Part shown: one piece after another, positions 1-64,000 of the stretch | Layout: each line of letters starts with the position of its first letter | How positions within the stretch are numbered: the stretch's first letter is position 1 | Sequence record: NC_019407.1 | Length of the DNA: 64,000 bases | Strand: one strand, 5' to 3' | Program-made: the position numbers and the translations under genes | The notes under the pieces: model-generated | The model's database searches: none | Told to the model about the DNA's origin: nothing | What the model saw: only the letters and a program-made list of their open reading frames with translations

Positions 1-779
1 GCGCCCTGGGCGAAGTTTTGTGGGACTACTATGACTTGCATTATTTCAAGCGCAAGCGGTCCGAGTGGAAGTACCAAAGATTTGCTTTGGTTTATCAACA
101 ACTTGCCGACGCGGCCTCGGACACCTCCATCGCGTCCAAGTTTCAGACCTATGATCACCTGCCGCACCTGGAGCCGAAGGTGCTCAAGGCCCGGCTTGAC
201 GCGGGTCACGCCGACGAGCGCGGGCGGCCGATTCCGGACCGCAAGGAGCACTTCCGGCGGGTGGTGGTCAGCGTCGACTCGGCCAACAAGCCCGGCGCCC
301 GCAACGACTACAGCGTCGCCCAGGTCTGGGGGGAGACCCACGCCCGCAAGCACTACCTGATCTACCAGGAGCGCAAGAAGGTCGACATCACCGGCCTGAC
401 CGAGATGATCGAGCGGGTGGCCAAGCGCTACGAGGTCGACGCCATCCTGGTCGAAGACAAGGGCAACGGCACCGCCTACATCCAGGCGCGGGGCCAGACC
501 GACAGCCAGCGGCGGCTCGCCCCGGCCCCGATCGAGGCGATCCAGGTCCCGAGCACCTATTCCAAGGAGTTCCGCTTCAACGAGATCGTCCCGATGATCG
601 AGGCCGGCGAGGTCTTCCTGCCGGGCAAGGCCCCGTGGCTCGACCTGCTGATCCGCGAAATCGGTCAGTTCCCCGAAGGCGCCCATGACGACCAAGTCGA
701 CGCCATGACGCAGTACCTCCGCTGGGCCAAGTCCAAGCGCACGCGGTTTGGCGCGCGCAAGGTCGGCTCGATGGGCTGA
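1..779 (+). CDS. terL: Terminase large subunit, C-terminal nuclease domain (5' truncated; frame open from window start)
   Basis: SVDSA...DYSV, ILVEDKGNG, SKEFR and HDDQVDAMTQ motifs typical of TerL RNase H-like nuclease domains. Confidence 0.9.
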   Translation, partial: ALGEVLWDYYDLHYFKRKRSEWKYQRFALVYQQLADAASDTSIASKFQTYDHLPHLEPKVLKARLDAGHADERGRPIPDRKEHFRRVVVSVDSANKPGARNDYSVAQVWGETHARKHYLIYQERKKVDITGLTEMIERVAKRYEVDAILVEDKGNGTAYIQARGQTDSQRRLAPAPIEAIQVPSTYSKEFRFNEIVPMIEAGEVFLPGKAPWLDLLIREIGQFPEGAHDDQVDAMTQYLRWAKSKRTRFGARKVGSMG

Positions 780-850
780 CGAGGCCCGTTAACCACGTTT
801 GTTAACCTCCGCCGGGGCCTTAACCCTAACACGGCGAGGGTTAACAGGCC

Positions 851-1005
851 AGGGACCCTTCGAAATTAACCTTTCGGGGACCCTGGGAAATCGTAAGGCG
901 GGGACCCTGGCCATTTTCCGCCTGGGGACCCTCCAAAATTCACCGTCGGGGACCCTGGGAAATTCATCTTCCGGGGACCCTGGCAAATTCAAAGCCGGGG
1001 ACCCT
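851..1005. repeat. Seven (A/G)GGGACCCT copies at 24-25 bp spacing
   Basis: Copies start at 851, 876, 900, 924, 948, 973 and 997, each followed by an A/T tract. Confidence 0.9.
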
Positions 1006-1013
1006 GGCGAATC

Positions 1014-1217
1014 ATGGAGCCGACGATGGCCGGATTTCTCAACCTGATCCCGAACCTCGCGCCGTTCGCGCTTTGGGGAATCCTCCTCTGGATCGCCGCC
1101 GAGGTGGTCTGGAGCGTCTGCCTCTGGGTCTATGGCCTGCGAACCCTGTTCAAGCTGCACCGTGACGATGTGGCCGAGGCCCTGACCCTGGAGCGGGCTC
1201 TGGCGCCGTTCGACTGA
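1014..1217 (+). CDS. Small membrane protein (67 aa)
   Basis: ATG start and a hydrophobic stretch (FALWGILLWIAAEVVWSVCLWVYGL). Confidence 0.6.
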   Translation: MEPTMAGFLNLIPNLAPFALWGILLWIAAEVVWSVCLWVYGLRTLFKLHRDDVAEALTLERALAPFD

Positions 1218-1286
1218 CCCAAGTCACGGACTGTAGGTTTCGTGACAAGGTGAGATATTCCACAACGATTTCAAAGGCTTACTGCG

Positions 1287-1535
1287 ATGTCGATCCGCAC
1301 GTTCTTCCACGATCTGGCCGTCCGTTTCGTCGTTTTGGGGTGGATTTTTGCCCGAAAACCGCTGAAATGGGCTCCAAAAGGGCATAATTTTCAGCCCAAA
1401 CCGCCGGTCCAGGTCGGCGCCCTGGCGGCCGGCTCGCTCCTCGCCCTCAGTCTGGCGCTCGGCGGGCTCTGGTTCCGCTTCACGTTTCCGGACAAAAGTC
1501 AAGTGGTCTCGCGCCGGCCGCAGGCTATGTCATAG
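1287..1535 (+). CDS. Small membrane protein (82 aa)
   Basis: ORF track; C-terminal hydrophobic segment. Confidence 0.5.
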   Translation: MSIRTFFHDLAVRFVVLGWIFARKPLKWAPKGHNFQPKPPVQVGALAAGSLLALSLALGGLWFRFTFPDKSQVVSRRPQAMS

Positions 1536-1596
1536 ACCGTGGGCTTCGTGACCAGATCACGCTTCCGTTACCGCTCCAGCCCTTGTGAGGCCTCGG

Positions 1597-1701
1597 ATGT
1601 TCGCCTTTCTCCGCCGGCTCAGCCTCGCCGCCGTCCATGGCGTGCTCTGGGCGATCCTCCTGGCGATGTACGCCGTGGGCGGGCCGCGCCGCGCGCCCTA
1701 A
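1597..1701 (+). CDS. 34-aa hydrophobic peptide MFAFLRRLSLAAVHGVLWAILLAMYAVGGPRRAP
   Basis: Read by eye; below the ORF-track cutoff; phage-like codon usage. Confidence 0.45.
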   Translation: MFAFLRRLSLAAVHGVLWAILLAMYAVGGPRRAP

Positions 1702-1782
1702 AGCGCCATATCTGACGCCTAAGGCCCCCTAAGGCCTCATCTGTGAGACATTCAACGCCCTCGTGTTCCTCTGAACGCGGGG

Positions 1783-1896
1783 GCGTTTTGACGTCGGCGC
1801 ATTTTTGACTTGACGCGCGAGCGTTTTGACGCGGGCGCATTTTCGATTCGACGCGCGAGCGTTTTGACGTCCGAGCATTTTTCAACTTGACGTCGT
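1783..1896. repeat. Three imperfect 38-bp tandem repeats beginning GCGTTTTGACG
   Basis: Units start at 1783, 1821 and 1859; most contain two TTGACG-like hexamers. Confidence 0.85.
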
Positions 1897-1921
1897 TCCA
1901 TTTACCGGGAGCGCCTTAGGG

Positions 1922-2088
1922 TTAACGCCGGCCGCCGAGCCCTGGGGCGATTTACCACCGCCACGTTAACCTAACGCCTGTTAACCTATCGGTTGTTAAG
2001 GTTAACGCCCCGTTAGGGTTAACGCCCCTTAACCCTGCCCGCGTTAAGGTTAACGCGCCCGCCGCCCGGCCCTACCCGTTAACCTTAA
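1922..2088. promoter_or_regulatory. Dense cluster of TTAA(C) CtrA-like half sites
   Basis: 11 TTAA in ~170 bp of otherwise very GC-rich non-coding DNA. Confidence 0.6.
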
Positions 2089-2199
2089 CCGCCAGACCCC
2101 CGCGCCCAGGCCCTACCCGGTAGGGCCTGACGGCCCTACCGGGTATGACCCCGCGCCCCGGCGGAGGCCAGGGACCGCCCCGGCGCTTTTTCGCGCCCG

Positions 2200-2231
2200 T
2201 TTACCTTTTGTTAACGTCTGGCCTCTAGGGT
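2200..2231 (+). promoter_or_regulatory. CtrA-box early promoter
   Basis: TTTA-N7-TTAAC-N10-TAGGGT. Confidence 0.75.
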
Positions 2232-2279
2232 CGCCCTTGTCCCCGCCGCACTCCCGCGCCGGGCAAGGAGCTTCCCGCC

Positions 2280-2465
2280 ATGGTCCCCGACTCGATCATG
2301 AACCCCCGCGACCACTTCCACCGCCTGCGCGAGGAAACCGCCCGCGCTCTGGTCGAGGCCTTCGCCGAAACCGACCCCGGCGAGGATTACCGCGCCGAGG
2401 AAAAGGCCGGCGCGTGGGTTGTCGCCTATTACGACGCGGCGGGCGAATTCGTCGCCTATCTCTAA
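2280..2465 (+). CDS. Hypothetical early protein (61 aa)
   Basis: SD AAGGAG, ATG. Confidence 0.75.
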   Translation: MVPDSIMNPRDHFHRLREETARALVEAFAETDPGEDYRAEEKAGAWVVAYYDAAGEFVAYL

Positions 2466-2489
2466 CCGCCTTCGCCCCCTGGCGCCGCG

Positions 2490-2521
2490 TTAACGGTTTG
2501 TTAACATGTCGGCGCCAGGGT
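2490..2521 (+). promoter_or_regulatory. CtrA-box early promoter
   Basis: Perfect TTAA-N7-TTAAC, then N10-CAGGGT. Confidence 0.75.
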
Positions 2522-2564
2522 CGCCCTAGCCCGGCGCGTCGCCGCGCCTTCGGAGAAAACCGCC

Positions 2565-3368
2565 ATGCTCTACACCCCCGCCGCCCGCCGCCTTCGCGGC
2601 TATCGCGAAACCGCCGCGAAGAACGCCGAAATTCACGCCCGCCCGCACATGGCCGGCAACGTCGCCGGCTACAACGAGTCGGTGTGGCCGACGACGGCGC
2701 TAGGCGTCGCCGCCAAGGCCGGCGCCTTCAAGCGCCCCGAAACCGCCGGCAACTGGTCGGAGGATCGCAAAGCCTATTACGCCCCCGCGTGGCCGGCCGG
2801 CTGGCGCGTGCTGGGCACGGCCGAAGAGGTCTGCCGCAAGGAAGGATCGCGCCGGGTGGAACATTCCGGATGGTACACGACGCCCGACGACTACAGCGCC
2901 ACGCTTTCGGGCTATGTGCTGCAAATCCCCGCCCGCGACGGGGTCGCCCAATACGTCGCCGGGACCGCCCATAGTGAATGGGACGGGGTGACCCTCTACC
3001 CCGCCGACCGCTACGACAACCCGCTTGACGCGGCGAGCGCCGCCGACCGTCACGCCGAACGCGACGCCGAAGAGGAACGCGAATATCAAACCGCGTGGCA
3101 AGCGGGCCAGCGCTACGCCGAACTCGGCGCCGAAGCCAAGGAGGCCCGCAAGGAAGCGCTGGCGATCCTCGCCGAACGCCGCAAGGTCAAGGGGCTGGAA
3201 ACCCCCGCCTTGTGCGGCGCGATCCGGGCGCAGGTCGAGGCCCTGCTAGGCCGGATCGAAGAGGCGCGCGAGGCCCGCGCCAAGCTCAAGGAAGGCGAGG
3301 ATTCGCGCCTCATGTTCTACCCCTCCGCCCGCCTCGTCGCGGCCTTCAATGACGGGGCGGCCGGGTGA
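2565..3368 (+). CDS. Hypothetical early protein (267 aa)
   Basis: SD GGAG, GC3-biased ORF. Confidence 0.8.
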   Translation: MLYTPAARRLRGYRETAAKNAEIHARPHMAGNVAGYNESVWPTTALGVAAKAGAFKRPETAGNWSEDRKAYYAPAWPAGWRVLGTAEEVCRKEGSRRVEHSGWYTTPDDYSATLSGYVLQIPARDGVAQYVAGTAHSEWDGVTLYPADRYDNPLDAASAADRHAERDAEEEREYQTAWQAGQRYAELGAEAKEARKEALAILAERRKVKGLETPALCGAIRAQVEALLGRIEEAREARAKLKEGEDSRLMFYPSARLVAAFNDGAAG

Positions 3369-3574
3369 AGGTCGCCCGCGACGCCTTCGCCGTGTTCTGG
3401 ACCCTCCCCGCCGGAGGGGTCCAATTTCATGCGGACATGAAACGGGCGCTCTACCCGACCGCCCGCGACGCCGCCCGCGCTTTTCGCGCCATGTTCCCCC
3501 GTGACCGCGTTCGGAGCGTCCGCGACGCCTCCGGCCGCTTCCTGGCCTTCAAGGAGTCCAACCCGTGCGCCTGA
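3365..3574 (+). CDS. Hypothetical early protein (69 aa)
   Basis: GTGA overlap with the upstream stop. Confidence 0.65.
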   Translation: MKVARDAFAVFWTLPAGGVQFHADMKRALYPTARDAARAFRAMFPRDRVRSVRDASGRFLAFKESNPCA

Positions 3575-3846
3575 CTAGCTACAACGTCAACGGAACCGGC
3601 TTTAAGGGCGGCTCCGCCCCGCCCGTCCCCGCCCAAGGCCTGACCGGGCACGCCGACGGCTTGAACCTTTGGGTTCCCTCGCGCGAGCATATCGCCGCCA
3701 TGCTCCCGCAACGCTGGCGCCACGCCTTCGCCCACGCGGCGTTTTGGTATGACGCGCACGACAACAAAAAGCCGTGCCGCGCCGACCTCTACGACTCGCG
3801 CGGCCGGTACCTGACTCAGGTCTGGGCGCACCCGGTTTTCAGCTAG
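3565..3846 (+). CDS. Hypothetical early protein (93 aa)
   Basis: SD AAGGAG before GTG. Confidence 0.7.
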   Translation: MRLTSYNVNGTGFKGGSAPPVPAQGLTGHADGLNLWVPSREHIAAMLPQRWRHAFAHAAFWYDAHDNKKPCRADLYDSRGRYLTQVWAHPVFS

Positions 3847-3852
3847 GCCAGG

Positions 3853-3880
3853 ACGCCCCGGAAGATTTTCCGGGGCGTTT
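3853..3880 (+). terminator. Intrinsic terminator-like hairpin
   Basis: ACGCCCCGGAA/TTCCGGGGCGT stem followed by T's, abutting the next promoter. Confidence 0.6.
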
Positions 3881-3909
3881 ACCTTTTGTTAACTTCTGGC
3901 CTCTAGGGT
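3878..3909 (+). promoter_or_regulatory. CtrA-box early promoter
   Basis: TTTA-N7-TTAAC-N10-TAGGGT. Confidence 0.75.
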
Positions 3910-3967
3910 GACTTTCGCCGCCGGGCAATCCCGCCCGCCGGACCCTCTTTCAAGGATTGCTCCCGTC

Positions 3968-5020
3968 ATGACCTCTCATTCCATGGTCGCGCACCGTTGG
4001 GCGCAGGACGACGAGAACGGCCGCACCGCGCGCGGCTTCAACATGTATTTCGAGCGCTACGGGCGCGGCGCCGACCGCGTCAACGTGATTTTTTCCTACG
4101 GGACTCACTTCCCGGCCGCCGCCTTCGTGACCGACGCGCACGGCCGCCGCGTGGTCCTCTACACGACGCACCGCCGGAGCGTTTCGACCGCGAAACACCT
4201 TTCCCACATCCGCCACGCGATTCCGTCGGGCGTGCCGGTGTTTTCCGTGCCGAACGTGTCGCGGATGCACAAGCCGGGCGGCGCGGGCGACTTCCACGGG
4301 GACAACCTGCGCGCCTATATCGAGAGCGCCGCCGGCCTCGCCGAAAAGGCCAAGCGCGCCCGCGTCAACGGCCCTTGGCTGCTTAGCCAAGCCCGCGACC
4401 AACTCGCCGAAGCGCAACGCTACGCCGACGCCTTCAAGGTCAAGGGCTTCAAGGTCCCGGCCTTGGAAGACGTCGCCGGCCAATGGGCGAAGATGACGGC
4501 CGCCAAGGCGCGGGCCGAAGCCAAGGCCCGCAAGGAAGCCGAAAAGCGCGCCCGCGAAGCCCGCGAAGCCGAACGGCTCGCCGACGCCGAAGCCTTCGCC
4601 GCTTGGATGCGCGGCGAGCGCCAGAGCGCCCCGTTTAGCTACCGGGTGCGCGATGACGGGACCGTCTATCTTCGCCGCTTCCGGGGCGTGGTCCGCGACC
4701 TGCGCAGCCAAGAGCGCGACGGCTCGCGCGTCGATGAACTGCAAACCTCGCAAGGCGCGGCCGTGCCGTGGGAACACGCGGTCAAGGCCTTCCGGTTCAT
4801 CAAGCTTTGCCGCGAACGCGGCGAGAGCTTCCACCGCAACGGCCGGGTGATTCGCGTCGGACACTTCCAAGTTGACGCGATCAGCCCGAACGGGGACATG
4901 ACGGCCGGTTGCCACCGGTTCGCGTGGGATGAAATCGAACGCATCGCCAGGGCCGAAGGGGTTTTCGACCTCCCCGCCGACGCCGGCGCCGTCGAAACCC
5001 GGCAAGCCGAACCGGCCTAA
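3968..5020 (+). CDS. Hypothetical early protein (350 aa)
   Basis: ATG at 3968 after SD AAGGA; the ORF-track start at 3908 lies in the leader. Confidence 0.8.
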   Translation: MTSHSMVAHRWAQDDENGRTARGFNMYFERYGRGADRVNVIFSYGTHFPAAAFVTDAHGRRVVLYTTHRRSVSTAKHLSHIRHAIPSGVPVFSVPNVSRMHKPGGAGDFHGDNLRAYIESAAGLAEKAKRARVNGPWLLSQARDQLAEAQRYADAFKVKGFKVPALEDVAGQWAKMTAAKARAEAKARKEAEKRAREAREAERLADAEAFAAWMRGERQSAPFSYRVRDDGTVYLRRFRGVVRDLRSQERDGSRVDELQTSQGAAVPWEHAVKAFRFIKLCRERGESFHRNGRVIRVGHFQVDAISPNGDMTAGCHRFAWDEIERIARAEGVFDLPADAGAVETRQAEPA

Positions 5021-5075
5021 GCCTCCCCGCCCCTCTCGCGCCCCGGCTCCCCGCCGGGGCGTTTTCGTGTACGCG

Positions 5076-5107
5076 GTAACCTTTTGTTAACTTCTGGCCT
5101 CTAGGGT
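5076..5107 (+). promoter_or_regulatory. CtrA-box early promoter
   Basis: GTAA-N7-TTAAC-N10-TAGGGT; leader nearly identical to the one at 3878. Confidence 0.75.
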
Positions 5108-5155
5108 GACTTTCGCCGCCGGGCAATCCCGCCCGCCGGCCAAGGATCGCAGACT

Positions 5156-5455
5156 ATGAATCTTTTCGTTGTCGCCATTGACCCCGCCCTCATCCCTTCG
5201 GCCGCCGGCTTTGTGGTCGCCTCCCCCTACGGGTGCGGCAAGTGGCGCGCGTGCGTCGGGAGCGAGGCGGACATGATCGCGCTTCGCGACAAGATGCGCC
5301 GCGCGCACCCGGCCCCGGAAGGCTACAGCGTCCAGCCCCTGGCGTCGTTCCTGGCCTATCTGGAGACGGTCGGGCAAAGCCCTTATGACCAGTTTCGCGC
5401 CCGCGACGCCGCCGCCCGCATCCTTGACACCCTGACAACGCACCTCGCCGCCTAG
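5156..5455 (+). CDS. Hypothetical early protein (99 aa)
   Basis: SD AAGGA, ATG. Confidence 0.75.
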   Translation: MNLFVVAIDPALIPSAAGFVVASPYGCGKWRACVGSEADMIALRDKMRRAHPAPEGYSVQPLASFLAYLETVGQSPYDQFRARDAAARILDTLTTHLAA

Positions 5456-5514
5456 CCCCGCCTAGCCCCCGGCCGCGCGCCGGGGGCGCTTTTCCCTCGA
5501 AAGGATCGCCGACC

Positions 5515-5823
5515 ATGACAACCCGTCTTATCGCCGTTCGCGCGCCGACCGCCGCCGAACTCGCCGACCCGTCCAGCCGCGCGGGCGGCGCCGAAGTCGT
5601 CTTTGTGCGGCGCGACCGCGAAGGCCGCACGCGCCTTGTGTTCGCCGCGACCTGCTACGGCTCATATCAGCAATGGGGCGAAACCCGCGACGTGCTCGCC
5701 GACAACGTCGAGGCGGTCACCGTCTGGGCCGAAGGTATGGCGGCCGTCGCCGACCTCATCGACGAGGACGACGATTTCGAGGGCGACGACGCCCCGGCCG
5801 AAGACGACGACGGGGAGGCGTGA
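5515..5823 (+). CDS. Hypothetical early protein with acidic C-tail (102 aa)
   Basis: SD AAGGA; DEDDDFEGDD tail. Confidence 0.75.
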   Translation: MTTRLIAVRAPTAAELADPSSRAGGAEVVFVRRDREGRTRLVFAATCYGSYQQWGETRDVLADNVEAVTVWAEGMAAVADLIDEDDDFEGDDAPAEDDDGEA

Positions 5824-5826
5824 GCC

Positions 5827-6246
5827 ATGCGCACAACCAAGGCTCAACGCTTCGCCGCCATCGCCTTTGACGCCCTGGCCAAGGCCCTAAGCGAGCCGCG
5901 CCAAGCCGTCGCCCGCGTGACCAAATGGGAGGGCGCGGGTCATAGCTTCGCCAACCTGCAACGCGATTATGAGCGGTACGGCCCCGGCTCGCGCTCATGG
6001 TTCGGCCGGGCTGAAATGCGCTTCTTTGGGACGCGCCTAGAGGCCGCGCCGCTGGATTTCCCGGCGCTGGGCTGCACCCTCTTTCTGACCTCCGAAACCC
6101 CGCCCGGCGCCGGCCGGGTCTGGACCCTTCGCGCCTATGTCTGGGCTTCGGCCGATATCACCACGCTAACCCATGGCGACGAAACCGACGCGGCGACCGC
6201 GCAAGCGGCCTTTGACCTGCTTTGGAGGGTCCTTTCGCAGCGGTAA
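5827..6246 (+). CDS. Hypothetical early protein (139 aa)
   Basis: ATG 3 nt after the previous stop. Confidence 0.7.
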   Translation: MRTTKAQRFAAIAFDALAKALSEPRQAVARVTKWEGAGHSFANLQRDYERYGPGSRSWFGRAEMRFFGTRLEAAPLDFPALGCTLFLTSETPPGAGRVWTLRAYVWASADITTLTHGDETDAATAQAAFDLLWRVLSQR

Positions 6247-6274
6247 CCTTTTGTTAACTTCTGCCCGCTAGGGT
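6243..6274 (+). promoter_or_regulatory. CtrA-box early promoter
   Basis: GTAA-N7-TTAAC-N10-TAGGGT. Confidence 0.75.
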
Positions 6275-6322
6275 CTTCTTGCGGCCGGGCAATCCCGCCC
6301 GGCCGCCCAAGGATTGGACCGC

Positions 6323-6595
6323 ATGACCCGCGCTCAAGCCCTCGCCGAAATGAACGCCCTTCCCGGTATCATCGCCTCCTTTGAGCGCGAGACGGGTGAA
6401 TATCGCGTCACCCTGCGCTTTGGTCCGCTCCCCATGGGGCGCGGCGCCCAAGAGTGGATGCACGCGCGCCGCGAAGCCGTCGCCAGCTACAGCGACGACA
6501 AGGCCGACGCCCTGGCCACCGCCCGCGACATGTCCGCCCGCTGGGAGGCGATGAGCGCCGAAGAGCGTTCGCGCCTCTATCATAACCCCGCCTAA
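6323..6595 (+). CDS. Hypothetical early protein (90 aa)
   Basis: SD AAGGA, ATG at 6323. Confidence 0.7.
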   Translation: MTRAQALAEMNALPGIIASFERETGEYRVTLRFGPLPMGRGAQEWMHARREAVASYSDDKADALATARDMSARWEAMSAEERSRLYHNPA

Positions 6596-6661
6596 AGCCC
6601 CGCGCGCCGCCCTGGCCTTCGCCGGGGCGGCTCCCTCAACCCCTCGCAAGGATCGCACCCC

Positions 6662-6946
6662 ATGACCGCCCGTAAGCCCCTGACCAAGGAACAAAAGGCC
6701 CGCCGCCGCGCGACCCGTCGCGCCGCCCGCCTCAACTGGTCGGATGAGCGCCGCGCTCGCGAATTCGAGCGTCAAGCCCGCTTCTTCCTGATGATCGCCA
6801 CCCACGCCCAAGGCGCCGGCCAAGGCCAGGAAGCCGCCCGCCTCGCCACGGTCGCGCAACGCAAGGTCACAAACTGGCGCATGGCGCAGGCCTGCGCCCG
6901 GATTAACGCCCTGGCCGCGCATCCGTTCGCGGCCGTGGTCGCCTAA
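6662..6946 (+). CDS. Hypothetical basic early protein (94 aa)
   Basis: SD AAGGA; Arg/Lys-rich N-terminus. Confidence 0.7.
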   Translation: MTARKPLTKEQKARRRATRRAARLNWSDERRAREFERQARFFLMIATHAQGAGQGQEAARLATVAQRKVTNWRMAQACARINALAAHPFAAVVA

Positions 6947-6959
6947 GGAGGCCCGCCCG

Positions 6960-7142
6960 ATGACGCACCCTCACGCCCTGGCGCTGATCGCCCTCGCTGA
7001 AAAGGTGTTGCCGCTTACCCGGCTGCACCCGCTCGACCAACGCGCCGCCGCCGTCGATCTAATCGGCGACCTCTACCGCCTCGCCGACGATATCGACGCG
7101 ACCCCGCAAGCCGCCGCCCTGGCGCAACCGAAGGCCGCCTAA
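6960..7142 (+). CDS. Hypothetical early protein (60 aa)
   Basis: SD AAGGAGG. Confidence 0.75.
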   Translation: MTHPHALALIALAEKVLPLTRLHPLDQRAAAVDLIGDLYRLADDIDATPQAAALAQPKAA

Positions 7143-7145
7143 GCC

Positions 7146-7736
7146 ATGAACCCGAACCGCTACCGCCTCGCGCCCCGCGACCGCTTCAGCCGTGAGCTTT
7201 CCGAAACGCTCTATCAGGCGGCCGAAGCCGTCGCCCGCGTGATTCCGCTCATGCCGGAGTCCGCCCCCGATGAGCGCCGCGCGCTGGGCAAGGTCCGCGC
7301 CGACCTTCTAACCCATAGCGCCGGCGCCCTTGTTCCCAAGCCGCCGGCCGCCGTGCTCGCAACCCTCATTTGGGTTGTCGAGATGGCGCAAGATCGCGCC
7401 ACAAACGCCGATTTCAACACCGCCCAAGAGGGACTCGACGAACACGAGTCCCTCGCCTTTGTCGCCGACTGGCTGGAGGCCGAAGGCCTAGACGTGACGC
7501 CGATTCGCAACGCGCAACCGTCCGCCGACGCCCTGGCCGAACTCGCCGCCCGCCGCGACGCCGAACAAGCGGCGCTAGACGCCTTGGAGGCCGAAGCCCT
7601 GGCCGAAGCGCCGGGCGACGTGATCACCGACATCTTGCGCCCTTATCTGGGCTCCATCCTGGCCGAAACCCACGCCGACGACGTGCTAGACGCCCTCACG
7701 CGCGCCGGCTTCCAAATCACCCGCAAGGAGGCCTAA
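7146..7736 (+). CDS. Hypothetical early protein (196 aa)
   Basis: ATG right after the upstream stop. Confidence 0.75.
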   Translation: MNPNRYRLAPRDRFSRELSETLYQAAEAVARVIPLMPESAPDERRALGKVRADLLTHSAGALVPKPPAAVLATLIWVVEMAQDRATNADFNTAQEGLDEHESLAFVADWLEAEGLDVTPIRNAQPSADALAELAARRDAEQAALDALEAEALAEAPGDVITDILRPYLGSILAETHADDVLDALTRAGFQITRKEA

Positions 7737-7741
7737 AGCCC

Positions 7742-8311
7742 ATGACCGACTCCGCCAAGATCACCGGCGCGCTCGCGCTACTCGCCGTCGCGGCCGATAA
7801 TCTCCGCCAAGGCCCGGCCATGTCCAAAGCCGCCGACAACGTCACCAACGTCTGTAACTACGCCCTGACGCGCGCGGCCATGCTCAAGGCCGCCGACCAA
7901 ATCGGCGAGGCGCTGGAGGCGCTGGGCGCCCTGCAAGCGGGCGGCTATGTGATCGCCCGCCGCCGCGACGTTTTCACCGATGCGGGCGAGAAGCTGGGCG
8001 ACCTGTTGGCGGCGCTTTATGACGCCGTCCCGAACTACGCCGTAAGATCGCAGCGCCTCGCCGACGCCCTGGCCCCGGCGCGAAATTACGTCTATCAGCC
8101 CCGGTTCCGGGTCAAGCTGGACGCCGCGCCCGGCGCGCTTTTGACCGACTGCGACACGGGCGCAACGGTCTATTTCCAGCCGGGCGACGACGCCGACGCC
8201 TTCCGGGCCGAATTCGCCCCGTGGGTTCACGCCGCCAACGTGACGGGCGACGGCGCGGCCCTGGCCTCGATGATGAACCCGACCGCCGAAGAGTATTTCA
8301 GCCCCGCCTAA
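7742..8311 (+). CDS. Hypothetical early protein (189 aa)
   Basis: SD AAGGAGG; ATG at 7742 within the ORF-track frame 7370..8311. Confidence 0.75.
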   Translation: MTDSAKITGALALLAVAADNLRQGPAMSKAADNVTNVCNYALTRAAMLKAADQIGEALEALGALQAGGYVIARRRDVFTDAGEKLGDLLAALYDAVPNYAVRSQRLADALAPARNYVYQPRFRVKLDAAPGALLTDCDTGATVYFQPGDDADAFRAEFAPWVHAANVTGDGAALASMMNPTAEEYFSPA

Positions 8312-8492
8312 GTCATCATTCCTACCGTCTATGACTTGTCACCGGCCGAAGTCTTACCCGGTGACAGTCTGGGCAAGTAAAGCTCACTCTGGATTTTATG
8401 ACTTAGCGCAAAGGATTGAAATTGCTCGAAAAATTCCTAGAAGCTCACAAAGTCGTTTTCTGGCTGCTCTTGCTGGCCTGTTTGTGGCGCTT

Positions 8493-8525
8493 TTAACGGT
8501 TTGTTAACCCCTGGCCCTCTAGGGT
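8493..8525 (+). promoter_or_regulatory. CtrA-box early promoter
   Basis: Perfect TTAA-N7-TTAAC, then N11-TAGGGT. Confidence 0.75.
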
Positions 8526-8579
8526 CGAATTCCCGGCGCGGCAATCCCGCCGCCCGGCCTTCCTTCGGAGCTTCTGATC

Positions 8580-9026
8580 ATGTTCGCTTCCGTGACCCTT
8601 CCCGCCCATGACGCCCAAGGCCTGAGCCTCGAAACCGTCCACATGGTTTTCGCCCGTGAACTGGCGCAACACTTCGAGCACGTAATTTCCGCCCCCGTGA
8701 TCGAAAGCTGGACCGACGAGGAAACCGGCGCCGTGCAAGAGCAAGCCGCCGTTTGCTTCACCGTTTCGGCGACCCCGGCCGCGTGGGAAGCCAAGGGCGG
8801 CCGGCTCGCGCGCCGGCTGGAAAACCTCGCCGCGCGCTATGCCGCCGACTGCGACGCCCCGGCCCTGACTGTCACCCATTGCGACGGGCAAACGGTCTAT
8901 GTCGGCGCTCTGGAAGCCCTGGCGCGCCCCGCCCCGGTGCAAGGCCCGACCCGCGCGGCGGACCCGGCTTTCCTCCCCCGCCAGCGTGAAGACAAGGCCG
9001 CCCGCTTCGATCGCCTGACCGCCTAG
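8580..9026 (+). CDS. Hypothetical early protein (148 aa)
   Basis: SD GGAG, ATG. Confidence 0.75.
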   Translation: MFASVTLPAHDAQGLSLETVHMVFARELAQHFEHVISAPVIESWTDEETGAVQEQAAVCFTVSATPAAWEAKGGRLARRLENLAARYAADCDAPALTVTHCDGQTVYVGALEALARPAPVQGPTRAADPAFLPRQREDKAARFDRLTA

Positions 9027-9042
9027 CCCCTGGCCTCCCCCT

Positions 9043-9076
9043 AGCGCACCGCCCCTAGAAAGGCGGTGCGCTTTTC
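9043..9076 (+). terminator. Intrinsic terminator
   Basis: AGCGCACCGCC/GGCGGTGCGCT stem followed by TTTCT. Confidence 0.75.
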
Positions 9077-9084
9077 TGTGTCTG

Positions 9085-9117
9085 TTTACTTGTTGTTAAG
9101 GAATAGCCTGCTAGTGT
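9085..9117 (+). promoter_or_regulatory. CtrA-box early promoter
   Basis: TTTA-N7-TTAAG-N11-TAGTGT. Confidence 0.65.
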
Positions 9118-9168
9118 CTCCTTGTCGGCGGACGCATCCCGCGCCCGCCCCTTTCTGGATCGCTTCCC

Positions 9169-9561
9169 ATGGCTCGCCCCTCTGACCTGCTCAACGTCAA
9201 CGCCGCCCGCGTCCTGGCTTGCCTTGAGCCTATCGCCGCCGCCGCTAAGACGGCCCCGGCCGCCGACCGCGCCGCCCTTTCCTACCTGCTCGACGCTGGC
9301 GAGTATGTCGCCGCGTGGCGCCGCAACCTCACGGAAACCGACCGCCGCAAGGCCTATGGCGCGGCCTGCGCCGCCGAAGCCCTGGCGCTCGCCAACGCCT
9401 ATCAGCCCGCCACCCTGCAAGGCGGCGCCGTCCGCCGCGCTCTGGGCGCCTATGCCGCCGCCCTTAAGGTCCTGCTAGACGGGGAGCCGGTTAAGGCGGT
9501 CCGCGCCGCCGAAGGCGCGGCGCTTTCGGTCCGCGCTCGCTACGCCAACACCCGCCTTTAA
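9169..9561 (+). CDS. Hypothetical Ala-rich early protein (130 aa)
   Basis: ATG after GGAT; GC3 bias. Confidence 0.7.
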   Translation: MARPSDLLNVNAARVLACLEPIAAAAKTAPAADRAALSYLLDAGEYVAAWRRNLTETDRRKAYGAACAAEALALANAYQPATLQGGAVRRALGAYAAALKVLLDGEPVKAVRAAEGAALSVRARYANTRL

Positions 9562-9589
9562 CCTCTTGTTAAGACCTCCCGGCTATGGT
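9558..9589 (+). promoter_or_regulatory. CtrA-box early promoter
   Basis: TTAA-N7-TTAAG-N10-TATGGT. Confidence 0.7.
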
Positions 9590-9615
9590 CGGGAGGTCGC
9601 AAGGAGACACCCGAC

Positions 9616-9810
9616 ATGACCCGCCCCGGCCCCGCCTCGCTCTTGACCCCGCAAGCCCGTTTCTCGTCGCCGCGCGTCCTGATCCTTCCGGGCGCGGCTC
9701 CCATGCCGATTCGCCAGCCGCGCGGCCTTTGCGCCGTCGAGTGCGTCGCCCTTGGCGTGACGCTGGGCGCGGCGCTCTACCTCGCCGCCCGCGTGTTCGG
9801 TCTGGTCTGA
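9616..9810 (+). CDS. Small protein with C-terminal TM helix (64 aa)
   Basis: SD AAGGAG; hydrophobic C-terminus. Confidence 0.65.
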   Translation: MTRPGPASLLTPQARFSSPRVLILPGAAPMPIRQPRGLCAVECVALGVTLGAALYLAARVFGLV

Positions 9811-10196
9811 CCAGACCCCCGCCCCGCCCCCGGTCGGACCGGTCGGGGGTGTGTCCCATAATGACACACCCCCCGCCACCTAGTATCTTTTTTGATTCGG
9901 AGGGACCCAAAGGCCCCCTACGTTAACCATTTTTGGCGGCGCCCCCCGGCGCCTACGGATCATTTTGAAAAATCGCGTTGACAAAACCAGCGATCAACGT
10001 CAAGGATCGTGACGTCGAGCAGCCCCGCCCGACACGGGCGGCCCGCCCCCCATTCGCCGCCCGACGGCCCCATCTCCGACGTCCACCGGGGGTGGGGCCT
10101 TTTCATTTTCCAGCCAGGGGACCCAAGGCCCCCTGGCTTTGTAAATCGGACCGCCAAAAGGTCCCTCCAAAAATTTTCAAAACCAGAAACGCCCGG

Positions 10197-10225
10197 TTGA
10201 CACTTCCAGACTTGGCTTCTAAGTG
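10197..10225 (+). promoter_or_regulatory. Sigma70-type promoter for the middle-gene operon
   Basis: TTGACA-N17-TAAGTG upstream of SD GAGGAG and the ATG at 10258. Confidence 0.65.
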
Positions 10226-10257
10226 TTGCGCGACGACACGCAATCGAGGAGCCCGTC

Positions 10258-11004
10258 ATGACCGACGACATCACCAACGCCACCCCCTACCACAAGTTCA
10301 CGCCCTACGACTGGCGCGGCTATATCGAGTTCCCGGCCACGGTCGATCTGGCCAAGCTGGTCCAGACCATCTACGCCCGCTCGACCCCCAGGGGCCTGGG
10401 CTTCCTCCACTTCACCCCCGGCGATCTGGACGAGGGCCGCGTCACCACCGCCATCTATGACGCCCAGGAACGCTTCACCGAGGCCGAAGCCCAGTCGGCG
10501 CTCGACTTCAACGGCGAGCCCCGCGACAGCCGTCACCGCTTCTTCGACTTCGACTATGTCGACGGCCGGGCGGTGAAGTTCAACCTCTACCGCGACCTCA
10601 ACGATCGCCGCTTCTACTGCGAACTCGACTGGTTCGACCATTCCGAGTATGACGTCTTCGATCTGGTCGCCACCCTGCGCGACCTGTCCGACGACGCCAC
10701 CAAGGCCTATCTCGACGCGGTCGCCGCCGCCAAGGCCCAGAAAAAGGCCGACGAGTTCGCCGCGACCGAAGCGCGCGCCCTCCTCCTGGTCCGCGCCCTG
10801 AAAAACGTCATGGGCGGCTCGGAGACCATCCCCCGCGAGGAGTTCTATCGCCGCTACGGCGGCAAGCCGAGCGTCATGTACGCCGCCGACGCCCAGGATC
10901 GCCCCTATTTCGACTACGCGTTCAACCGCGACCACACCATTGTCACCGTCCGGCCGGACGAGGGCGGCGAGGCCCTCTACGCCCGCGACGCCGTCCCGGC
11001 CTGA
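10258..11004 (+). CDS. Hypothetical protein (248 aa)
   Basis: SD GAGGAG; strong GC3 bias. Confidence 0.85.
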   Translation: MTDDITNATPYHKFTPYDWRGYIEFPATVDLAKLVQTIYARSTPRGLGFLHFTPGDLDEGRVTTAIYDAQERFTEAEAQSALDFNGEPRDSRHRFFDFDYVDGRAVKFNLYRDLNDRRFYCELDWFDHSEYDVFDLVATLRDLSDDATKAYLDAVAAAKAQKKADEFAATEARALLLVRALKNVMGGSETIPREEFYRRYGGKPSVMYAADAQDRPYFDYAFNRDHTIVTVRPDEGGEALYARDAVPA

Positions 11005-11008
11005 TCCC

Positions 11009-11236
11009 ATGAGCGACGAACGCGGCCCCGGCCACACCAAGTTCTACGCCTCCGAGGACGGCAAGCACGTCATGCGCTGCCTGAACAACGACCCGGCCTG
11101 GGTCAGTCCGGTCGTCCATGACGAGGCGCCGCTGCCGGCCTGGAAGATCGCCTCGATGTTGCAGGACGCCTATAATCTCGGCAAGCGCGAACAGCAGGAG
11201 ATCATTCGCCGCGCCCTTGGAGTTCCCGGACGATGA
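11009..11236 (+). CDS. Hypothetical protein (75 aa)
   Basis: ATG at 11009; ATGA overlap with the next gene. Confidence 0.7.
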   Translation: MSDERGPGHTKFYASEDGKHVMRCLNNDPAWVSPVVHDEAPLPAWKIASMLQDAYNLGKREQQEIIRRALGVPGR

Positions 11237-11907
11237 CCGAACTGTCCCTTGGCGAGCGCTATGCGCGGGAGGCCCTGGCGGTCGCCCTGTTTGGCCAGCG
11301 CCGCACGCCTTCGTCGATCGGCGGCGCGCCGGCCTCGCTCTGGCACGAGATCGCGCCCCAGCAGCGCGGAAGCTGGCGCGAGCAGGCCGATCGCCTCGTC
11401 GCCGAGCAGGCGGGGGACGCCACGGCCGTCACCAAGGACCAGACTCGCATCCTGGAACCCTGGGAGGCGGCGCTGAAGGCCCTGGCCGACGGCAAGGACC
11501 CGGACGACTACTACGGCGGCGATGACCACCGCGCCGATCGCCCCATTTCGACCTACTACCGCACCACAGTCACCTACGACTACGCCCTGACCGACGAGAC
11601 CCTGCTGAAGGCCTGGGCCAGCGCCGAGCGCCAGGGTCTTTCCCTGCCGGCCTTCCCGGAAGACGCCTTCTCGGGCGCGGCGATCGACGAGACCAAGTTC
11701 CGCACCCTGACCGCCTGGGAGGCGGCCGTCATGGCGGTCACCCAGTACGACAAGGCCGAGCGCTTTGACGCCTACCGCTTCAAGGTTCCGTTCGAGTTCC
11801 GGTTCACCGCCCAGACCCTGGCGGAGTTCAACGACCTGCTGACCGCCGCTGATGAGCAAGCCCTGCCCAACCGCGCGCCGGCCGACAACAAGAGGTACCC
11901 CGCCTGA
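11233..11907 (+). CDS. Hypothetical protein (224 aa)
   Basis: Translationally coupled ORF. Confidence 0.8.
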   Translation: MTELSLGERYAREALAVALFGQRRTPSSIGGAPASLWHEIAPQQRGSWREQADRLVAEQAGDATAVTKDQTRILEPWEAALKALADGKDPDDYYGGDDHRADRPISTYYRTTVTYDYALTDETLLKAWASAERQGLSLPAFPEDAFSGAAIDETKFRTLTAWEAAVMAVTQYDKAERFDAYRFKVPFEFRFTAQTLAEFNDLLTAADEQALPNRAPADNKRYPA

Positions 11908-12179
11908 TGCGCCGTCTCGCCATCCTGACCCTCGCCGCGATCACCCTGACCGCCTGCGCCGAGCAGACCAAGGTGGACGATCAGGTCTACGCCACGCTGG
12001 AGAACGGCTGCGTCGTCCACAAGATCGTTCGCCAGGAGAAGGGCAGCATGTTCGTCGAGGAGGTCTACACCACCGTCTGCCCCAACGGGGCGACCCGGAC
12101 GGAGTGGGAGACGACCAAGATGGTCGGCAAGACGGTGACCGTCGAACGGCACGCCACCGAAACCCCGGCGACGCGCTGA
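11907..12179 (+). CDS. Putative lipoprotein (90 aa)
   Basis: MRRLAILTLAAITLTA-C signal peptide with lipobox. Confidence 0.75.
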   Translation: MRRLAILTLAAITLTACAEQTKVDDQVYATLENGCVVHKIVRQEKGSMFVEEVYTTVCPNGATRTEWETTKMVGKTVTVERHATETPATR

Positions 12180-12256
12180 TGACCGCCGCCCTGACCCTCT
12201 CGCGCCGCTTCACCCCCGCCGCCCCGGCCGACGCCATCGAAGACTTCAACCCGTAG
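12179..12256 (+). CDS. 25-aa peptide MTAALTLSRRFTPAAPADAIEDFNP
   Basis: TGATG coupling; fills the gap in the operon. Confidence 0.45.
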   Translation: MTAALTLSRRFTPAAPADAIEDFNP

Positions 12257-12263
12257 GCGTAGC

Positions 12264-12638
12264 ATGAGCGTCAACTACTATATCGAGCAAAAAGGTCGCT
12301 ACCCGCAGATCGTCGATTGGGTCAAGGAAGATCACATCGGCCAGTGGGCGGACGGCCGGTTCCTGTTTTGTGGGACCAAGCACCGCACCACCCGCGAATG
12401 GCGTGATCGCCTGCGCAAGCTGTACGCCAACGAGCGCATCGTCAGCGAGAACGGCGTGGTCATGAGCCCGAGCGAGTTCTGGAACATGGTCGGTCAGACC
12501 CTGGCCAACGACACCACGCTCGACTACGCTTTGAACGTCGCCCAGGGCTTCGAGCAATACAGCCTCGCGCGCGGCTTCCTGGAGGGCCGCTTCTGGATGG
12601 ACGGTCCCTTCGCCTTCACCAGCAACGAGTTCCATTGA
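12264..12638 (+). CDS. Hypothetical protein (124 aa)
   Basis: ORF track; coupled to the next gene. Confidence 0.75.
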   Translation: MSVNYYIEQKGRYPQIVDWVKEDHIGQWADGRFLFCGTKHRTTREWRDRLRKLYANERIVSENGVVMSPSEFWNMVGQTLANDTTLDYALNVAQGFEQYSLARGFLEGRFWMDGPFAFTSNEFH

Positions 12639-13063
12639 TGCCCGGATTTTTCGCCCGCCTGCTTTACCGGATCGCCGGCGTCGCCCCGATTAGCACGCCG
12701 AAGACCGCCGCCCTGGTCGCGGCGGTCTGGTGGACGACCCGGATGAATATCGAGGCGGCCGTCGACCCCGGCACGAGCGACGCCGAAAAGCTCCAACTGG
12801 CCGATGCCTTCCAGGACGAGCTTTGCCGGCTGATCGACGGGCGCCTGCGGCGGATCGGCAAGCGTTCCGAGGGGCTGTCGATCGACTTCGACTACACGCC
12901 CGACCCGCTTCTGGCCGAGGCCTTGCGCAAGGCCGGCGTCTCGCGCAGCGTCTGGAGCGACCTGTGGCTCAACAAGACCCGCATGGTCGTCCAGTCCCAC
13001 CAGATCAGCGTCAAGCCCGGACTGGCCGGGCAGCGCTACACCATCCCCATCGGAGAGGTCTGA
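12638..13063 (+). CDS. Hypothetical protein (141 aa)
   Basis: TGATG coupling on both sides. Confidence 0.75.
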   Translation: MPGFFARLLYRIAGVAPISTPKTAALVAAVWWTTRMNIEAAVDPGTSDAEKLQLADAFQDELCRLIDGRLRRIGKRSEGLSIDFDYTPDPLLAEALRKAGVSRSVWSDLWLNKTRMVVQSHQISVKPGLAGQRYTIPIGEV

Positions 13064-13365
13064 TGCCCTACTACCGCAAGAAGCCCGTCGTGATCGAGGC
13101 CATCACCTTCGACGAACTCGTCGCCCACGGGATCGCCGAGTACAAGGCCGGGCGCGGGAACTACGTCAACGGCATGCCCTGGTCGTTCGACTACAAGGGC
13201 CAGCGGGTCACCCACGAGGACGACGACACCTATCTGATCCCGACCCTGGAGGGGACCATGACCTTCAGCCGGGGCGCGATGCTGATCACCGGCGTCCAGG
13301 GCGAGGTCTACCCGTGCGCGATGGACATCTTCGAAGCAACCTACGAGCGCGTGGAGGCTCCGTGA
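13063..13365 (+). CDS. Conserved phage protein of the YRKKPVVIEA type (100 aa)
   Basis: YRKKPVVIEA, IPTLEG and ITGVQGEVYPC..DIFEATYE motifs. Confidence 0.8.
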   Translation: MPYYRKKPVVIEAITFDELVAHGIAEYKAGRGNYVNGMPWSFDYKGQRVTHEDDDTYLIPTLEGTMTFSRGAMLITGVQGEVYPCAMDIFEATYERVEAP

Positions 13366-13631
13366 GCAAGTCCCAGCCGAGCAAGGCCGAACTGATGGCG
13401 GTCGGCGAGCGCAAGCACGAGACTTGCCGCTACGGCCGGCTGACCGAGATGTGGACCACCGACCTCGTCACCAACAAGGAGACGGCGGGCGTGGCGCCGC
13501 TCTGCACCTTCGACCCGCCCGGCGATCTCCCGCCGGCCCTCAAGCGGGTCTGGGGCGGCATCATCGACCTGGATCGCGACTGCGCCGTCTGTCTGGCCCA
13601 TCGCGAGGTGCCGGCGGAGCCGCTCCCGTGA
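13362..13631 (+). CDS. Hypothetical Cys-containing protein (89 aa)
   Basis: GTGA overlap; SD GGAGG. Confidence 0.65.
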   Translation: MSKSQPSKAELMAVGERKHETCRYGRLTEMWTTDLVTNKETAGVAPLCTFDPPGDLPPALKRVWGGIIDLDRDCAVCLAHREVPAEPLP

Positions 13632-13924
13632 GCAAGACCTGGGACCACCGCGTCTTCTGCCCTTGCGGCCACAATGACGAGCACTATGGCGGCGATCCGG
13701 CCCTGGCCGGGTACTGGTACAAGAACGACGTCTGCCCCCGCTGCGCCACGCGCGGCGACCGCTGGCGCGTCTTCACCGTCCGCTGGGTCTCGAAGGCCAA
13801 GCTCTGGGCGCCGTGGACCTGGGGCCGGGGCTATTGGGAGGCCGACACCGGCGAGGCGCGCAAGCCCCTGACCGAGGTCTGGCCGGTGCTCGCGGGCAAG
13901 GAGGCGATCCATGCCGAAATCTGA
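13628..13924 (+). CDS. Putative Zn-ribbon protein (98 aa)
   Basis: CPCG...CPRC; GTGA overlap. Confidence 0.65.
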   Translation: MSKTWDHRVFCPCGHNDEHYGGDPALAGYWYKNDVCPRCATRGDRWRVFTVRWVSKAKLWAPWTWGRGYWEADTGEARKPLTEVWPVLAGKEAIHAEI

Positions 13925-14312
13925 GGTCGACGGCGTCCTTGACGCGGCCTTCCCGCCGCTGGTCAAGGTCTGGACCTACGACAAGGCCCCGCGCTACCGC
14001 GCCAAGCGAGTCCTGCGCATGGAGCACCACGCCGCCCCAAGGACCATCTGGGTCGTCGGCCGGCGCCTGCCGCTTCCGTGGATCAACCTCTACTGGCCGC
14101 TGCGCTACTGGTATGTCGAGCCGGGCGAGAAGCCCATCAAGCTCGCCGCCCAGTTCAGCACCCCCGAGGCCGCCGCCAAGTTCATCGTCTCCAAGCCGGA
14201 CTTCTTCCCTCACCGCCCGGCCGTGCGCCTGGATGATGTCCACTACTTCACCCAGCGGGGCGATCCGGCCATCCTGGGCGAGCCCAAGCCCCGCAAGGAG
14301 CGTGTCTTTTGA
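13911..14312 (+). CDS. Hypothetical protein (133 aa)
   Basis: SD AAGGAGG. Confidence 0.75.
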   Translation: MPKSEVDGVLDAAFPPLVKVWTYDKAPRYRAKRVLRMEHHAAPRTIWVVGRRLPLPWINLYWPLRYWYVEPGEKPIKLAAQFSTPEAAAKFIVSKPDFFPHRPAVRLDDVHYFTQRGDPAILGEPKPRKERVF

Positions 14313-14974
14313 GCATCCGGATCGGCGAGCGCCACCTCGAATACACCACCGACAAGGTCTACTGGCTCCCGCGCGGCTATTCCAAGCGGAGCGGCCGGTA
14401 CGTCTACCCGCACCAAGGCTGGTCGTGGACCGAGTGGCGCTCGGAGGTCACCGACACCTACGAGACCCTGGAGCGCGCCCAGCAGGCGATCTCCGGCGGC
14501 TATCTCAAGGACATGATCAAGTCCCAGGAGATCGTCGACATCGTCATCCTCCAGGTTCGCACGGTCCGGGAGATCGTCGAGGACCGCACCATCGTGGCCC
14601 ATGACCTCGCCGGCAAGCCACTCGACCGAGCCGAGCCGTCGGTGAGCGCCCAGGGTCATGTCCTGGAGCCGGGCGCCTATGTCTTCCTCAACTATGACGG
14701 CGACGCGGACCCGACCACCTATGCGGTCTATGGCAAGGTCCTGGCCATCCACGAGGACCGCGTCAGCCTGTGGGTGGTCAACGGGGCCTGGACCATGGTC
14801 CTGACCGCCGCCGACGGGACCTTGCGGGTCGCGCCCGAGAGCCACGGCCCCGCCGGGCGCGAGGTCTTCATCCTCTATGCCGGCGAGCCGCCCAACCCCT
14901 TGACCGGGTCGGACTTCTACACCGACCAGTTCAACGCCTATCTCAAGTTGCGCGGCCTGGAAGCTGCCGCCTGA
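14309..14974 (+). CDS. Hypothetical protein (221 aa)
   Basis: TTG start with SD AAGGAG and TTGA overlap. Confidence 0.75.
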   Translation: MSIRIGERHLEYTTDKVYWLPRGYSKRSGRYVYPHQGWSWTEWRSEVTDTYETLERAQQAISGGYLKDMIKSQEIVDIVILQVRTVREIVEDRTIVAHDLAGKPLDRAEPSVSAQGHVLEPGAYVFLNYDGDADPTTYAVYGKVLAIHEDRVSLWVVNGAWTMVLTAADGTLRVAPESHGPAGREVFILYAGEPPNPLTGSDFYTDQFNAYLKLRGLEAAA

Positions 14975-14982
14975 AGGACAAC

Positions 14983-15603
14983 ATGACCGACTCGCCCCTT
15001 CACCCGACCGACCGCGCGATCCTCGACCTCCTCCAGGAGGAGGCCGCCGAGACCCTGCTGGAATTCGCCCCGGTGATCGGCCGGCTGATCAAGATCGCCT
15101 CCAAGGTCAAGCGCTTCGGCAACGGGACCAACCCGTTCGAGCCGGACGCCAAGCCCAACTTCGAACTCCTCGAAGACGAGATCGGCGATCTGGAGGCCCT
15201 GGTCGACCTCCTGTCCGAGCGCGGTCTGGTCTCTCGCGAGCGGATCAACGCCCGCAAGGTCTGGAAGCGCGGCATGCTCAAGGTCCACAAGACCCTTCCC
15301 GAGGACGCCTTCTCGGTCGAAAACCTCCCGCCGCCCACCGTGCCGGGCCTTGACCTGGACCCGTCCAACCCCATTGTCGCTTTGGCGGCTGACGTCCGCA
15401 CCGGAGGCTATACCGCCCTCTTCGGCGGCCACGCCCCGTCGGCCGAGCCGCCCGAGCCGCCCGCGCCGGGCAAGCCGCTCTACATCCGCTACATCGACAG
15501 CCAGTCGATCCACTCCAACCGCTTCCTGTCCTGGGAAGAACTGAGCAGCGCCGACCGCCAGCGGTGGAACGACGCGGCCAAGGCCGGCAAGATCGCCCCG
15601 TAA
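14983..15603 (+). CDS. MazG-like (all-alpha) NTP pyrophosphohydrolase
   Basis: LQEEAAE...ASKVKRFG...LEDEIGDLEALVDLL pattern; SD AAGGA. Confidence 0.65.
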   Translation: MTDSPLHPTDRAILDLLQEEAAETLLEFAPVIGRLIKIASKVKRFGNGTNPFEPDAKPNFELLEDEIGDLEALVDLLSERGLVSRERINARKVWKRGMLKVHKTLPEDAFSVENLPPPTVPGLDLDPSNPIVALAADVRTGGYTALFGGHAPSAEPPEPPAPGKPLYIRYIDSQSIHSNRFLSWEELSSADRQRWNDAAKAGKIAP

Positions 15604-15613
15604 CGAGGACCCC

Positions 15614-16174
15614 ATGACCCAGCTTCTCCCCGACACCCTCTATGTGACGTCCCGCGAGGGTCCCGAATACAGCGCCACGACCCAGGAGGGCCTGCCCGAC
15701 GCCGTGCGCTACACCCGCTTCGACCACGACCAGCACATCAAGGCCGCCAAGATGCTCTTGGCCGGCGCGACGATCCACGAGGCCCACGGGCAGTACGGCA
15801 TCGCCGCCGGCCTGAAGGCGGCCGTGACCGAGGCTGGCGTCAACATCGTCGGCGAGGCCACCGACATCCTCAAGGCCCAGGAACTGACGATCGCCCAGTT
15901 GCGCCGCCAGCGCAACGACCTCCTGGTCGCCAACAACCACTATCTGGCCGACGCCCGCGCCGCGCGGGCTGGCGAGCCATCCCCGCCGGTGACCCCGGAG
16001 GTCGCCGACGCCATCCGGGCGATCGGGATCGACGCCCTTCAGCGCAAGGCCAAGGACTACCTGGAGGACTACGAGTACCGGGGCGAGTTCGGGACCTTCC
16101 AGCCCGGCCCGCAGGAACGGATCGTGCTCGACGATCTCCTGCAAGGCTTCCTGGCCCTGATCACCGAGGCCTGA
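15614..16174 (+). CDS. Hypothetical protein (186 aa)
   Basis: SD GAGGA. Confidence 0.8.
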   Translation: MTQLLPDTLYVTSREGPEYSATTQEGLPDAVRYTRFDHDQHIKAAKMLLAGATIHEAHGQYGIAAGLKAAVTEAGVNIVGEATDILKAQELTIAQLRRQRNDLLVANNHYLADARAARAGEPSPPVTPEVADAIRAIGIDALQRKAKDYLEDYEYRGEFGTFQPGPQERIVLDDLLQGFLALITEA

Positions 16175-16175
16175 C

Positions 16176-16406
16176 ATGGACGAAGCGGCCATCCGAGAGG
16201 AGTTCGAGCGCCGGATGTTGACGCTGATGCGCAACGCCCCGCCCGGCTATGTCCAAGCCGCGCTGGAGCGCCGCCCGGATGGGCGCTACGTCCAGATGAC
16301 CATCCAGCGCAACTACCGTCACTTCCGGATCGGCTTCGAGATGGGCTACATCGCCCGCGCCAAGGACGACGCCCTGAAGGGCATGAAGAAGGGCTCCAAG
16401 CGGTGA
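16176..16406 (+). CDS. Hypothetical protein (76 aa)
   Basis: ORF track, operonic. Confidence 0.7.
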   Translation: MDEAAIREEFERRMLTLMRNAPPGYVQAALERRPDGRYVQMTIQRNYRHFRIGFEMGYIARAKDDALKGMKKGSKR

Positions 16407-16621
16407 TCCCCTACGATCTGCGTCAGCAGCATGACGAGTGGGGCAACGCCGAGCACCTCCTGTCCCCGCTCGACGCGGGCAAGCTGCGCGACAACGACTG
16501 GCGCCGCGTCTCGGGCGATTGCGTCTGCGCGGTCTGTGGCAAGCTCTACTACGACCACCCGCCCGTCCTGGGCGCGCTCTGGCTCAACCGCATCTGCGAT
16601 GGGAACTTGGTGAAGCTCTGA
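16403..16621 (+). CDS. Small Cys/His protein (72 aa)
   Basis: CVCAVCGK..HP...C; overlapping start and stop. Confidence 0.7.
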   Translation: MIPYDLRQQHDEWGNAEHLLSPLDAGKLRDNDWRRVSGDCVCAVCGKLYYDHPPVLGALWLNRICDGNLVKL

Positions 16622-16788
16622 TGAAGGACGACAAGGGTCTCCCCATGGCCTTCACCCTGATCGGGGCGATCGCCCTGATCATCATCCTGTCGACGATCTT
16701 CCTCGGGGTCGCGCGGCGCTATGGCTGGACCGAGCCGAAGCTGGACCTGAATCTGGACCCGCCCGAAACTGTGAGGCCCATTCGATGA
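16621..16788 (+). CDS. Small membrane protein (55 aa)
   Basis: TGATG coupling; one TM helix. Confidence 0.65.
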   Translation: MKDDKGLPMAFTLIGAIALIIILSTIFLGVARRYGWTEPKLDLNLDPPETVRPIR

Positions 16789-16991
16789 TCAATCCCGACG
16801 GCGTTCTGATCAAGACCTGGGAGGTCCACTGTCGGGCCTGCCAGGAGCCCTATCTGGGCATCCGGGGCGACATGTCCCAGGCCCAGGCGGAGCTTCGCAA
16901 GATGGGCTGGCGCACGCGCGGCGGTCGCTGGGTCTGCGCGGACTGCGAGCCGGGCGTGCCGATCGGCCACCGGTGGACAGATGAGCCCTGA
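16785..16991 (+). CDS. Zn-ribbon protein (68 aa)
   Basis: CRAC...CADC. Confidence 0.65.
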   Translation: MINPDGVLIKTWEVHCRACQEPYLGIRGDMSQAQAELRKMGWRTRGGRWVCADCEPGVPIGHRWTDEP

Positions 16992-17082
16992 ATGACTTAC
17001 CTGTCGTCCATATAGGGCCATTACGCCTTACCTGTAAGGCGCCCGGAAATGGGCTAGTCGCGGCTCCAAGCCCTCTGGAGGG

Positions 17083-17286
17083 CTACTTTTCCATGAATTT
17101 CCGCACCTGGAGGTAGCGCCCAAGCAAGTCGTGCAGCACCTCCGCCTCCCGGAGCGTGATGATCTGCTCGCCGAGCGAGGTCGGCCCCTCTAGGGCGACC
17201 AGTACCTGATCGTCGACCGCATCCTCGATCGTCACCACGATGGGGTTGCCAAGTTCGTTGATGAACGCCTTCTGAAGCTGTCGCAC
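17083..17286 (-). CDS. Hypothetical protein (67 aa)
   Basis: SD AAGGAG before GTG on the minus strand. Confidence 0.65.
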   Translation of the reverse strand: MRQLQKAFINELGNPIVVTIEDAVDDQVLVALEGPTSLGEQIITLREAEVLHDLLGRYLQVRKFMEK

Positions 17287-17290
17287 GGTG

Positions 17291-18037
17291 CTACTCCTTG
17301 AGGTAGCCGGCGGCGATCGCCTCGGCCCTGGTGTCGGCTTTGCTCAGGACCGAATAGCCCCGCGCCTGGATGAAACGGACGTCCTCGTAAAGCTGGACCT
17401 CCAGCTTGCCGTCGAGCGCGATGCGCCCCAGCCGAACGGGCGAGGCCACGAACGGCGCCGGCTCTCCGCCCTTCCAGACATTGATCTCGACCTCGCCGCG
17501 ATCGGCCGTCGCCACCACCAGCGAGGCGTGGCCGCCGATCCAGTTGGGATTCCAGATTTCCAGCCACATCGTGTCGCCGCCCGCGCCGGCGTCGGCCAAG
17601 CGGCGCGCCAGCGTCAGGGCGTAGTCCTCGCAGTCGCCGCAGAAGGCGTTTTCGGCCCAAAAATCGCCCTTTTGGTACATCGTGCGGTCGGAAGTGTACT
17701 GAAAAGTGCTCCTGAGCGCCTTGTCTTGCTCAAAAACCTCTGAAAATGCCAATTTTTGCCCCTTCCTGACCTCGCAGAGGGGATTTTTGGCCCATTTTTC
17801 GCAGAAAACCCGCAGATCGGGGATCGCCACCGCCACTTCGCCGCCATAGGCGGGCGTCTCGTCGCCCGAGCCGCTGGATTTCGGGTCGGCGGGGCATTGG
17901 TGGTCGACGGCGGCCGGCGCGGTGACGAACGGCAAGTCCTGGCCCGGCGCGGCGAGGGAAAGAGCGCTCCAGGCGAACCAGCCCAGGGCGCCAAACAGGA
18001 TCGTTGCGATCGCGACGACGACAAGCCAGAAACGCAT
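17291..18037 (-). CDS. Exported transglutaminase-like cysteine protease (BTLCP / peptidase C93, LapG-like)
   Basis: N-terminal signal/TM segment; GDCEDYAL catalytic Cys motif; GHASLVV. Confidence 0.8.
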   Translation of the reverse strand: MRFWLVVVAIATILFGALGWFAWSALSLAAPGQDLPFVTAPAAVDHQCPADPKSSGSGDETPAYGGEVAVAIPDLRVFCEKWAKNPLCEVRKGQKLAFSEVFEQDKALRSTFQYTSDRTMYQKGDFWAENAFCGDCEDYALTLARRLADAGAGGDTMWLEIWNPNWIGGHASLVVATADRGEVEINVWKGGEPAPFVASPVRLGRIALDGKLEVQLYEDVRFIQARGYSVLSKADTRAEAIAAGYLKE

Positions 18038-18107
18038 GATCGACACCCCTTAAGTGTCATTAACCATGACACAAGATGTCGTGAATCGCAACATTCGCGC
18101 ATAAGAA

Positions 18108-18140
18108 GAGCCCCGCCTGTCGTGATTCCAGGCGGGGCTC
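18108..18140 (-). terminator. 12-bp hairpin, terminator-like on the minus strand
   Basis: GAGCCCCGCCTG/CAGGCGGGGCTC; loop carries GTCGTGATTC. Confidence 0.5.
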
Positions 18141-18340
18141 GTGCTGCTTAGGAGAAACAGAAGAGAAGAGGTCGATCCCTGGGTGGCGGATCAACCTCTC
18201 GACAGTTTACTTGAGCATACCGGTCTCCTTCCTTGGTCTGGTCTGTCTGGCGGCCTTGCGTGGCCCCTTGTGCAGATTTGAAGCTAAACCGGCAACGAAA
18301 CGGCGTCAAGACCTAAATGTGCTGATTCACGACTTCGAAT

Positions 18341-18356
18341 GTCGTGAATCTTGACA
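18341..18356 (+). promoter_or_regulatory. GANTC/-35 promoter motif upstream of portal
   Basis: GTCGTGAATCTTGACA; one of nine copies. Confidence 0.65.
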
Positions 18357-18464
18357 ACCGGGCGTTAACCATGCCATTTTCCCGCCTACCTGCCCCACCG
18401 GTAGGGCCTCCAACGTCAACTTGGGGAGGATGCGTGCGTCCTCCCCTCCTTCTCCGGGCGCCGC

Positions 18465-20366
18465 ATGGCCGGTCAGACGCCGAACTCCCTGAACATCTCG
18501 CGGGTCGCCCGCGCGACCTCGCAGGCCATCTATCTGGTCACCCATCCCGAGTACCAGCACTGGCGCTCGGAGTGGACCAAGCTGCGCGACGTCCTGGCGG
18601 GTCAGCGCGAGATCAAGCGCAAGGGCGAGGCCTATCTGCCGGCCATGAAGGGCGCCGACAAGGACGACTACAAAATCTACCTGGAGCGGGCGACCTTCTT
18701 CAACATGCTCGCCCAGACGCGCGATGGCATGACCGGCATGGTCTTCCGCCGCGACCCGTCGATCAAGAACCTGCCGCCCAAGTTCAAGGACGCCGTGCGG
18801 CGCTTCGCCAAGGACGGCTCCTCCCACGCCACCTTCGCCAAGGCGGTCCTGTCGGACCAGTCGGGCATTGGCCGCTACGGCGTCCTGGTCGACGTCACCG
18901 ATTCCCCGGTCCGCAACGCCCAGCCGTCGAGCTTCGCGGTCGGCTACGCGGCCGAAAACATCCTCGACTGGGACGAGGTGGTCGACACCGCCGGCTTCTA
19001 TGTCCCCAGCCGCGTCCTGCTGCGCGAATTCGTCCGCGACCTGCGCTGGAAGAGCGACATCGAGCCCCTGACCACCGCCAAGGCCCGCAAGGCGCGCGCC
19101 GAGGCCCTGGCCTCCGGCTCCTCGTCCAGCCCCCTGGTGCGCCAGACCGCCCGCACCCTGGGCGGCTACAGCTACATCACCGTCTATCGGGAACTGAAGC
19201 TCGAAGAGATCGAGTGGCCGTCCGGCGAGGTCAAGCCCGCCTACGTCCAGTACCTCTACGAAGAAGACCCCGAGTCGACGCCGATCGCCCGCCTCGTCCC
19301 CAATGTCCGGGGCGAGCCGCTCGACTTCATCCCCTTCAAGTTCTTCGGCGCCTCGGGCAACACCGCCGACGTCGAAAAGCCGCCGCTGCTCGACATCTGC
19401 GACCTCAACCTGTCGCACTACCGCACCTACGCCGAACTCGAATACGGCCGCCTGTTCACCGCCCTGCCGGTCTATTACGCGCCGGGCACCGACAGCGAGG
19501 GCACCGGCGAATACCACATCGGCCCGAACATGGTCTGGGAAGTCCCGCAGGGCTCCGAGCCGGGCATCCTGGAATATACCGGCCAGGGCCTGAAGGCCCT
19601 CGAAACCGCCCTCAACGACAAGGAGCGGCAAATCGCCGCGATCGGCGGCCGGATGATGCCCGGCGCCTCCAAGTCGGTGTCGGAGAGCAACAACCAGACG
19701 ACTCTTCGCGAGGCCAACGAGCAATCGCTGCTCCTCAACATCATCCAGGCCTGTGAGGCGGGGATGACCGACGTCGTCCGCTGGTGGCTGATGTGGCGCG
19801 ACGTCCCGCTGGCCGAGACCGAGAACCTGCGCTACGAGATCAACACCGACTTCCTGTCGACGCCGATCGGCGCGCGCGAGATGCGGGCGATCCAGCTTAT
19901 GGCCAACGACGGCCTGCTGCCCGATCCGGTCTTCTACGAGTACATGCGCAAGGCCGAGGTCATCTCCTCGGACATGACCTTCGAGGAGTTCCAGGAACTG
20001 CGCGCCGATCCGGATTCGTTCATCAACAACCCGGACGCCCAGGCCCGCCAGCGCGGCTTCACCAACCGCAGCCAGGAACTCGAACAGACCCGCATGGCGC
20101 GCGAGGCCGACTTCACCCAGCAGAAGATCGATATCCAGGAGCGCGCCGTCGCCGTCCAGGAAGGTCATGCCGAAGTCGCCCACGCCGTCGGTTCGACCTC
20201 GGTCTCGGCCTCGCGCAAGCTGGGCGATCCCGAGCAGGCCAAGCCGGCGCAGGCCGAGGCCGCCCAGATCGCCAACCAGCGCCGTCAGATCAACAATGCC
20301 GCCGCCCCGCCGGCGGCCCCTGGCGCGCCGCCCGCTCCCGCCCCGAACCCGAGGACCGCCCGATGA
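18465..20366 (+). CDS. Portal protein (633 aa)
   Basis: HPEY..W...RD...G...IKRKGEAYLP, YLERATFFN, PLLDICDLNLSHYR (DUF4055-type portal signatures); size. Confidence 0.8.
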   Translation: MAGQTPNSLNISRVARATSQAIYLVTHPEYQHWRSEWTKLRDVLAGQREIKRKGEAYLPAMKGADKDDYKIYLERATFFNMLAQTRDGMTGMVFRRDPSIKNLPPKFKDAVRRFAKDGSSHATFAKAVLSDQSGIGRYGVLVDVTDSPVRNAQPSSFAVGYAAENILDWDEVVDTAGFYVPSRVLLREFVRDLRWKSDIEPLTTAKARKARAEALASGSSSSPLVRQTARTLGGYSYITVYRELKLEEIEWPSGEVKPAYVQYLYEEDPESTPIARLVPNVRGEPLDFIPFKFFGASGNTADVEKPPLLDICDLNLSHYRTYAELEYGRLFTALPVYYAPGTDSEGTGEYHIGPNMVWEVPQGSEPGILEYTGQGLKALETALNDKERQIAAIGGRMMPGASKSVSESNNQTTLREANEQSLLLNIIQACEAGMTDVVRWWLMWRDVPLAETENLRYEINTDFLSTPIGAREMRAIQLMANDGLLPDPVFYEYMRKAEVISSDMTFEEFQELRADPDSFINNPDAQARQRGFTNRSQELEQTRMAREADFTQQKIDIQERAVAVQEGHAEVAHAVGSTSVSASRKLGDPEQAKPAQAEAAQIANQRRQINNAAAPPAAPGAPPAPAPNPRTAR

Positions 20367-20689
20367 GCTACCTCCTTTCGTCCTACAAGGCTCCCGCGTC
20401 CGAGGCGGTCGCCGCCCACGCCAAGTCCCTCCTGGCCGAGCAGGGCTACGCCGCTCGTGAGGACCTGATCGGGCGCTGCCAGGAAGCCAGCGTTGATCTG
20501 GCCCGCACCGCCGGGCTGAACGCGGCCGAAGCCGCCGAGGTCGGCGAGGAGATCGCCGGCTTGCAGCGTCTGATCGCCGAACTGGTCGCCACCCAAGCCA
20601 AGCTGGAGGCCGAGGGCCGCAGCGCCTACGAAGCCGCCGCCCTCAACGCCGCGACGGCCGTCTATCTGTCGCGCGGCCTGACGCCGTAA
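20363..20689 (+). CDS. Hypothetical helical protein (108 aa)
   Basis: SD GAGGA; ATGA overlap with the portal stop. Confidence 0.75.
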   Translation: MSYLLSSYKAPASEAVAAHAKSLLAEQGYAAREDLIGRCQEASVDLARTAGLNAAEAAEVGEEIAGLQRLIAELVATQAKLEAEGRSAYEAAALNAATAVYLSRGLTP

Positions 20690-20708
20690 CCCTAGCTTGT
20701 AGAGTAAC

Positions 20709-20888
20709 ATGCCCTCGCGCTACGATTCCCTTGAAGACCTGATGCACGACCTCGATCACGAGGGCATCGTGGACGATGGCTTTGGCGAACTGGACGAGGA
20801 GGACTTGTCCCTTCTCGCCCCGCCGGGCAAGAAGACCGCGCCCGCGCCGGCCGCCAAGAAGCGGGGCCGTCCCAAGAAGGCGACCTGA
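20709..20888 (+). CDS. 59-aa acidic protein with C-terminal KKRGRPKK (AT-hook-like)
   Basis: Read by eye; TGATG coupling to the next gene. Confidence 0.7.
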   Translation: MPSRYDSLEDLMHDLDHEGIVDDGFGELDEEDLSLLAPPGKKTAPAPAAKKRGRPKKAT

Positions 20889-21127
20889 TGCGCCACACCT
20901 CCGCCCGCTGGAACGTCCTGACCGTGCGGCTGGACGACACCGCCCACTGGGTCGACGAGGTCGACGTGACCATCACCGACCTGGAGACGGGCGAGCATCC
21001 GCGCGGCGAGGACGGCGAGTTCCTCCCCATCCTGGCGGCGACGCCCGAGACCATCACCCTCTACAACGGCCACGCCATCGCCGGCCGCTACGAGATCACC
21101 TCCAGCCTTGAGGCGCCTTGTGTCTGA
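20888..21127 (+). CDS. Hypothetical protein (79 aa)
   Basis: ORF track, coupled. Confidence 0.7.
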   Translation: MRHTSARWNVLTVRLDDTAHWVDEVDVTITDLETGEHPRGEDGEFLPILAATPETITLYNGHAIAGRYEITSSLEAPCV

Positions 21128-21293
21128 GACGACCCTGATCGGCGATCCGAACGCCGAGCGGACCATCGAGGTCCTGGCCATGCACCCCGACGAGGCCGCG
21201 AGCTTCGTCCCCACGCCCGAGCAGGCCGCCAAGATCGCGGCGGGCGACATGATCATCGGGATCATCCGCTACGGCCCCCCGCCGACGTCGTGA
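21120..21293 (+). CDS. Hypothetical protein (57 aa)
   Basis: GTG at 21120 with SD GAGG. Confidence 0.6.
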   Translation: MSETTLIGDPNAERTIEVLAMHPDEAASFVPTPEQAAKIAAGDMIIGIIRYGPPPTS

Positions 21294-21302
21294 ATCTTGA
21301 CA
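21287..21302 (+). promoter_or_regulatory. GANTC/-35 promoter motif
   Basis: GTCGTGAATCTTGACA. Confidence 0.65.
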
Positions 21303-21353
21303 CGCCATGTCAGGTGTGATGACGTAGCCCTCGTTAACCACGAGGGCTTTTCC

Positions 21354-21611
21354 ATGACCACCGCCGTCGACATCCAGGCCGCCGGGCACAACCTGATCGT
21401 CTACCTGACGGACACCTTCCTGATCGACGGCGAAGTCCAAGAACGCGATTCCATCGAGTTCGTCCGCAAGGGCGCCAAGCGCACCTTCCACGTCCATCAG
21501 ACCCGTGATCTCTACGTCACCGAGGTCCGGGACGCCGAAACCGATCTCAACGCGCTGATCGATGCTGGCGACGAGGCTGCGGCCCGCCAGTACATCCTCG
21601 ACGCGTCCTAG
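21354..21611 (+). CDS. Hypothetical protein (85 aa)
   Basis: ATG at 21354 after GAGGG. Confidence 0.7.
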   Translation: MTTAVDIQAAGHNLIVYLTDTFLIDGEVQERDSIEFVRKGAKRTFHVHQTRDLYVTEVRDAETDLNALIDAGDEAAARQYILDAS

Positions 21612-21798
21612 TTTGTAGCGGCGCCGATTGCCCAGCGGGCGCATGCCGGACACGCGCTGGGAACCAAATCGGCCGCGATGCGCGCGAGGGCTTTTTGATG
21701 CAGGCCTAGCGCGTCAACAGGTGGCGCCGGCCTCTGGCTTCCAGGGGTTCCTTTCAACCTGAATCGCGGCAAGTCCGGGCTCCTTTCCCGAGGGCTCC

Positions 21799-22383
21799 AT
21801 GAGCGACGATTTCGACAAGCGTTTCGACGAGAAGAAGGCGGCCCTCGACGGCGCCGCGCGGGGCCAGCTTTCGCTCCCCTTCCCTGGATCGTCCTCGGCC
21901 TCGGCCGAGGAGTTGATCCGCCGCTTTTCGTCGCTCAACCCCACCCCGCTGCCGCCGTTCGTGCTCGGCGCGGCCGTCAAGCTGTCGGACACGCCCATCC
22001 AGCCCGCGCCGCGCGAGGGTCATGCCGACGAGGTGTTCATCGACCTGCCGTTCGATCACAAGACGGTGTCCGACTGCAAGGCCAAGTTCGTCGACGACAA
22101 GAAGGCCTTCCAGGGCTTTCCAGGCGAGCCGGTCGAGGAAGCGGCGCCCAAGATCACGATCCAGGTCTATCTCAAGAACGGGCAGGTGCGCGAGTACGAC
22201 GTCGACACCCAGGCCGCCGCCCGCGAGCACGCCTTCGAGATCATCCAGACCGGCTATCGCGCCGTCGACGAGGCCGATCCCTGCACCCTGACCCACTGGC
22301 CGCCGCACGAGATCAAGAAGGTCAAGCTCAAGGCCGCCAAGCCGTGGACGACCCAGTATTTCGACCGCGTGCGGGGCACCTGA
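21799..22383 (+). CDS. Hypothetical protein (194 aa)
   Basis: ORF track; GC3 bias. Confidence 0.75.
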   Translation: MSDDFDKRFDEKKAALDGAARGQLSLPFPGSSSASAEELIRRFSSLNPTPLPPFVLGAAVKLSDTPIQPAPREGHADEVFIDLPFDHKTVSDCKAKFVDDKKAFQGFPGEPVEEAAPKITIQVYLKNGQVREYDVDTQAAAREHAFEIIQTGYRAVDEADPCTLTHWPPHEIKKVKLKAAKPWTTQYFDRVRGT

Positions 22384-22619
22384 TGACCCCGACCGAAGCC
22401 GTCATCGCCCGGATCGAGTCCGGCGAGCCCTTCACCTATCACACCCTGAGCGTGATCAACGACGCGGCGGGTGGGAACGAGGCGCGCGACCGGCTGGCCG
22501 ACCGCACGATCCAGAAGTACCGCCGCAAGGGCTGGATCACCTTCACTCGCGAGGGCCGCTACGTGGTCTGGCGTCCGACGCCGGCCGGCGCAGCGCAGTT
22601 TCACAAAGACAATGGGTAG
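22383..22619 (+). CDS. Hypothetical protein (78 aa)
   Basis: TGATG coupling. Confidence 0.7.
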   Translation: MTPTEAVIARIESGEPFTYHTLSVINDAAGGNEARDRLADRTIQKYRRKGWITFTREGRYVVWRPTPAGAAQFHKDNG

Positions 22620-23067
22620 GCCGGCTCTAAATCGTTGCACCAAATGCGAAGTGCCGTTGGTGACTGGAGAGACGCGCACGGCGGCTCAAGAAGTTCATCA
22701 GAGTCCTTATTGCACGTCTTGCGCGAACACCGCGCAGAAACAGTATAGAGATCGACAGCCTTTGGAATGGCACATGGTGCGTAACGCTATGCGCCGCGCG
22801 AGGGAACAGGGACTGGATTTTAACCTAGTCACGACTGACTTGAGCATCCCTGAAACTTGTCCAGTTTTGGGGATCACTTTGGTCAAAGGAGCGGGTTTTT
22901 CGCATGATGCCTCGCCTTCCCTAGATCGAATTATCCCGGAAAAGGGCTACGTCAAAGGAAATGTGATCATCATTTCCCACAAGGCTAACCGAATGAAGAA
23001 CAACGCAACGTTGCCCGAACTTAAGCTTCTCGTTTCGTGGTTGGAGGGCGTACAATGTGTACGGTGA
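22612..23067 (+). mobile_element. Free-standing HNH endonuclease gene (151 aa), homing-endonuclease-like
   Basis: CTKC/CTSC, CPVLG, SLDRIIPEKGYVKGNVIIISHKANRMKN; visibly lower GC than its neighbours. Confidence 0.8.
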
Positions 23068-23438
23068 GCGCGATTATGGATTATGGCCGCCATCAATGGC
23101 CCGACCTCCTGGGTCCGGGCAGTCCGAACATCGTTCCGGCCACGGATCAGCCGTGGTTCGAGATCGTCTCGCCCGGTCTGCCGCCGGCCCCGGTCCACCC
23201 TAAACCCAAGGTCCCGACCCGCGCCGAGATCGAGGCCTTCCGTCGGCTGGTCAAGGCCGCCCAGGAGTTCGACGAGCAGACAGGCCAGCCGCACTGCGAG
23301 GACCCCGAGAAGATCAAGCTGCTCGACGCGATCAACAAGCTGGCCGATCGCCTCGACGCCATCGAAAAGCGTCTCGCCGCCCAGGACAGCGCCGACGCCG
23401 AGGACGCGGCGGCGATCACCGCTTCGGTCAAGACGTGA
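23055..23438 (+). CDS. Hypothetical protein (127 aa)
   Basis: ATG at 23055, SD GGAGG. Confidence 0.75.
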   Translation: MCTVSAIMDYGRHQWPDLLGPGSPNIVPATDQPWFEIVSPGLPPAPVHPKPKVPTRAEIEAFRRLVKAAQEFDEQTGQPHCEDPEKIKLLDAINKLADRLDAIEKRLAAQDSADAEDAAAITASVKT

Positions 23439-23677
23439 GCGTCTTTGATCTCCCGGCCGACGGCTTTGATCGCCGCAAGCCGCTCTACCGGGTCTTCAAC
23501 ATCGACGGCGAGAAGCAGTGGTGGACGGTGATCGCCGCGCTCAACGCGCCGGGTCGCCGCTGCACCAAGCAGGAGGCCCAGGCCTGCGAGGACTATGTCG
23601 CGGCCCACGCCTGGGCCGAGCACTTCTGGAATTGCTACGCCGGTAGCGGCAAGGCCACCATCTACGAGAGCACGTGA
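23435..23677 (+). CDS. Hypothetical protein (80 aa)
   Basis: GTGA overlap. Confidence 0.7.
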   Translation: MSVFDLPADGFDRRKPLYRVFNIDGEKQWWTVIAALNAPGRRCTKQEAQACEDYVAAHAWAEHFWNCYAGSGKATIYEST

Positions 23678-23961
23678 TGAAACTCACCGTCAGCGGCCAG
23701 GACATGAGCGGAACCGAGACCGTTTACCTGATGCTGGTCCCGCGCGTGGGCGTTCGCCTGGAGAGCGACAAGCCCGTCACCCTGACCTTCGACCCGCTGC
23801 CGGGCGCGGCCGGCGCCGTCAGGGTCGATCCAAAGACCCCCCTGACCCTGGCCGAGAACCCCAAGCCGAGCGAACTGCGGCTGCTGCCGGCCGGCGCCGA
23901 ACAGGTCTTCTACCTCAACGCCAATGGCCGCTGGATGGTGACCTTCCGGGAGGAGTCGTGA
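23674..23961 (+). CDS. Hypothetical protein (~95 aa)
   Basis: Coupled ORF. Confidence 0.7.
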   Translation: MMKLTVSGQDMSGTETVYLMLVPRVGVRLESDKPVTLTFDPLPGAAGAVRVDPKTPLTLAENPKPSELRLLPAGAEQVFYLNANGRWMVTFREES

Positions 23962-24197
23962 AACCGGCCCAGCCCATGCCCAACGGCATGCCGTTCGGGC
24001 GCGACGGCTTTCCTCGCGTCGAGAAGATCGACGCGGTGCGCAACATCGTCACCTTCCATACCGGCGAGACGTCCCCGATCACCAGTTACCTCGCCGGCGG
24101 CGAGGAGGTCGGCAACCCGCTGCGCGCCCAGGTCATCGTCTGTGGCCCCTATCGCGGCAAGTGGCTGGTCATTCCGGTCGAGGAGGGCGACATTTGA
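23958..24197 (+). CDS. Hypothetical protein (79 aa)
   Basis: SD GGAGGAG, GTGA overlap. Confidence 0.7.
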   Translation: MKPAQPMPNGMPFGRDGFPRVEKIDAVRNIVTFHTGETSPITSYLAGGEEVGNPLRAQVIVCGPYRGKWLVIPVEEGDI

Positions 24198-24433
24198 GCC
24201 GGCCCCGCAGCGTCACCGAAGTCCTCTGCGACGACTTCCGCGCCCTCCTGACCACGGGCTTCTACGTCACCGACGAGCATGGCGAGGTCCATGGGCCGGG
24301 CACCCCGCTAGGTGATGCGGCCCTGGCGGCGACCAAGGCGTGGCGCGGCGATCTCTGGAAGGCCTTCCGCCCGATCGACGACAGCATGTGCCCGGTCCGC
24401 GTACACGAGCGCGAAGCCGCCAAGCGTCCGTGA
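24194..24433 (+). CDS. Hypothetical protein (79 aa)
   Basis: TTG with SD GAGGAGG. Confidence 0.65.
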   Translation: MSRPRSVTEVLCDDFRALLTTGFYVTDEHGEVHGPGTPLGDAALAATKAWRGDLWKAFRPIDDSMCPVRVHEREAAKRP

Positions 24434-24801
24434 CCCACCGTCCCTCGGCTTATCTCCGGACCCCGCCGATGCGCTATCCCGGCCCTTCCGGCTTCGATGA
24501 ACGGCTGCACCGGGCCGACGGCCGCCCGACGCGGCTTTTGGTCGCGCCGCATCTGGCCTGGGCGCTCCACCAGCTACGGCGCTATGGTTCGCCGATCGAC
24601 TGGCTCCTGCCGGTGACGCGCGAGGGCCTCGCCGCGCCGGGCGATCGTCCGTTCGGCCAGAAGACGGTGCGTCTCAAGCTCGGGCGCCGGAGGCTGACCC
24701 GCCTGGGCGGCTATCTCGAATACATGCAGTTCGCGAGCGATGCGGACCTTGCAACCTACAGGCAATGGCTGAAGGAGACGCCGATTTTTCCGGTGTCATG
24801 A
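24430..24801 (+). CDS. Hypothetical protein (123 aa)
   Basis: GTGA overlap. Confidence 0.6.
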   Translation: MTHRPSAYLRTPPMRYPGPSGFDERLHRADGRPTRLLVAPHLAWALHQLRRYGSPIDWLLPVTREGLAAPGDRPFGQKTVRLKLGRRRLTRLGGYLEYMQFASDADLATYRQWLKETPIFPVS

Positions 24802-24810
24802 TTCTTGACA
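24795..24810 (+). promoter_or_regulatory. GANTC/-35 promoter motif
   Basis: GTCATGATTCTTGACA. Confidence 0.65.
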
Positions 24811-24846
24811 CCCTATGTCGTCTGTGGTGACATCCGCTCGTTAACC

Positions 24847-25209
24847 ATGACGGGCTCCCCGATGATCCGCCTGACCAAGTCCCAGCACTACACCAACACG
24901 GCCAAGAACGACCGTAGCTGGTACCTGGACCCGACCCTGAAGTTCGAGGTCCATGCCCTTCCGATCGTGGCCGAGGGGCAAAAGTGCGGCTATCCGTCGG
25001 CGGGCGCCCTGGTCTGTATGAATGGCGAGGCCCACTATGTCGACGAGGACGTCGACACCATCCTGACCCTGATCAAGATCGCCCGCGCCCCGCACCTCTA
25101 CCCCCTGCAAGACTCGAACGGTCGCCTGATCAATCGTGACGCCTTGATCTATCTGGGCTTCTCGAACGGCGCGTTCGACTACGGCCTGATGAGCGGGGTG
25201 GACGCGTGA
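24847..25209 (+). CDS. Hypothetical protein (120 aa)
   Basis: ATG at 24847 (or 24862) downstream of the promoter motif. Confidence 0.7.
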   Translation: MTGSPMIRLTKSQHYTNTAKNDRSWYLDPTLKFEVHALPIVAEGQKCGYPSAGALVCMNGEAHYVDEDVDTILTLIKIARAPHLYPLQDSNGRLINRDALIYLGFSNGAFDYGLMSGVDA

Positions 25210-25886
25210 TCGGCAACCTCATCGCGCTTCGTCAGAACGAAGCCCTGGCCCTGGCGCGCGGCGTGCTGTCGAGCCCCGATCCGGTCGGTCACATCACCCG
25301 CAAGCTGGCCCAGGCCCTGGTCGACGAAGCCGCGCTCTACGAGGACCGGCGCCTCGCCTTCATGCACCCGTCGATCCTCTGCGCCAACGGCGAGTATTAC
25401 GACTTCACCGATCCCGACGCCTTTTCCTGGGACATCGAGGTGATCGCCGCCGGCCTGCGCGCCCCGCGCTTCACCGCCCAGACCCGGAGTCTCGGGACCT
25501 ATTCGATCCTCCAGCACTCGGTCCTGGCCAGCTACATCGTCCCCAAGGGCTTCGAACTTGAGGCCCTGCTGCACGACGCCCAGGAGAGCGTGCTCGGCGA
25601 CAAGGCCACGCCGTTCAAAATCCTCCTGCCCGACTACAAGCACTACGAGGACGCGGCCGAGCGCGCCGTGCGGCGCAAGTACGGCCTGCCCGAGACGATG
25701 TCGCGCGAGGTCAAGCACGCCGACGTCGTCATGCTCGCCACCGAGAAGCGCGACATCATGCCCAACCCCGAGGACGAGTGGGAAATGCTCAGGGATATCA
25801 AGCCCTTGGACTTCCCGATCGAGGTCTGGGACGTCGAGCACGCCCGCAAGGTCTTCCTCGAACGCTTCGCCGATCTGACGGCCTGA
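25206..25886 (+). CDS. HD-domain phosphohydrolase (YfdR-like deoxynucleotidase)
   Basis: RFT, YSILQHSVL, ALLHDAQE..LGD, VKHADVVMLATEKRD. Confidence 0.85.
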   Translation: MIGNLIALRQNEALALARGVLSSPDPVGHITRKLAQALVDEAALYEDRRLAFMHPSILCANGEYYDFTDPDAFSWDIEVIAAGLRAPRFTAQTRSLGTYSILQHSVLASYIVPKGFELEALLHDAQESVLGDKATPFKILLPDYKHYEDAAERAVRRKYGLPETMSREVKHADVVMLATEKRDIMPNPEDEWEMLRDIKPLDFPIEVWDVEHARKVFLERFADLTA

Positions 25887-25925
25887 CGTCCGCTCCTGAC
25901 GTAGAACGATACGAGAACATCCGCT

Positions 25926-26450
25926 ATGCGCAATGTCACCCTCACCCTGGATGGTCCGATCGCCGTCGGCAAGTCGCGCCTGCTGCGCACCATCGCCTTC
26001 GCCCTGGAGAAGACCTATCCGGGCAAGTTCGCCTTCACGGGCGACGTGGTCGACTGCGCGCCCCTGGCGGTCAACACCATCGAGCCGATGACCATCACCG
26101 TGGTCGAGAAGACCGACGGCCGCGCCTATCCCGCGACCCAGGCCGCGCTCCTGAGCGCCGAGACGGCGCGCGAACTGACCGCCGGCCTGACCAGCGACGA
26201 ACTCGTGGCCGAAATCTCCAAGGCCGTCGGAGCCGCCGCTCGCGCCGGCCTGAGCCGCGCGGTGATCGGCAAGGACATCGTGCGCGGGGTCTCCGACTGG
26301 AACGGCGACGCCAACGACACCGTGATCGGCCGGGCCGCCAAGCAGGCGCGCGCCGCCGGCTACGCGGTCAAGAAGGGCATGGATGGCGACCTCGTCATCG
26401 AGTGGAAGACCAAGGTCGCCCCGCCTTTCGCCGGCTATCTGGATCGCTGA
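25926..26450 (+). CDS. Hypothetical protein (174 aa) with N-terminal P-loop-like GPIAVGKS
   Basis: LDGPIAVGKSRLL; rest unassigned. Confidence 0.65.
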   Translation: MRNVTLTLDGPIAVGKSRLLRTIAFALEKTYPGKFAFTGDVVDCAPLAVNTIEPMTITVVEKTDGRAYPATQAALLSAETARELTAGLTSDELVAEISKAVGAAARAGLSRAVIGKDIVRGVSDWNGDANDTVIGRAAKQARAAGYAVKKGMDGDLVIEWKTKVAPPFAGYLDR

Positions 26451-26454
26451 GCCG

Positions 26455-26658
26455 ATGTCGACCCGCATCCAGCCGCATGACCTTCGCCTCCAGTCGGCGA
26501 TCGCCGACTTTCACGAGCGCAACCTGATGTGCCCGGAGCCGGACTGCGACTGGGGCGTGATCGAGACCGGGGAAGAGGACCCCGACACCTGCATCCCCAT
26601 CACCAAGACCTGTCCGGTGTGCGCCGGCCGGGGCTTCCTGCCGAAGAAGGCCGCCTGA
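26455..26658 (+). CDS. Zn-finger protein (67 aa)
   Basis: CPEPDC...CPVCAGRG. Confidence 0.65.
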   Translation: MSTRIQPHDLRLQSAIADFHERNLMCPEPDCDWGVIETGEEDPDTCIPITKTCPVCAGRGFLPKKAA

Positions 26659-27716
26659 TGACCGACATCTACGCCCCCGATCTCTGCATCTACCACGGCA
26701 ACTGCGCCGACGGGTTCACCGCCGCCTGGGCGGTCTACCGCCGCTTCGAGGGCGCGGTGCAGTTCCTGCCCGGCGTCTACGGCCGCCAGATCAGCGACGA
26801 CGTCGTGCTGGGCCGCCACGTCCTGCTGGTCGACTTCTCCTTCAAGAAGGAGGAGTTGAAGCGCATCGCCCAGATCGCCGCCTCGGTGACCATCATCGAC
26901 CACCACAAGTCGGCGGCCGAGGACCTCAAGGACTTCATCGTCTCCGAGGCGCTGATGGACCTGACCCCGGCCGAATACGCCGAACTCTGCCATTTCGCCG
27001 GGCGCCTGCCGATCCGCGCCCTGTTCGACATGGACCGCTCGGGCGCGGGCATGACCTGGGACTTCTTCCACCGCGCCACCCCGCGCATGAAGATCATCGA
27101 CTATGTCGAGGACCGCGACCTGTGGCGCTTCAACCAGGAAGGCTCGCGCGAGGTCTCGGCCTACATCTTCGCCCACGACTACCGCTTCGACAACTGGGAC
27201 GCCCTGGCCGGCGAGATCGAGATCGACCTCCCGACGGTGATCGCCGCCGGGGCGGCGATCGAGAAGAAGCACCACAAGGACATCGGCGAGCTTCTGCGCC
27301 AGACCCAGCGCGAGATGATCATCGGCGGCTACCGCGTGCCGGTCGCCAATATGCCCTACACCCTGGCCAGCGACGCGGCCAACAAGATGGCCTCCACCCC
27401 GCGCGCCGACGGGACCATGCCGGCCTTCGCCGCCTGCTACTTCGACAACAACGCCGGCAAGCGGGCCTTCTCGCTGCGGGCGATCGACGGCGGCGCCGAC
27501 GTCTCGCAGATCGCCAGCCAGTACGGCGGCGGCGGCCACGCCAAGGCCGCCGGCTTCTCGGCCGACCAGGGCTGGGAGGGCGAGGGCGACGAGGCCTATG
27601 ACGCGTGGCTGAAGACCAGGATCGCCGCCAGCATCGCCGAACTGGAAGCCGGCAAGGGCATCCCCGGCGAACTGGTCGAGGTCGAATTCGCCAAGCGCCG
27701 GGCGGGGACGGCGTGA
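26658..27716 (+). CDS. DHH/DHHA1-family phosphoesterase (352 aa)
   Basis: YHGNCADG, VDFS, IIDHHK, YVEDRDLW, GGGGHAKAAGF. Confidence 0.9.
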   Translation: MTDIYAPDLCIYHGNCADGFTAAWAVYRRFEGAVQFLPGVYGRQISDDVVLGRHVLLVDFSFKKEELKRIAQIAASVTIIDHHKSAAEDLKDFIVSEALMDLTPAEYAELCHFAGRLPIRALFDMDRSGAGMTWDFFHRATPRMKIIDYVEDRDLWRFNQEGSREVSAYIFAHDYRFDNWDALAGEIEIDLPTVIAAGAAIEKKHHKDIGELLRQTQREMIIGGYRVPVANMPYTLASDAANKMASTPRADGTMPAFAACYFDNNAGKRAFSLRAIDGGADVSQIASQYGGGGHAKAAGFSADQGWEGEGDEAYDAWLKTRIAASIAELEAGKGIPGELVEVEFAKRRAGTA

Positions 27717-27889
27717 CCGAGACCCGCACCCGGATCGCCAAGGCCGTCCACACCCTCGTCAAGGTGCTGACCGCGCCGGACGTTCCGGACGAACTGACCA
27801 AGAAGCTCGTCCTCGCCGATATCCAACGCGCCCGCTGGGAACTCCAGGAGATCGAGCGCATCTGCCAACAGGAGATCGCCGGTGGCTGA
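27713..27889 (+). CDS. Hypothetical protein (58 aa)
   Basis: GTGA overlap. Confidence 0.6.
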   Translation: MTETRTRIAKAVHTLVKVLTAPDVPDELTKKLVLADIQRARWELQEIERICQQEIAGG

Positions 27890-28358
27890 TCTGACGATCA
27901 ATCTCGACGCCCTGCCGGCTCCGCCCGAGCCGCCGCCCTACGATTTCCGGGACGATCGCAACCTCGTCCCCCGCGCCCGGATGATCGCCGACGGCCTCCT
28001 GGCCGGCCGCCACATCCTCCACGGCGACGAGCACACCCTGGCGCGCGCCGTGATCGTGCTGCTGGAGGAGCGGGAGAAGAAGGCCAATTCGCCCTGCACC
28101 CTGATCGTCGTCGAGGGCGTGGTCGAGCGCGATCGGCTGCAAAAGCTGCTCGATCCGACCACCAAGGCCTTCCACGTCATCACCCCGATGCAGCGCGGCG
28201 ACGCCACGCGGGGCCGGCGCTATGCGGCGATCTTCGTCCGCTATCCCTCGGCCGCGTGGTTCGACGCCAAGAACGTCGAGACCCACCAGTTCCAGGCTTG
28301 GGAACGCGAGCACCTCTTTCCCCGCCTCCTCAAGGGCGGCCACTTCCAGCACATCTAG
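27882..28358 (+). CDS. Hypothetical protein (158 aa)
   Basis: SD AGGAG. Confidence 0.7.
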   Translation: MADLTINLDALPAPPEPPPYDFRDDRNLVPRARMIADGLLAGRHILHGDEHTLARAVIVLLEEREKKANSPCTLIVVEGVVERDRLQKLLDPTTKAFHVITPMQRGDATRGRRYAAIFVRYPSAAWFDAKNVETHQFQAWEREHLFPRLLKGGHFQHI

Positions 28359-28364
28359 GACCCC

Positions 28365-28529
28365 ATGCAACAGCCCGAAACCATCACCGTCGACGTCCAG
28401 CCGGCCGAAGTCCCCGCGCCCAAGCCGCGCCCGCGCGCCAAGGTCCACGAGCCCCAGCGGTTCAACACCTTCAAGGCCGCCCTGTTCGGCACCACGTCCC
28501 TGATCCAGATCACCCGCTACGCCGGATGA
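28365..28529 (+). CDS. Hypothetical protein (54 aa)
   Basis: Read by eye; SD AGGA; ATGA overlap. Confidence 0.6.
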   Translation: MQQPETITVDVQPAEVPAPKPRPRAKVHEPQRFNTFKAALFGTTSLIQITRYAG

Positions 28530-28795
28530 ACCCCTCCCGCCGCCGCGCGATGCTGGCCCAGATCGAGACCTGCAAGCAGTCGAGCTTGGTCGTCGAGGAG
28601 GCGACCAAGCACTGGCGGCGCGATTACGAGGCCTATCACCACGTGATGGTCTCCGGGCAGGTGGGGCGCTATTCCGAGGAGGCCCTGAAGGCGCTTACCC
28701 TTCAGGCCTCCGCCACCTACGAGGCGCTCTTGGACGCGCTCCGTGTACACGCCAATAACCTCGAACGCCTGCGTTCGCTGCGAGGCCATTTCTGA
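28526..28795 (+). CDS. Hypothetical protein (89 aa)
   Basis: Coupled on both sides. Confidence 0.7.
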   Translation: MNPSRRRAMLAQIETCKQSSLVVEEATKHWRRDYEAYHHVMVSGQVGRYSEEALKALTLQASATYEALLDALRVHANNLERLRSLRGHF

Positions 28796-29235
28796 TGCGT
28801 TACTACCTCGACACCGAGTTCAACGGCTTTGGCGGGGAACTGATCTCCCTGGCCCTGGTCCGCGAGGACGGCAACTGGCTCTATCTGATCTACGAGCCGA
28901 CCCAGCCGATCGATCCCTGGGTCGCCGAGAACGTCATGCCGATCCTGCACCTGCCGGGCCTGCTGCCGATCCACGTCAACCAGGAGGCCGGGGCCGAGTT
29001 CATCGCCCACTTCCTGGCCGGCGACGACGCCGTCGAGATCATCACCGACTGGCCCGACGACATCCGCTATTTCTGCCAGTCGATCATCTCCGGACCGGGC
29101 ATGATGTCGCGCCTCGTCCCGAGCCTGAAGTTCTCGATGATCCGCGCCGACGCCTACCCGACTACCCTGCCGGGCGCGGTGCAGCACAACGCCGTCTGGG
29201 ATGCGCGCGCCCTGCGCCACCTCATGCTCTCGTGA
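28795..29235 (+). CDS. DEDDh-family 3'-5' exonuclease (146 aa)
   Basis: YLDTEF, TDWPDD, HNAVWDARAL. Confidence 0.8.
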   Translation: MRYYLDTEFNGFGGELISLALVREDGNWLYLIYEPTQPIDPWVAENVMPILHLPGLLPIHVNQEAGAEFIAHFLAGDDAVEIITDWPDDIRYFCQSIISGPGMMSRLVPSLKFSMIRADAYPTTLPGAVQHNAVWDARALRHLMLS

Positions 29236-29762
29236 GGCCCACGGCTCGGCGCCGGCGCAAGAAGCCGGCGCGCAACTTCCGGATGATGGCGGCGACCTCG
29301 ACCACGAGCGTCGCCACCCACCGCACCTATCCCGGCAAGCTGATCTCGCCCGCCCCCGGCCACTGCCGCTGGTGCCAGGGCGCCATCCTCAAGCCGGACG
29401 GCTCGATCAATCGCCGCAAGACCTTCTGCTCGCAGGTCTGCGTCTCCCACTACCTGCTGCGCGCCGATCCCGCCGAGATGCGCCGCCACGTCTTCTTCCG
29501 CGACCAGGGCGTCTGCGCCATGTGCAAGAAGCGTTGGCTCTACCTCGACGACGCGTGGCAGGCCGACCACATCGAGCCCCTCTTCCTGGCCTTCGGGGAC
29601 CTCGCCTACTGGGAGCCGGAGAACGTCCAGGTCCTCTGCACCGACCCCTGCCACAAGCAGAAATCGGCCGACGACATGCGCAAATACGGCTTCGTCCTGA
29701 AGCTGACGCGCGAGCAGAAAAAGCCCCAGGAGCGGCGCCGGTTAGCCGAAAGGTTGGGTTAA
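29232..29762 (+). CDS. HNH endonuclease with N-terminal Zn ribbon (176 aa)
   Basis: CRWC..CSQVC; CAMC..WQADHIEPL..NVQVLC..CHKQKS. Confidence 0.8.
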   Translation: MRPTARRRRKKPARNFRMMAATSTTSVATHRTYPGKLISPAPGHCRWCQGAILKPDGSINRRKTFCSQVCVSHYLLRADPAEMRRHVFFRDQGVCAMCKKRWLYLDDAWQADHIEPLFLAFGDLAYWEPENVQVLCTDPCHKQKSADDMRKYGFVLKLTREQKKPQERRRLAERLG

Positions 29763-29776
29763 GTCAAGCGCGTAGT

Positions 29777-29815
29777 GTCATGAATCTTGACATTCGGCGT
29801 ATTTTTTGCTAGGTT
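29777..29815 (+). promoter_or_regulatory. GANTC/-35 promoter upstream of the head genes
   Basis: GTCATGAATC-TTGACA-N17-TAGGTT. Confidence 0.75.
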
Positions 29816-29920
29816 CCCCAGCATCCCGATAGAGGTTGGCATATCCCGACGCCGCCAGCCGTCTCGCAACGCGACGGGTCGTCGCCCATACCACGGGGTC
29901 CGTGGGAAGAGAGAAACTGT

Positions 29921-30712
29921 ATGCCTGTTCTGTCCTACGATACGCTCGACATGGTCCCCGAGGGCCTGCGCGAGTTCGCAAAGCAAGTCGACGGCAGCGA
30001 GAAGTTCCAAGTGAACGTCGTCAGCGCCGCGAAGATCGACGAGTTTCGCGACAACAACATCAAGATTTCGAAGGAGCGCGACGCGCTCCTGGAGAAGGTG
30101 GCCCGGCTGGAGCCGATCGTCGGCGAGGACCCGGACGCCTTCAGCGCCAAGCTGACGGAACTGCAAGCGATCGCCCAGCGCGTCGCCGACGGTGACCTGA
30201 AGGAAGGCCGCGCCCTCGAAGAAGCGCTCCAGAAGCGCACCGAGGAGATGCGGAAGCAGTACGACGACCGTCTTCAGCAGACGGGCAAGGAACGGGCCGC
30301 GTGGCAGGCCAAGCACGATGAACTGGAGCGCCGGTTCAAGCAGTCGCTGGTCAGCAACGCGATCACCGCCGCCGCGATGGCGCAGGGCTCGGGCATCGAC
30401 CCGACCGCGATCACCGAGGTGGTTCGCTCGGGCCTGGACGTGTTCAAGGCCGACGATCAGGGCCGTCTGACCCCCTATGTGGGCGACGCTCCGCTCTACG
30501 GCGCCGACGGTGTCACGCCGATGACGCCGAAGGAATGGCTGCAAAAGCTGAAGGAGGAGAAGCCGTTCTTCTTCCTCAACAGCAGCGGCGGCGGGGCCGG
30601 CGGCGACAAGACCAAGACGGTTCACGGCGTCACGCCGGAGCGTCTGAAGGGCATGTCGGCGGCCGAGCGTCTGGCCATCGCCAATGGCGAGAAGTCGGCG
30701 CGGCTGCGCTAA
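29921..30712 (+). CDS. Capsid scaffolding / head assembly protein (263 aa)
   Basis: Coiled-coil, charged, immediately before the MCP; C-terminal PFFF..S.GGG and MSAAERL motifs. Confidence 0.7.
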   Translation: MPVLSYDTLDMVPEGLREFAKQVDGSEKFQVNVVSAAKIDEFRDNNIKISKERDALLEKVARLEPIVGEDPDAFSAKLTELQAIAQRVADGDLKEGRALEEALQKRTEEMRKQYDDRLQQTGKERAAWQAKHDELERRFKQSLVSNAITAAAMAQGSGIDPTAITEVVRSGLDVFKADDQGRLTPYVGDAPLYGADGVTPMTPKEWLQKLKEEKPFFFLNSSGGGAGGDKTKTVHGVTPERLKGMSAAERLAIANGEKSARLR

Positions 30713-30876
30713 GTCACGAAACCCTGGTTTCGTGATCTGATCTAGGCCCTTCGGGGCGGAGTTGCCGGGCTCTCCTGCAAAAGCCCGGACCGATTTCGCC
30801 CGCACGGGCCAGAGCTTGAGCGCCGATCCTGGCGATCGCTCGAACAAGTCAAGTCATGAAACCCTGGTTTCGTGAC
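30713..30876. repeat. Two copies of the palindrome GTCAYGAAACC-CT-GGTTTCGTGA(C)
   Basis: 30713-30736 and 30853-30876. Confidence 0.9.
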
Positions 30877-30975
30877 AAGAGAATTCCCTCGGTGACGGCC
30901 GGTCGACCGAGGGGCAGACCGAGACGGGGTCCGTCTCTCAACCAGACCGGTGCGAACACCAAGAGGAGCAAGCCA

Positions 30976-31911
30976 ATGGCTGCTGTGACCCTGCTGCAAG
31001 CGTCCGAAATGGCGCTCGGCAACGACGAAGTCAAGCGCGCCGCGATCATCGAACTTTTCGCGACGCCCGACATCCTGCGCGTGATCCCGTTCCTGGACAT
31101 CCAGGGCGGCGCGTACACCTACCTGCAAGAAGGCCAGCTCTCGGGCGTCGCCTTCCGGGGTATCAACGAGTCCTACGACACGTCGACCGGCGTGATCAAC
31201 CCGCAAGTCGAGCGCCTGCGCATCGTCGGCGGTGACCTGGACGTCGACAAGTCCCTGCTGAAGACCCACGGCGCCAACGTGCGTTCGCAGCAGGAGCGCA
31301 TGAAGGTCAAGGCCCTGAGCCTGTACCTCGCCGGCAAGATCATCAACGGCGACTCGGAAGCCGACCCCCGCGAGTTCGACGGTCTGCGCAAGCGCATCAC
31401 CGGTTCGCAACTGTTCCCGGCCGGCGCGACCGCTGGCGGTGACGCCCTGTCGCTGGCCGTCCTGGACGAAGCCATCGACGCGGTCGACGGCGCCACGCAC
31501 CTGATCATGTCGAAGCGCATGCGCAACCTGCTCGCGCAGTCGGCCAACAACCCCAACGTCACCGGCTACGTGTCGTGGGAAAAGGACGAGTTCGGCATGC
31601 GCGTGATGCGCTACGCTGACCTGCCGATCCTGGTCACCGACTACGACGACAAGAACCAGCAGGTCATCGACTTCAACGAAGCCTGCCCTGGCGGCGGCTC
31701 GGCGGTCGGCACCTCGATCTACGTCGTCAACATCGGCGACGAAGGCGTGGTCGGCCTCCAGAACGGCGTCATGGAGATCGAAGACCTCGGTGAGATCGAC
31801 GCCAAGCCGGTTCTGCGCACCCGCGTCGAATGGCTGGTCTCGCTGGCCGTCCTGAGCGGTCGCTCCGCCGCTCGCGTCTGGGGCATCAAGAAGGCCGCCG
31901 TCACCCGCTAA
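30976..31911 (+). CDS. Major capsid protein (311 aa, HK97-like fold presumed)
   Basis: SD GAGGAG; strongly optimised codons; AFRGINESY, GGDLDVDK, FDGLRKRI; position after the scaffold gene. Confidence 0.85.
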   Translation: MAAVTLLQASEMALGNDEVKRAAIIELFATPDILRVIPFLDIQGGAYTYLQEGQLSGVAFRGINESYDTSTGVINPQVERLRIVGGDLDVDKSLLKTHGANVRSQQERMKVKALSLYLAGKIINGDSEADPREFDGLRKRITGSQLFPAGATAGGDALSLAVLDEAIDAVDGATHLIMSKRMRNLLAQSANNPNVTGYVSWEKDEFGMRVMRYADLPILVTDYDDKNQQVIDFNEACPGGGSAVGTSIYVVNIGDEGVVGLQNGVMEIEDLGEIDAKPVLRTRVEWLVSLAVLSGRSAARVWGIKKAAVTR

Positions 31912-31987
31912 GGGTGATGGCTCAGGGGGCTCCGGCCCCCTGACCTTCCTGGTCCTCTCCACCCCCATCTAAGCAGGAAATCCCCAG

Positions 31988-32434
31988 ATGGAATCCAAGA
32001 TTCGTCACCAGTACGACGCGCTCCTGGCGCTTCAGCCGGTCGGCACCGCTGCGGTGACCGCCGACGGCTCGTCCGTCAACGCGGTGGACATCTACCGCAT
32101 CGCCAACGGTCGCGGCGACGTCGCCGGCCGCTACGGCATCGGTTCGTTCGACATCGTGTTCTACTTCAAGTCGGCCGTCACCGGCGGCGCGACCCCGGAG
32201 ACCTACACGATCAACGTCGTGACCACCGACGCCGACGGCGCCAACCCCGTGGTGCAGGAGACCTTCACGGTCGAAAGCACTATGATCGGCGATCCCTACG
32301 TCCTGGCCTTCCACCCGGCCACGCTGAAGCTGAAGGACGCCGACGCCGCCAAGGTGAAGCTGACCATCGACGTGGCCGGCACCGCGCCGTCGCTCGACTT
32401 CTACGCCTTCGTGGCCCCGCACTCGCACCAGTAA
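31988..32434 (+). CDS. Minor capsid / decoration protein (148 aa)
   Basis: Follows the MCP; beta-rich; highly expressed codon style. Confidence 0.65.
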   Translation: MESKIRHQYDALLALQPVGTAAVTADGSSVNAVDIYRIANGRGDVAGRYGIGSFDIVFYFKSAVTGGATPETYTINVVTTDADGANPVVQETFTVESTMIGDPYVLAFHPATLKLKDADAAKVKLTIDVAGTAPSLDFYAFVAPHSHQ

Positions 32435-32469
32435 TGGGCGAGCCGGGTTCCCGGCGTTTGGTCAAAGTC

Positions 32470-32502
32470 AACCCCCGGACCTCGGTCCGGGGGTTTTCTT
32501 TT
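32470..32502 (+). terminator. Intrinsic terminator after the capsid operon
   Basis: AACCCCCGGACC/GGTCCGGGGGTT followed by TTCTTTT. Confidence 0.85.
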
Positions 32503-32522
32503 GGGTGCTGCGGCCCAGAAAT

Positions 32523-32538
32523 GTCGTGAATCTTGACA
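32523..32538 (+). promoter_or_regulatory. GANTC/-35 promoter motif
   Basis: GTCGTGAATCTTGACA. Confidence 0.65.
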
Positions 32539-32626
32539 CAAGGGCCGTTTCATGCCAGAAGTCAAGTCTCTTTTGAGCGCGGCGTTGAAGGGCCGTGCCG
32601 GTCTCCCCCGAAACGGAAAATCCCCC

Positions 32627-33010
32627 ATGAGCAACAAGAACCTCGTGCCCGTCTACTCGCCGGAAGGCAAGAAGGAACTGCACACCCGCCTGAACGCCTA
32701 CGACCTCGTCAATGGCGCGGGCTGGACCTGGAAGCCGGGTGTCGAGACCACGCCGGCCGCGATCCCGCCCTACCGCGCTCCGCCCGTCGGCGCTGAGCCG
32801 GCCCAAGCCGTGCTGGACCGCGCCGGTCACCGCAACGACCGCACCCTGACCGAGGTGGTTGGCGCCGATGACGCCGACGCTGATCTGGACGCCGCCGAGG
32901 ACGAAGTCGTCGAGGACGCCGCCGACGAGGCTCCGGTCGCCGAAGAAGCCCCCGCCGCTCCTGCCGCCCCGGCGGCGCGCGGTCGCGGCCGCAAGCCCAC
33001 GGCGGCCTAA
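32627..33010 (+). CDS. Small acidic protein with C-terminal RGRGRK (127 aa)
   Basis: ATG at 32627; D/E/A/P-rich linker. Confidence 0.75.
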   Translation: MSNKNLVPVYSPEGKKELHTRLNAYDLVNGAGWTWKPGVETTPAAIPPYRAPPVGAEPAQAVLDRAGHRNDRTLTEVVGADDADADLDAAEDEVVEDAADEAPVAEEAPAAPAAPAARGRGRKPTAA

Positions 33011-33013
33011 GCC

Positions 33014-33295
33014 ATGGTGGAACTCGGCTACTTCAGCAAGACCTGGGTGGTGGACGTCACTGCTGCCTCCGACGTCTTCGCCAATCCCGGCAACGGGCAG
33101 ACCTTCATGCTGCGCGCCGACCGCAAGATTCACATCGCGCGGTCGGTGGACAACAACGCCGAGGCCACCACGGGCGACTGCCTCCTCCTGGCCGACGAGC
33201 CCGCCAGCTTCGCTATGGAAGTCGGCGGCTCGATTGCCTTCATCCTGGCCGACGGCGAGACCGACGGCAAAATCTTCATCACCCAGGTGAACTAA
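33014..33295 (+). CDS. Putative virion structural protein (93 aa)
   Basis: Operonic, beta-rich. Confidence 0.7.
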   Translation: MVELGYFSKTWVVDVTAASDVFANPGNGQTFMLRADRKIHIARSVDNNAEATTGDCLLLADEPASFAMEVGGSIAFILADGETDGKIFITQVN

Positions 33296-33298
33296 GCC

Positions 33299-33691
33299 GT
33301 GGCGAACCAGTCCTACAAGCTGCACGACGTGATCATCGCCTACGTCAAGGCCAGCAACCCGGAACTCGGGCTGCTGACCGCCGCTCCGAACCCGGACGGC
33401 ACCGGCGTGGTCGAGCCCAACAGCGTCTACGGCTACGGACGTCAGCCCATCACGTTCGGCACGACCGTGCGCATGACCGGCGTCGACGCCGGCAAGTCCT
33501 CGATCTCCAACACCGTGCCGATCGTCTTCGGCCCGACCGTCACCGACGGCTGGCCGACGGTCACCCACTGGGGCGTGTTCGACGAGAACGGCGACCTGCT
33601 CGACTATGGCCCGCTGCCGGCGACCCGCACCCTGCCGGTCGGCGACTCGATCTCGTTCGGCGTGGGGGCGGTGCAACTCCGCTACGCCTAA
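33299..33691 (+). CDS. Putative virion structural protein (130 aa)
   Basis: WPTVTHWGVFD..G.LL.YG.L..RTL..GD.ISF pattern seen in phage minor structural proteins. Confidence 0.7.
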   Translation: MANQSYKLHDVIIAYVKASNPELGLLTAAPNPDGTGVVEPNSVYGYGRQPITFGTTVRMTGVDAGKSSISNTVPIVFGPTVTDGWPTVTHWGVFDENGDLLDYGPLPATRTLPVGDSISFGVGAVQLRYA

Positions 33692-33694
33692 GCC

Positions 33695-35638
33695 ATGGCC
33701 CGCGTCTGGACCGCACGCGCTGGCGCCCTGGTCCGCTCCGAAGCGGTCCTGGTCTCCAATCTCCAGCAGGCGACCGAGTTCGTCGGCGAGATCGCGTTCG
33801 ACGCCACCCTCAAGCCCTATTCGGGGCAGTCCTCCACCATCGTCGCCGAGTTCGGCCTCGATGGCGACTCGGTCTGGTGGCCGGGCTATCCGGTCGCGTT
33901 CGATCCGCCGTTCCTGATCATCGGCGAGTTCGGGCTGAGCCTGTCGAAGGGCGCCTCGTCGATCTTCCCGTTCGAGTTCGACCGGGGCATCGACGACAAG
34001 ACCTCCCTGGTCCAGGCCCTGAACGACGCCGGCTACACGGGCGGCGGGGGCGGCACGCCCTTCGATGACAGCTTCGACATCGTCCTGAGCGACGGCGACG
34101 AGGATGTCTCGCAAGGCGCACTGGACCTCACCGGCCTGTCGGTCGGCGAGTCGATCGTCAATCTCGACGTCCTGCTCGGCAAGCTGATCCCGCCGATGCC
34201 GCCGGCCTTCCCGAACGGCACCCTGTCGATCAGCAACACCGCCGGCAACGACCCGCGACTGGCGAGCGGCTTCACCGACAACATCGGCTCGGGCCTGACG
34301 GCGGGGACCTCGGTCACCCGCATCACCGCCACCGGCGTCTCGACCTTCGCCTTCAACGACGTCGGTCCGGGCAATGACGGCGTCCTCCAGGCCCTGCTCA
34401 ATGGCGCGGTCGCCGCCACCCGTACCCTGACCGGCGCCGACGAGGGCAACTATTCGGGTCTGGTGATCGCCGACCAGAAGGACTACCCGACCGACCGGCC
34501 GGGCTTCTGGAAGTCGATGGACGTCAGCCTCAACCTCCTGGCGGTTCCGGTCGGGGTCGACAAGATCAGGCTCAATCATACGGCGGCGGGCCAGACCAAC
34601 GAGGTCGTGTTCATCCGTGACACCCTGACGGCGACCCCGACGGTGACGGCCGGCAGCGTGGTGCAGGAGACCGCCGGAACCCTGGCCTATTCGTCGAGCG
34701 TGCCTCACTACGGGACGGGCGCGACCCTGACGGTGGGCATGTCCTACAACAACATCGCAGGGGAGACCTATTACGGCGGCGCGGACCCGGTGTCCATCTC
34801 CGGCTCCAACTCGATCATGACGACCAAGACGCTGAGCTACGGCGCCATTGGCTTCACCACGCCGTTCGCGCGCAACACCACCGCCGCCCAGGCCATCACG
34901 CCCCAATCGGTCGCCATCGACGGCACCAACGTCCACACCTCGGGCGTGATCCAGGGCACGGCGCGCAACGTCAACGGGGCCTCGGCCACGGCGACCCTGT
35001 CGTCGACGGTGATCCTGGTCAAGCGAGGCACGGCGACCGGCAAGCTCGACGAGCTTTCGATCCCGGTCACGGGCATGGGCTCCACCCCCAACGGCCTCAA
35101 CGCCATCCGGGTGGGCCTGGGCGCGGGCGACACCCCGGCCGGCACGCCTCAGTCCTGGGATCAGACGGCGGCGCTCGCCTCGCATGAAGCGGCGGTCGTC
35201 GCCGGCATCATGGGGCACAACCAGAACAACTACGCCACCGGCTACCTCCCGGTGGGTCCCAACCTCTCGGTGGGCCGCACCGGGGCGCAGTACGTCACCC
35301 TGTCGTTCAAGCGCGCCTCGCGTTCGACGTTCCGGATCGCCATCACCGGGTCCTACGCGGGCTGCTGGATCAAGCTGCCGGGCGTCTCGGACGTCCAGCC
35401 CAACGCCCCGAACGGCTGGTGGAATGGCTTCCAGGCCTATGATGGCGCCGGCATCCCCGGCGAGGCCGGCGACCCGAACGCCGGCTGCGCGCTCGGCGCG
35501 GTCATGACCGGAGCCTCCGGGACGTTCCAGATGACCTTCGGTACGGAGTCCTCGACCAACGCGACCAACAACGAAATCCTGGTCCGCTTGAAGTTCAACG
35601 CGGGCCAGAGCCTCACGGCTCTGTCGTTCACGAGCTAA
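33695..35638 (+). CDS. Virion structural protein (647 aa)
   Basis: Thr/Gly/Ser-rich beta protein in the structural operon. Confidence 0.75.
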   Translation: MARVWTARAGALVRSEAVLVSNLQQATEFVGEIAFDATLKPYSGQSSTIVAEFGLDGDSVWWPGYPVAFDPPFLIIGEFGLSLSKGASSIFPFEFDRGIDDKTSLVQALNDAGYTGGGGGTPFDDSFDIVLSDGDEDVSQGALDLTGLSVGESIVNLDVLLGKLIPPMPPAFPNGTLSISNTAGNDPRLASGFTDNIGSGLTAGTSVTRITATGVSTFAFNDVGPGNDGVLQALLNGAVAATRTLTGADEGNYSGLVIADQKDYPTDRPGFWKSMDVSLNLLAVPVGVDKIRLNHTAAGQTNEVVFIRDTLTATPTVTAGSVVQETAGTLAYSSSVPHYGTGATLTVGMSYNNIAGETYYGGADPVSISGSNSIMTTKTLSYGAIGFTTPFARNTTAAQAITPQSVAIDGTNVHTSGVIQGTARNVNGASATATLSSTVILVKRGTATGKLDELSIPVTGMGSTPNGLNAIRVGLGAGDTPAGTPQSWDQTAALASHEAAVVAGIMGHNQNNYATGYLPVGPNLSVGRTGAQYVTLSFKRASRSTFRIAITGSYAGCWIKLPGVSDVQPNAPNGWWNGFQAYDGAGIPGEAGDPNAGCALGAVMTGASGTFQMTFGTESSTNATNNEILVRLKFNAGQSLTALSFTS

Positions 35639-35647
35639 GGGGCGGCC

Positions 35648-36346
35648 ATGGCGATCAACAGCACTGAACTCGTCGACCGGCTGATCAAGCTGGTCGCCTT
35701 CGGGGTCACCAAGACCGGCAAGGCCTCCGACAAGACCGGCTCCAACGAGTCGATCCCCTCGCCGACCGTGGTGTTCCCCGAGAACATCTGGAACGAGAAG
35801 GCGCTGCTGCCGGCGACGCCGCCGACGGCCGACACCGCCCAGGTCAAGGTCTATTCAGGCGCCACCCGCATCCGGGCGACCGCCGATCCGACCGCCCAGC
35901 CCAACGAGACGTGGCTGGCGACCTCGACCTACGGCACGCCGTCCACCCGGCTGACGAACTTCATCGCCCCCTCGGTGGCGGGCTCGGGCTACGCGGCCCG
36001 CGTCTTCATCGGGGACCCCAACACCGGCCCGGCGGCCCGTATCTTCCCCGACACCACGGGCGAGGAATGGACCTTCGACTACATCGCCGGCGTCCTCAAC
36101 TTCCCGACCGCCGTGCCGGGCTCCAAGACCGCCACCATCGGTTCGGGGAGCGTGAGCATCGCGGCCAACGGCATCTATCTCGAACTCTACCGCTACATCG
36201 GGGCTACCGGCGGCGGCGGAGGCGGGGTCGACCCCGACACCCTCGGCACCATGGCGTACCAGGATGCCGACGCGGTCGCCATCACCGGAGGCGACATCAG
36301 CAATGTCGTCTTCACCAACGTCACCATCGACGGTGGAACCTTCTAA
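35648..36346 (+). CDS. Virion structural protein (232 aa)
   Basis: Operonic; ends in IDGGTF. Confidence 0.75.
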   Translation: MAINSTELVDRLIKLVAFGVTKTGKASDKTGSNESIPSPTVVFPENIWNEKALLPATPPTADTAQVKVYSGATRIRATADPTAQPNETWLATSTYGTPSTRLTNFIAPSVAGSGYAARVFIGDPNTGPAARIFPDTTGEEWTFDYIAGVLNFPTAVPGSKTATIGSGSVSIAANGIYLELYRYIGATGGGGGGVDPDTLGTMAYQDADAVAITGGDISNVVFTNVTIDGGTF

Positions 36347-36365
36347 CCCCCAGGAGCCCTGAACC

Positions 36366-36782
36366 ATGGCCTCTCTCGTCTATAACTCCATGCTGCACGA
36401 TCTGGTCAACGGCGACATCGCCTTTGACACCGACACCTTCAAGGTGATGCTGGTGACCTCGGCCTACACGCCGAACAAGGACACCCACACCCGCAAGAAC
36501 CAAGTCACCAACGAGGTGACGGGCGCGGGCTACACCGCTGGCGGACAGAACTCGGCCGTGACCATCACGCCCGACACCGCCAACGACCGCGAGGACCTGT
36601 CCTTCGCCACGGTCACCTGGACCAGCGCCACCATCACCGCCCGCGCGGCCGTGATCTACAAGGACACCGGCACGGCCGCGACCTCGCCGCTGATCGCCTA
36701 TGTCGACTTCGGCACGGACGTGTCGTCGACCAACGCGAACTTCGCCGTGTCGTTCTCGTCGCCGCTGCGCTTCCAGAACTAA
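36366..36782 (+). CDS. Virion structural protein (138 aa)
   Basis: FDTDTFKVML...EV.G.GYTAGG motif common in phage minor structural proteins; SD AGGAG. Confidence 0.75.
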   Translation: MASLVYNSMLHDLVNGDIAFDTDTFKVMLVTSAYTPNKDTHTRKNQVTNEVTGAGYTAGGQNSAVTITPDTANDREDLSFATVTWTSATITARAAVIYKDTGTAATSPLIAYVDFGTDVSSTNANFAVSFSSPLRFQN

Positions 36783-36787
36783 GCCCT

Positions 36788-36816
36788 AAGTCACGATTCC
36801 AGAGGATCGTGACTTA
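36788..36816. repeat. Palindrome TAAGTCACGAT...ATCGTGACTTA
   Basis: GTCACG-N12-CGTGAC family member. Confidence 0.8.
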
Positions 36817-36855
36817 GTCCGCCTCTTCGTCTCCGCCGCCTCAAGGGTCTTCGCG

Positions 36856-39800
36856 TTGGTCGATATCGTCGCCGGCACGCCTGTGTCCGTCTCCTATTCG
36901 GGGGCGTCGACGACCTATGTCGCGGCGGAAACGGGCCTGATGACCGTCCACCTGTGGGGCGGTGCGGGCGCGGGCGGCTATTACGCCAACGGCTCGGGCA
37001 ACGCCAACAAGTACGGCGGCGCCGGCGGCTACGCCACGCTCAACTTCCTGGTCCAGGAAGGCGACGTCCTGACGATCGAGGTTGGCCAGGGCGGGCAGGT
37101 CGCCACGGGCTCGGGCACCACGGCGACGGCGGGCGGCGCCGGCGGCTGGCCCGACGGCGGCTATGGCGGCAAGTCTTCGACCAACACTTCGATCGGTTTT
37201 GGCGGCGGCGGCGGCTCGACCCGCCTCTACCGCAATGGCGAACTGATCGGCGTCGCCGGCGGCGGCGGCGGCGCGACCGGCTTCTACCACGGCGGCAACG
37301 GCGGCGGCATGGTCGGTTTGGCCTCGGCCGACGCCTCCTCGGGCGCGGGCGGCACCCAGAGCGCGGGCGGCGCCGCCGGCTCGGGCACCCTGGCGATCCA
37401 GACCGGTCTAGGATTCCAAGGCGGGCGCGGTGGCGCGACCGCCTCGACCGCGCACGCCTATGCCGGCGGTGGCGGCGGCGGCGGGCTCTATGGCGGCGCC
37501 TCCAACGGCGGCGGCTCCGGCGCGCACGGATCGGGCGGCGGCGGCTCGGGCTATATCAACCAGAACCTCCTCTACTCTGGCCGTCTCCAGGCGGGCCGCA
37601 TCGACGCGCTCGGCGTGCCGTTCGATGTCGCCGGCATCCGCCCGGCCGGCGTCGCCGAGGGTGGCACGGGTCCGACGGTCGCGAGCACCGGCTGGGGCTC
37701 GATCACGCCGGGCGGCGACGGTTTCGCCTATCTGTCCCTCACCTCCGTGGCCTCGGCGACGGCCTTCCCGACCTCGGGTACGACCACGCTGGCCTATAGC
37801 GGCTCCCGGCAGGTCTATACGGTCACCCAGCTTTCCACCGTCGACATCGAGATGTGGGGCGGCGGCGGCGGCGGCGGCTTCTACACCTCTGGCGGGGCCT
37901 CGCCGCGCTATGGCGGCGCGGGCGGCTACACCAAGTTCACCAAGGTCCTGTTCCCCGGCGATATCGTCGAAATCGAGGTCGGTCAAGGCGGTCAGGCCCC
38001 GACCGGGGTCGGCGGCAATATCGGCGGCTTTGGCGGCTGGCCCAACGGCGGCGACGGCGGACGCTCGTCGGTTAACTCCGCCACCAACATGGGCGGCGGC
38101 GGCGGCTCGACCAACATCTATGTCAACGGACGTCTGCTCGGCGTCGCCTCGGGCGGCGGTGGCTCGACCGGTTTCTACAACGGCGGCAATGGCGGGGGCA
38201 AGTGGGGTCTTGCCGACGCCGCCGCCGCATCCGGCACGGCGGGCACCTGGGCGCGGGACAACAGCACTGGCACGGGCCTGGGGCGCGGCTTCTTCCTGCG
38301 CGGCGGCCATGGCTCGCCCAACGAATCGCGTGACGTCGCCCATCCCAACGCGGGCGCGGGCGGCGGCGGCGGCTACTGGGGCGGCGGCGGCGCGCGCGGC
38401 GGCTCGGGCACCCACGGCGCGGGTGGCGGCGGCTGCGGCTTCATCAACGGCGACCTGACCTGGAACCGCGACTATCAATGGGGCACGCAAGGCACCGGCC
38501 AGCCCTATACGGGCGGGGCCTACACTAGCGGCGTGGCCGTCGGCGGCACCAGCGGCAATACCGCCGGCTCGACGACCAATGGCGGCGACGGCCAGATCGT
38601 CTTCACCGTCACGGCCGCCAGCACCACGACCCTGCCGTCCGACAAGAACGCGCTGACCTATAGCGGCGCGGTCCAACACTATGTCGTCCCCACCGCCGGC
38701 GTCATTGACCTGAAGATGTGGGGCTCGGGCGGCGGCTCGGCCGTGCGTTCCACCGGCACGCCGGGACGTGGCGGCGGCGGCGGCTGCACGCAGGTTCCCT
38801 TCATCCCGATCAAGCCGGGCGATATCGTCACGTTCGCCGTGGGGCAAGGCGGCCGAGGCGCGGTCGACGCCAACTCCATCTCGCCCGGCGGCTGGCCCAA
38901 CGGGGGCTATTCGGGTCCGTCGGCCTCGGCCGGCGGCGGCGGCGCCAGCCTGTGCTACCTCAATGGCGAGCTAGTCGCGGTCGCCGGCTCCGGCGCGGGC
39001 GCGGGCATCTCCAACGGGGGTTTCGCCGGCGGCGCGGCCTCGTGCGATCCGGGCTACGTCAACTTCACCTCCCACGGGGGCACCCAGACCACGGCGGGCT
39101 GGTGCCCCACGCGTGTCCTCGAAGGCACCACCTACGGCACCTACATGCTGGGCGGCGATGGCCAGATCGACGGCGTCGCCCCCAACAACGTCAACGTCAA
39201 TACCGGCGGCGGCGGCGGCGGTGGCTACTATGGCGGCGGTGGCAACGCCACCAACTCCAGTCGCTATTGGGGCGGCGGCGGCGGCTCGGGCTACATCAAC
39301 CCGAAGTTCGCTGGCACCATCATTGGCGCGACCAGCGTCAACGCCGCCAACAACACCGATCCCGACTATGTCGCAGGCGTCGGCGTCGCGGGCGTCGGCT
39401 CGACGACCTACGCCAATCCCGTCACCAACGGCGGCGATGGCCGGATCGTCTTTACCTATGACACGCCGCCCAATCTGGTAGAAAGCCTGACCACGGCGGT
39501 GCCCGTCGACGGGGCGGTCAAGACCTACATCGTCGGCGCCGACGGTGATCTCGTCCTCGACCTGTGGGGCGGCGGCGGCGGCGCGGCGACCATTCTGGGC
39601 GGCGGTGGCAGCGAGCGCGGCGGCGGCGGCGGCTATGTCGGCGGCACCTATCCGGTCACCGCCGGGCAGGTCATCCGGTTCTATAATGGGCGCGGCGGCG
39701 GCGGCGGGGTCTATACGAGTGGCACGGCCACGGCGCTGGTGGGGACCGGCGGTCCAAGCGGCTGGCCCGATGGCGGTGCAGGCGGCTATTATGCCGGCGC

Positions 39801-42800
39801 GGGATCGAATGGCATCCTGGCGGGCGCTGGCGGCGGCTCCTCGCGTGTCTATGTCGACGACCAACTGATCCTCGTGGCCGGTGGCGGCGGCGGCGGCGGC
39901 GCGGGCACCACCACGACCACGCCGGGCGGCGGCGGCGGCTCGACGGGCGGCGACTCCGATGCGCCTGCGGGCCGCAACTTCGGGGCCACTCAGGCACGTG
40001 GCGGCTATAACTCCAACCGTCCGACCGATACGGTTTCGTCGGGTGGTCTCTTCCGAGGCGGCGCGGGCTATCTCTCGGGTGGTTCAAGCAGCATCAGCGC
40101 TCAATCGGCGGGCGGCGGCGGCGGCGGCGGCCTATTTGGCGGCGGCGGCTCGGGTAGCTCGGTCACCTATATTGGGGGCTCGGGCGGTTCCGGGTTCATC
40201 TTCGACGGGCTGGTGGTCTCGAAGAAGGACCCCTATCGCGCCGATGTCATCGCCCAGATGTCCTTCGAGTCCGGCGCGGTCGTCGCCGACGGGCGAGTGT
40301 GTGAAATCCAGCCGATCGACACTCCGCCGACGGCGGTCACCACCTCGCCCAAATATGGAGCCTATTGCGGTAACTATCCTGGCAGCGGTCATAGCACCAT
40401 GCCCGTGCCGGCCTTTGGCCTGCAAAACTTCACGATCGAGGCGTGGTTCAATCCGTCCTCGCTCGGCAACGGGGTTCTCTTTGCCTATGGCAACAGCGGT
40501 GTCGGCGGTTTTTCGCTGCACTACGCTTCCACCACGCTTTACCTGCGCCACAATGGCGACGCCGCCACCGATGTAACTTGGGCTGACACGGGCCGCACCG
40601 CCAATGTCTGGGCGCACTATGCCGTCGTCCGCGACATGGCCGGCACGCGCGTCTACAAGGACGGCCGGCTGGTTATGTCCTATGCCAACTCGATTGGCAC
40701 GACCTTCACCGCCACCCAACTGACCCTGGCTAACTATACCGGAGCCTCGGGGGCCAGCACGCGCTTTTCGGGCCGGATCGACGAGTTCCGCGCCACCCTG
40801 GGCGCGTGCCGGTATGTCAAGCCGTTCGTTCCCTCGTCGTTCGCGGCGCCCCTGTCGACCCCGCTCCCGACCCTAACGACCATCACCCAGGCCCCGCAGG
40901 GCTCGTCGGGCAACGCCGCCAATAATACCGATACGAACTATATCGCTGGACGCGGCGTCGGCGCTCAGACGCGCCAAACCGCCGGCACCGCCCCGTCGGG
41001 CGGCGATGGTCAGATCAGTTATTTCATCGCCACCTCGACCATCTCGGCGTCCGGGCCGATCGGCACGGTCACGGTCTCGGGCCTGACCGACGCCGCCGCC
41101 GGCGCCTTCTATCCCCTGCCCGGCGTGGGCTCGGTCGTCGTCGAGCCCTACACGGGCGCACGCGTCAACTACGAGGTCACCGAGGCCGTCGGCGCGCGAA
41201 TCAAGGTCGAGATGTGGGGCGGCGGGGGCGGCGGCAGTTCGGCCAACACCGCCCTGACCACCAATGGCGGCGGCGGCGGCGGCTATACGGTCATCGAACT
41301 TGATCTCGTCCAGGGCGATCGGATCACCGTCCAGACGCCGTCGGGTGGCGCGGGCGGCGTCAACGCCGGTAGTGGCTCGGCGATCAACCTCGGCGGCTAT
41401 CCCGACGGCGGCGATGGTTATCGTCCGGCCTTCACGGCGCTCAACTGCGGCGGCGGCGGCTCGGCGCGCCTGTGGGCGCAAGGCAATCTAGCGGCGGTCG
41501 CTGGCGGCGGCGGCGGCGCGGCCTATGGCGGCGGCGGCTATGACTTCCCTGGCGGCGCGGGCGGCGGCAACCTCGGCGGTCCGGGCGCCTATGATGGCGT
41601 CAACGCTCCCTTCCCCAATGGCGGCGGTACCCAGATCGCCGGCGGCGCGGGCACGGCGAACGGTTTCAATGGAGCCTCGCTGCAAGGCGGGCACGGCGGC
41701 GTCACTCCCAGCGTCGCCAACAACGGCTGCGGCGGCGGCGGCGGTTATTACGGTGGCGGCGGCGGCGGCGCCTATAAGGCGGGCGGCGGCGGCTCGGGCT
41801 ACGTCAACACCGGTCTGCCGGGCTACCGCACGGGCTCGACTACGGGCGGCTCTGGCAACCTGCCGGCCGGCATGTCTTCGCCTAACTACGTCTCGGGCAT
41901 CGGCGTCGGCTCGAACGGCAAGGGTGGGGCGTTCACCAACGGCGGCAATGGCCGGATCGTCATTTCGGTCATCACCCCGACGCCGGGCAATGCGTCGGGG
42001 TCGATCGGCACCGTCAACGTCTCGGGTCTGGACGAGTTCGGCCTGCTGATCGGCGTTCCGACGGGTGATCTCGACACCATCGATGTCGTGGTTCCGGTCG
42101 GGCAATCGGGCCAGCCCGGTTTCGCCGAAGGCCCGCTGACCACCATCGGCGTGGGTCCGGCTGAGACGATCCCCCAGGCCCAGGCCGTCGTCATCGTTCC
42201 GATCAACGATCAGACCTCGATCCTGATCGAGCCGCCGATCAACGCGCCGCTGGAGGTCCCTGGCGAAGGGATCGGCGAACTTGACACGATCCTCGTCTCG
42301 CCGTTCGATTCGACCCAGACGGCCGGCGTCGCCTTCGATGCGGCGGACGTGCCGACCATCACCCTGGTCGCCCCCGAGGCCGAAGCGGTCGAGATTCCGC
42401 CGGTCCTGACGTCGGGCGACATCGGCACGGTCATCGTCACCGCGCCCGAGGCGACCACCCAGGTCATCCCGCCGGTCGAGACCAGCGGCGACATCGGCAC
42501 CATCACCGTCGTGACGGTGACGGGCGAGGCGTCGTGGAACAACAACGTCTCGGCCTCGGGCGACATCGGCACGATCATCGTTACCGTGCCCGACGTCGTG
42601 GCCGTGGGCGACGATCTGGCCGAAGGGCTGATCGGCACGATCACGGTGATCGCGCCCGAGGGCGTGGCGCTCCAGGACGCCAATGTCGCGGCCGACATCG
42701 GCACCATCTCGGTCTATCCGATCGAAGGCGGTCAGCCGGGCGACGCGGTCGGCGACATCCCCTATATCCAGGTGGTCACGCCGGGCGCGACGGTTAACGC

Positions 42801-45252
42801 CTCGTCGGGCGACGACATCTCGCTCTACGCCGACATCGGCACGATCTACGTCCTCCAGGTTTACGGCCAGGGCTTCTGGATTTCCGAGGACAACTACGTC
42901 CACGCCCTGCCCGATCCGCTGATCGTCACCACCACCGCGCCGGAAGGTTCGGCGCGAGGCGACGTCCATATCGTCCAGGTCCTGCCGACCATCGTCGTCA
43001 CCCCGCCGGCCCCGGCCGCGACGGGCGAGGGTTTTGTTGACGGTTACACGGGCGACTTCATCATCCTGGTCGACCCGCCGGTTCCGCTGACGGAACTGAA
43101 CGCGAACGTCAACGTGGCGATGCCGCCGCCGATCGTCATCAATGGCAATGACGCGGAAACCTCGCTCGACGTCACGATCCCGTTCAGCGATACGGCGGTG
43201 TTCGTCTCCGGTCCCGAGGCCCTGGGCCTGGGCTTCCATGGCGGCGAGATGGGGCCGCCGATCCTGGTCACGCCGCCGGAAGGCGGGCCTGAGATTTCGG
43301 TCGAAATCTTTGTTGACCCCGGCACGATCCTGGTGGAGGCCCCGCGCTTCCACTATATCCCGCCGATCACGGTGCTCCCGCCTGAAGGGGTGGCGCTGGA
43401 CGCGCACTCGGCCGAGGCCTCCGGCGATCTGGGCACCATCACCATCGGGGTCCCGACTGGCGGCTATCAAGCCAACGTCGCCATCAACCTGCCGCTGCCG
43501 ACGATCTTCGTCAATGTCCCGCAGGTCGTGGTCTTCGCCTCGGTCGCCGTCTCGGGTGACGTCGGGACCATCACGCTCACGCCGCCTGACGCCACGCTGA
43601 CGGCGGGCGTCGATGCGTCGTTCGCCCTGCCCGGCCCGATTGTCGTCTCGACGCCCGAAGCCACGGCGACGGCGGGCTCCTCGGCGGCGACGTCCGGCGC
43701 CCTGGGCACGATCACGATCACGCCGCCCGAGGGTTTGGTCTCGACCGGCACGGCGGCGGCGACCTCGGGCGCGATTGGCACGATCGTCGTGTCGCCGTTC
43801 GACGGCAGCGTCTTCATCTCCTATCCGGGCAATGCGTCTGGCGCGATCGGTACGATCATCGTCACCCCGCCGGCGGCGAGCCTCACCCACGGGCACGACC
43901 TGTCGATCGCCCTGCCCGGCCCGATTATCATCACCGCGCCTGAGGCTCAACCTCAGGCGGGCGCGACGGTCTCGGGTGATATCGGCACGATCATCGTCAC
44001 CCCGCTCGACGGGCATGCCACCGGCGATACCGTCCTGGCTTCGGGGGATATTGGCACGATCGTCGTCTCCACCCCGGACGGCGAAGCGACGGGACGTGGT
44101 CTGGGCTCGGGTGCGATCGGCACGATCGTCATCACCCCGCCGGCCGCGACCCTGACGGCGGAGGCCAACAAGGCGGTCGCCCTGCCCGGCCCGATCATCG
44201 TCACCCCGCTGACCGGCGTGGGTCAGGTCCCCGCTGCGGCGGCGGGTGATCTGGCGACGATCACGATCACCAGCGTCCCCGAGGCGACGCTGTCGATCGG
44301 CCAGGACATTTCGGCCCAGATCGGAACCATCACGGTCACCCCGCCCGAGGCGTTCCCGCAAGGCTCGGTGTTCGTCGATCCGACCGACGAGATGGTCGTG
44401 CAGCTTCTGCCGCCGCAGGCCATCCTCTTCCAGGAAGCCACGGTCATCGTCGGCTTCCCGACGGTCTACCTGATCGCGCCCGAGGCCATCACCTATTCGC
44501 TGGCCGAGTTCGCCTCGATCACCTTGCTGCCGCCGGACGCCTATGTCGACGTCCCGCTGCCGCTGGGCAAGAACCGCATCCGCTATCGCCGCAACAACAC
44601 CGCCGGGCTCGCTCCGACCAGCCTGCGGCCCAACGAAATCGCGCTGAACGAGACCGACGGCCTGCTGTTCACGCGTGACGGGTCCGGCGCGGTCAAGGCC
44701 ACGCCGCTGGGCTTCCTGACCGGCGCGGGCGTACCCCCGCCGGTCACCGACAACGGCAAGGTCCTGTCGGGCGGCCTGTCTTGGGAAACGCCCAACACCC
44801 GCTATCTCCTGCCGGTGCGCAACGCGCCGCCGGCTGGCACGCGCATCGCCCTGGGCGAGGGCGTGGTTGGCGTTACGACCTTCACCCCGACGGTCGACGT
44901 CACCTACACGCGTCCGTTCTTCGTGGCCAAGACCATCGACATCCAGGCGCTGTCGGTGGATGTGGTGGGCGCCGCCGCCGCCACGGCCGAACTGGGCCTG
45001 ATCGGCTGGTCCCTGTCGGGCGTGCCCGGCGCGACCCTGGCGCTCGGTACGGTTAGCACCGCGACCACCGGCATCAAGACCGCGACCGGCACGGCCGTGA
45101 CCTTGACGCCGGGCTGGTATGCCTCCACCTTCAAGGTCACCGGCGCGGCGGGGGCGGCGTTCCGGGCTCCGACCGCACCGACGGCGATCGCGCCGGACTT
45201 CACCGTGACGCCGGGCGCCCCGGCGCCGGTCATGGCTGACCTGGAGGCCTAA
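36856..45252 (+). CDS. Giant virion appendage / adhesin-like protein (2798 aa): five Gly-rich units, LamG domain, ~24-aa SGDIGTI repeats, C-terminal fibre-like domain
   Basis: (L/M)WGG repeats; FTIEAW/WAHYAVVR/GRIDEFR LamG motifs; repeated GxIGTIxVxxPEA; TTG start uncertain. Confidence 0.75.
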   Translation: MVDIVAGTPVSVSYSGASTTYVAAETGLMTVHLWGGAGAGGYYANGSGNANKYGGAGGYATLNFLVQEGDVLTIEVGQGGQVATGSGTTATAGGAGGWPDGGYGGKSSTNTSIGFGGGGGSTRLYRNGELIGVAGGGGGATGFYHGGNGGGMVGLASADASSGAGGTQSAGGAAGSGTLAIQTGLGFQGGRGGATASTAHAYAGGGGGGGLYGGASNGGGSGAHGSGGGGSGYINQNLLYSGRLQAGRIDALGVPFDVAGIRPAGVAEGGTGPTVASTGWGSITPGGDGFAYLSLTSVASATAFPTSGTTTLAYSGSRQVYTVTQLSTVDIEMWGGGGGGGFYTSGGASPRYGGAGGYTKFTKVLFPGDIVEIEVGQGGQAPTGVGGNIGGFGGWPNGGDGGRSSVNSATNMGGGGGSTNIYVNGRLLGVASGGGGSTGFYNGGNGGGKWGLADAAAASGTAGTWARDNSTGTGLGRGFFLRGGHGSPNESRDVAHPNAGAGGGGGYWGGGGARGGSGTHGAGGGGCGFINGDLTWNRDYQWGTQGTGQPYTGGAYTSGVAVGGTSGNTAGSTTNGGDGQIVFTVTAASTTTLPSDKNALTYSGAVQHYVVPTAGVIDLKMWGSGGGSAVRSTGTPGRGGGGGCTQVPFIPIKPGDIVTFAVGQGGRGAVDANSISPGGWPNGGYSGPSASAGGGGASLCYLNGELVAVAGSGAGAGISNGGFAGGAASCDPGYVNFTSHGGTQTTAGWCPTRVLEGTTYGTYMLGGDGQIDGVAPNNVNVNTGGGGGGGYYGGGGNATNSSRYWGGGGGSGYINPKFAGTIIGATSVNAANNTDPDYVAGVGVAGVGSTTYANPVTNGGDGRIVFTYDTPPNLVESLTTAVPVDGAVKTYIVGADGDLVLDLWGGGGGAATILGGGGSERGGGGGYVGGTYPVTAGQVIRFYNGRGGGGGVYTSGTATALVGTGGPSGWPDGGAGGYYAGAGSNGILAGAGGGSSRVYVDDQLILVAGGGGGGGAGTTTTTPGGGGGSTGGDSDAPAGRNFGATQARGGYNSNRPTDTVSSGGLFRGGAGYLSGGSSSISAQSAGGGGGGGLFGGGGSGSSVTYIGGSGGSGFIFDGLVVSKKDPYRADVIAQMSFESGAVVADGRVCEIQPIDTPPTAVTTSPKYGAYCGNYPGSGHSTMPVPAFGLQNFTIEAWFNPSSLGNGVLFAYGNSGVGGFSLHYASTTLYLRHNGDAATDVTWADTGRTANVWAHYAVVRDMAGTRVYKDGRLVMSYANSIGTTFTATQLTLANYTGASGASTRFSGRIDEFRATLGACRYVKPFVPSSFAAPLSTPLPTLTTITQAPQGSSGNAANNTDTNYIAGRGVGAQTRQTAGTAPSGGDGQISYFIATSTISASGPIGTVTVSGLTDAAAGAFYPLPGVGSVVVEPYTGARVNYEVTEAVGARIKVEMWGGGGGGSSANTALTTNGGGGGGYTVIELDLVQGDRITVQTPSGGAGGVNAGSGSAINLGGYPDGGDGYRPAFTALNCGGGGSARLWAQGNLAAVAGGGGGAAYGGGGYDFPGGAGGGNLGGPGAYDGVNAPFPNGGGTQIAGGAGTANGFNGASLQGGHGGVTPSVANNGCGGGGGYYGGGGGGAYKAGGGGSGYVNTGLPGYRTGSTTGGSGNLPAGMSSPNYVSGIGVGSNGKGGAFTNGGNGRIVISVITPTPGNASGSIGTVNVSGLDEFGLLIGVPTGDLDTIDVVVPVGQSGQPGFAEGPLTTIGVGPAETIPQAQAVVIVPINDQTSILIEPPINAPLEVPGEGIGELDTILVSPFDSTQTAGVAFDAADVPTITLVAPEAEAVEIPPVLTSGDIGTVIVTAPEATTQVIPPVETSGDIGTITVVTVTGEASWNNNVSASGDIGTIIVTVPDVVAVGDDLAEGLIGTITVIAPEGVALQDANVAADIGTISVYPIEGGQPGDAVGDIPYIQVVTPGATVNASSGDDISLYADIGTIYVLQVYGQGFWISEDNYVHALPDPLIVTTTAPEGSARGDVHIVQVLPTIVVTPPAPAATGEGFVDGYTGDFIILVDPPVPLTELNANVNVAMPPPIVINGNDAETSLDVTIPFSDTAVFVSGPEALGLGFHGGEMGPPILVTPPEGGPEISVEIFVDPGTILVEAPRFHYIPPITVLPPEGVALDAHSAEASGDLGTITIGVPTGGYQANVAINLPLPTIFVNVPQVVVFASVAVSGDVGTITLTPPDATLTAGVDASFALPGPIVVSTPEATATAGSSAATSGALGTITITPPEGLVSTGTAAATSGAIGTIVVSPFDGSVFISYPGNASGAIGTIIVTPPAASLTHGHDLSIALPGPIIITAPEAQPQAGATVSGDIGTIIVTPLDGHATGDTVLASGDIGTIVVSTPDGEATGRGLGSGAIGTIVITPPAATLTAEANKAVALPGPIIVTPLTGVGQVPAAAAGDLATITITSVPEATLSIGQDISAQIGTITVTPPEAFPQGSVFVDPTDEMVVQLLPPQAILFQEATVIVGFPTVYLIAPEAITYSLAEFASITLLPPDAYVDVPLPLGKNRIRYRRNNTAGLAPTSLRPNEIALNETDGLLFTRDGSGAVKATPLGFLTGAGVPPPVTDNGKVLSGGLSWETPNTRYLLPVRNAPPAGTRIALGEGVVGVTTFTPTVDVTYTRPFFVAKTIDIQALSVDVVGAAAATAELGLIGWSLSGVPGATLALGTVSTATTGIKTATGTAVTLTPGWYASTFKVTGAAGAAFRAPTAPTAIAPDFTVTPGAPAPVMADLEA

Positions 45253-45255
45253 GAC

Positions 45256-45924
45256 ATGCCGACCAACATCAACATGCCGCCGGACTCCACCCTGCTGGCG
45301 GACATCCTGCTCAATGGCGGGGCGGGCGCGCCGGCGGACCTGGAGGACGGCGAACTCTACATCGACGAGGCGGGCCGCACGCTCTATGTCGAGACCGTGG
45401 TCGGCGTCCAGCCTATCCCACTCGACGTCGGCTATGTCCCGCGCCGCCCCAGCGGCACGCCGCTCGACTACGTGGTCAACAAGACCGAGACTGGCGCCGA
45501 GTGGGGGCCGCTGGACGGCGGTGCGGGCGGCTCGCCGTTCGATGCGGCCGAGTTCCGCGTCCCCGGTTTGGCCCCCACGGGCCTGGACACGGTCGTCATG
45601 CCCGGCGCCTCCGGAGGCCTGGGCCTGTTCGAGATGCCGATCCAGGACGTGCTCCTGAGCATCCGCGTACACGCCTCGGCGGGCGCGGGGTCCGTGACCG
45701 TGGCGCTCTATCCGTACAACGGCTCGCTCGGCTCGCTGATCTTCACCCAGACCCTGACCTTCGCCGCCCCCGAGGCCCAGGTCGTGCCCGTGTCCCAGCC
45801 CCTGACGCCGGGCGTCTACGCCTGGGTCTGGACCGGGACCGACGGCCTGACTCTCGACGCGATCAAGGGCTCGCTCCCGTGGGCGACGCGCGAGCAAACC
45901 CATCCCGTGGCGATGAAGTTCTAA
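45256..45924 (+). CDS. Fibre-associated protein (222 aa)
   Basis: PADLEDGELYIDE..RTLYV motif resembling the C-terminus of the upstream giant protein. Confidence 0.7.
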   Translation: MPTNINMPPDSTLLADILLNGGAGAPADLEDGELYIDEAGRTLYVETVVGVQPIPLDVGYVPRRPSGTPLDYVVNKTETGAEWGPLDGGAGGSPFDAAEFRVPGLAPTGLDTVVMPGASGGLGLFEMPIQDVLLSIRVHASAGAGSVTVALYPYNGSLGSLIFTQTLTFAAPEAQVVPVSQPLTPGVYAWVWTGTDGLTLDAIKGSLPWATREQTHPVAMKF

Positions 45925-45926
45925 CG

Positions 45927-46703
45927 ATGGCGATCCAGAACCCCCATTCCACCACGCCCGGCACCATGCCGCACCTGACGCCCGGCGAGGTCGGCGTCAA
46001 CAAGGCCGACGACATTCTCTGGTTCCGCTCCCAGGGTCGGCGGGTGCCGATCACCCTGAGCGACCTTACCCGCGCCCCACCTGCGGACGGCTATGTGGGC
46101 GCGCCCCTGGCCCTGGAGGGTGGCGCTCCGGTCTGGAACGTCAAGCTCTTGCCGTCCTCGATCGTCGCCGGCGCGGTCAAGGTCGATCTCCCGCCCGCCG
46201 CCGGCCTGCACGCCGTGCCGAGCGTCCTGCTCCAGGGCCTGGGGGCCGATCGCGCCCTGGCGACTAATGATCTGGACCTCACCCCCTTCTACGTGCGTTC
46301 CGATTCCATCACCCTGACCCATTTGGCGTTCAGCGTCCGCTCGGCTGGCGCGCCGGCCATGCGCGTAGGTATCGTCGACAGTTTCGGCGTCGTCCAGGCC
46401 GATGTCCTGGTCGCCGCGCCGGTCGTGGGCGCCAATGTCGTGGCGCTCTCGCCAGTCCTGACCCTCCAGCGCGGGGTTTATCGCACCATCCTGGCGACGA
46501 CGGGCGCGGTGACGGTGGGGATCGCCACGGGCGCGCGCATGGAGCAGGGCTGGGACATCATCGCCGACGCCCCGTCGTTCATCCACGGCTACAGCGGCAG
46601 CAAGAACACCGCCGGCGGCATCGGGAGCCTGCCGGCCTTGACCCCGCGCCGCGCCGCCGTTCCGGGGCAGGATCACGCCGTCCTCCTGCGCTGGACGGCG
46701 TGA
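45927..46703 (+). CDS. Fibre-associated protein (258 aa)
   Basis: ATG at 45927; PHLTPGEVGVNKADDILWF motif; C-domain resembles the preceding two ORFs. Confidence 0.7.
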   Translation: MAIQNPHSTTPGTMPHLTPGEVGVNKADDILWFRSQGRRVPITLSDLTRAPPADGYVGAPLALEGGAPVWNVKLLPSSIVAGAVKVDLPPAAGLHAVPSVLLQGLGADRALATNDLDLTPFYVRSDSITLTHLAFSVRSAGAPAMRVGIVDSFGVVQADVLVAAPVVGANVVALSPVLTLQRGVYRTILATTGAVTVGIATGARMEQGWDIIADAPSFIHGYSGSKNTAGGIGSLPALTPRRAAVPGQDHAVLLRWTA

Positions 46704-46735
46704 ATCTTGACACTCGGTCCAAATGCGGTTAACCT
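46697..46735 (+). promoter_or_regulatory. GANTC/-35 promoter
   Basis: GGCGTGAATC-TTGACA-N17-TAACCT. Confidence 0.7.
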
Positions 46736-46765
46736 GCGCGCTCATCTGGAGTTTCGAGCGCCATC

Positions 46766-47032
46766 ATGGCCGAGCTTGTCCGCATCTATCACCCCGAGAC
46801 GAACGAGCCGTTCGACGTGATCCCGTCGACCGCCGAACGTCTGCGCCTGGGTCAAGGTCTGGACGGTCTGGTGTGGCTCTCGCAGCCCTTCTCCCGCGCC
46901 GCTGCCGAAGAGCCGGCGCCGGAAGCCCCCAAGGGGCGAGGTCGTAAGCGCGTCGCCGCGCCCGTCTCGGACGAAGCCGAAGACGATGGCTGGCGTGACG
47001 CGCCGACCGAGGACGCTTCCGAAGCCGCGTAA
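46766..47032 (+). CDS. Small acidic protein with GRGRKR (88 aa)
   Basis: SD GGAG; composition like 32627..33010. Confidence 0.7.
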   Translation: MAELVRIYHPETNEPFDVIPSTAERLRLGQGLDGLVWLSQPFSRAAAEEPAPEAPKGRGRKRVAAPVSDEAEDDGWRDAPTEDASEAA

Positions 47033-47076
47033 GGCGCTTCCCCGTCCACTCTGCTGAAATTCGGTCTCAGTCCCAT

Positions 47077-47152
47077 GTCGGTCTAGCTCATGGGGTAGAG
47101 CGGCGGTCTCCAAAACCGCGCGTGGCAGGTTCGAGTCCTGCGACCGGCGCCA
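47077..47152 (+). tRNA. tRNA-Trp(CCA)
   Basis: Cloverleaf, loop CT-CCA-AA, TTCGAGT, encoded CCA. Confidence 0.9.
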
Positions 47153-47157
47153 TTTCC

Positions 47158-47232
47158 GCGTCCATCGTATATGGGTTATTGCTTCGCGTTGCCAACGCGA
47201 CGAACCGGGTTCGAGTCCCGGTGGACGCTCCA
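47158..47232 (+). tRNA. tRNA-Gly(GCC)
   Basis: Loop TT-GCC-AA, U73, CCA. Confidence 0.9.
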
Positions 47233-47238
47233 ATCCAG

Positions 47239-47312
47239 GCGGATATAGCTCAAAGGGAGAGCTACTGCCTTCCAAGCAGAAGATGCGGGTTCGAGCCCCG
47301 CTATCCGCTCCA
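47239..47312 (+). tRNA. tRNA-Gly(TCC)
   Basis: Loop CT-TCC-AA, CCA. Confidence 0.9.
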
Positions 47313-47333
47313 AAATTTTCTTCCACGACAAGC

Positions 47334-47362
47334 TTGACAGCCGTCGAGATTTGTGAGAGCCT
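47334..47362 (+). promoter_or_regulatory. Promoter of the Glu/Asp tRNA unit
   Basis: TTGACA-N17-GAGCCT with TGTG extension, same as at 48129. Confidence 0.7.
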
Positions 47363-47370
47363 CAACCATT

Positions 47371-47433
47371 ATGACGCACCTCCTGACCCGTTACGAACGC
47401 GAGGCCACCGGCCTCGATACCACCACCGCCTAA
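47371..47433 (+). CDS. Leaderless 20-aa leader peptide MTHLLTRYEREATGLDTTTA
   Basis: ATG 8 nt after the -10; contains GAA, GAG and GAT codons; followed by hairpin(s) and TTTT. Confidence 0.5.
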   Translation: MTHLLTRYEREATGLDTTTA

Positions 47434-47467
47434 AAGCGGTTCTGGTAACCGAGGCCTTTTGTCATGT

Positions 47468-47545
47468 GGCCCGGTCGTCTAGCGGTTTGCAGGATTCGTG
47501 ACTTTCAATCACGAGAGCGGAGTTCGAGTCTCCGTCGGGCCTCCA
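47468..47545 (+). tRNA. tRNA-Glu(TTC)
   Basis: Loop CT-TTC-AA, CCA. Confidence 0.9.
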
Positions 47546-47568
47546 CCCCCAAAGCCTCCTCTGAGCTT

Positions 47569-47643
47569 GGTGCGTTCGTATATCGGTCAATACTCCGGAT
47601 TGTCGATCCGGCAAGAGGGGTTCGATTCCCCTACGCACCGCCA
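47569..47643 (+). tRNA. tRNA-Asp(GTC)
   Basis: Loop TT-GTC-GA, G73, CCA. Confidence 0.9.
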
Positions 47644-47654
47644 GGGCTTTCCCA

Positions 47655-47813
47655 ATGCCGCTTCAGTCGGGTTCGAGCGACGCCGTCGTCTCGCACAACA
47701 TCGCCAAGCTGATCGACGAGGGCTACTCCAAGGAGCAGGCCGTGGCGATCGCCCTCTCCCAGGCGCGCAAGCCGCGCCGTCCGAAGGTCTCGCGCGGCTC
47801 GCGCCGGCGCTGA
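47655..47813 (+). CDS. 52-aa basic protein [42 protein letters not shown]...
   Basis: Read by eye; PLxxGxS..NI..QAVAIAL pattern of small phage proteins. Confidence 0.7.
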
Positions 47814-47883
47814 TCTCGCCTCGCTAAAGCACCCCAGGTCCCCGGCCTCGTCGTGAGGCCGGCTGCGGTTGCGCGAGGCTTCC

Positions 47884-48108
47884 ATGACCTTTCTTGATCT
47901 TCGTTCGCAGTCGAGCGCCGCGCTCCTGCGCCATGTGTCTTCCCGATCCCCGATGGCGGAAGCGGCTCGCACCGAGTTGCTGACCCGAGGCCTCGTCCCG
48001 CTCCTCACGCGGCACAACGGCTGGCGCCTCGCCCCGAGCGAGCCCTTTCCGCAGCATCTCATCCCGCGCCCCGATCCGCTCGCGAGGTTCACGTGGCGGG
48101 CGGGATGA
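47884..48108 (+). CDS. Hypothetical protein (74 aa)
   Basis: ATG at 47884 after GAGG. Confidence 0.55.
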   Translation: MTFLDLRSQSSAALLRHVSSRSPMAEAARTELLTRGLVPLLTRHNGWRLAPSEPFPQHLIPRPDPLARFTWRAG

Positions 48109-48128
48109 AGATTTTTCTCACGCCGTGC

Positions 48129-48157
48129 TTGACATCCGTCTGAAGTTGTGAGAGCCT
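48129..48157 (+). promoter_or_regulatory. Promoter of the 14-tRNA sub-operon
   Basis: TTGACA-N17-GAGCCT. Confidence 0.75.
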
Positions 48158-48251
48158 GTCCAACGTCACGGATCACGACACTCCTCGGAGTGCAAAAGCG
48201 CGATCCTTCGTTATTCCCTGGACGCCAGCGGGCGTCCGTTCGAGAGCCATC

Positions 48252-48389
48252 ATGTTCGCCTTGTCGCATAACAGCCTGAGCACGAAAGCCGCCTCCCCGG
48301 CGTCGCTTTCGCTTGCCCTGCTGGCGACGGCCACGAAGCCCTCGACCAAGCCGACCACCTCGGCCTCGCACTCGACGGATCACCTCTAA
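48252..48389 (+). CDS. 45-aa attenuator leader peptide MFALSHNSLSTKAASPASLSLALLATATKPSTKPTTSASHSTDHL
   Basis: 41/45 residues are P, T, K, L, H, A or S, the amino acids of the downstream tRNAs. Confidence 0.85.
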   Translation: MFALSHNSLSTKAASPASLSLALLATATKPSTKPTTSASHSTDHL

Positions 48390-48454
48390 GGTATCCCGTC
48401 TCGGGTGCAGGCCTTGGAGCCGCACCCGCTACCAACATCCTGTTGACCTAGCGC

Positions 48455-48491
48455 AAGGCGGCTCCCAGCAAGGAGACCGCCTTTTCTTTTT
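48455..48491 (+). terminator. Attenuator terminator before tRNA-Pro
   Basis: AAGGCGG-CTCC/GGAG-A-CCGCCTT followed by TTCTTTTT. Confidence 0.85.
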
Positions 48492-48503
48492 CGCGTTGAT
48501 CAT

Positions 48504-48579
48504 CGGGGTGTAGCTCAGTCGGTAGAGCGCTCGGTTCGGGACCGAGAGGCCGTGGGTTCGAGTCCCGCCACCCAGACCA
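48504..48579 (+). tRNA. tRNA-Pro(CGG)
   Basis: C1-G72, A73, loop TT-CGG-GA; G2.A71 mismatch. Confidence 0.9.
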
Positions 48580-48586
48580 ACGCCAT

Positions 48587-48661
48587 CGGGATGTAGCTCA
48601 GCGGTAGAGCGCGCGGCTGGGGGCCGCGAGGCCGCAGGTTCGAGACCTGCCACCCCGACCA
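48587..48661 (+). tRNA. tRNA-Pro(GGG)
   Basis: Loop CT-GGG-GG, CCA. Confidence 0.85.
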
Positions 48662-48666
48662 ACAAT

Positions 48667-48739
48667 GCTGCTGCGCCTGGATCGGCGCCGGCCCCTTGGT
48701 ATGGGGAAGTAGAAGGTTCAATTCCTTCCGGCAGCACCA
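48667..48739 (+). tRNA. tRNA-Thr(GGT), atypical D-arm
   Basis: G1-C72/C2-G71, loop TT-GGT-AT, T-loop TTCAATT; C at position 8. Confidence 0.65.
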
Positions 48740-48744
48740 ACAAC

Positions 48745-48814
48745 GCCGATGCCTCTAGGAGGACACGTCTTTCGTAATGACGTCAGGTGGGTGCGATCCC
48801 CACTTTCGGCTCCA
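48745..48814 (+). tRNA. tRNA-Thr(CGT)-like, reduced D-arm, T-loop TGCGATC
   Basis: G1-C72/C2-G71, U73, loop TT-CGT-AA, CCA; 70 nt. Confidence 0.55.
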
Positions 48815-48849
48815 TCAAGATGATCGAGGAGAGATCAGACGAAACAAAT

Positions 48850-48936
48850 GGATGTGTCACCTCAGTGGCGAGAGGACCGGGCTCTTAATCCGGCAGCGAA
48901 AGCTCATCGTGGGTTCGAGTCCCACCACATCCTCCA
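48850..48936 (+). tRNA. tRNA-Lys(CTT) with long variable arm
   Basis: Loop CT-CTT-AA; V-arm AGC-GAAA-GCT; 87 nt. Confidence 0.85.
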
Positions 48937-48941
48937 ATAAT

Positions 48942-49031
48942 GCACGAGTGACCCGAGCGGCGAAGGGCGTCGACTTTTAATCGACTGGGCGTCCAGCCTC
49001 ACCGAGGGTTCGAGTCCCTCCTCGTGCTCCA
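48942..49031 (+). tRNA. tRNA-Lys(TTT) with long variable arm
   Basis: Loop CT-TTT-AA; 18-nt V region; class II-like D-arm; 90 nt. Confidence 0.85.
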
Positions 49032-49037
49032 AAATGT

Positions 49038-49123
49038 GCGAAAGTGGCGGAACAAGGTAGACGCACCGGTCTCAGGTACCGGCGGCTTCGGTCATGAGGG
49101 TTCGAGTCCCTCCTTTCGTACCA
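49038..49123 (+). tRNA. tRNA-Leu(CAG)
   Basis: Class II cloverleaf, loop CT-CAG-GT. Confidence 0.9.
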
Positions 49124-49130
49124 ACGACAT

Positions 49131-49215
49131 GCCGGTCTGGCGGAAATGGCAGACGCAGTGGCTTCAAGTCCCACCGCCTTCGGGCGTCCCGGTTCGATGC
49201 CGGGGACCGGCACCA
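49131..49215 (+). tRNA. tRNA-Leu(CAA)
   Basis: Loop TT-CAA-GT. Confidence 0.9.
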
Positions 49216-49221
49216 CCATGA

Positions 49222-49309
49222 TGCGAAGTGGCGGAATTTGGTAGACGCACCGGCATGAGAGGCCGGCGCCCTTCGGGGCGTGAGGGTTCGAGTCCCTTCT
49301 TCGCGACCA
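49222..49309 (+). tRNA. tRNA-Leu(GAG)
   Basis: Loop AT-GAG-AG. Confidence 0.85.
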
Positions 49310-49322
49310 AAGACGAGATCAT

Positions 49323-49394
49323 GCCGGCCGGCGCAGGCGCGCGGGGGAGGTTGTGTCCCTCCTTGGCTCAGTTCGATACTGAGGGTCGGTTCCA
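49323..49394 (+). tRNA. tRNA-His(GTG), minimal D-loop, no G-1
   Basis: Loop TT-GTG-TC; 7/5 stems; D-arm GCGC-AGGC-GCGC. Confidence 0.7.
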
Positions 49395-49399
49395 GTTAC

Positions 49400-49470
49400 G
49401 GGGTATGCGCAGGGCGCAGGCATCCTTTGCAAGGAAGTCGGGGTGGGTTCGAGTCCCACATACTCCACCA
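49400..49470 (+). tRNA. tRNA-Ala(TGC), minimal D-arm
   Basis: G3.U70 identity pair, A73, loop TT-TGC-AA. Confidence 0.8.
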
Positions 49471-49474
49471 ATAC

Positions 49475-49562
49475 GGTAGGTTGGCTGAGAGGCCTAAGGC
49501 GCCCGTTTCGAAAACGGGAGAACCGCAAGGTTCCGTGGGTTCGAATCCCACACCTACCTCCA
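49475..49562 (+). tRNA. tRNA-Ser(CGA)
   Basis: Long V-arm, loop TT-CGA-AA; U73. Confidence 0.9.
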
Positions 49563-49566
49563 ACAT

Positions 49567-49654
49567 GGATGTATGGCTGAGAGGCCGAAGGCGCCCGCTT
49601 GGAAAGCGGGTGAACCGCAAGGTTCCGTAGGTTCGAATCCTACTGCATCCGCCA
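49567..49654 (+). tRNA. tRNA-Ser(GGA)
   Basis: Long V-arm, G73. Confidence 0.9.
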
Positions 49655-49658
49655 ACAT

Positions 49659-49745
49659 GGTAGGTGGTTCCGGCCTGGGGCCGGACCCGGTTGCTAACCG
49701 GCCGGAGCCGCAAGGCTTGGGGTTCGATTCCTCCTCCTACCGCCA
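49659..49745 (+). tRNA. tRNA-Ser(GCT) with 8/4 fold and 6-7 bp D-stem
   Basis: 8-bp acceptor (one U.U), 4-bp T-stem, TCCGGC/GCCGGA D-stem, G73. Confidence 0.8.
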
Positions 49746-49753
49746 CTTCGATG

Positions 49754-50008
49754 TTGACACCCGCGACGCGGCCTGTCATACGTCACGACAGAGCGAACAC
49801 CCCCCGGCCGGGTTTGTTGTCATACCGGGTCGTCACGCCCCGTCGGGGCTCTAGTAGCTCTTCGTGTGGAGTTTTCCGCCTCCCTCCCAGACAAGGAGGC
49901 GGACCCAACCAACATCGCGATCTCCCGTGATCGTCGGCGACGGGCGCCGTCAGAGACCTTTGCCTGCGCGGCTCCGCTGCGGCCCTGGTCTCGTCCCGAC
50001 CAAATTTT
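49754..50008 (+). ncRNA. Promoter plus candidate structured non-coding transcript(s) ending in CCA-AATTTTTT
   Basis: TTGACA-N17-CATACG; multiple stems; no convincing ORF. Confidence 0.45.
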
Positions 50009-50021
50009 TTCGTCGTGGTGC

Positions 50022-50050
50022 TTGACACTGCGAAACTGTTCTGCTAGGGT
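50022..50050 (+). promoter_or_regulatory. Promoter of the 12-tRNA sub-operon
   Basis: TTGACA-N17-TAGGGT. Confidence 0.85.
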
Positions 50051-50057
50051 TCACGTC

Positions 50058-50156
50058 ATGAGCAAGACCTATCGTCAATTTGTGCGCCAGATTCAGGTCG
50101 TCCGGAATATCCGGGCGGGCCGCTCGCGCATGGCTGACGAAGGGTTCAGGGACTAG
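50058..50156 (+). CDS. Leaderless 32-aa attenuator peptide MSKTYRQFVRQIQVVRNIRAGRSRMADEGFRD
   Basis: ATG 7 nt after the -10; codons 5-19 are all Y/R/Q/F/V/I/N, matching the downstream tRNAs. Confidence 0.85.
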   Translation: MSKTYRQFVRQIQVVRNIRAGRSRMADEGFRD

Positions 50157-50186
50157 GTCCCACACCACGCTCAACCAGCTTTCGAG

Positions 50187-50223
50187 AGGCCCGCCTGGAA
50201 ACCCCAGGCGGGCCTTTTCTTTT
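50187..50223 (+). terminator. Attenuator terminator before tRNA-Tyr
   Basis: 12-bp AGGCCCGCCTGG/CCAGGCGGGCCT followed by TTTCTTTT. Confidence 0.9.
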
Positions 50224-50258
50224 CCCCCTTTCGATCACGGAGATCGCCAAACAGACAC

Positions 50259-50343
50259 GGATGCTTAAAGCTGGAGGGCTCCAGCCGGGGACTGTAAATC
50301 CCCTCTCTTCGGAGGAGTGGTTCGATCCCACAAGCATCCACCA
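50259..50343 (+). tRNA. tRNA-Tyr(GTA) with 8/4 fold and 6-bp D-stem/4-nt D-loop
   Basis: GGATGCTT/AAGCATCC, GCTGGA-GGGC-TCCAGC, GGGGA-CTGTAAA-TCCCC, GTGG/CCAC, A73. Confidence 0.85.
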
Positions 50344-50348
50344 ACCAC

Positions 50349-50424
50349 GGACTCGTAGCTCAGCAGGTAGAGCGCCGGCTTGAAACCCCGGAGGTCGGAG
50401 GTTCGACTCCTCCCGTTTCCACCA
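50349..50424 (+). tRNA. tRNA-Phe(GAA)
   Basis: Loop TT-GAA-AC; two acceptor mismatches. Confidence 0.85.
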
Positions 50425-50429
50425 ACAAC

Positions 50430-50505
50430 GCCCGATGAGCCAGATGGGAAGGCGCCGCCGTGACATGGCGGGATTGAGAAGGTTCGATTCCTTCATCAGG
50501 CACCA
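50430..50505 (+). tRNA. tRNA-Val(GAC)
   Basis: Loop GT-GAC-AT. Confidence 0.85.
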
Positions 50506-50507
50506 AT

Positions 50508-50583
50508 GCAAGTGTAGCTCAGTTGGTAGAGCAGCGGACCGATAATCCGCCCGTCCCTGGTTCGAGTCCAGGCATTTGCACCA
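50508..50583 (+). tRNA. tRNA-Ile(GAT), C33
   Basis: Loop CC-GAT-AA. Confidence 0.85.
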
Positions 50584-50590
50584 ATTCTGA

Positions 50591-50665
50591 TGTGGCATAG
50601 CTCAGGGGTAGAGCGCGCGCTTGATAAGCGTGAGGTCGGGGGTTCGAAGCCCTCTGCCACTACCA
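50591..50665 (+). tRNA. tRNA-Ile(GAT), second copy
   Basis: Loop TT-GAT-AA; U1.U72 mismatch. Confidence 0.85.
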
Positions 50666-50698
50666 GTTTCCAGGCCGGCGGAGATGCGCCGGACCTGA

Positions 50699-50774
50699 TG
50701 GCGTTTAGCATAGTGGGAGTGCAGGGGTGTCACATACCTCGATCGAACTGGTTCGATTCCAGTAACGCCAACCA
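50699..50774 (+). tRNA. tRNA-Val(CAC)
   Basis: Loop GT-CAC-AT. Confidence 0.85.
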
Positions 50775-50779
50775 AATGT

Positions 50780-50853
50780 TGAGGGTTCGTCTAATGGTAG
50801 GACGGCTGGGTCTGGTCCAGCTAATCTAGGTTCGAGTCCTAGCCCCTCATCCA
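50780..50853 (+). tRNA. tRNA-Gln(CTG)
   Basis: U1-A72, loop GT-CTG-GT. Confidence 0.85.
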
Positions 50854-50860
50854 AGCTTGT

Positions 50861-50934
50861 TCTCGGGTGGTCTAATGGTAAGACATCTGGTTTTGGTCCA
50901 GAGGATTGGGGTTCGATTCCTTGGCCGAGAACCA
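50861..50934 (+). tRNA. tRNA-Gln(TTG)
   Basis: U1-A72, loop TT-TTG-GT. Confidence 0.85.
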
Positions 50935-50949
50935 ACTATTTGAATTTAT

Positions 50950-51024
50950 TCCAGTCAATGCACAAGGTGTGCAGCGGCACTGTTAATGCCTGTGAGCCCG
51001 GTTCGATTCCGGGGTCTGGAGCCA
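50950..51024 (+). tRNA. tRNA-Asn(GTT)
   Basis: U1-A72, G73, loop CT-GTT-AA. Confidence 0.85.
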
Positions 51025-51050
51025 ACATGCCGGCCTCGGCCGGCACATGC

Positions 51051-51133
51051 GCCCTGGTAACCGAGGGGGATTACGAATCCCTTAGTCGTAGCAGGAGTTG
51101 AAAAGGGTGGTTCGAATCCACTCCAGGGTGCCA
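51051..51133 (+). tRNA. tRNA-Arg(ACG)-like lacking a D-arm, with 22-nt extra region
   Basis: 7-bp acceptor, only TAACCGA before the anticodon stem, loop TT-ACG-AA, normal T-arm, CCA. Confidence 0.65.
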
Positions 51134-51140
51134 AATTCAT

Positions 51141-51223
51141 AGCGCGCAGGCCGAGCAGGATCATCGTCAGGCGTCGCCCTCCGAAGGCGAAGAGGCCCGG
51201 TTCGAGTCCGGGGCGCGCTGCCA
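51141..51223 (+). tRNA. tRNA-Arg(CCG) with enlarged D-loop
   Basis: Loop CT-CCG-AA; 17-nt D-loop. Confidence 0.8.
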
Positions 51224-51226
51224 TCC

Positions 51227-51304
51227 GCGCGGGTAGCTCAATGGACCCAGAGCAGCCGTCTTCTACACGGTGGGTTGGGGGTTCGAGTCCCTCCCCGCGC
51301 GCCA
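51227..51304 (+). tRNA. tRNA-Arg(TCT)
   Basis: Loop CT-TCT-AC. Confidence 0.9.
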
Positions 51305-51307
51305 AAC

Positions 51308-51650
51308 TTGACGGGCGATGTCGAATCGCCGAGGATCAAACCGTAGGCCTCTTCCCGTGGGCCTGACATATACGTCCGCCAGCACTGCCATTCCGCGTCA
51401 GCGGGCGCGGCGCGAGGAGGGTTAACCCCTCGTTGTCGTGCAGCCGGGTGGTGTGGACGTCCCAACGTGATCTTCGAACGCGGCATGCCGTGGAGGGGTG
51501 ATCGGATGGCGAACCAAGGGACACCTCCTTATCCTAGCCTGGGCCGCATGGGGCTCCGCTGGGAGAAACGGCCTGACCCGACCGGAGGTGCGTCCAGGAT
51601 GCCGGCTCTCCATGCCAGAGTCTCGTGGACTAGGGTCTGAAATTTTTTCT
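51308..51650 (+). ncRNA. Promoter plus candidate ~310-nt structured RNA
   Basis: TTGACG-N17-GAGGAT; many nested stems; ORFs have atypical codon usage; ends at TTTTTT. Confidence 0.4.
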
Positions 51651-51662
51651 GGCGCTGATGTG

Positions 51663-51794
51663 TTGACACTCCTCGGAGGCTCGGCTAAAACCAGCAGCGT
51701 CAGAGCGGCGTTGGACCACGAGGTCCGCCGCGAGCTTCTGCGTTGTCGTCAGGAACGGCCCGTCAGCAATCCCGCTGGCGGGTCGTTTCGTTTT
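51663..51794 (+). ncRNA. Promoter plus candidate ~100-nt sRNA with its own terminator
   Basis: TTGACA-N17-TAAAAC; rod hairpin; 13-bp terminator with AATCCC loop followed by TTCGTTTT; no ORF. Confidence 0.55.
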
Positions 51795-51830
51795 GGGCGC
51801 AATGCGACGTTCAGTCCAACCATGGGTAGT

Positions 51831-51869
51831 GTCATGAATCTTGACTTTCGGCGCTTATTCCGGTAGCTT
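51831..51869 (+). promoter_or_regulatory. GANTC/-35 promoter
   Basis: GTCATGAATC-TTGACT-N17-TAGCTT. Confidence 0.7.
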
Positions 51870-51914
51870 GCCCGACATCAGCAAACGCTCACAAGTCGGG
51901 GACCGAGAGCCGTC

Positions 51915-52331
51915 ATGTCGCAAGACCACCACGGCTCGTCCTCGGGCCAAGAACGCATCTACCAGAAACTGGATGAGCTTGGCTCCATGCACGCGCGCAC
52001 CCGTGAAGATATTGCCCGCATCCAGGAGATGATGCGAGCGGTCGGTTCGTCGCAGGAGCGAATCGAAAAGCGCCAGGACCATTTCGAACGCGAAATCTGG
52101 CGCGAGATGGAAGATCGCGCCGCGCGCACGAGCGCCCAACTCGACGAAATCAAGAGCCACACCAACCTGCGGATCGAGGAGATCGAGGCCAAGGTCGACA
52201 CGATCCGCGAAGAGCGGATCGCCGAAAAGGCCCAGTGGCGCGGCCCCGAGAAGGCCATCGCCGCCCTGGTCGCCGTCGCCGGGGCCATCGCCGCCTTCGC
52301 CACGATCCTCACTTTCCTGAAGGGACACTAG
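51915..52331 (+). CDS. Coiled-coil protein with C-terminal TM helix (138 aa)
   Basis: Heptad-rich body; AIAALVAVAGAIAAFATILTFL. Confidence 0.75.
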   Translation: MSQDHHGSSSGQERIYQKLDELGSMHARTREDIARIQEMMRAVGSSQERIEKRQDHFEREIWREMEDRAARTSAQLDEIKSHTNLRIEEIEAKVDTIREERIAEKAQWRGPEKAIAALVAVAGAIAAFATILTFLKGH

Positions 52332-52438
52332 GACTTACAGTCAAGCTTGCGCGCCTGCGGCCAGAAGTCGCGCTTCTTGACACCCGATCTGGGCCGGCAT
52401 AACCATAGGACCATCGTTCCTGGGTGGAGTTTTCCCTA

Positions 52439-52645
52439 ATGGCTGTCGCGCTTACTGTCGTCTCGGTTGAGACCGAATCTACCATCCAAGGTGTTGACCC
52501 CGACGCGGCGCATGTCCGCCTGATCGAGGTTCTGCATACCGCCGCAGAAGCGGGTCTTGGGGAAATGACGTTGGAAGTCAAAGCGGAGATCGCGGCGCTG
52601 CTCCAGCAGGCGTCCGTGGAACTCTCCCACTGCCGGCCGGTGTAG
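52439..52645 (+). CDS. Hypothetical protein (68 aa)
   Basis: Own TTGACA-N17-TAACCA promoter near 52377; SD GGAG. Confidence 0.6.
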   Translation: MAVALTVVSVETESTIQGVDPDAAHVRLIEVLHTAAEAGLGEMTLEVKAEIAALLQQASVELSHCRPV

Positions 52646-52679
52646 GGGTCCCGTAAATCGCCATCCCAGAGGGAGCGAC

Positions 52680-53546
52680 GTGTCCGAGTCTGCTGAGTTC
52701 AACCCGCTCGACCAAAATCAGTTCCCTCCTCGCCTCACCAAGGCTGCTGCGCGACAGGCGCGGCGCCAGGAGCGCAGCCAGAAAAAGGACCCCACGGCCA
52801 ACAAGCCGAACTACAAGGCGCTCGAAGCCAAGACCGAACGCCAACGGCGCTATATCCAGGCCCTCAAGGCTGGCGAAAGCGTCATCGCCATTGGGGGAGC
52901 CGGCACGGGGAAGACCTACATCCCGTCCCGGCTCTTCGCCAAGAAGCTGATCGAGGCGAAGATCGAACGCCTGATCATCGCCCGCGTCACCGCCTCGCGT
53001 CCCAAGCACGCCCTGGGCTTCCTGCCCGGCAAGCTGGAAGCCAAGCTCGCCCCGTGGCTCGTCCCGGTGATCGAGGGCGTCAAGGCCGAGATGAACGCCC
53101 AGACCTACACGCAGTTGCAGGAGGCCGGCAAGATCGAGTTCGCCTCGTTCGAGCACATGCGGGGCCGGACCTTCGCCGAGTGCTGCGTCCTCCTCGACGA
53201 GGCGCAGAACGCCGACTACAAGGACCTAAAGATGGTCCTGACCCGTTGGGGCGAGAACGCCCAATACGCGGTCACCGGCGACGTCGACCAGATCGACGTC
53301 GACGATTCTGGCCTGGAGACGGTCGTCGACATCGTCGAGACCCACGACATCCCGATCCACGTGATCGAGTTCACCGACGAGGACGTGGTCCGCTCGCCCA
53401 TGGCCAAGGCCTGGGTCAAGGCGTTCTCCGCCCACGAGGGTAAGGACGGGCGGACGCGGCGCTTCCATCGTCCCACTGTCAGGAATCTTGACGTCCTGCC
53501 GGCTTTTATCGATAATGGCCGAGTCACGAAACCCGTGGCGTCGTGA
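52680..53546 (+). CDS. phoH: PhoH-like ATPase
   Basis: GGAGTGKTY, LGFLPGKL, FEHMRGRTF, LLDEAQN, VTGDVDQID, DVVRS. Confidence 0.95.
   Translation: MSESAEFNPLDQNQFPPRLTKAAARQARRQERSQKKDPTANKPNYKALEAKTERQRRYIQALKAGESVIAIGGAGTGKTYIPSRLFAKKLIEAKIERLIIARVTASRPKHALGFLPGKLEAKLAPWLVPVIEGVKAEMNAQTYTQLQEAGKIEFASFEHMRGRTFAECCVLLDEAQNADYKDLKMVLTRWGENAQYAVTGDVDQIDVDDSGLETVVDIVETHDIPIHVIEFTDEDVVRSPMAKAWVKAFSAHEGKDGRTRRFHRPTVRNLDVLPAFIDNGRVTKPVAS
53478..53516 (+). promoter_or_regulatory. GANTC/-35 promoter inside the phoH 3' end, driving the neck genes
   Basis: GTCAGGAATC-TTGACG-N17-GATAAT. Confidence 0.65.
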
Positions 53547-53563
53547 CAAAGACGTAGCGCACC

Positions 53564-54085
53564 ATGGCCTTCACCTTCGTTGTTGAGACTGGCGCCGGGG
53601 ACCCGGCCGCGAACTCGTACTGCGACGTGCAGTTCGCGGACGACTATATCTACGCCAACGTCTATGCCAACACCGCCTGGGACGCGTTGGACCAGGATGA
53701 GAAGGAACGCTTCCTCGTCCGGGCGTCGAAATATCTCGACCGCACGATCGCCTGGGCCGGGGAGAAGGTCGACGAGGATTCCGGCCTGCGCTGGCCGCGC
53801 GCCGGGGTCTATGACATCGACGGCTTCCTGATCCCCAGCGACGCGATCCCCCAGCAACTCATGGAGGCCACCGCCGAGATGGCGGCGGCCCTTATGAACA
53901 ACGACTGGACCTCGCCGCAGACCACGCGCGGCATGAAGGAAATCCAGGTCGACGTCATCGAACTGAAGTTCGACAGCGAAATCCAGCGCGGCTCCATGCC
54001 CGACATCGTCATGTCGATCCTCGAAGGTCTGGGGGTCGTCAAGACCGGCACTCGTCCGGCCTTCAAGAAGATCATTCGCCACTAA
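53564..54085 (+). CDS. Head-tail adaptor (173 aa)
   Basis: ANSYC....ADDY...W...A..YLD...W.G...GLRWPR...IP..L.EAT.E pattern; position. Confidence 0.8.
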   Translation: MAFTFVVETGAGDPAANSYCDVQFADDYIYANVYANTAWDALDQDEKERFLVRASKYLDRTIAWAGEKVDEDSGLRWPRAGVYDIDGFLIPSDAIPQQLMEATAEMAAALMNNDWTSPQTTRGMKEIQVDVIELKFDSEIQRGSMPDIVMSILEGLGVVKTGTRPAFKKIIRH

Positions 54086-54477
54086 TGGCCCTCGAAGCCT
54101 TCATCCGTTCCCAGGTCGTCATCGCCTTCAACCAGCTTGACGACATCGCCAAGCGCTGGACCTACGTCCAACGCTCGGGCGATCCGGTGCGCGATGTCGA
54201 GAGCGGCGTGACCACCTATCCCTCGACCGAGATCGTCATTCCCAAGGCGGTCAAGGTGCGGTTCAAGAAGGACGAGAAGGACGCCCACGGCCAAACCCTG
54301 GTGGGCGAGAAGGTCCTGTTCCCCCGCGTCTATCTGCCGGGCGACTTCGAGACCGCGACCTCCGACTACCTCGTCGACCAGAACGACATCATCTGGGAGA
54401 TCATCAGCGACCTGGGCGACCCGGCCTCGGCGCTGGCGATGTTCCAGGTCCGCAGCACGCGGAAGAAGGCCCCGTGA
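54085..54477 (+). CDS. Head closure protein (130 aa)
   Basis: Gene order after the adaptor; beta-rich. Confidence 0.65.
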   Translation: MALEAFIRSQVVIAFNQLDDIAKRWTYVQRSGDPVRDVESGVTTYPSTEIVIPKAVKVRFKKDEKDAHGQTLVGEKVLFPRVYLPGDFETATSDYLVDQNDIIWEIISDLGDPASALAMFQVRSTRKKAP

Positions 54478-54947
54478 AGTCGGGCGGAGCCAAGCTCAGC
54501 TTCTACACCGACGGGAACCTGGAGGCGGCGTTCAAGCGCTTCTTCGCCACCGCCGAGAAGCGCTATGACGAGCGGGCCGATCGCCTGCTGATCAAGCTGA
54601 ACGAACTGATCCTCGCCCGCACCCCGGTGTGGGAAGGCGACACCATCCACAACTGGCGCTGGTCGACGCGCGCCCCGGACATGCGCCACGAGGCCCCGCT
54701 CGACAACGGCGATCCGGGCCGCACGAGCGAGATGGACCTGGGCCAGGAGCCGCGCCGCCGCGTCAACGAGACGCGCCCCCGACAGTCGCTGGCCGGCGCC
54801 CTGCGCGCCAAGGAGCCGATCGACATCTATCTGACCAACACCGCCGAGAGCGCGGTCGATCTCGAATACGGCCTGCTCCCGACCAGGGCGCAGAGCCGAA
54901 ACAAGATGGGGATGGTCCGAATCTCGATTAAAGAGGTGTTCGGATGA
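54474..54947 (+). CDS. Neck / tail-completion protein (HK97 gp10-like, 157 aa)
   Basis: RTPVWEG...NW, YLTN.AE....LEYG. Confidence 0.7.
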   Translation: MKSGGAKLSFYTDGNLEAAFKRFFATAEKRYDERADRLLIKLNELILARTPVWEGDTIHNWRWSTRAPDMRHEAPLDNGDPGRTSEMDLGQEPRRRVNETRPRQSLAGALRAKEPIDIYLTNTAESAVDLEYGLLPTRAQSRNKMGMVRISIKEVFG

Positions 54948-55018
54948 TCCCCGCCTTCATCATCCTGCCGCGCGTCTATCTCGCCGCGTGGCTGTCGTTT
55001 TGGCTGGGAGAGGACTGA
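54944..55018 (+). CDS. 24-aa hydrophobic peptide MIPAFIILPRVYLAAWLSFWLGED
   Basis: ATGA overlap upstream, TGATG overlap downstream. Confidence 0.55.
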   Translation: MIPAFIILPRVYLAAWLSFWLGED

Positions 55019-55473
55019 TGCTCGAACACGACATGCTCCGGCAAGTCCTGGAGCAGCAGGCCGTCGCCGCCGCCCCGACGATCGGGCTGAAGCTGAACTT
55101 CGACAACTCCGAATTCGTCCAGCCCAAGGACGGAGCCCACTGGGCTGAGTTCTGGGTCCAGACCGGCAACACCGTGCCCTGCGAGGTCGCCGGCCCGCGC
55201 GGCTACGAAAAGACCTCGGGTCTGATCCAGTTCACGCTCAAGGCTCCCGAGGAAGAGGGCAACGGCGCGATCCTCAAGAAGGCCGGCGCGCTCAAGAAGG
55301 TCTTCAACCGTCGCCAATGGGTCGTGCCGCCGGACGGCTATGTGACCCTCGACCCGATCTCGATTCAGTCGCACGGCAAGCCGATCGACGGCTTCTATAA
55401 TGTCGTGGTCTGGGCGACCCTCTGGTTCCACCACCGCGATCCCGACGCCGACGATCGCTGGATTCGCGGTTGA
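55018..55473 (+). CDS. Tail terminator protein (151 aa)
   Basis: ATG at 55018, SD GAGAGGA; FDN..F.QP...W....Q.G...G..Q..L..P...G pattern. Confidence 0.7.
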   Translation: MLEHDMLRQVLEQQAVAAAPTIGLKLNFDNSEFVQPKDGAHWAEFWVQTGNTVPCEVAGPRGYEKTSGLIQFTLKAPEEEGNGAILKKAGALKKVFNRRQWVVPPDGYVTLDPISIQSHGKPIDGFYNVVVWATLWFHHRDPDADDRWIRG

Positions 55474-55496
55474 CGAGGTCTTTCACGCCGGCTAAG

Positions 55497-55535
55497 GTCG
55501 TGAATCTTGACATTTCCCAAAGTCTAGGGTAGGGT
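55497..55535 (+). promoter_or_regulatory. GANTC/-35 promoter of the tail operon
   Basis: GTCGTGAATC-TTGACA-N17-TAGGGT. Confidence 0.75.
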
Positions 55536-55616
55536 CACCACACTTGCGATGCAGGGCCGGGTCGGCACGCTCGCTGACCCCCTTTTGTCACAAAACCGTG
55601 GATTGGTGACCTGCCC

Positions 55617-57449
55617 ATGGCTGCATCGTTCTTCGCCGACTCCAACCGCGCGCGGATGCGCTACATCAAGGAGAACAACGTTGTCTGGGGCGTGACCCCG
55701 GCCAGCGGCGTCTCCCGTGAACTGCGGTACACCGGCTCCACCGTCAACGCCCAGAAGGACACGACCCTCTCGGAAGAAATCCGTGCTGACCGCATGGTGT
55801 CCGAGATCGTCGAGGTCGCCGCGCGCACGACGGGCGAAATCAACATCGAATTCTCGGCCGGCTCGCACGACGACCTGCTGGAAGCCTTCATGTACGGCGC
55901 CTGGACGCGCCCGATGACCTTCGACTCGGTCCAAGGCGTCTCGCTCGAATGGGCCGACACCGACACCCTGTACGTCAAGGGCAAGAACGTCACGCCCTAC
56001 TTCTTCGCCGGCCGTCGCGTCCGCACCCAGGGCTTCATCAACGTCGCCAACAACGGCTACTGGCAGATCGACACGATCACCTTCAACGCCGGCGCCAACC
56101 GCACCGAAATCAACATGTCGACGTCGACCGCTGTCGCTGAGCGCGGCACGGCCTACTCGGCGCTGTACGACGCCAACGACGTCATCGTGCTGAACAACAC
56201 CGCCATCCGCGCCGGCACCGCCGGCGAGGCGGCGTTCGACTCCAACGGCACCAACGCCTTCGCTGCGGCGATCGCGGCGGGCCAACTGTCGGTCGGCCAG
56301 AAGATTTTCGTCGAAGGCCTGGGCTTCGAGACCGGCACGGTCGTCCTGGCTGGTCTGCCGACCGCCGGAGCCCGCGTCCAGATCAGCGACGGCGTCAAGA
56401 CGGTTCCGTTCCAGTTCGGCGGCTCGGCGGCTCAGCCGACCGTGGTCGTCGCCCTTGGCGCCGACGAGGAAGAGACCGCCCAGAACCTCGCCGACGCGAT
56501 CAACAAGCTGCGCGTGCGCAAGCAACTGGAAGTCGGGGCCTCGGCCGCGACCGGCACCGTGACCCTGCGCAACCTGCTGGTCACCGGCGGCTCGATCATC
56601 GAGACCGTGGCCGACGCCAACGTCACCGTGACCAACTTCTCGGGCGGCGACGCCTCGCTGCGCGGCGTGTTCACGATCGAAGCGCTGACCGACGACAAGA
56701 TCACCGTCAACCCCGCGCCCGCGACCCTGGCCAACACGACGGCCAAGGTCAACATCAAGGGCTCGATGCTCCGCAACCCGTTCGACCCGGACGTGATCAC
56801 GGCGCAGTCGTTCACCTTCGAGACCGGCTTCGAGGACGTCGACCAATACTACCTCGCCGACGGCATGCGGATCGGCACGGTCGCGCTGAACATCGCCGCC
56901 AACTCGATCCTGACGGGCTCGTTCGGTCTGCAAGGCCGCGCCTCGACCCGCCAGAACACCTCCAAGCTCGGCGAAGCGCCCTACACCGCGCTCCAGACGA
57001 CCGCGACGCCCGTGGCCAACGCCACCGTCAACGTCGGCAAGATCGCCATGAACGGCGAAGAACTGTCGACCGCCGTGCAGTCGATCGCCATCAACGGCAC
57101 GAACAACCTGCGTGACCAGATGGCCGTGGGCTACAAGTTCCCCGCCGGCATCGGCGCGGGCCGCATGGAAATCTCCGGCTCGCTGGTCGCCTACTTCGCC
57201 GACGGCAACCTGTGGGACAAGTTCATCAACCACGAGACCGTCTCGGTGAGCTTCCCGCTGACCGACGTGCTGGGCAACCACTACGAGTTCACGATCCCGG
57301 CGGCGAACTTCTCGACTGACACCGTGAACCCGGCCGGCGGCAACCAGGACATCATGGAGAACCTGGAATACACCGCCAAGCGCGACCCGGTCACCGACTG
57401 CCAGTTCCAGATCGACCGCTACTCCTCGATCTTCGCGAACACGAACTAA
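55617..57449 (+). CDS. Major tail tube protein (610 aa) with inserted extra domain(s)
   Basis: LRYTGSTV..SEEIRADRM, SFTFETGF, GRMEISGSLVAYF..L..KF; position; optimised codons. Confidence 0.85.
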   Translation: MAASFFADSNRARMRYIKENNVVWGVTPASGVSRELRYTGSTVNAQKDTTLSEEIRADRMVSEIVEVAARTTGEINIEFSAGSHDDLLEAFMYGAWTRPMTFDSVQGVSLEWADTDTLYVKGKNVTPYFFAGRRVRTQGFINVANNGYWQIDTITFNAGANRTEINMSTSTAVAERGTAYSALYDANDVIVLNNTAIRAGTAGEAAFDSNGTNAFAAAIAAGQLSVGQKIFVEGLGFETGTVVLAGLPTAGARVQISDGVKTVPFQFGGSAAQPTVVVALGADEEETAQNLADAINKLRVRKQLEVGASAATGTVTLRNLLVTGGSIIETVADANVTVTNFSGGDASLRGVFTIEALTDDKITVNPAPATLANTTAKVNIKGSMLRNPFDPDVITAQSFTFETGFEDVDQYYLADGMRIGTVALNIAANSILTGSFGLQGRASTRQNTSKLGEAPYTALQTTATPVANATVNVGKIAMNGEELSTAVQSIAINGTNNLRDQMAVGYKFPAGIGAGRMEISGSLVAYFADGNLWDKFINHETVSVSFPLTDVLGNHYEFTIPAANFSTDTVNPAGGNQDIMENLEYTAKRDPVTDCQFQIDRYSSIFANTN

Positions 57450-57456
57450 GGGCTTA

Positions 57457-57480
57457 GTCACGATTCCCCCGAATCGTGAC
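57457..57480. repeat. Perfect palindrome GTCACGATTC-CCCC-GAATCGTGAC
   Basis: Directly after the tail-tube stop; two GANTC sites. Confidence 0.85.
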
Positions 57481-57599
57481 GGCCCCACCCGCTTCCCCCG
57501 ATAGACCAAAGTCCCCAGGACAGAAGTCTCAGCGCTGAGCAGGGCCGCCCGGAAATCGGGGCCGGGCGGCCCACCCTCCCCGATACGGAATCCCCGAAC

Positions 57600-58028
57600 A
57601 TGACCGACAAGATCAAGATCGACATGCTGGACCTCTTCTCGACCGATCGCGAGTCGGAAGAAGCGGGCGTCTGGATTTACCTGGACGAGGCCGAGCAGAC
57701 CGGTTTCAAGATTCGCGCCCTGGGCGCCAAGGCGGTCCTCGACCTGCGCGAGGAACTGACCAAGAAGTACCAGTCTCTGATCCGCGCGGGCGGCAAGCTC
57801 CCGGACGAGAAGGTCGAGGAAATCAACCTGAAGGTCATCGCCGGCGGCGTGCTGGCGGACTGGAAGGGCATCATCGTCGGCGGCGAGGAAATCCCCTACA
57901 GCGCCGAGGCGGCCTATACGGTCCTGAGCAACCCGAAGCTGGGCAAGATGTCCGCCTTCATCGCCCAGCACTCGATGGACGCCCAGAACTATCGTGACGA
58001 CGCCCGTGAGGACGCCGCAAAAAACTAA
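57600..58028 (+). CDS. Tail assembly chaperone (gpG-like, 142 aa)
   Basis: Between tube and TMP; ends on slippery A AAA AAC TAA. Confidence 0.8.
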   Translation: MTDKIKIDMLDLFSTDRESEEAGVWIYLDEAEQTGFKIRALGAKAVLDLREELTKKYQSLIRAGGKLPDEKVEEINLKVIAGGVLADWKGIIVGGEEIPYSAEAAYTVLSNPKLGKMSAFIAQHSMDAQNYRDDAREDAAKN

Positions 58029-58495
58029 CGGCGGCTCTGGAGTTCACGCTCAGCCAGAAGCACGGGGGTAGCGGGCGCGTCAAGTCGGCGGCCCGCGCTC
58101 CCAATGCCGAATCGCCTGACGACTGGCTGGCGCGGATCAAGGCTCAGAACTCCGGCCCTCCGCCGAGCGCGGACGACGAGTTCGACCTGAACGCAGAGCC
58201 GAAGGGGATTGAGCCCTATCCGGACCTTCTGTGGGTCTGGGACGGTTTCTGGCGCCTCTCGAACAAACGCCCCAACGGCATGTCCGGCCCGATGCGGATT
58301 CCGACCTCGGAGATCGAGGCCTTCACCCGCATCCGGCGCTGGGACTACGCCAAGAGCAACGAATTCCTGTTCTACGTCGACATGATGGACGAGGTCTACA
58401 TGGCCCACGTCGCCAAGGTCCTCGAAGAGCAGGAGCGCCAGCGAGAAACCGCCGCCAACAAGCCCCCGATCCACAATAAGCGGGGCCGCCGATAG
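58019..58495 (+). CDS. -1 frameshift extension (gpGT-like)
   Basis: The -1 frame is open from the slippery site to the TAG at 58493-58495 (W.GFWRLS.KR...PMRIP.SEI.A). Confidence 0.75.
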   Translation, partial: KKLTAALEFTLSQKHGGSGRVKSAARAPNAESPDDWLARIKAQNSGPPPSADDEFDLNAEPKGIEPYPDLLWVWDGFWRLSNKRPNGMSGPMRIPTSEIEAFTRIRRWDYAKSNEFLFYVDMMDEVYMAHVAKVLEEQERQRETAANKPPIHNKRGRR

Positions 58496-58500
58496 GATCA

Positions 58501-61500
58501 ATGGACAGCGAAGCCCTCAAGCTTAAGATCGATTCCTCGCAAGCGCGTACCGACCTGGACGCGCTTGCGAAGTCCCTCGACCGCGCGTCCAAGGCCGCCG
58601 GCTCCATGCAGTCGAACCTCGCCAAGGGGGTCGACAAGTCCAACGAGGCCCTGTCGCGCGGGGCCAAGAACATCGAGAAGTTCGCCCGCGTCACGGCGGA
58701 ACTCTCGAAGGTCAAGCTGTCCGGCGACCCGGCCAAGCAACTCACCGAATTCGCTAACGCCGTCTCGGCCGTGGCGCGCGCGCGCGAGATCAGCGCCGCC
58801 AAGCTCAATGGCCTGTCGAAGTTCGTCCAGGTCGGCGCGGCTATCTCCAAGCTGCGGTTCACCGGCGAGTCCTTCTCGGGCCTGCACGCCCTGACCCAGG
58901 CGATGGACGAGGCCGGCCGCGCCCGCGCCGTCAGCGCCGCCAAGCTCAAGTCGTTCGTCGACTACATGGAAGTCGCCGCGCGCGCCTCGCGCCTGCGCTT
59001 CTCCTCCCAGACCTCCGAAGCCCTGAAGTCCCTGGCCAGCGCCATGGACGCGGTCGCGCGCTCGCGCGTGGTCAGCCCTCAGAAGCTGGCGGCCTTCAAG
59101 GAACTCTTCGCCACCCTGGCCACCGCCAAGGGCGTGCCGAACGCCGGCGCGATCGCCCGCGACCTCGACACCATCGCCGGGGCCGCCTCGCGCGCCGCCA
59201 AGGCCATGGCGGAACTCAAGGGCGCGCGCTCGGGCATGGGCTCGATGCGCGCCTCGGGCGGCTCCGGAGGCGGCGGAGGCATCGCTTCGGGCGCGTCCTC
59301 CAACGTCAAGCGCTTCAACGAGGAAGTCGCCAAGGTCAAGGGCCATACCGACAACGCCGCCAAGGGCGTCGACGGCCTGGGCAAGGGCCTGGGTTTCCTG
59401 ACCGGCCGCTTCAACCTGTCTTATCAGGCGGGTACGCTGTTCTCGGCGCTGTTCTCGTCCTTCACCTTCGGCCAACTGGTCAAGGGCATCTACGACACCA
59501 CGGTCTCGTTCCAGAAGCTGAACAAGGCCATGCTGTTCGTCACCGGCACCTATGCCGGCGCGCACAAGGCGACCCAGGACTTCATCGACATCTCGGTGCA
59601 ACTGGGCGCGTCCGTCGAAGACAACGCCGACGCCTATTCGCGCTTCGCCATCTCGTCGGCCGCCGCCGGCCTGAAGCTGAACGACGTCAACAAAATCTAC
59701 CGGTCCACCCAACTTGCCCTGACCGCCGTCGGCGCCAACAGCGAGCAGGTCGGCTATGCCTTCTACGGCCTGTCGCAGGCCATGGCGAAGGGCAAGATTT
59801 CGTCCGAAGAATTCAACCGTCAGATCGGCGAGCAAATCCCCGGCAACGCCCAGGCGGGCGCGCGCGCCCTGTCCAAGCTGACCGGGCAGCAGAAGTCGGT
59901 CGCCGACCTCTTTGACGAGATGCGCAAGGGCACGCTCCAGTCCGCGCCGTTCCTGAAGGCCTGGGCCGACGAGATCAACCGCATGTTCGCCCCGCTGCTG
60001 CCGGAGGCCGAAAAGCGTCCTGACTTCCAACTGGGTAAGCTGAAGACCGCCTTCTCCCTCTGGAAGGCGGAAGTGGGCCGGTCGCAGTTCATCGGCGCCC
60101 TGACCACCCAGTTCAAGAAGCTCTCGGACATGTTGATCGTGGTCGACGGGGATCACCAAGTCCTGACCGAGCGCGGGCGCAAGCTTGCCGAGTCGTTCGG
60201 CAAGGGACTGGCCCAGGCCGTCAACATCCTCGGCAACGCCCTGGCGTGGCTGGCGGACAACCTCGACAAGGTCGTCGCCGTGATCAAGGTGGTTGGCGCC
60301 CTGGCGATCGGCAACGAGTTCGCCAAGTGGGGCCGGCAGGTCGCGGCCTTCGCCGACAACATGCTGGGCGTCAAGCGGGCGATCGAGGAAGTCTCGGCCG
60401 CCGAGACCGCCGCCTCGGGCAAGCGCGCGGTGACCTCCAAGGCCGGGGCGGTCAACGCCGTCTCGACCGTGGCGTCCGATCGCATGGCGATGGCGACCAA
60501 CCGCACCCGTAACGCGGTGATGGGCGGCACCTTCGTCGCCAATGCGGTGGCTCCGGCCGTGCGTCAGTCGCCGCAGTTCTCGCAACTCTCCTACCTGACC
60601 GGCAACCCGACCTCGCCCACGCGGGGCGCGCCGACGTTCGGCCGTCGCCAGCCCTATACCGGCACCATGACCTTCGACGCGCGCCCGACGGGCCGGGCCG
60701 GCGGCATGGGCGGCCTGTTCGCCGCCATGGGCTCGGGCGCGGCGACCGCCGCCACCGGAGCCTTCACGGGCCTGCGCAAGGCGCTCAACGTCCTGCCCGG
60801 CGTCGCCCTGGCTGGGGCCGTGGCCCTGGCGATCTTCGGCAACAGCATCACCAAGCTGAACGACAAGGCCGTCTCGTACAACAACATCGCCGCCGGCGCC
60901 CTGGGCACGGTGGGCGACGAGATCGGCAACGGCATGACCGGGCTGATCAACGGCATCCGGGGCCTGTTCGGCGCCGAGCAGAAGGCCCAGGGCACCGGCG
61001 ACTGGCTGGTGGACCTCTCGGCGACGTTGATCGTCTTCGGTAAGGCCATCTTCACCCTGGCGACCACGCTCGGTAAAATCCTCGGCACGCTGATGGCCAA
61101 TGTCATCATCCCGTGGATCGAACTGGGCCAAAAGGTCGCTTCGGGCGACCTGAAGGGCGCGGCGGGCAAGGCCGGCGAGGTCCTGATGGGGCAGATCGGC
61201 AAGGGCAATCGCGAGCGCTGGGCCGAACTGGGTAAGGAACTGGGCAAGGACTGGGGCAAGGCCCTGGACTACGCGGGCACGCGCCAGTCGATCGTCAACG
61301 GCGCCCTGAAGTCGGCGGCCGGCGACAGCGCCACCCCGCAGGGAGCCTCCGACAAATTGACCGAGGCGGCCCTGGCGCAGATGAAGGCCGCCGACCAGCA
61401 GGCCCTCGCCGCCGCCGACCTGAAGGACGCCACGGCGAACTTCAAGAAGGACCTGGAGCCGCTCAACTTCAACGACCTCTTCAAGCGCGCCTCGGCCCTG

Positions 61501-64000
61501 GCTGATGGTAGCTTCGCACGCACCGCCGCCGCGTCCAAGCCGGGCGGCGTGATGGCGTCGCCGGCCGTGGCGACCCAACAGACCGCCGCCACCATCAAGA
61601 CCGTCATGGCCTCGATGGGCGATCGCGTGTACGCGACGGCTGGTCAGCACCTCGGACAGACCGAGGCCAAGGATGCGGCGTCGCTGCAAGCCTACTTCAA
61701 GGCCAACGGCGTCACCATCGACCCCAAGAAGCTCTCCTGGTGCGCGGCCTTCGTCAACGCGGTCCTGGCCCAGAACGGGCTCTCGGGCTCGGGCTCGCTG
61801 GCGGCTTCGTCCTTCAAGGACTATGGCGACGAGGTCTCGCGCACTGACGCCCGCAAGGGCGACATCGTCGTCCTCAAGCCCCAGGCGGCGGGCGCCACCG
61901 GTCACGTCGGCTTCCTCGACGGCTTTGACCGTCACGGCAACGTGCGCGTCCTGGGCGGCAACCAAGGCGCGGCCGGCGGCGGCGGCGTCAACGTCTCGAC
62001 CTTCGCCTCCAATCAGGTCGTCTCCTTCCGTCGCACGGGCAGCGGCGGGGCCTCCAACTTCCAGGGCGGCGGCATCACCGAGGCCCAGGGCGAAGAAGGC
62101 GGTTCGCTGTACGAACGTCGGATGAATATGGTCAAGGCGCTTGGCACGATCACGGGCCAAGCCTCGCCTGCTGCCGACGCCATTTCTGAGTATCAATCGT
62201 CTCTCGAAAAGCTCCGTGACGTCCTGGTGTTCGAAGAAGGACTGGCTAAGAAGGTGGGTCCGGAGTTCCAGTCCATCTTCAACGCCAAGGTCCTGGAAGA
62301 GACGGTCGCCGCCCAGAAGAAGTGGAACCGCTCGATCGTCGAGGCGCTCAACCCGATCGCCAAGGAATCCCGGACCCTGGCCGAGGCCAACGACGTTCTG
62401 CAACTGCGCGCCAAGGGCCTGTCGCAGGAAGCCGACTGGCAAGAGCGCCTGACCGAACTGCGCAACTCCGGCATCAATGTCGACCTGATGCAGGACGAGG
62501 CCAAGTGGACCCAGTACCTGAACGAGTTGAAGAAGCAGGGCCTGGAGATCGACGTCAAGGCCCTGCAACTGAAGCCGGACGAACTGCGCTACCAGCAGGG
62601 CCGCGCCGAGGCGCTCCAGGCTGAACTCGACCTGACCAAGGCGCTGAACGACGCCAAGCTGGCGGGCATCGCCCGCACCGGTTCCAGCTATGACCGCACC
62701 CTGTCGGGCCTCGTCGCCGGCAAGGGCCGCGACGGCGAGACGCTCGACCAGACCCGTCAGCGTCTGGCGGGCTCGGTCGGCAGCGACGGCCGCAGCGCGC
62801 TGGAAGCCCTGCAAGAGCAGGCCGGCGTGATGGAAGGCTCGCGCATGGCCGACGTCAAGGCCAGCATGCAGTCGCAGCTTGAGATCATGCGCGAGAGCGC
62901 GCGCCTCAACAACACCCAGCGCGGCATCTACGACGACTACCGCAATATCCTGGGCGAACTGCTGAACAAGCAGGGCGCCTCGCTGAAGGAATTGCTGGAC
63001 TCGGCCGACGAGGAGACCAAGCGTCTCGCCCAGTCGTTCGTCCGCGCCAAGGCGGACTTCGAAAACCCGCCCGGCTTCCAGAAGTGGGCCGACTCCCTGG
63101 AGCCGCTGGACAAGCGCCTCCAGGACATCAAGGCCAACTTCCTCGACAACTTCTCCGGCGGCATCACCGATGCGCTGCTGGGTGAGAAGGTCGACTGGAA
63201 GGCGATGCTGCACGATACCTTCAAGCAGATGCTGCGCGCCCAGGTCGATGAGGGTCTGAAGAGCCTCACCTACAAGCTGCTCGGCCAAGGTGGCGACCAG
63301 GGCGCGGCCCAAACCCCCGAAGCCCAGGCGCTAGTCTCGGCGGCCGATGTCCAATTGCAGGCTGGCAACAGCCTGCAACAAGCCGCCGCGAGCCTGATGC
63401 AGGCGGCTCAGGCCACCGCGACCGCCGGCGTGGGCGGCGGCCTGGGCGTGATGACGGGCGGACCCGCGATGGGCGGCCTCGGCGGTCTCCTGGGCGGCGG
63501 CGGCCCCCTGGGCGGTCTCGGCGCGATCTCCAGCGTCCTGGGCGGCGGCGATGGCACGGCGACCAACCCGTTCTCGATCGCCGACACCATCCTCAAGCCC
63601 CTGGTCGTCGACCAAACCGGCGGACCGGGCTTCCAAGCGGCGGGCGCGGCGCTCCAGGGCCTGAACATCACCCCGCCGGGCGGCGGCGGCTTCCTGTCGG
63701 GCCTGGGCTCGATGTTCCAAGGCGGCCTGGGCTCGATGCTGCAAGGCGCCCTGAGCTTCGCCGGCCCGCTGCTGGGCGGCCTGCTGACGGGCGGCAAGAA
63801 GAGCCCCAAGGCGCCGGTGAGCTATCGCATGCCGGGCGGCGTCATCGGCCAGCCGAGCACCAACAGCGTCTCGGCTCGCATGGTCGGTCCCAAGCAAAAC
63901 CTGATCGGCACCCTGGCGAACCTGGGCTTCCAGTTGTTCGCGGGCGGCATGGGCGGTGGCGGCCTGATGAGCATGTTCGGCATGGGCGGCGCTGGCGGCG
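58501..64000 (+). CDS. Tape measure protein (3' truncated; absent from the ORF track because it runs off the window)
   Basis: ATG at 58501 (MDSEALKLKIDSSQ...), helical Ala/Lys-rich, GKISSEEFNRQIGEQIPG, internal WCAAFVN..GHVGF hydrolase domain. Confidence 0.9.
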   Translation, partial: MDSEALKLKIDSSQARTDLDALAKSLDRASKAAGSMQSNLAKGVDKSNEALSRGAKNIEKFARVTAELSKVKLSGDPAKQLTEFANAVSAVARAREISAAKLNGLSKFVQVGAAISKLRFTGESFSGLHALTQAMDEAGRARAVSAAKLKSFVDYMEVAARASRLRFSSQTSEALKSLASAMDAVARSRVVSPQKLAAFKELFATLATAKGVPNAGAIARDLDTIAGAASRAAKAMAELKGARSGMGSMRASGGSGGGGGIASGASSNVKRFNEEVAKVKGHTDNAAKGVDGLGKGLGFLTGRFNLSYQAGTLFSALFSSFTFGQLVKGIYDTTVSFQKLNKAMLFVTGTYAGAHKATQDFIDISVQLGASVEDNADAYSRFAISSAAAGLKLNDVNKIYRSTQLALTAVGANSEQVGYAFYGLSQAMAKGKISSEEFNRQIGEQIPGNAQAGARALSKLTGQQKSVADLFDEMRKGTLQSAPFLKAWADEINRMFAPLLPEAEKRPDFQLGKLKTAFSLWKAEVGRSQFIGALTTQFKKLSDMLIVVDGDHQVLTERGRKLAESFGKGLAQAVNILGNALAWLADNLDKVVAVIKVVGALAIGNEFAKWGRQVAAFADNMLGVKRAIEEVSAAETAASGKRAVTSKAGAVNAVSTVASDRMAMATNRTRNAVMGGTFVANAVAPAVRQSPQFSQLSYLTGNPTSPTRGAPTFGRRQPYTGTMTFDARPTGRAGGMGGLFAAMGSGAATAATGAFTGLRKALNVLPGVALAGAVALAIFGNSITKLNDKAVSYNNIAAGALGTVGDEIGNGMTGLINGIRGLFGAEQKAQGTGDWLVDLSATLIVFGKAIFTLATTLGKILGTLMANVIIPWIELGQKVASGDLKGAAGKAGEVLMGQIGKGNRERWAELGKELGKDWGKALDYAGTRQSIVNGALKSAAGDSATPQGASDKLTEAALAQMKAADQQALAAADLKDATANFKKDLEPLNFNDLFKRASALADGSFARTAAASKPGGVMASPAVATQQTAATIKTVMASMGDRVYATAGQHLGQTEAKDAASLQAYFKANGVTIDPKKLSWCAAFVNAVLAQNGLSGSGSLAASSFKDYGDEVSRTDARKGDIVVLKPQAAGATGHVGFLDGFDRHGNVRVLGGNQGAAGGGGVNVSTFASNQVVSFRRTGSGGASNFQGGGITEAQGEEGGSLYERRMNMVKALGTITGQASPAADAISEYQSSLEKLRDVLVFEEGLAKKVGPEFQSIFNAKVLEETVAAQKKWNRSIVEALNPIAKESRTLAEANDVLQLRAKGLSQEADWQERLTELRNSGINVDLMQDEAKWTQYLNELKKQGLEIDVKALQLKPDELRYQQGRAEALQAELDLTKALNDAKLAGIARTGSSYDRTLSGLVAGKGRDGETLDQTRQRLAGSVGSDGRSALEALQEQAGVMEGSRMADVKASMQSQLEIMRESARLNNTQRGIYDDYRNILGELLNKQGASLKELLDSADEETKRLAQSFVRAKADFENPPGFQKWADSLEPLDKRLQDIKANFLDNFSGGITDALLGEKVDWKAMLHDTFKQMLRAQVDEGLKSLTYKLLGQGGDQGAAQTPEAQALVSAADVQLQAGNSLQQAAASLMQAAQATATAGVGGGLGVMTGGPAMGGLGGLLGGGGPLGGLGAISSVLGGGDGTATNPFSIADTILKPLVVDQTGGPGFQAAGAALQGLNITPPGGGGFLSGLGSMFQGGLGSMLQGALSFAGPLLGGLLTGGKKSPKAPVSYRMPGGVIGQPSTNSVSARMVGPKQNLIGTLANLGFQLFAGGMGGGGLMSMFGMGGAGG

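Follow-up and report, generated by a model that had tools for sequence, protein, structure and literature searches.

The window analysed here is a 64-kb stretch of NC_019407.1, the record of Caulobacter virus Magneto, a phiCbK-like phage, and among its genes are three tRNA arrays on the plus strand. Array C (48504..49745, +) comprises 14 genes, namely Pro-CGG, Pro-GGG, Thr-GGT, an atypical Thr-CGT, Lys-CTT, Lys-TTT, Leu-CAG, Leu-CAA, Leu-GAG, His-GTG, Ala-TGC, Ser-CGA, Ser-GGA and Ser-GCT. Array D (50259..51304, +) holds 12 genes (Tyr-GTA, Phe-GAA, Val-GAC, two Ile-GAT, Val-CAC, Gln-CTG, Gln-TTG, Asn-GTT, Arg-ACG, Arg-CCG and Arg-TCT) and array B (47468..47643, +) encodes Glu-TTC and Asp-GTC. 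Default settings of ARAGORN detected 10 of the 14 genes of array C, and relaxed settings combined with manual reading added Thr-GGT (48667-48739), His-GTG (49323-49394) and Ser-GCT (49659-49745). The Thr-CGT gene (48745-48814) has an atypical anticodon loop of 9 nt, yet it is kept in all lineages. The Tyr, Asn, Arg-ACG and Arg-CCG genes of array D were assigned by reading of the anticodon loops and by annotated homologues in Colossus, PW, Gurke and Bajun. The genome record thereby gains eight previously unannotated tRNA genes.

Upstream of array C lies an ORF of 45 codons (48252..48389, +; ATG to TAA) whose product is MFALSHNSLSTKAASPASLSLALLATATKPSTKPTTSASHSTDHL. It is annotated as gp080, hypothetical only; it falls in phrog_12742, a family of unknown function, and Pfam gave no match. 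The preliminary description of this locus had noticed that 41 of the 45 residues, and 35 consecutive ones in codons 8-42 (the proposed sensing run), are drawn from P, T, K, L, H, A and S. This count is correct, with M1, F2, N7 and D43 as the exceptions, and the run is the longest of its kind in all six frames of the window, the runner-up having a length of 17. The assumed background of about 45% for these residues is a fair one (43.8% was measured in the window's real proteins), and the chance of about 1e-10 claimed for the composition compares with a binomial tail of 3e-11. All codons listed in that description were found in the leader, and the further claim that it contains a cognate codon for each of the 14 downstream tRNAs also holds, as 14 of 14 anticodons are covered under conservative wobble. 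By the same rule, 35 of 44 codons are cognate to array C tRNAs; seven of the nine Ala codons are GCC, which lies outside the strict reading range of tRNA-Ala(UGC). For 44-codon ORFs generated at random from the codon usage of this phage, the chance of covering all 14 anticodons is P=8.6e-4, and full coverage was not reached in any of 9,487 windows slid along real genes.

A second, unannotated leader ORF (50058..50156, +; 32 codons, MSKTYRQFVRQIQVVRNIRAGRSRMADEGFRD) is found directly upstream of exactly the Tyr/Phe/Val/Ile/Gln/Asn/Arg array. Its codons 5-19 all encode Y, R, Q, F, V, I or N, and this 15-codon run is again the longest for its set in all six frames of the window. All 11 anticodons of array D are covered (P=5e-4), and for leaders C and D alike full anticodon coverage has a P of about 1e-3 and was seen in none of about 9,500 real-gene windows. 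When the peptide was taken as given, coverage of all anticodons by the choice of synonymous codons was not significant in any single lineage (P=0.12-0.19). Rare-codon use provides no strong argument either, because enrichment of rare or A/T-ending codons is weak in D (P about 0.02) and absent in C. The match between leader and array composition is essentially certain.

Leaders C, D and B are present in Shapirovirus, Poindextervirus, Colossusvirus, Bertelyvirus and three lineages of Brevundimonas phages, and the leader families extend throughout the Dolichocephalovirinae. In nine lineages 84-95% of the residues of the C leaders come from their own set, and in the cores of the D leaders this value is about 100%. 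Substitutions from lineage to lineage are chemically non-conservative, yet they stay within the set of each array, and indels within the leader ORFs are multiples of three. Within codons 5-19 of D, 11 of 15 columns vary (F/N, V/R, I/F/N/Y and others) and 13 of 15 alternative residues fall in the set (P=4e-7), as compared with 7 of 24 downstream. This pattern suggests that selection acts on set membership and not on the peptide. Changes in the arrays are mirrored as well: an AAA codon occurs in the leader only where a tRNA-Lys(UUU) gene is present (6/6 lineages), and in Bertelyvirus, where the Trp tRNA has moved into array C, the C leader has acquired a TGG codon.

More distant phages group their tRNA genes differently. 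The Erythrobacter phages XM05 and L02 and the Sphingobium phage Lacusarx have the groups {P,M,V,I,A,N}, {K,G,D,E,R,F} and {S,Y,L,T,H,Q,C,W}, with the respective leaders NVIAMNNPAPAIMVPVAMA, KRDRREGDERGF and TQTALHLLTQTPLYCQWQYSCSSL; as one example from these phages, the leader MFTQTALHLLTQTPLYCQWQYSCSSL precedes a Ser-Tyr-Leu-Thr-His-Gln-Cys-Trp array. Over eight genomes, leader residues are enriched 2.0x for their own array vs 0.5x for the other arrays, and the true leader-to-array pairing ranks first among all permutations in 8/8 genomes. In all, the array-matching pattern is seen in seven or more leader types spread over three phage groups. The central idea of the preliminary description, a translated leader with array-matching codons that is coupled to alternative hairpins and a terminator, is therefore supported from three sides: the second leader in the same window independently matches the other tRNA array, the leader families are kept in at least nine lineages with set-preserving substitutions, and the distant phages group tRNA genes differently while their leaders change accordingly.

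A TTGACA-N17-hexamer layout precedes every leader in all relatives. The predicted promoter of cassette C (48129..48157, +), which is based on consensus, consists of TTGACA at 48129-34, a 17-nt spacer and a -10-like GAGCCT at 48152-57. The interval 48129-48491 that had originally been singled out thus starts at the -35 box and ends with the U tract of the terminator. In cassette D the predicted promoter (50022..50057, +) reads TTGACA-N17-TAGGGT-N7 and abuts the ATG. As it ends at the start codon, a leaderless mRNA is implied, and this start codon is positioned exactly 36 nt after TTGACA in 11/11 lineages despite the diverged intervening sequence. The full TTGACA-N17-hexamer-N7-ATG arrangement is shared by 11/11 D leaders, by the S-type leaders of XM05, L02 and Lacusarx and by 2/7 B leaders, the distance in the other B leaders being 37-39 nt. 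No promoter-like TTGAC box was found between the terminator and the first tRNA of each array.

The RNA of cassette C would form a chain of five elements. Hairpin A (element 1:2; 48368..48408, +) pairs GCACTCGACGG at 48368-78 with CCGTCTCGGGTGC at 48396-408 in the MFE and centroid structures; its 5' arm corresponds to codons 39-43, and the stop codon lies in the apical loop. Hairpin B (2:3, the anti-antiterminator; 48402..48428, +) pairs CGGGTGC at 48402-08 with GCACCCG at 48422-28 and appears in the MFE structure with a ribosome on the stop codon. The antiterminator (3:4; 48416..48465, +) pairs GGAGCCGC at 48416-23 with GCGGCTCC at 48458-65 in the MFE and centroid structures of the free RNA, and encloses a further hairpin (48428-48452) that shows one compensatory A-U to U-A change among relatives. 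The predicted intrinsic terminator (4:5; 48455..48491, +) consists of AAGGCGGCTCC and GGAGACCGCCTT followed by the U tract TTTTCTTTTT ending at 48491, and a rho-independent terminator is annotated at the equivalent site in phiCbK. These helices had first been folded by hand, and their coordinates (48368-48408, 48416-23, 48422-28 and 48458-65) are all exact. RNAfold reproduced the fold: free 48360-48491 adopts hairpin A together with the 48416-23:48458-65 antiterminator in both MFE and centroid, and a ribosome on the stop codon yields CGGGTGC:GCACCCG plus the terminator, as had been proposed.

The 48360-48491 fold is far more stable than shuffled sequences (z = -6.2). In masked-ribosome folding, the terminator probability of Magneto C is 0.97 with the ribosome anywhere from codon 35 to the stop and 0.01-0.9 upstream, and the C leaders of Kabachok and Gurke pass from low to high terminator probability in the same way. 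The equilibrium ribosome-mask scan did not reproduce this thermodynamic switch for Bajun C. Taken together, the C cassettes of Bajun, Colossus and C1 either do not reproduce the switch or end in a hairpin that lacks a U tract; the latter is found in Colossus and C1, where the last hairpin does not qualify as an intrinsic terminator. Once hairpin A is formed, antiterminator and terminator of C are nearly isoenergetic. The four helices of C carry no covariation because they are invariant among alignable relatives, and the exclusion of the terminator by the antiterminator, and of the antiterminator by the upstream helix, is read from the MFE and centroid structures only. Pairing of the C terminator's 5' arm in the truncated transcript is uninformative, since this arm is always paired. 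The Bertelyvirus C1 has a hairpin analogous to hairpin A that differs in its inner sequence and likewise holds the stop codon in the loop, and the GGGTGC/GCACCC pair of hairpin B is found there as well.

Cassette D would correspond to a classical 1:2 / 2:3 / 3:4 attenuator with sensing codons 5-16 on and upstream of region 1. Hairpin 1:2 (the anti-antiterminator; 50081..50133, +) pairs TCGTCCGGA at 50098-106 with 50110-18 and has a lower tier of 50081-88 with 50126-33; 93.9% of cells are paired, three pairs have changed on both sides, and the RNAalifold consensus agrees. Region 2, CCGGGCGGGCC (50111-21, codons 18-22), lies within the ORF and almost repeats the sequence of the terminator 3' arm. 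It pairs with GGCCCGCCTGG at 50188-98 in the antiterminator 2:3 (50111..50198, +), which is 97.5% paired across 11 phages, with a G-to-A change accompanied by C-to-U in Bajun and a G.U to U-A change in Colossus. In the predicted intrinsic terminator 3:4 (50188..50223, +), GGCCCGCCTGG pairs with CCAGGCGGGCC ahead of a U tract at 50215-23; here 98.5% are paired and a compensatory U-A to A-U change is seen. All three mutually exclusive helices are thus 94-98% paired in 11 phages, with compensatory changes in each, and the fold of the D leader differs clearly from shuffles (z = -6.5). Masked-ribosome folding forms 2:3 at all ribosome positions except A-site codons of about 17-26. As the equilibrium of the full-length RNA always favours the terminator, the argument for D needs co-transcriptional kinetics.

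Cassette B (47334..47462, +) has a predicted promoter with TTGACA at 47334 and a presumably near-leaderless ORF at 47371-47433 (MTHLLTRYEREATGLDTTTA) upstream of the Glu and Asp tRNAs. The 5' arm of its long predicted terminator hairpin (47410..47456, +) coincides with codons 14-20, the stop codon is in the loop, and TTTTGT follows; phiCbK has an annotated terminator at the corresponding position. The U tract of this terminator (47410-47462) is weaker than those in C and D, and CGAGGCC at 47400-06 repeats the terminator base CGAGGCC at 47450-56. E9, E11 and D16 of the B leader are kept in all lineages. Enrichment of E and D was not found in the B leaders (15% vs 11% background).

Based on these comparisons and on the folding models, we consider it likely, with a probability of roughly 0.7, that the leaders act as multivalent ribosome-mediated attenuators in which a stall at a hungry codon would allow read-through into the tRNA genes. 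Every tRNA array would then stand behind its own transcription attenuator, with a sigma-70-type promoter driving a short leader RNA that would be leaderless in D, nearly so in B and provided with a 5' UTR of about 87 nt in C. The central run of the leader peptide would present codons for precisely those tRNAs that the array encodes; the peptide as such probably plays no role, and the transit speed of the ribosome is what would matter. In C, a ribosome arriving at the stop codon would hold hairpin A open, so that CGGGTGC:GCACCCG could pair, the terminator at 48455-48491 would form and the tRNA genes would be off. A ribosome stalled on a hungry codon upstream of about codon 35 would leave hairpin A intact, GGAGCCGC would pair with the terminator 5' arm, and with this antiterminator formed RNA polymerase would read through into the 14 tRNA genes. 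The switch direction that we infer would amount to multivalent negative feedback, as a shortage of any aminoacyl-tRNA of a set would turn on the genes of this set and its accumulation would turn them off. A possible physiological trigger would be the loss of host tRNAs, either late in infection or once host defence nucleases have cleaved them. Starvation for amino acids would throw the switch as well, because ribosome stalling reports charged tRNA; extra tRNA would give no relief from such a signal, which is a point against the feedback reading.

With nearly the same confidence we suggest that, in CbK-like phages of Alphaproteobacteria, tRNA arrays are self-referential on-demand units, each gated by a multivalent attenuator that reads its own aminoacyl-tRNAs. 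As each attenuator would read the supply of its own array's aminoacyl-tRNAs, the phage would top up only limiting tRNA sets. That it does so and that leaders and arrays have co-evolved during the shuffling of tRNA genes is, as a joint claim, probable to a similar degree.

The leaders could instead be array-tuned translated sensors with an output other than read-through upon stalling, which we regard as unlikely. One version would invert the sign, such that a fast, coupled ribosome covers the terminator and a laggard one leads to termination (pyrBI-type), and in another the hairpins would govern processing or stability of the tRNA precursor or access of Rho, and not intrinsic termination. The B and K-type leaders (XM05, L02, Lacusarx) speak for such an output, with the terminator 5' arm inside the final codons or immediately behind them: the terminator is covered and abolished when the ribosome stands on the stop codon and stays intact when it is at codons 1-10, and opposite-sign coupling fits both. 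Several final hairpins also lack U tracts, including those of the S-type leaders of XM05, L02 and Lacusarx, and equilibrium ribosome-mask scans of the P- and K-type leaders of these three phages gave no consistent switch. However, the sensing run of C (Magneto, Kabachok, Gurke) and that of D (11 lineages) lie upstream of the element whose occlusion favours termination, and both C and D, like the P-type leaders of XM05 and L02, have canonical GC hairpins with U tracts. An inverted sign would moreover create positive feedback on tRNA supply, for which there is no obvious benefit.

It is very improbable that gp080 and the other short ORFs are small functional proteins (low-complexity, secreted or membrane) followed by ordinary terminators, with the arrays independently expressed. 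As an annotated CDS with a PHROG family (phrog_12742), gp080 might be taken for such a protein, and low-complexity segments rich in Ala, Ser, Thr and Pro are frequent in high-GC genomes because all four have NCN codons. Yet it is set membership that is conserved while the amino-acid sequence of the leaders is poorly so, with the chemically non-conservative substitutions described above. The D, K, P and S leaders differ strongly in composition, each fitting its own array, and in D the terminator arm has a co-varying duplicate within the ORF in the form of region 2. The lack of a Pfam match for gp080 and of promoter-like TTGAC boxes between terminators and first tRNAs likewise argues against independent proteins and arrays. 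A compositional accident of GC-rich sequence in one frame is effectively refuted: although second-position C alone gives S, P, T and A, and covering all 14 anticodons is not rare for the given amino-acid sequence (P=0.19), the run of 35 has double the length of its nearest competitor in any frame (binomial P=3e-11), the AT-rich run of D (TAT CGT CAA TTT ... AAT ATC) is not explicable by GC composition, and the pattern recurs in seven or more leader types of three phage groups.

Attenuators of amino-acid operons such as thr, ilvGMEDA, his, leu and trp in E. coli and Salmonella combine a codon-rich leader ORF, mutually exclusive 1:2, 2:3 and 3:4 helices and an intrinsic terminator; the position of the ribosome picks the fold, with thr sensing Thr and Ile and ilvGMEDA sensing Leu, Val and Ile. 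The phage leaders resemble them in the ORF rich in putative sensed codons, the exclusive helices, the predicted terminator and the several amino acids per leader. Unlike them, they precede genes of the sensed molecules themselves: downstream there are tRNA genes only, and not the amino-acid biosynthesis or aaRS genes that define classical attenuators. They further differ in that a single leader would sense up to seven amino acids and 14 anticodons, that the device is phage-encoded with two of three leaders predicted to be leaderless, and that cassette C is modelled as a chain of five elements, one of its hairpins carrying the stop codon in the loop. The leader-peptide attenuator of phenylalanyl-tRNA synthetase, pheST (pheM), is similar in controlling a translation component that sets the supply of the sensed aminoacyl-tRNA, and differs in controlling a synthetase, a single amino acid and a cellular gene. 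T-boxes, found mainly in Firmicutes where they govern aaRS, transport and biosynthesis genes, recognise uncharged tRNA by direct contact with a specifier codon and the T-box motif, without the help of a ribosome. They likewise tie translation-supply genes to a specific tRNA state through a choice between terminator and antiterminator, whereas the phage leaders have an ORF and no T-box match. Indeed, a cmscan of 46600-52000 at E<=1 gave no match to the T-box (RF00230) or to Rfam leader families (Trp_leader, His_leader, Thr_leader, Leu_leader etc.), and only tRNA matches and low-scoring chance matches were obtained.

Leaderless polycysteine short ORFs of mycobacteria are reported to have an mRNA that starts at the AUG and a run of Cys codons that senses aminoacyl-tRNA and controls the operon (10.1101/834739). 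The leaderless start and the codon run sensing aminoacyl-tRNA supply for downstream genes parallel what is proposed for the phage leaders; the mycobacterial elements differ in being restricted to Cys, in controlling protein genes of Cys metabolism and in being bacterial (10.1101/834739). For cassette B and the K-type leaders of relatives, pyrBI offers a parallel, as the terminator hairpin reaches into the last part of the leader ORF and a closely following ribosome would block it. The pyrBI device senses UTP via polymerase pausing, not tRNA supply, and within the window serves as a model for cassette B only.

It has long been asked why phages carry tRNA genes, and the roles proposed include compensation of codon usage, maintenance of translation once the host is shut off and evasion of defences that cleave tRNA. 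To our knowledge, almost nothing is known about the regulation of phage tRNA genes, and no earlier account of tRNA genes run by leader-peptide attenuation was found in the literature. If the attenuator reading is true, expression of phage tRNAs would be feedback-controlled and not constitutive, with the ribosome as sensor and the sensed molecule as the controlled product, and attenuation would close a loop that it was previously not known to close. These would be the first tRNA genes under translational attenuation, and the leaders would constitute a sequence-encoded record of the tRNAs that the phage expects to run short. Sets may become limiting when the host is shut off, when codon usage is mismatched or when host anticodon nucleases cleave tRNAs, and leader reporters would show in vivo which aminoacyl-tRNA sets limit during infection or defence. 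'Hypothetical' mini-genes beside tRNA arrays (gp080/phrog_12742) and unannotated leaderless ORFs would then be regulatory, and the device could serve synthetic biology as a compact, modular tRNA homeostat.

Searches beyond the phages described here were also carried out. Two pattern scans of IMG/VR for further D-type leaders returned chance matches only (0/120 loci with at least three tRNAs in the first; four loci, all unrelated, in the second). No new lineages were obtained by tblastn with leaders of 20-26 aa, which are too short as queries for a sensitive search, or by distant blastn with the Lacusarx array, and the tRNA cluster of roseophage DSS3P8 was absent from the two 50-kb pieces examined. 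In Magneto itself, gp077 (88 aa), which precedes the Trp-Gly-Gly genes of cassette A, was considered as a leader and rejected, as it has neither a terminator nor a matching composition. Among the relatives, the D leader of PW contains a Trp codon although its array has no Trp tRNA.

The sequence is identical, with the same coordinates, to that of Caulobacter virus Magneto (NC_019407), a phiCbK-like siphophage of the subfamily Dolichocephalovirinae, and the leaders and arrays discussed here lie within its tRNA region (47077-51304), all on the plus strand. The match between leaders and tRNA genes is real and far beyond chance. Leader C (48252-48389; product MFALSHNSLSTKAASPASLSLALLATATKPSTKPTTSASHSTDHL) appears in the record only as hypothetical gp080, which matches no Pfam family and has phrog_12742 (unknown function) as its sole match. 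As the preliminary description had stated, 41 of its 45 residues are P, T, K, L, H, A or S, and codons 8-42 are unbroken. These residues account for 43.8% of protein across the window's 31 confident genes, giving a binomial tail of 3e-11, and none of the six frames of the 64 kb holds a longer run of this kind than these 35 codons (runner-up 17). Default ARAGORN finds 10 tRNA genes downstream (48504-49654); the 14 originally counted are reached with Thr-GGT (48667-48739), His-GTG (49323-49394) and Ser-GCT (49659-49745), added by relaxed ARAGORN and reading of the anticodon loops, and with a conserved Thr-CGT-like gene (48745-48814) whose 9-nt anticodon loop is kept in all lineages. Under conservative wobble rules leader C holds a cognate codon for 14/14 anticodons, a coverage reached by random ORFs of the same length with P=8.6e-4 and by none of the 9,487 windows slid along real genes.

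The earlier interpretation, a leader with cognate codons coupled to alternative hairpins and a terminator, is backed and can be extended, since the window contains a second matched leader and the leaders of relatives follow array content. In cassette D a predicted promoter from 50022 (TTGACA-N17-TAGGGT-N7) directly abuts an unannotated ORF (50058-50156; product MSKTYRQFVRQIQVVRNIRAGRSRMADEGFRD); after it come an 11-bp GC hairpin without mismatches and its U tract (together 50188-50223), then array D (Tyr, Phe, Val, Ile, Ile, Val, Gln, Gln, Asn, Arg, Arg, Arg). Every one of leader D codons 5-19 encodes Y, R, Q, F, V, I or N, exactly the amino-acid set of this array; the run is the longest from its set anywhere in the window, and the leader covers 11/11 distinct array D anticodons (P=5e-4). 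Leaders C and D are nearly disjoint, with two residues of D's set in C and six of C's set in D. The leader B mini-ORF (47371-47433; product MTHLLTRYEREATGLDTTTA), 5' of tRNA-Glu and tRNA-Asp, has conserved Glu, Glu and Asp codons, yet shows no enrichment for Glu/Asp. It may be the relic of a larger ancestral array from which genes for Lys, Gly, Arg and Phe have moved away, which, if so, would explain why Arg and Gly codons persist in it. An 88-aa gene 5' of the Trp-Gly-Gly group was rejected as a leader, as it has no terminator.

Leaders B, C and D occur in every subfamily lineage examined (Shapirovirus, Poindextervirus, Colossusvirus, Bertelyvirus and three Brevundimonas phage groups). The peptides themselves have strongly diverged, leader C being MTFSTHKPSTLKPATGAASLAHASLLTPATSKPSLSRSL in Colossus and VTTLSHKLSLKSAPSALLSLAHAPATLKSTPATVASTSETFS in Bajun, but residues stay within their set (84-95% in C, essentially all in the D core). 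Within leader D codons 5-19, 11/15 alignment columns vary, with exchanges such as F/N, V/R and I/F/N/Y, and 13/15 alternative residues belong to the set, compared with 23% expected for single-nucleotide neighbours (P=4e-7); beyond codon 19 the figure is 7/24, the background level. Indels inside the leader ORFs are multiples of three. Together, set-preserving exchanges and in-frame indels indicate selection on which tRNAs read the message and not on the peptide, and selection for agreement between leader composition and array is near certain.

The CbK-like Erythrobacter phages XM05 and vB_EliS-L02 and Sphingobium phage Lacusarx, outside the subfamily, group their tRNA genes differently, and leader composition changes accordingly. 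A putatively leaderless ORF 5' of Ser-Tyr-Leu-Leu-Leu-Thr-His-Gln-Gln-Ser-Cys-Trp reads MFTQTALHLLTQTPLYCQWQYSCSSL in XM05, MFTQTALHLLTQTTLCWQCQYSSLSPF in L02 and MFTQTTLLTQCHYWQLLSSSSL in Lacusarx; the leader 5' of Lys-Lys-Gly-Gly-Asp-Glu-Glu-Arg-Arg-Phe is MTYGFTKRDRREGDERGFTS (...RFGKRDRREGERGF... in Lacusarx), and that 5' of Pro-Pro-Met-Val-Ile-Ala-Asn in this group is MFNVIAMNNPAPAIMVPVAMACVEGTRD. Across 22 leader/array pairs from eight genomes, mean enrichment is 2.0x for a leader's own set against 0.5x for other sets of the same genome, and the true pairing ranks best among all permutations in 8/8 genomes. AAA codons occur in leaders only where a tRNA-Lys(UUU) gene is present (6/6 lineages), and in Bertelyvirus, where tRNA-Trp has relocated to the end of array C, the C leader has a TGG codon. 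PW is a counter-example, with a Trp codon in its D leader and an array lacking a Trp tRNA.

Region 2 of leader D (50111-50121, codons 18-22) nearly duplicates the terminator 3' arm and can pair with the 5' arm (50188-98). In a good alignment (A1) of eleven D leaders, this antiterminator (helix 2:3) is 97.5% paired, the terminator 98.5%, with U-A/A-U swaps, and the anti-antiterminator hairpin 1:2 93.9%, with three pairs altered on both sides. A G-to-A/C-to-U double change in Bajun leaves 2:3 perfect and weakens the terminator, Colossus replaces a G.U pair of 2:3 by U-A, and RNAalifold recovers in addition a lower tier, also conserved, in which codons 8-10 pair with 23-25. Truncation of the transcript at region 3 leaves little energy difference between the 2:3 fold (-58.0 kcal/mol) and the extended 1:2 fold (-55.9). 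With the ribosome masked at A-site codons 1-16 the fold is 2:3, while at codons ~17-26 it is impossible, so the sensing run is placed where a stall would free region 2. A ribosome stalled there would open or preclude 1:2 and leave region 2 free. The full-length equilibrium favours the terminator, and the decision must therefore be kinetic, as in classical systems.

For cassette C the earlier coordinates proved exact for all helices, the promoter box (48129) and the end of the U tract (48491). The free 3' leader (z = -6.2) forms hairpin A (48368-48408), whose loop contains the stop codon, and the antiterminator 48416-23:48458-65 in both MFE and centroid structures. Masked folding reproduces the proposed stop-codon logic, in which a ribosome at this position switches the fold to CGGGTGC:GCACCCG plus terminator. 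Terminator probability is 0.97 with the ribosome at codons 35 to stop and 0.01-0.9 upstream, lowest at codons 30-34. Kabachok and Gurke show the same codon-35 step with the same five-element chain, although helix sequences differ; no step across ribosome positions was seen in Bajun, and the final hairpin lacks a U tract in Colossus and C1. Shapirovirus and Poindextervirus are 96% identical over the helix stretch, leaving four helices without covariation, and their only compensatory change is in the enclosed hairpin.

Cassette B possibly follows a pyrBI-like coupling mechanism. The 5' arm of its terminator consists of codons 14-20, with the stop codon inside the loop, and the hairpin is abolished by a ribosome at codon 14 or beyond and unaffected by one at codons 1-10. 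CGAGGCC at 47400-06 is a second copy of the sequence at the base of the 3' arm, and it pairs with 47410-16 in a local hairpin.

The ATG of D leaders lies exactly 36 nt past the first T of TTGACA in 11/11 lineages with diverged spacers, and the distance is 36-39 nt in B and 36 nt in the S-type leaders of XM05, L02 and Lacusarx. With a 17-nt spacer and 6-nt -10 box, transcripts are predicted to begin with the A of AUG and so to be leaderless. Such mRNAs are frequent in Caulobacter, where they are translated well.

Folding and comparative analysis support the view that in CbK-like phages each tRNA array is gated by a multivalent leader-peptide attenuator matched to it. Intrinsic termination relieved by stalling would be the output, the best-supported reading, with a probability of about 0.7. 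The closest concepts are attenuators such as those of thr and ilvGMEDA, which are multivalent, and of pheST, along with T-boxes and the leaderless polycysteine ORFs of mycobacteria. Rfam (E<=1, 46600-52000) returned neither a leader family nor a T-box, the phiCbK and Lacusarx genome papers mention neither leaders nor attenuation, and full-text searches turned up no account of tRNA genes under the control of leader peptides or attenuators, older subscription literature being outside this scope. Phage tRNAs can rescue translation from host nucleases, e.g. PARIS and T5 tRNA-Lys (PMC11464382); host-nuclease attack on tRNAs is a plausible trigger for the switch.

Eight tRNA-like genes are absent from the GenBank record of Magneto: the four added to array C, Tyr-GTA (50259-50343; 7-bp D stem), Asn-GTT (50950-51024; 'Ile(aat)' in ARAGORN, but its loop CTGTTAA reads GTT), and the 83-nt Arg-ACG (51051-51133) and Arg-CCG (51141-51223). 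This would bring the total to ~31 tRNAs for 18 amino acids, with Met and Cys tRNAs absent. Both tRNA-Lys genes (48850-48936, 48942-49031) are 87-90 nt long with a long, class II-like extra arm; such odd bodies, the 9-nt loop of Thr-CGT included, might have arisen through evasion of host anticodon nucleases or point to unusual identity rules. The phiCbK gene in the place of tRNA-Arg(TCT) (L005 6213-6290, a stretch of that relative's DNA) reads as Gly(TCC), with a changed anticodon but otherwise conserved, and the D leader of that phage is unchanged. The B leader pattern MT[HY]..RERE..G[LR]DT..A (47371-47433) is similar to the leader of the K/G/D/E/R/F type in XM05 and L02 (XM05_a 4754-4816, reverse complement of L144).

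Between arrays C and D, a promoter-like TTGACA-N17-CATACG precedes ~230 nt with no ORF where a leaderless start would fall, closed by a terminator-like hairpin with AATTTTTT (49986-50010); this stretch (49754-50010), without an Rfam match, is a candidate small RNA. Motif GGAGATCGCCA is conserved between the D terminator and tRNA-Tyr (50236-50250; L009 5768-5798; L011 11462-11490; L012 7686-7716) and in Colossus, Gurke, Kabachok and C1 would form the Shine-Dalgarno and ATG of a 4-5-codon mini-ORF (MNNGG, MTGGD, MTGN); the Magneto copy lacks the ATG. A palindrome, ATGTTCCCGATCGGGA(T/A)CA, recurs between tRNA genes of Bajun, C1 and XM05 (L013 5418-5440, 5468-5490; L014 270-290, 320-340; L141 1-19) and may be a processing or recombination site. 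Past the last tRNA, a TTGACG box leads into a GC-rich non-coding stretch of ~330 nt that finishes with AAATTTTTT (51308-51655), where neither ARAGORN nor Rfam finds a tmRNA; relatives outside the subfamily have one at the equivalent place. It is encoded in XM05, where it is permuted, L02 and Lacusarx (L141 1718-2230; L142 6739-7154; L143 9784-10177), with tags ...VNDNDVVETPMALAA and ...VVVARDEVRLAA in this group, and in XM05 and L02 a putatively leaderless 7-codon ORF (MIVTRSI, MIVIRST) lies upstream, 35-36 nt past TTGACA.

Follow-up and report, generated by a model that had tools for sequence, protein, structure and literature searches.

The window analysed here, a stretch of 64,000 nucleotides from sequence record NC_019407.1, comes from a phiCbK-like Caulobacter phage that is 98.8% identical to phage CcrMagneto over the stretch tested, with the same coordinates. 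ARAGORN finds 24 tRNA genes in the window, spread across 47.0-51.3 kb, two of which have lysine anticodons (CTT and TTT) and are the only tRNA-Lys genes of the phage (Table 1). Both counterparts in the CcrMagneto GenBank record are entered as plain tRNA-Lys. Neither gene, however, has the class I body expected of tRNA-Lys: their variable regions, of 15 and 18 nucleotides, exceed the 10 nucleotides beyond which a variable region that forms a stem-loop defines class II, and contain stems of 3 to 4 bp. A first-pass annotation, made from the sequence alone, had described the pair as class II scaffolds of 87 and 90 nucleotides with a D arm like that of tRNA-Tyr or tRNA-Ser and with U73, a description borne out by ARAGORN, the Rfam tRNA model, parsing of the structure brackets and covariation.

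Table 1. Positions of the two class II-shaped tRNA-Lys genes, their parts and the upstream leader-like ORF in the window.
Feature	Position	Strand	Basis
45-codon leader-like ORF (CcrMagneto gp080)	48252..48389	+	composition, conservation
tRNA-Lys(CUU), 87 nt, class II shape	48850..48936	+	ARAGORN, Rfam tRNA, fold, covariation
tRNA-Lys(CUU) acceptor stem	48850-48856 / 48926-48932	+	ARAGORN
tRNA-Lys(CUU) D arm	48860-48875	+	ARAGORN
tRNA-Lys(CUU) anticodon	48884-48886	+	ARAGORN
tRNA-Lys(CUU) variable arm: C, then 3-bp stem AGC/GCU with GAAA loop, then 4 unpaired nt (CAUC)	48894..48908	+	bracket parse
tRNA-Lys(CUU) T arm	48909-48925	+	ARAGORN
tRNA-Lys(CUU) U73	48933	+	ARAGORN
tRNA-Lys(CUU) CCA	48934-48936	+	ARAGORN
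tRNA-Lys(UUU), 90 nt, class II shape	48942..49031	+	ARAGORN, Rfam tRNA, covariation
tRNA-Lys(UUU) D arm, CCC-GAGCGGCGAA-GGG	48952-48967	+	
tRNA-Lys(UUU) anticodon	48976-48978	+	
tRNA-Lys(UUU) variable arm: U, then 4-bp stem GGGC/GCCU with 5-nt loop, then 4 unpaired nt (CACC)	48986..49003	+	bracket parse, alignment
tRNA-Lys(UUU) U73	49028	+	
tRNA-Lys(UUU) CCA	49029-49031	+	

According to the ARAGORN brackets, the CTT gene has acceptor, D, anticodon, variable and T helices of 7, 4, 5, 3 and 5 bp respectively, with three linker bases after the acceptor stem, an 8-nucleotide D loop that contains GG, and the T loop UUCGAGU. The D-arm string of the TTT gene is CCCGAGCGGCGAAGGG, of which the CTT gene has the variant CCTCAGTGGCGAGAGG, and the acceptor stem of the TTT gene includes the pair C2:G71. 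The anticodon loops (CUCUUAA in the CTT gene, CUUUUAA in the TTT gene) are invariant across homologues. The Rfam tRNA model (RF00005) assigns 51.5 bits to the CTT gene and 45.5 bits to the TTT gene, the gathering score being 29. For the CTT tRNA, the fold of minimum free energy coincides exactly with the five-helix cloverleaf, whereas that of the TTT tRNA is another structure, so that the cloverleaf of the latter rests on covariation.

Homologues are present at the equivalent site, between the Pro/Thr and the Leu tRNA genes, in phages Rogue, BL10, CcrPW and Colossus and, among phages of Brevundimonas, in Gurke and the unannotated Marchewka and Bajun. The long Lys tRNAs have been kept across Shapirovirus, Poindextervirus, Colossusvirus and the Brevundimonas phages, at approximately 68% DNA identity. 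In an alignment of 15 homologous sequences, 94.4% of the cells assigned to helices are paired and 20 of 25 pairs have changed on both sides, values that were reached by none of 500 shuffles. The covariation score of these 15 homologues is 0.62, compared with approximately 0.07 when the partners are slid; all five helices covary, with compensatory changes in every pair of the variable arm, and the variable-stem pairs of Lys(CUU) show a change on both sides in 5 to 7 of the 15. A home-built covariance model made from this alignment, with rough E-values, retrieved 134 further distinct sequences from viral contigs, which gave the same covariation result. This compensatory pairing indicates that the variable arm is a structure under selection, as opposed to an intron or noise. 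A close relative of the tRNA cluster was found in four small RNA-library runs as assembler contigs of flat depth, which bear on presence only, and no joints within the tRNA cluster were found in the contigs of these runs.

The tRNA sub-cluster Pro-Thr-Lys-Leu-His-Ala-Ser, to which the two genes belong, is preceded by the leader-like ORF, in which 41 of 45 residues come from the set P, T, K, L, H, A and S, where the background is 0.42 (7.6e-10 for the binomial tail of 39 or more in 45). With the unannotated Thr, His and Ser tRNAs included, this residue set is exactly that of the sub-cluster's amino acids, and 28 of the 45 codons have their exact complement in an anticodon downstream. AAA and AAG codons in the leader had been pointed out in the first-pass annotation, and the ORF does contain one AAA, a rare codon, and two AAG, where both Lys tRNAs exist. 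It has been kept in Rogue, BL10 and the Brevundimonas phage Bajun, where its three Lys codons are all AAG and where no Lys tRNA other than CTT was found in the cluster. The Lys codons of the leader lend support to the reading of Lys codons as the purpose of the tRNAs, and the ORF suggests regulation of the attenuation type. Although AAA accounts for only 7 of 164 Lys codons in the large genes of the phage, the UUU tRNA is conserved, a combination that fits simple codon supplementation poorly. No tRNA-related proteins were identified by Pfam within approximately 4 kb on either side.

Viral contigs of IMG/VR were searched with a pattern consisting of a Lys anticodon loop, a gap of 22 to 32 nucleotides, a T loop and CCA, which matched 106 loci for CTT and at least 120 for TTT. 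Among the matches listed, nearly all of them from IMG/VR, ARAGORN recognizes 209 tRNAs of at least 82 nucleotides with a Lys anticodon, 172 of them distinct; this sample was picked by pattern, so its frequencies are not population estimates. The long Lys variable regions among these matches are uniform, with 0 to 1 nucleotide followed by a stem of 3 to 4 bp, a tetraloop and 3 to 4 unpaired nucleotides on the 3' side. Cultured phages have such tRNAs as well: Rhodobacter phage RcXuper encodes Lys-CTT and Lys-TTT of 88 nucleotides each, and Xanthomonas phage X1 has a Lys-CTT of 76 nucleotides beside one of 89 nucleotides and also has its Asn tRNA in both a short and a long form. The phiKZ-like Pseudomonas phage OMKO1 encodes an 87-nucleotide tRNA-Asn with the same module of D arm and variable arm as the long Lys tRNAs. 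Other isotypes with long arms on the contigs listed are Asn (19 distinct), Thr (16), Ile-UAU, Cys, Trp, Met and others. Long and short forms occur together in 85 of the 177 loci with a Lys-anticodon tRNA among the matches listed, which implies that shape matters and not just codon supply. When the long Lys bodies were masked and compared by global alignment, the nearest class was short Lys for 38, Ser for 29, long Thr for 22, Gly for 16, long Asn for 14, and Leu and Tyr for 12 each, a mixture in which no single donor can be named.

Cellular genomes were searched with a stricter pattern for long-arm Lys-CTT, which demands CTCTTAATC, GGTTCGANTCC and an encoded CCA and is biased to high-GC sequence. 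It matched 39 loci in 185,579 bacterial and archaeal species (one genome each), approximately 20 of which are genuine long Lys-CTT genes. Every genuine match lies within a dense tRNA array, with 10 to 35 tRNAs per 8 kb, and approximately 17 of the 20 or so belong to Alphaproteobacteria, mostly metagenome-assembled genomes; in several of these arrays the Leu tRNAs are short (74-78 nucleotides) and the Lys tRNA is long. Confinement to dense arrays marks the long Lys tRNA as a type belonging to phages and mobile elements rather than to housekeeping. The first-pass annotation had named the same fold in the host's own tRNA-Lys as the observation that would tell against its reading; no long Lys-CTT locus was found in Caulobacter or Brevundimonas with the strict pattern in the 185,579 species genomes, and, given the pattern's fixed motifs and CCA, this is a partial test of that point. 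Together, these observations establish that both genes of the window encode genuine tRNAs with a conserved structure, and that their type is widespread among phages and specific to them.

The two genes were examined for the identity elements of Ser, Tyr, Leu and Lys tRNAs; the class II tRNAs given in the literature are those for Leu, Ser and Tyr only. Among the matches listed, phage Tyr tRNAs have variable stems of 3 to 4 bp with 3 unpaired nucleotides, Ser tRNAs have 5 to 7 bp with 1 unpaired nucleotide, and Leu tRNAs have 1 to 2 unpaired nucleotides; the Lys arms of the window are thus Tyr-like, not Ser-like, in geometry. A Ser-type arm is the basis of serine identity, and of the features of tRNA-Ser (such an arm, G2:C71 and G73) both genes lack the first, their arm being short, and the last, having U73; G2:C71 is present in the CTT species, and the TTT species has C2:G71, which in E. 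coli is an antideterminant for SerRS. Both share the arm and U35 with tRNA-Tyr, but have U73 and, at position 34, C or U. The A73 that is crucial for LeuRS as well as TyrRS is likewise missing for a Leu identity, and the D loop is of the GAGCGG/AGUGG type as opposed to the GGAAnnGGnAGAC type of phage Leu tRNAs; A73 is present in the Leu tRNAs that the phage itself encodes and in its unannotated Tyr tRNA. Both genes have U35 and U36 in a 7-nucleotide loop, the main determinants for LysRS-1 and LysRS-2, and both depart from the A73 rule of the E. coli class II LysRS. The LysRS of C. crescentus is of class I (LysRS-1), in whose recognition U35 and U36 dominate and A73 is marginal.

Discriminator bases of the long phage tRNAs track the amino acid of the anticodon: among the matches listed, position 73 is G in 19 of 19 long Asn tRNAs, U in 11 and A in 4 long Thr tRNAs, and A in 112 and U in 57 long Lys tRNAs, while it is A in 94 and U in 12 short Lys tRNAs, A in 51 of 52 Tyr tRNAs and A in 118 of 120 Leu tRNAs. 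U73 is enriched in long relative to short phage Lys tRNAs among these matches (57/172 against 12/108; Fisher p = 3e-5, for sequences that are phylogenetically non-independent), as would fit a role in blocking TyrRS and LeuRS. One contig of 516 kb (L084) has both a 77-nucleotide class I Lys-CTT and a 91-nucleotide long Lys-CTT with an identical acceptor stem (GGACGTG/CACGTCC), T arm and U73, so that the long form looks like a tRNA-Lys in which only the D arm and the variable core have been swapped; the acceptor stem GGAYGUG is common to this contig and the window. The PhoH ATPase of the phage (Pfam, 185 bits) has AAG codons at K78 (Walker A), K122 and K184, all of which align to lysine in PDB 3b85. 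The two tRNAs thus have acceptor features of the lysine type, in a genome where essential lysines are encoded by AAG. Judged from these sequence features, both tRNAs are most likely charged with lysine and decode lysine codons. As a general reason why such tRNAs are tolerated, a class I LysRS was attractive for the Caulobacter and Rhodobacter phages and in view of the share of Alphaproteobacteria among the genuine cellular matches, but it is weakened by the high-GC bias of the strict pattern and by Xanthomonas phage X1, whose host should have a class II LysRS, and is not a general explanation.

The first-pass annotation had left open a choice between nuclease-resistant decoys or replacements for tRNA-Lys and mischarged tRNAs. 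Replacement by a lysine-charged tRNA fits better, given the discriminators, the pair on contig L084, U73, the arm and the AAG codons of PhoH. Mischarging, deliberate or tolerated, would mean that SerRS (or, with less likelihood, TyrRS or LeuRS) charges the tRNAs and that some AAG and AAA codons are read as Ser, Tyr or Leu, in which case nematode nev-tRNAs or allo-tRNAs would offer a parallel. The class II shape, the indifference of SerRS to the anticodon, and the U35 common to tRNA-Tyr speak for it, and serylation of the CTT species, its main candidate form though a less likely one, is favoured by a GGAUGU acceptor like that of the phage's Ser-GGA tRNA, with which it shares the pairs G1:C72, G2:C71 and A3:U70. 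U73 does not exclude SerRS, since one Ser tRNA of the phage has it, as do 17 of 111 phage Ser tRNAs among the matches listed. Against this stand a variable arm that is Tyr-like (3-4 bp, 4 unpaired) and not Ser-like (5-7 bp, 1 unpaired), the lack of the A73 needed by LeuRS and TyrRS, the SerRS antideterminant of the TTT species, the agreement of long Asn, Thr and Lys discriminators with their anticodons, the class I tRNA-Lys whose acceptor stem and T arm are identical, and AAG at the Walker A lysine and other conserved lysines of PhoH; mischarging of the pair is thus improbable. It is also quite improbable that the RNAs are decoys that the ribosome does not use and whose Lys anticodon stem-loop soaks up or inhibits an anticodon nuclease. 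An unaltered anticodon loop and UAAUC motif would leave them recognisable, and long and short forms occur together in many phages; yet conservation extends, as it does in functional tRNAs, to the acceptor stem, the CCA, the T loop, G18G19 and the pattern of discriminators, the two are the only Lys tRNAs of the phage, and their codons are present in the leader ORF.

A neutral accident, in which the host LysRS happens to tolerate the outcome of tRNA gene remoulding, or of recombination with a class II tRNA nearby, and the tRNAs simply add to the supply of Lys-tRNA, is unlikely but deserves more serious consideration. Both genes adjoin three tRNA-Leu genes, the T arm of the TTT gene is that of Leu-CAG, other tRNAs of the cluster have odd shapes too, and the contacts of the host's class I LysRS may not extend to the variable side. 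An accident of this kind is at odds with the compensatory changes that have kept the variable-arm stem over deep divergence, with the recurrence of the architecture in approximately 170 distinct phage Lys tRNAs among the matches listed as well as in Asn and Thr tRNAs, with the coexistence of class I copies that have the same anticodon, and with its absence from the cellular genomes scanned outside dense tRNA arrays. That the genes are artefacts, either pseudogenes or tRNAs from which the variable-arm segment is removed as an intron or by trimming, is hardly credible. Neighbouring tRNAs are labelled 'pseudo' or 'OTHER' in some related records, but the Rfam scores of the two genes are strong, every helix covaries, that of the variable arm included, and the RNA-library contigs, with no joints, weakly point the same way. 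Introns of bacterial tRNAs lie in the anticodon loop, not in the variable region, which also counts against an artefact.

The reading we favour, whose chances we consider evenly balanced, is that these are two working tRNA-Lys with a class II core, charged with lysine, whose shape has been selected, probably by tRNases. The class I core (4-bp D stem and 5-nucleotide variable loop) would have been replaced by a Tyr-like class II core composed of a D arm of the GAGYGG type, a short variable hairpin and then 4 unpaired nucleotides, and the parts that specify lysine, namely the anticodon loop, an acceptor stem of the tRNA-Lys type and the T arm, would have been retained. Since U73 takes the place of the A73 needed by LeuRS and TyrRS, and the arm is a poor one for SerRS, the host class I LysRS should charge the tRNAs with lysine, and the charged long tRNAs would read AAG and AAA as lysine. 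The selected trait would be the shape itself. Its likely benefit would be that lysine decoding persists while class I tRNA-Lys falls prey to tRNases whose recognition takes in the tRNA body in addition to the anticodon loop, candidates being PrrC, RloC, PARIS AriB and enzymes of the Schlafen type, or to an attack on host tRNA driven by the phage; an altered D loop and an added arm could deny the nuclease its grip and leave the anticodon loop functional. The upstream leader ORF would plausibly sense the supply of the same codons.

By analogy with known systems, the new shape may be one that lets the tRNAs escape tRNA-Lys nucleases. For PrrC, RloC, PARIS AriB and a bacterial Schlafen, tRNA-Lys is the prime and recurrent target, and infection under PARIS or PrrC170 can be rescued by tRNA-Lys genes of phages. 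Thr and Asn tRNAs, too, are cut by AriB and count among the isotypes most often long-armed on the contigs listed; AriB additionally reads the D loop, via its second subunit. The motif on the anticodon side that AriB reads (U36-A-A-U-C) is unaltered in both genes, and we know of no tRNA-Lys nuclease in Caulobacter, both of which count against a simple analogy with PARIS. A broader generalization can be offered only tentatively: phages may widely rebuild the tRNAs most often hit by defence nucleases, Lys first and then Asn, Thr and Ile, on a Tyr-like class II core with acceptor and anticodon identity kept, a form that would be accepted by the synthetase and the ribosome but spared by tRNases that read shape or by the attack of the phage itself on host tRNA; in the phiCbK group, leader peptides with codons drawn from exactly those that the downstream tRNAs serve would couple expression to tRNA supply in the manner of an attenuator.

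Several known systems resemble parts of this arrangement. The tRNA-Lys(UUU) of T5 in the face of PARIS AriB, and phage tRNA-Lys in the face of PrrC170, keep lysine decoding going while the host tRNA-Lys is destroyed, a likeness that here would hold by analogy. T5, however, escapes through point changes at positions 39 and 41 and U16 on a class I body, whereas the tRNAs of the window have an unaltered motif and a class II D arm and variable core. Divergence of mycobacteriophage tRNAs has likewise been read as evasion of tRNA-targeting defences, but that work is concerned with anticodon-loop bases only, and the terms 'variable', 'D-arm' and 'structure' are absent from its main text (van den Berg et al. 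2023, PMC10264068). Bacterial tRNA-Tyr shares with the window tRNAs the GAGCGG-type D arm, a variable hairpin of 3 to 4 bp, 3 to 4 unpaired 3' nucleotides and U35; it has A73 and GUA where they have U73 and CUU or UUU.

The closest structural analogues are the nematode nev-tRNAs and the bacterial allo-tRNAs, in which identity reportedly comes from the class II scaffold and not from the anticodon. The nev-tRNAs, as PMC3333845 describes them, resemble the window tRNAs in combining a long variable arm with a class I-type anticodon (Gly or Ile), and decode an alternative code for leucine. The Lys tRNAs of the window are unlike them in that acceptor and discriminator features match the anticodon (Lys) and A73 is absent. 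The nev-tRNAs are said to retain Leu identity elements. The allo-tRNAs, or selC-like tRNAs, are bacterial and, like the window tRNAs, have a long variable arm; in PMC7609411 they are credited with the longer acceptor stem, anticodon stem and variable arm of tRNA-Sec. The window tRNAs are distinguished from them by the canonical 7/5 arrangement and a short, Tyr-like arm. Many allo-tRNAs have non-Ser anticodons, and their acceptor and T stems are arranged as 8/4 or 9/3.

Replacement of targeted host tRNAs by phage tRNAs is known from T5 and PARIS, from PrrC170 and from the anticodon-loop variants of mycobacteriophages; no account of a class I isoacceptor remade with a class II body was found in the literature searched, and full-text literature searches returned no description of class II-shaped tRNA-Lys in phages. 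In textbook accounts the long variable arm of bacterial tRNAs is restricted to Leu, Ser, Tyr and Sec, a rule that the conserved and widespread class II tRNA-Lys of phages breaks, as do class II Asn and Thr tRNAs, including the tRNA-Asn of a phiKZ-like phage. If these tRNAs are charged with lysine, a class II tRNA-Lys is acceptable to EF-Tu, to the ribosome and to LysRS enzymes of either class, and body shape would provide a second route, beyond point mutations of the anticodon loop, by which a phage tRNA can differ from that of the host, which bears on how phages survive PrrC, RloC, PARIS and Schlafen-type tRNases. Genetic-code engineering could also draw on them as natural scaffolds that may be orthogonal. 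If mischarged instead, they would represent a natural, phage-driven ambiguity of sense codons.

Some further features of the same region were noted. A second small ORF (50058-50156), rich in Phe, Val, Ile, Gln and Arg, precedes a Phe-Val-Ile-Gln-Arg tRNA sub-cluster (P = 3e-4). In the genome paper of phiCbK the tRNAs were counted only, and Thr and Tyr tRNAs were reported absent; an unannotated Tyr(GUA) tRNA with A73 lies at 50259-50343. Other unannotated tRNAs of the same cluster look 8/4-like.

Genes resembling tRNAs with Thr anticodons (GGT and CGT), and tRNA genes with His (GTG), Ser (GCT) and Tyr (GTA) anticodons, all of them unannotated, were found in the window. The two Thr-anticodon genes, each with an odd D arm and an encoded CCA, were neither called by ARAGORN nor included in the GenBank annotation of the window; the GGT homologue is called by ARAGORN in Rogue, BL10 and Brevundimonas phage Bajun. 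Homologues of the non-canonical tRNA-His, 71 nt in length, were found by ARAGORN in Rogue and BL10. Both Thr and Tyr tRNAs are given as absent in the phiCbK genome paper.

The Ser(GCT) and Tyr(GTA) tRNAs appear to combine a short T stem with an acceptor stem of 8-9 bp and a long D stem (7 bp, loop of 3 nt), a layout that resembles those of tRNA-Sec and the allo-tRNAs. The former scores 44 bits with the Rfam tRNA-Sec model (below the threshold of 47), and the latter 40.5 bits with the model labelled R1. Two further tRNA-like genes, also odd, have ACG and CCG (Arg) as their anticodons; the BL10 counterpart of the second is annotated as Arg-CCG, 80 nt.

Locations of tRNA-like genes and small ORFs in the window and in other genomes and contigs
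Feature	Anticodon	Source	Position	Strand
Small ORF		window	48252-48389	+
Thr tRNA-like	GGT	window	48667-48739	+
Thr tRNA-like	CGT	window	48744-48814	+
tRNA-His	GTG	window	about 49322-49395	+
tRNA-His homologue		Rogue (L004)	3395-3465	
tRNA-His homologue		BL10 (L005)	3377-3447	
tRNA-Ser	GCT	window	49659-49744	+
Small ORF		window	50058-50156	+
tRNA-Tyr	GTA	window	50259-50343	+
Odd Arg tRNA-like	ACG	window	51050-51133	+
Odd Arg tRNA-like	CCG	window	51143-51224	+
Short tRNA-Leu		L235, L237, L241, L242, L254, L257, L260, L266 (arrays in alphaproteobacterial metagenome-assembled genomes)		
Short tRNA-Leu		Xanthomonas phage X1 (L269)	4524-4600	
tRNA-Asn	GTT	Pseudomonas phage OMKO1 (L271)	1493-1579	
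tRNA-Asn	GTT	Xanthomonas phage X1 (L269)	1761-1846	
tRNA-Trp	CCA	Colossus (L006)	38-123	
tRNA-Trp	CCA	Bajun (L008)	1188-1275	
tRNA-Trp	CCA	Marchewka (L007)	153-234	
Second-family tRNA-Lys	CTT	BL10 (L005)	about 2835-2920	
Second-family tRNA-Lys	TTT	Gurke (L003)	about 3220-3305	
Second-family tRNA-Lys	TTT	Marchewka (L007)	about 2765-2850	

Each of the two small ORFs precedes a tRNA sub-cluster and has a residue and codon content that mirrors the tRNAs downstream. Seven residues (P, T, K, L, H, A and S) make up 41 of the 45 in the first ORF (7.6e-10 as the binomial tail probability of 39 or more out of 45), which is kept in Rogue, BL10 and Bajun, and five (F, V, I, Q and R) make up 17 of the 32 in the second (P = 3e-4). 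Both look like leader peptides of the attenuator type, which would act as sensors of tRNA supply.

Several tRNA-Leu in arrays with long tRNA-Lys are short (74-80 nt) and have no variable arm; in effect, isotypes in these arrays have exchanged class I and class II shapes. The 87-nt tRNA-Asn of the phiKZ-like phage OMKO1 has a Tyr-like D arm and a short variable hairpin, as do the long-arm Lys tRNAs of the window, and the 86-nt tRNA-Asn of phage X1 has a variable hairpin too, but a D arm of a different type. The Asn discriminator G73 is retained in both, and X1 has a normal 76-nt Asn tRNA besides. The tRNA-Trp genes of Colossus, Bajun and Marchewka are 82-88 nt in length, with a variable-arm hairpin in the first two; the tRNA-Trp of the window is a normal one of 76 nt.

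Long tRNA-Ile(TAT) genes of 90-97 nt were noted in IMG/VR viral contigs (L105, L112, L131, L144, L175, L043 and others), with a conserved variable-arm motif, GCCAGATTAGCGC or similar. A second non-canonical family of Lys tRNAs, different from the long-arm family, has members in BL10 and in the Brevundimonas phages Gurke and Marchewka. These have an acceptor stem of 8 bp, a T stem of 4 bp and a long D stem preceded by an extra segment, with U73 and a short variable loop.

Follow-up and report, generated by a model that had tools for sequence, protein, structure and literature searches.

A Probable Ribosome-Mediated Transcription Attenuator Upstream of a tRNA Operon in Caulobacter Phage CcrMagneto

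Positions 50022–50223 of the genome of Caulobacter phage CcrMagneto carry no annotation in GenBank and lie directly upstream of a block of phage tRNA genes; the locus thus raises the question of how the transcription of these tRNA genes is controlled. The tRNA arrays of large phages are believed to keep translation going in late infection or to substitute for host tRNAs that have been depleted, and the matching of tRNA gene expression to demand is usually ascribed to growth-rate and stringent control at the promoter level. We addressed this question in a window of 64,000 nt, which is identical to positions 1–64000 of CcrMagneto (JX100812.1), a phiCbK-like siphophage of the subfamily Dolichocephalovirinae. 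The tRNA genes of this phage are located at 47.0–51.3 kb and are flanked by tail-fibre genes and a PhoH-like gene. An earlier sequence-only reading had interpreted the unannotated region as a leader-peptide attenuator; all of the elements it had named were found where it had placed them, and the interpretation was supported by the presence and the evolutionary constraint of all the parts. We estimated at about 0.78 the probability that the region is a ribosome-mediated transcription attenuator controlling the phage tRNA operon. Below, the tRNA blocks are designated A to D, the region at 50022–50223 is designated leader D, and all features are on the plus strand.

The promoter of leader D consists of a -35 hexamer, TTGACA (50022–50027), and, after a 17-nt spacer, a -10-like hexamer, TAGGGT (50045–50050), which is separated by 7 nt from the ATG at 50058. 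A consensus promoter scan found no sigma-70 promoter of the TATAAT type, and the promoters of the tRNA region in general combined TTGACA with weak -10 elements. Upstream of the -35 hexamer, the A/T tract AAATTTTTT (50002–50010) resembles an UP element; the same tract was observed 5' of the TTGACA sites at 47334, 48129, and 51663, and its combination with TTGACA was common to the promoters of leaders B, C, and D. The tract at 50002–50010 also provides the T-run for a weak hairpin (49986–50002), a hairpin that may end the preceding tRNA unit, and the TTGACA site at 51663 belongs to a promoter–terminator unit without an obvious ORF (51663–51795). The distance from the -35 hexamer to the ATG was 35–37 nt in all lineages checked, and from the promoter spacing we infer a transcription start on the A of the ATG or immediately beside it. 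The 32-codon leader ORF of the sequence-only reading was confirmed: it extends from the ATG at 50058 to the TAG at 50154–50156 (50058–50156, 32 codons plus stop) and encodes the peptide MSKTYRQFVRQIQVVRNIRAGRSRMADEGFRD. No Shine-Dalgarno sequence was found before it, and the ORF is probably leaderless; Caulobacter has many leaderless mRNAs and translates them efficiently (PMC4117421).

Downstream of the ORF, a strong intrinsic terminator with the composition GGCCCGCCTGG-AAACC-CCAGGCGGGCC-TTTTCTTTT occupies 50188–50223. Its 5' arm (region 3, 50188–50199) also forms the 3' strand of the antiterminator described below, and it is completed by a 3' arm (region 4, 50204–50214) and a U tract, TTTTCTTTT (50215–50223). 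The terminator is annotated as such in phiCbK, Swift, Karma, and Colossus. It had previously been described as a 12-bp stem; the terminator is present, and its stem comprises 11 G/C-rich pairs plus A–U extensions instead. From this terminator through the end of block D, no -35-like site of the form TTGAC[A/G/C] was found; therefore, the tRNAs behind it appear to be made by read-through only.

Block D (50259–51304) contains the 12 tRNA genes that had been proposed: Tyr-GTA (50259–50343), Phe-GAA (50349–50424), Val-GAC (50430–50505), two copies of Ile-GAT (50508–50583 and 50591–50665), Val-CAC (50699–50774), Gln-CTG (50780–50853), Gln-TTG (50861–50934), Asn-GTT (50950–51024), Arg-ACG (51051–51135), Arg-CCG (51141–51223), and Arg-TCT (51227–51304). 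Eight of them were found by ARAGORN at default settings. The arms of the remaining four (Tyr-GTA, Asn-GTT, Arg-ACG, and Arg-CCG) are atypical, and these genes were identified by reading of the anticodon loop and by alignment to homologues called in relatives; among these four, ARAGORN at a low threshold recovered Arg-CCG only. The gene at 50950–51024 had been called as Ile-AAT by ARAGORN, and this call was rejected in favor of Asn-GTT. Alignment with relatives revealed compensatory changes in the anticodon stem of Arg-ACG, and the four atypical tRNAs of block D may be non-functional. Further atypical genes were observed in block C (both Thr genes, His, and Ser-GCT), and phages of this group carry about eight more tRNAs than annotated. 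The phiCbK genome paper reported only tRNAs and predicted terminators, and stated that Thr and Tyr tRNAs were absent (PMC3556154).

The codons of leader D correspond closely to this gene content. Codons 5–19 (50070–50114; Y R Q F V R Q I Q V V R N I R), which are exactly the sensing codons listed previously, use only seven amino acids (Y, F, V, I, Q, N, and R), all of which are amino acids of the downstream tRNAs. These seven amino acids constitute 30.5% of the residues in the long ORFs of the phage, and the 15-residue in-set run was the longest across all six frames of the 64 kb, in agreement with the claim that it lies beyond chance; the next longest runs for this set, of 13 and 12 residues, are arginine-rich stretches in overlapping ORFs. 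A metagenome scan for the terminator pattern proved too generic, with a single true relative among the 120 stretches returned, and the other stretches served as a negative control: the true relative carried such a run, and 0 of the 119 unrelated terminators of the same pattern did. Six of the 15 codons in the run end in A or U, compared with a GC3 of 0.885 (P = 0.008 by synonymous redraw), which bears out the enrichment of rare A/U-ending codons reported earlier. Every anticodon of block D is represented in leader D. The statement that the run is read by the downstream tRNAs was correct for codons 5–19 and required one amendment for Arg-TCT, which is matched outside the run, only by the AGG at codon 31. 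With the peptide fixed, the match at the level of tRNA species was not significant beyond the amino-acid level (P = 0.1–0.4); tRNA-species coverage was therefore dropped as evidence.

We analyzed the evolutionary characteristics of leader D in related genomes. It was observed in Shapirovirus, Poindextervirus, Colossusvirus, Bertelyvirus, eight Brevundimonas phages, and six metagenomic contigs, and no such blocks or leaders were found in the outgroup phages Lacusarx and RpAliso, despite their related tail tube protein. The ORF comprised 28–33 codons across the relatives and 31–32 codons in the 17 sequences that were aligned; in these 17 sequences, the start position was conserved, all indels in the ORF were multiples of three, and the stop remained in one alignment column while its codon varied among TAG, TAA, and TGA. 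The order of residues in the run varied and the set remained constant, as in YRQFVRQIQVVRNIR, YRNNVRQIRVRQFN, YRQNVQNIRVVRFYR, and RFNRVQQVNFVRYI, and the run recurred in reshuffled order in at least 17 lineages. In columns 5–18, 15 of 16 alternative residues belonged to the tRNA set (P = 2e-7), compared with 9 of 26 in the ORF tail, which equals background; the phages compared share ancestry, and such counts are not fully independent. The swaps within the run exchanged chemically unlike residues (F/N, V/R, and I/N/Y) and yet stayed within the tRNA set.

The RNA structure was addressed using helix statistics from the alignment of the 17 leader D sequences. Region 2 (UCCGGGCGGGCC, 50110–50121) can pair either with an upstream segment or, as the antiterminator, with the 5' arm of the terminator. 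The latter pairing, 50110–50121 with 50188–50199, had been noted before and was verified as 12 bp, including one G·U, with a free energy of -29 kcal/mol. In the alignment, 93% of the cells were paired in the antiterminator (2:3) and 99.5% in the terminator (3:4), with four pairs changed on both sides in each. The upstream partner, region 1 (UCGUCCGG, 50098–50105), lies inside the sensing codons and is the 5' arm of a 1:2 hairpin formed with 50111–50118, in which 93% of the cells were paired and two pairs were changed on both sides; its register differed in Colossus, PW, and the contig L016, with the pairing kept. Both 1:2 and 3:4 were independently predicted by RNAalifold. The lower stem of the long hairpin in Magneto was not recovered as conserved by RNAalifold, and per-lineage folding was used instead. 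A small hairpin, GGGAC-UAG-GUCCC (50149–50161), holds the stop codon in its loop and was present in 17 of 17 sequences with differing stems; it may act in pausing or synchronisation. Neither the 1:2 hairpin, which sequesters the antiterminator, nor the hairpin around the stop codon had been part of the sequence-only reading.

The changes in region 3 were informative with regard to the two pairings. Two columns of region 3 changed along with both of their alternative partners, forming the linked sets 58/137/151 and 56/139/149 of alignment columns. One linked set changed from G/C/G to A/U/A in SC and BL9 and was A/U/G in Bajun; the other was G·U/U-A, U-A/A-U, or G-C/C-G depending on the lineage. 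Such three-way linked changes are expected of a switch between two pairings. Moreover, the pairing of region 2 with the terminator arm of the same phage had a value of -25.7 kcal/mol, compared with -22.8 kcal/mol for the arms of other phages and -12.4 kcal/mol for shuffled sequence, and 50,000 permutations yielded no better value than that of the own-arm pairing. In the contigs L148 and L150, the CCGGGCGGG motif is read in a different frame, as IPGG and not as RAG; thus, the conservation of "AGRS" reflects the RNA and not the peptide.

The polarity of the switch was modelled thermodynamically and with findpath, for which a ribosome footprint was assumed. Full-length leader D RNA adopted the long 1:2 hairpin together with the terminator (-84 kcal/mol); because the terminator always forms at equilibrium in the full-length RNA, the decision must be kinetic. 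Naked nascent RNA pre-formed the hairpin, with a barrier to the antiterminator of 26 kcal/mol in Magneto and 14–28 kcal/mol in 15 lineages, and untranslated RNA, being trapped in the hairpin, should therefore terminate. When the ribosomal A site was placed at codons 3–15/16, region 2 was free and the full 2:3 pairing was reached over a barrier of 0–14 kcal/mol (4–10 kcal/mol at codons 5–16); when it was placed at codons 17–26, region 2 was covered and the folding models gave the terminator only. Codons 17–19 overlap region 2, and a stall there would thus favour termination. The folding models reproduced the polarity that had been proposed, in which a stall leads to read-through, and they suggest that slow decoding of the listed codons would promote read-through according to the classical logic.

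We proposed the following mechanism. Host RNA polymerase would start at or next to the ATG and produce a leaderless mRNA, and a ribosome would translate the 32-codon leader, in which codons 5–19 would call for exactly those tRNA species that the downstream genes encode, or at a minimum for the same amino-acid families. If decoding were fast, the ribosome would cover region 2 (A site at about codons 17–26) or would have passed it, in which case the local 1:2 hairpin would re-form; by either route, 3:4 would fold and transcription would end before tRNA-Tyr. If any one of these codons were decoded slowly, the ribosome would be held up over the lower stem or region 1, which would leave region 2 free to pair with the emerging region 3; no terminator would form, and the 12 tRNA genes would be transcribed. 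The switch would constitute a negative feedback that raises phage tRNA synthesis when the supply of charged tRNA limits translation and lowers it when charged tRNA is plentiful. The signal in vivo may be tRNA abundance, tRNA charging, or the loss of tRNAs to host defences.

The repetition of this design before other tRNA blocks, where it tracks block content, was not included in the sequence-only reading. In front of block C, a promoter with the -35 hexamer TTGACA (48129–48134) and a 5' UTR of roughly 85 nt precede gp080, an annotated ORF of 45 codons (48252–48389). Residues 8–42 of gp080 all belong to {P, T, K, L, H, A, S}, a set identical to that of the 14 tRNAs that follow (48504–49752: two Pro, two Thr, two Lys, three Leu, His, Ala, and three Ser). 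This 35-residue run was the longest in the window for its set, followed by one of 17, and leader C was 80–93% in-set in 10 sequences (binomial P = 3e-7 to 2e-13); if wobble is applied strictly, Ala-UGC does not read six GCC codons of leader C. Cross-tabulation of leader and amino-acid set (2x2) gave a Fisher P of 1e-63. Single-sequence prediction placed a relay of alternative helices at 48362–48492, namely a:b (48362–78 with 48396–48413), b:c (48402–08 with 48422–28), a c:d antiterminator (48416–23 with 48458–65), and a terminator just before tRNA-Pro (48457–81, U tract to 48492) that is also annotated in phiCbK. According to the same prediction, this relay (ORF 3' end:b, b:c, c:d, and d:e terminator) gives the same polarity as leader D: RNA free of ribosomes is in the antiterminated state, and termination should follow when a ribosome reaches the ORF end. 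We concluded that small ORFs of the gp080 type are probably regulatory leaders and not proteins.

The leader B unit (47334–47463; -35 TTGACA at 47334–47339) comprises a leaderless ORF of 20 codons, MTHLLTRYEREATGLDTTTA (47371–47433), before the tRNA-Glu and tRNA-Asp genes of block B (47468–47643). The ORF contains conserved Glu, Glu, and Asp codons, and a long hairpin with the stop codon in its loop (47410–47456) is followed by TTTTGTC. Leader B was conserved in all lineages, with a U tract that was weak in most. We proposed that the same design governs block C, with gp080 as its leader, and it probably governs block B as well. No leader was found for block A (Trp/Gly), where gp077 (46766–47032) showed no enrichment in W or G; the tRNA-Trp of the Brevundimonas phages directly adjoins a protein of about 170 aa.

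All three leaders recurred across the related phages and metagenomic contigs examined, and differences in block content among these genomes provided natural experiments. The tRNA-Trp gene has moved to the end of block C in SC, BL9, and RB23, and a Trp codon was observed inside the sensing run of leader C only in these three; in Bambus, Trp occurred only in the C-terminal tail of leader C ("EGWP*"). Block B of the metagenomic contig L016 consists of Glu, Asp, and Cys, and its leader B was the only one with Cys codons, of which it had three. Similarly, the contig L171 carries tRNA-Cys in block D, and only its leader D had a Cys codon, which is located in the run. Comparison of these sequences indicates that, three times, Trp or Cys codons joined a leader when tRNA-Trp or tRNA-Cys joined its block. 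Exceptions were also observed: the run included Ser in BL9, and Thr in both L148 and L171, with no tRNA to match, the block D genes Thr-CGT (L145) and Met-CAT (L148) had no counterpart among the codons of the run, and PW had a Trp at a boundary position of leader D. Sequence comparison established the parts, their conservation, their covariation, and the coupling of leader codons to tRNA content, and it argues strongly for a functional link between the leader codons and the downstream tRNAs.

We considered three other explanations for these observations. The codon run might reflect chance composition beside an ordinary terminator; indeed, the run was picked after the tRNAs had been seen, and arginine-rich runs also occur in off-frame GC-rich sequence. 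However, the run was the longest of its kind in the window, as was that of a second leader with a different set, it recurred reshuffled in those 17 or more lineages, and it was missing from each of the 119 unrelated terminators; the comparative data refute chance composition, to which we assigned practically no weight. It is also highly improbable that leader D encodes a small functional basic peptide, or is a small RNA unit, with the tRNAs derived from constitutive leakage of the terminator and with a codon match that has no regulatory role. The C-terminal half of the ORF was not conserved as a protein (17 of 26 alternative residues out of the set), the run swapped chemically unlike residues within the tRNA set, "AGRS" proved to be an RNA motif that lies in another frame in L148 and L150, leaders gained Trp and Cys codons alongside the gain of those tRNAs by the block, and the antiterminator covaried with the terminator. 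These observations outweighed the points that fit this explanation, namely the annotation of gp080 as a protein in GenBank, the basic character of the leader peptide together with the frequent occurrence of small proteins in phages, and the similar promoter–terminator unit at 51663–51795. A conserved small phage protein was specifically rejected on account of the variable tail, the non-conservative substitutions in the run, and the RNA motif that is read in two frames.

The third explanation retains the same parts and reverses, or otherwise alters, the logic, so that fast translation would cause read-through and a stall would cause termination, as in a stringent-like brake on tRNA genes during starvation. 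We regard this as unlikely, although less so than the two above. The kinetic modelling of 15 lineages gave read-through only with ribosomes in the sensing codons, and the regulatory codons lie in region 1, the sequestering partner of the antiterminator, which is the classical layout for stall-dependent read-through; in leader C, the antiterminated state of naked RNA and the termination expected of a ribosome at the ORF end point in the same direction. On the other side, nascent RNA without region 4 forms the antiterminator at equilibrium even with a ribosome at the stop codon, a leader B ribosome that reached the stop would melt the hairpin and thereby couple fast translation to read-through, and extra tRNA would be useless when amino acids limit translation.

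We returned to the attenuator interpretation and compared leader D with known systems. Leader D showed every structural hallmark of the attenuator class that could be tested from sequence, including a short conserved ORF between a promoter and an intrinsic terminator, here upstream of tRNA genes, and a 12-bp antiterminator that cannot coexist with the terminator and that shows three-way covariation and own-arm preference. It departs from the class in the genes regulated, which are 12 tRNA genes and not genes for biosynthesis or aminoacyl-tRNA synthetases. Searches of Rfam 15 yielded only tRNA hits at gathering scores and chance-level hits over 50055–50225 in E-value mode, and thus no leader RNA family or riboswitch in Rfam 15, including the Trp, His, Leu, Thr, and T-box families, was matched.

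In enterobacteria, the leader of ilvGMEDA (ilvL) has about 32 residues, approximately half of which are regulatory codons for several amino acids (multivalent attenuation), and it forms alternative 1:2, 2:3, and 3:4 hairpins in which a stall on the regulatory codons results in read-through. By analogy, ilvL appears to be the closest known system to leader D, with which it shares a peptide of about 32 residues, multivalent codons, the three alternative hairpins, and the stall-to-read-through logic. The two differ in that ilvL controls enzymes of amino-acid biosynthesis and responds to three amino acids from a start led by a Shine-Dalgarno sequence in a cellular genome, whereas the viral leader D would control tRNA genes and respond to seven amino acids, with 11 anticodons, from a putatively leaderless start; there is no sequence similarity between them. 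The trpL, hisL, leuL, thrL, and pheL leaders likewise share with leader D a promoter, a leader ORF, control codons in region 1, an antiterminator that overlaps the 5' arm of the terminator, and an intrinsic terminator before the regulated genes. Each of them is concerned with one or two amino acids, and their output restores the amino acid and hence charging; in contrast, the output of leader D would be the tRNA molecules themselves, so that the quantity sensed is the product. The pheST leader (pheM) is an attenuator of phenylalanyl-tRNA synthetase and resembles leader D as a leader-peptide attenuator of a component of the translation apparatus that responds to cognate codon decoding, but it regulates a synthetase for one amino acid, whereas leader D would regulate tRNAs. 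T-box riboswitches also sense tRNA status by means of a terminator/antiterminator switch; however, they do so without translation, by direct contact of a specifier codon and the T-box sequence with uncharged tRNA, whereas the codons of leader D are in frame in a conserved ORF and the Rfam search gave no T-box match. The present locus resembles the tRNA arrays of T4, T5, vibriophages, and mycobacteriophages in that numerous tRNA genes form blocks in the genome of a lytic phage.

In the literature searched, we found no description of a codon-matched leader peptide that controls a phage tRNA array, and no described example of cognate codon decoding that feeds back on the transcription of tRNA genes. 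We consider it rather probable, with somewhat less confidence than for leader D itself, that the phiCbK group possesses a "tRNA-stat", in which about 30 tRNA genes are arranged in operons, each gated by a leader ORF that lists the codons it serves, and in which tRNA gene transcription is set directly by the rate of ribosome decoding at the cognate codons. If this is true, leader D would represent the first case of leader-peptide attenuation that controls tRNA gene expression, and it would provide a built-in sensor of tRNA depletion in infection, as caused by host shut-off, dilution, or tRNA-cleaving defences. This bears on the ideas that phage tRNAs compensate for the loss of host tRNAs or counter tRNA-targeting defences, for which the leader would be the sensor. 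The laboratory host Caulobacter NA1000 and phiCbK offer a tractable model for such a switch, which is of a size suited to reporter assays and, on a leaderless mRNA, would respond to seven amino acids simultaneously. Taken together, if the attenuator is confirmed, the tRNA arrays of this phage group would be regulated, demand-driven modules.

The stop codon of leader D, the putative 32-codon leader ORF upstream of tRNA block D in Caulobacter phage CcrMagneto, is found within a small hairpin (50149-50161), where it falls in the loop. This placement was always observed at the homologous positions of 16 relatives too, and the stem sequence varied from lineage to lineage.

In relatives, the interval separating the block D terminator from tRNA-Tyr includes a strong Shine-Dalgarno sequence followed by a mini-ORF of 4-5 codons, located at 5094-5121 in L002, 6174-6204 in L004 and 14167-14193 in L008 (related phage sequences), and at 8159-8185 in the metagenomic contig L016. 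The peptides encoded by these mini-ORFs are MNNGG, MTGGD, MTGG and MTGN, each ending at a stop codon. In Magneto, the element is reduced to a remnant, GGAGATCGCC (50239-50248). In one Colossus-like metagenomic phage (L171), a 65-codon ORF is inserted at 2154-2351, flanked by the leader D terminator on one side and tRNA-Tyr on the other; in this phage, a protein gene would also be under attenuator control, alongside the tRNAs.

Further promoter and hairpin stretches were observed near the tRNA blocks. A fourth unit (51653-51795), upstream of gp081, has an A/T tract and TTGACA (51663) as in the leader promoters and a -10 element of TAAAAC, followed by an RNA of approximately 70 nt and, at ~51762-51795, by a hairpin that resembles a terminator and has a T-run. 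No obvious leader ORF was found in this unit, which may be a small RNA or a further attenuator. At 49754-50001, TTGACA immediately 3' of tRNA-Ser-GCT precedes a spacer of approximately 250 nt containing the hairpin CCGCCTCC...GGAGGCGG (~49877-49908) and a weak, terminator-like second hairpin (49986-50002). Just 5' of the tRNA region, a glycine-rich, repetitive protein of 2798 aa is encoded (36856-45252), homologues of which are annotated in relatives as having a lectin-like domain or as tail proteins.

At the position of Magneto tRNA-Arg-TCT (51227-51304), phiCbK (L137 6227-6304) has an annotated tRNA with anticodon TCC (codon GGA). The two genes are apparently homologous apart from a switch of anticodon. 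Eight atypical tRNA-like genes with unusual D or variable arms lie on the plus strand of the window: Thr-GGT (48667-48739), Thr-CGT (~48746-48815), His-GTG (~49322-49395), Ser-GCT (49659-49745), Tyr-GTA (50259-50343), Asn-GTT (50950-51024), Arg-ACG (51051-51135) and Arg-CCG (51141-51223). None is present in the GenBank annotation of the window, none reached the gathering score of the Rfam tRNA model, and seven were undetected by ARAGORN with default settings, the sole one called being Asn-GTT, labeled Ile-AAT. The phiCbK genome paper reported Thr and Tyr tRNAs to be absent (PMC3556154); the atypical Thr-GGT, Thr-CGT and Tyr-GTA genes would run counter to this published absence. With the eight atypical genes counted, the phage tRNAs would cover 18 amino acids, that is, all except Met and Cys.
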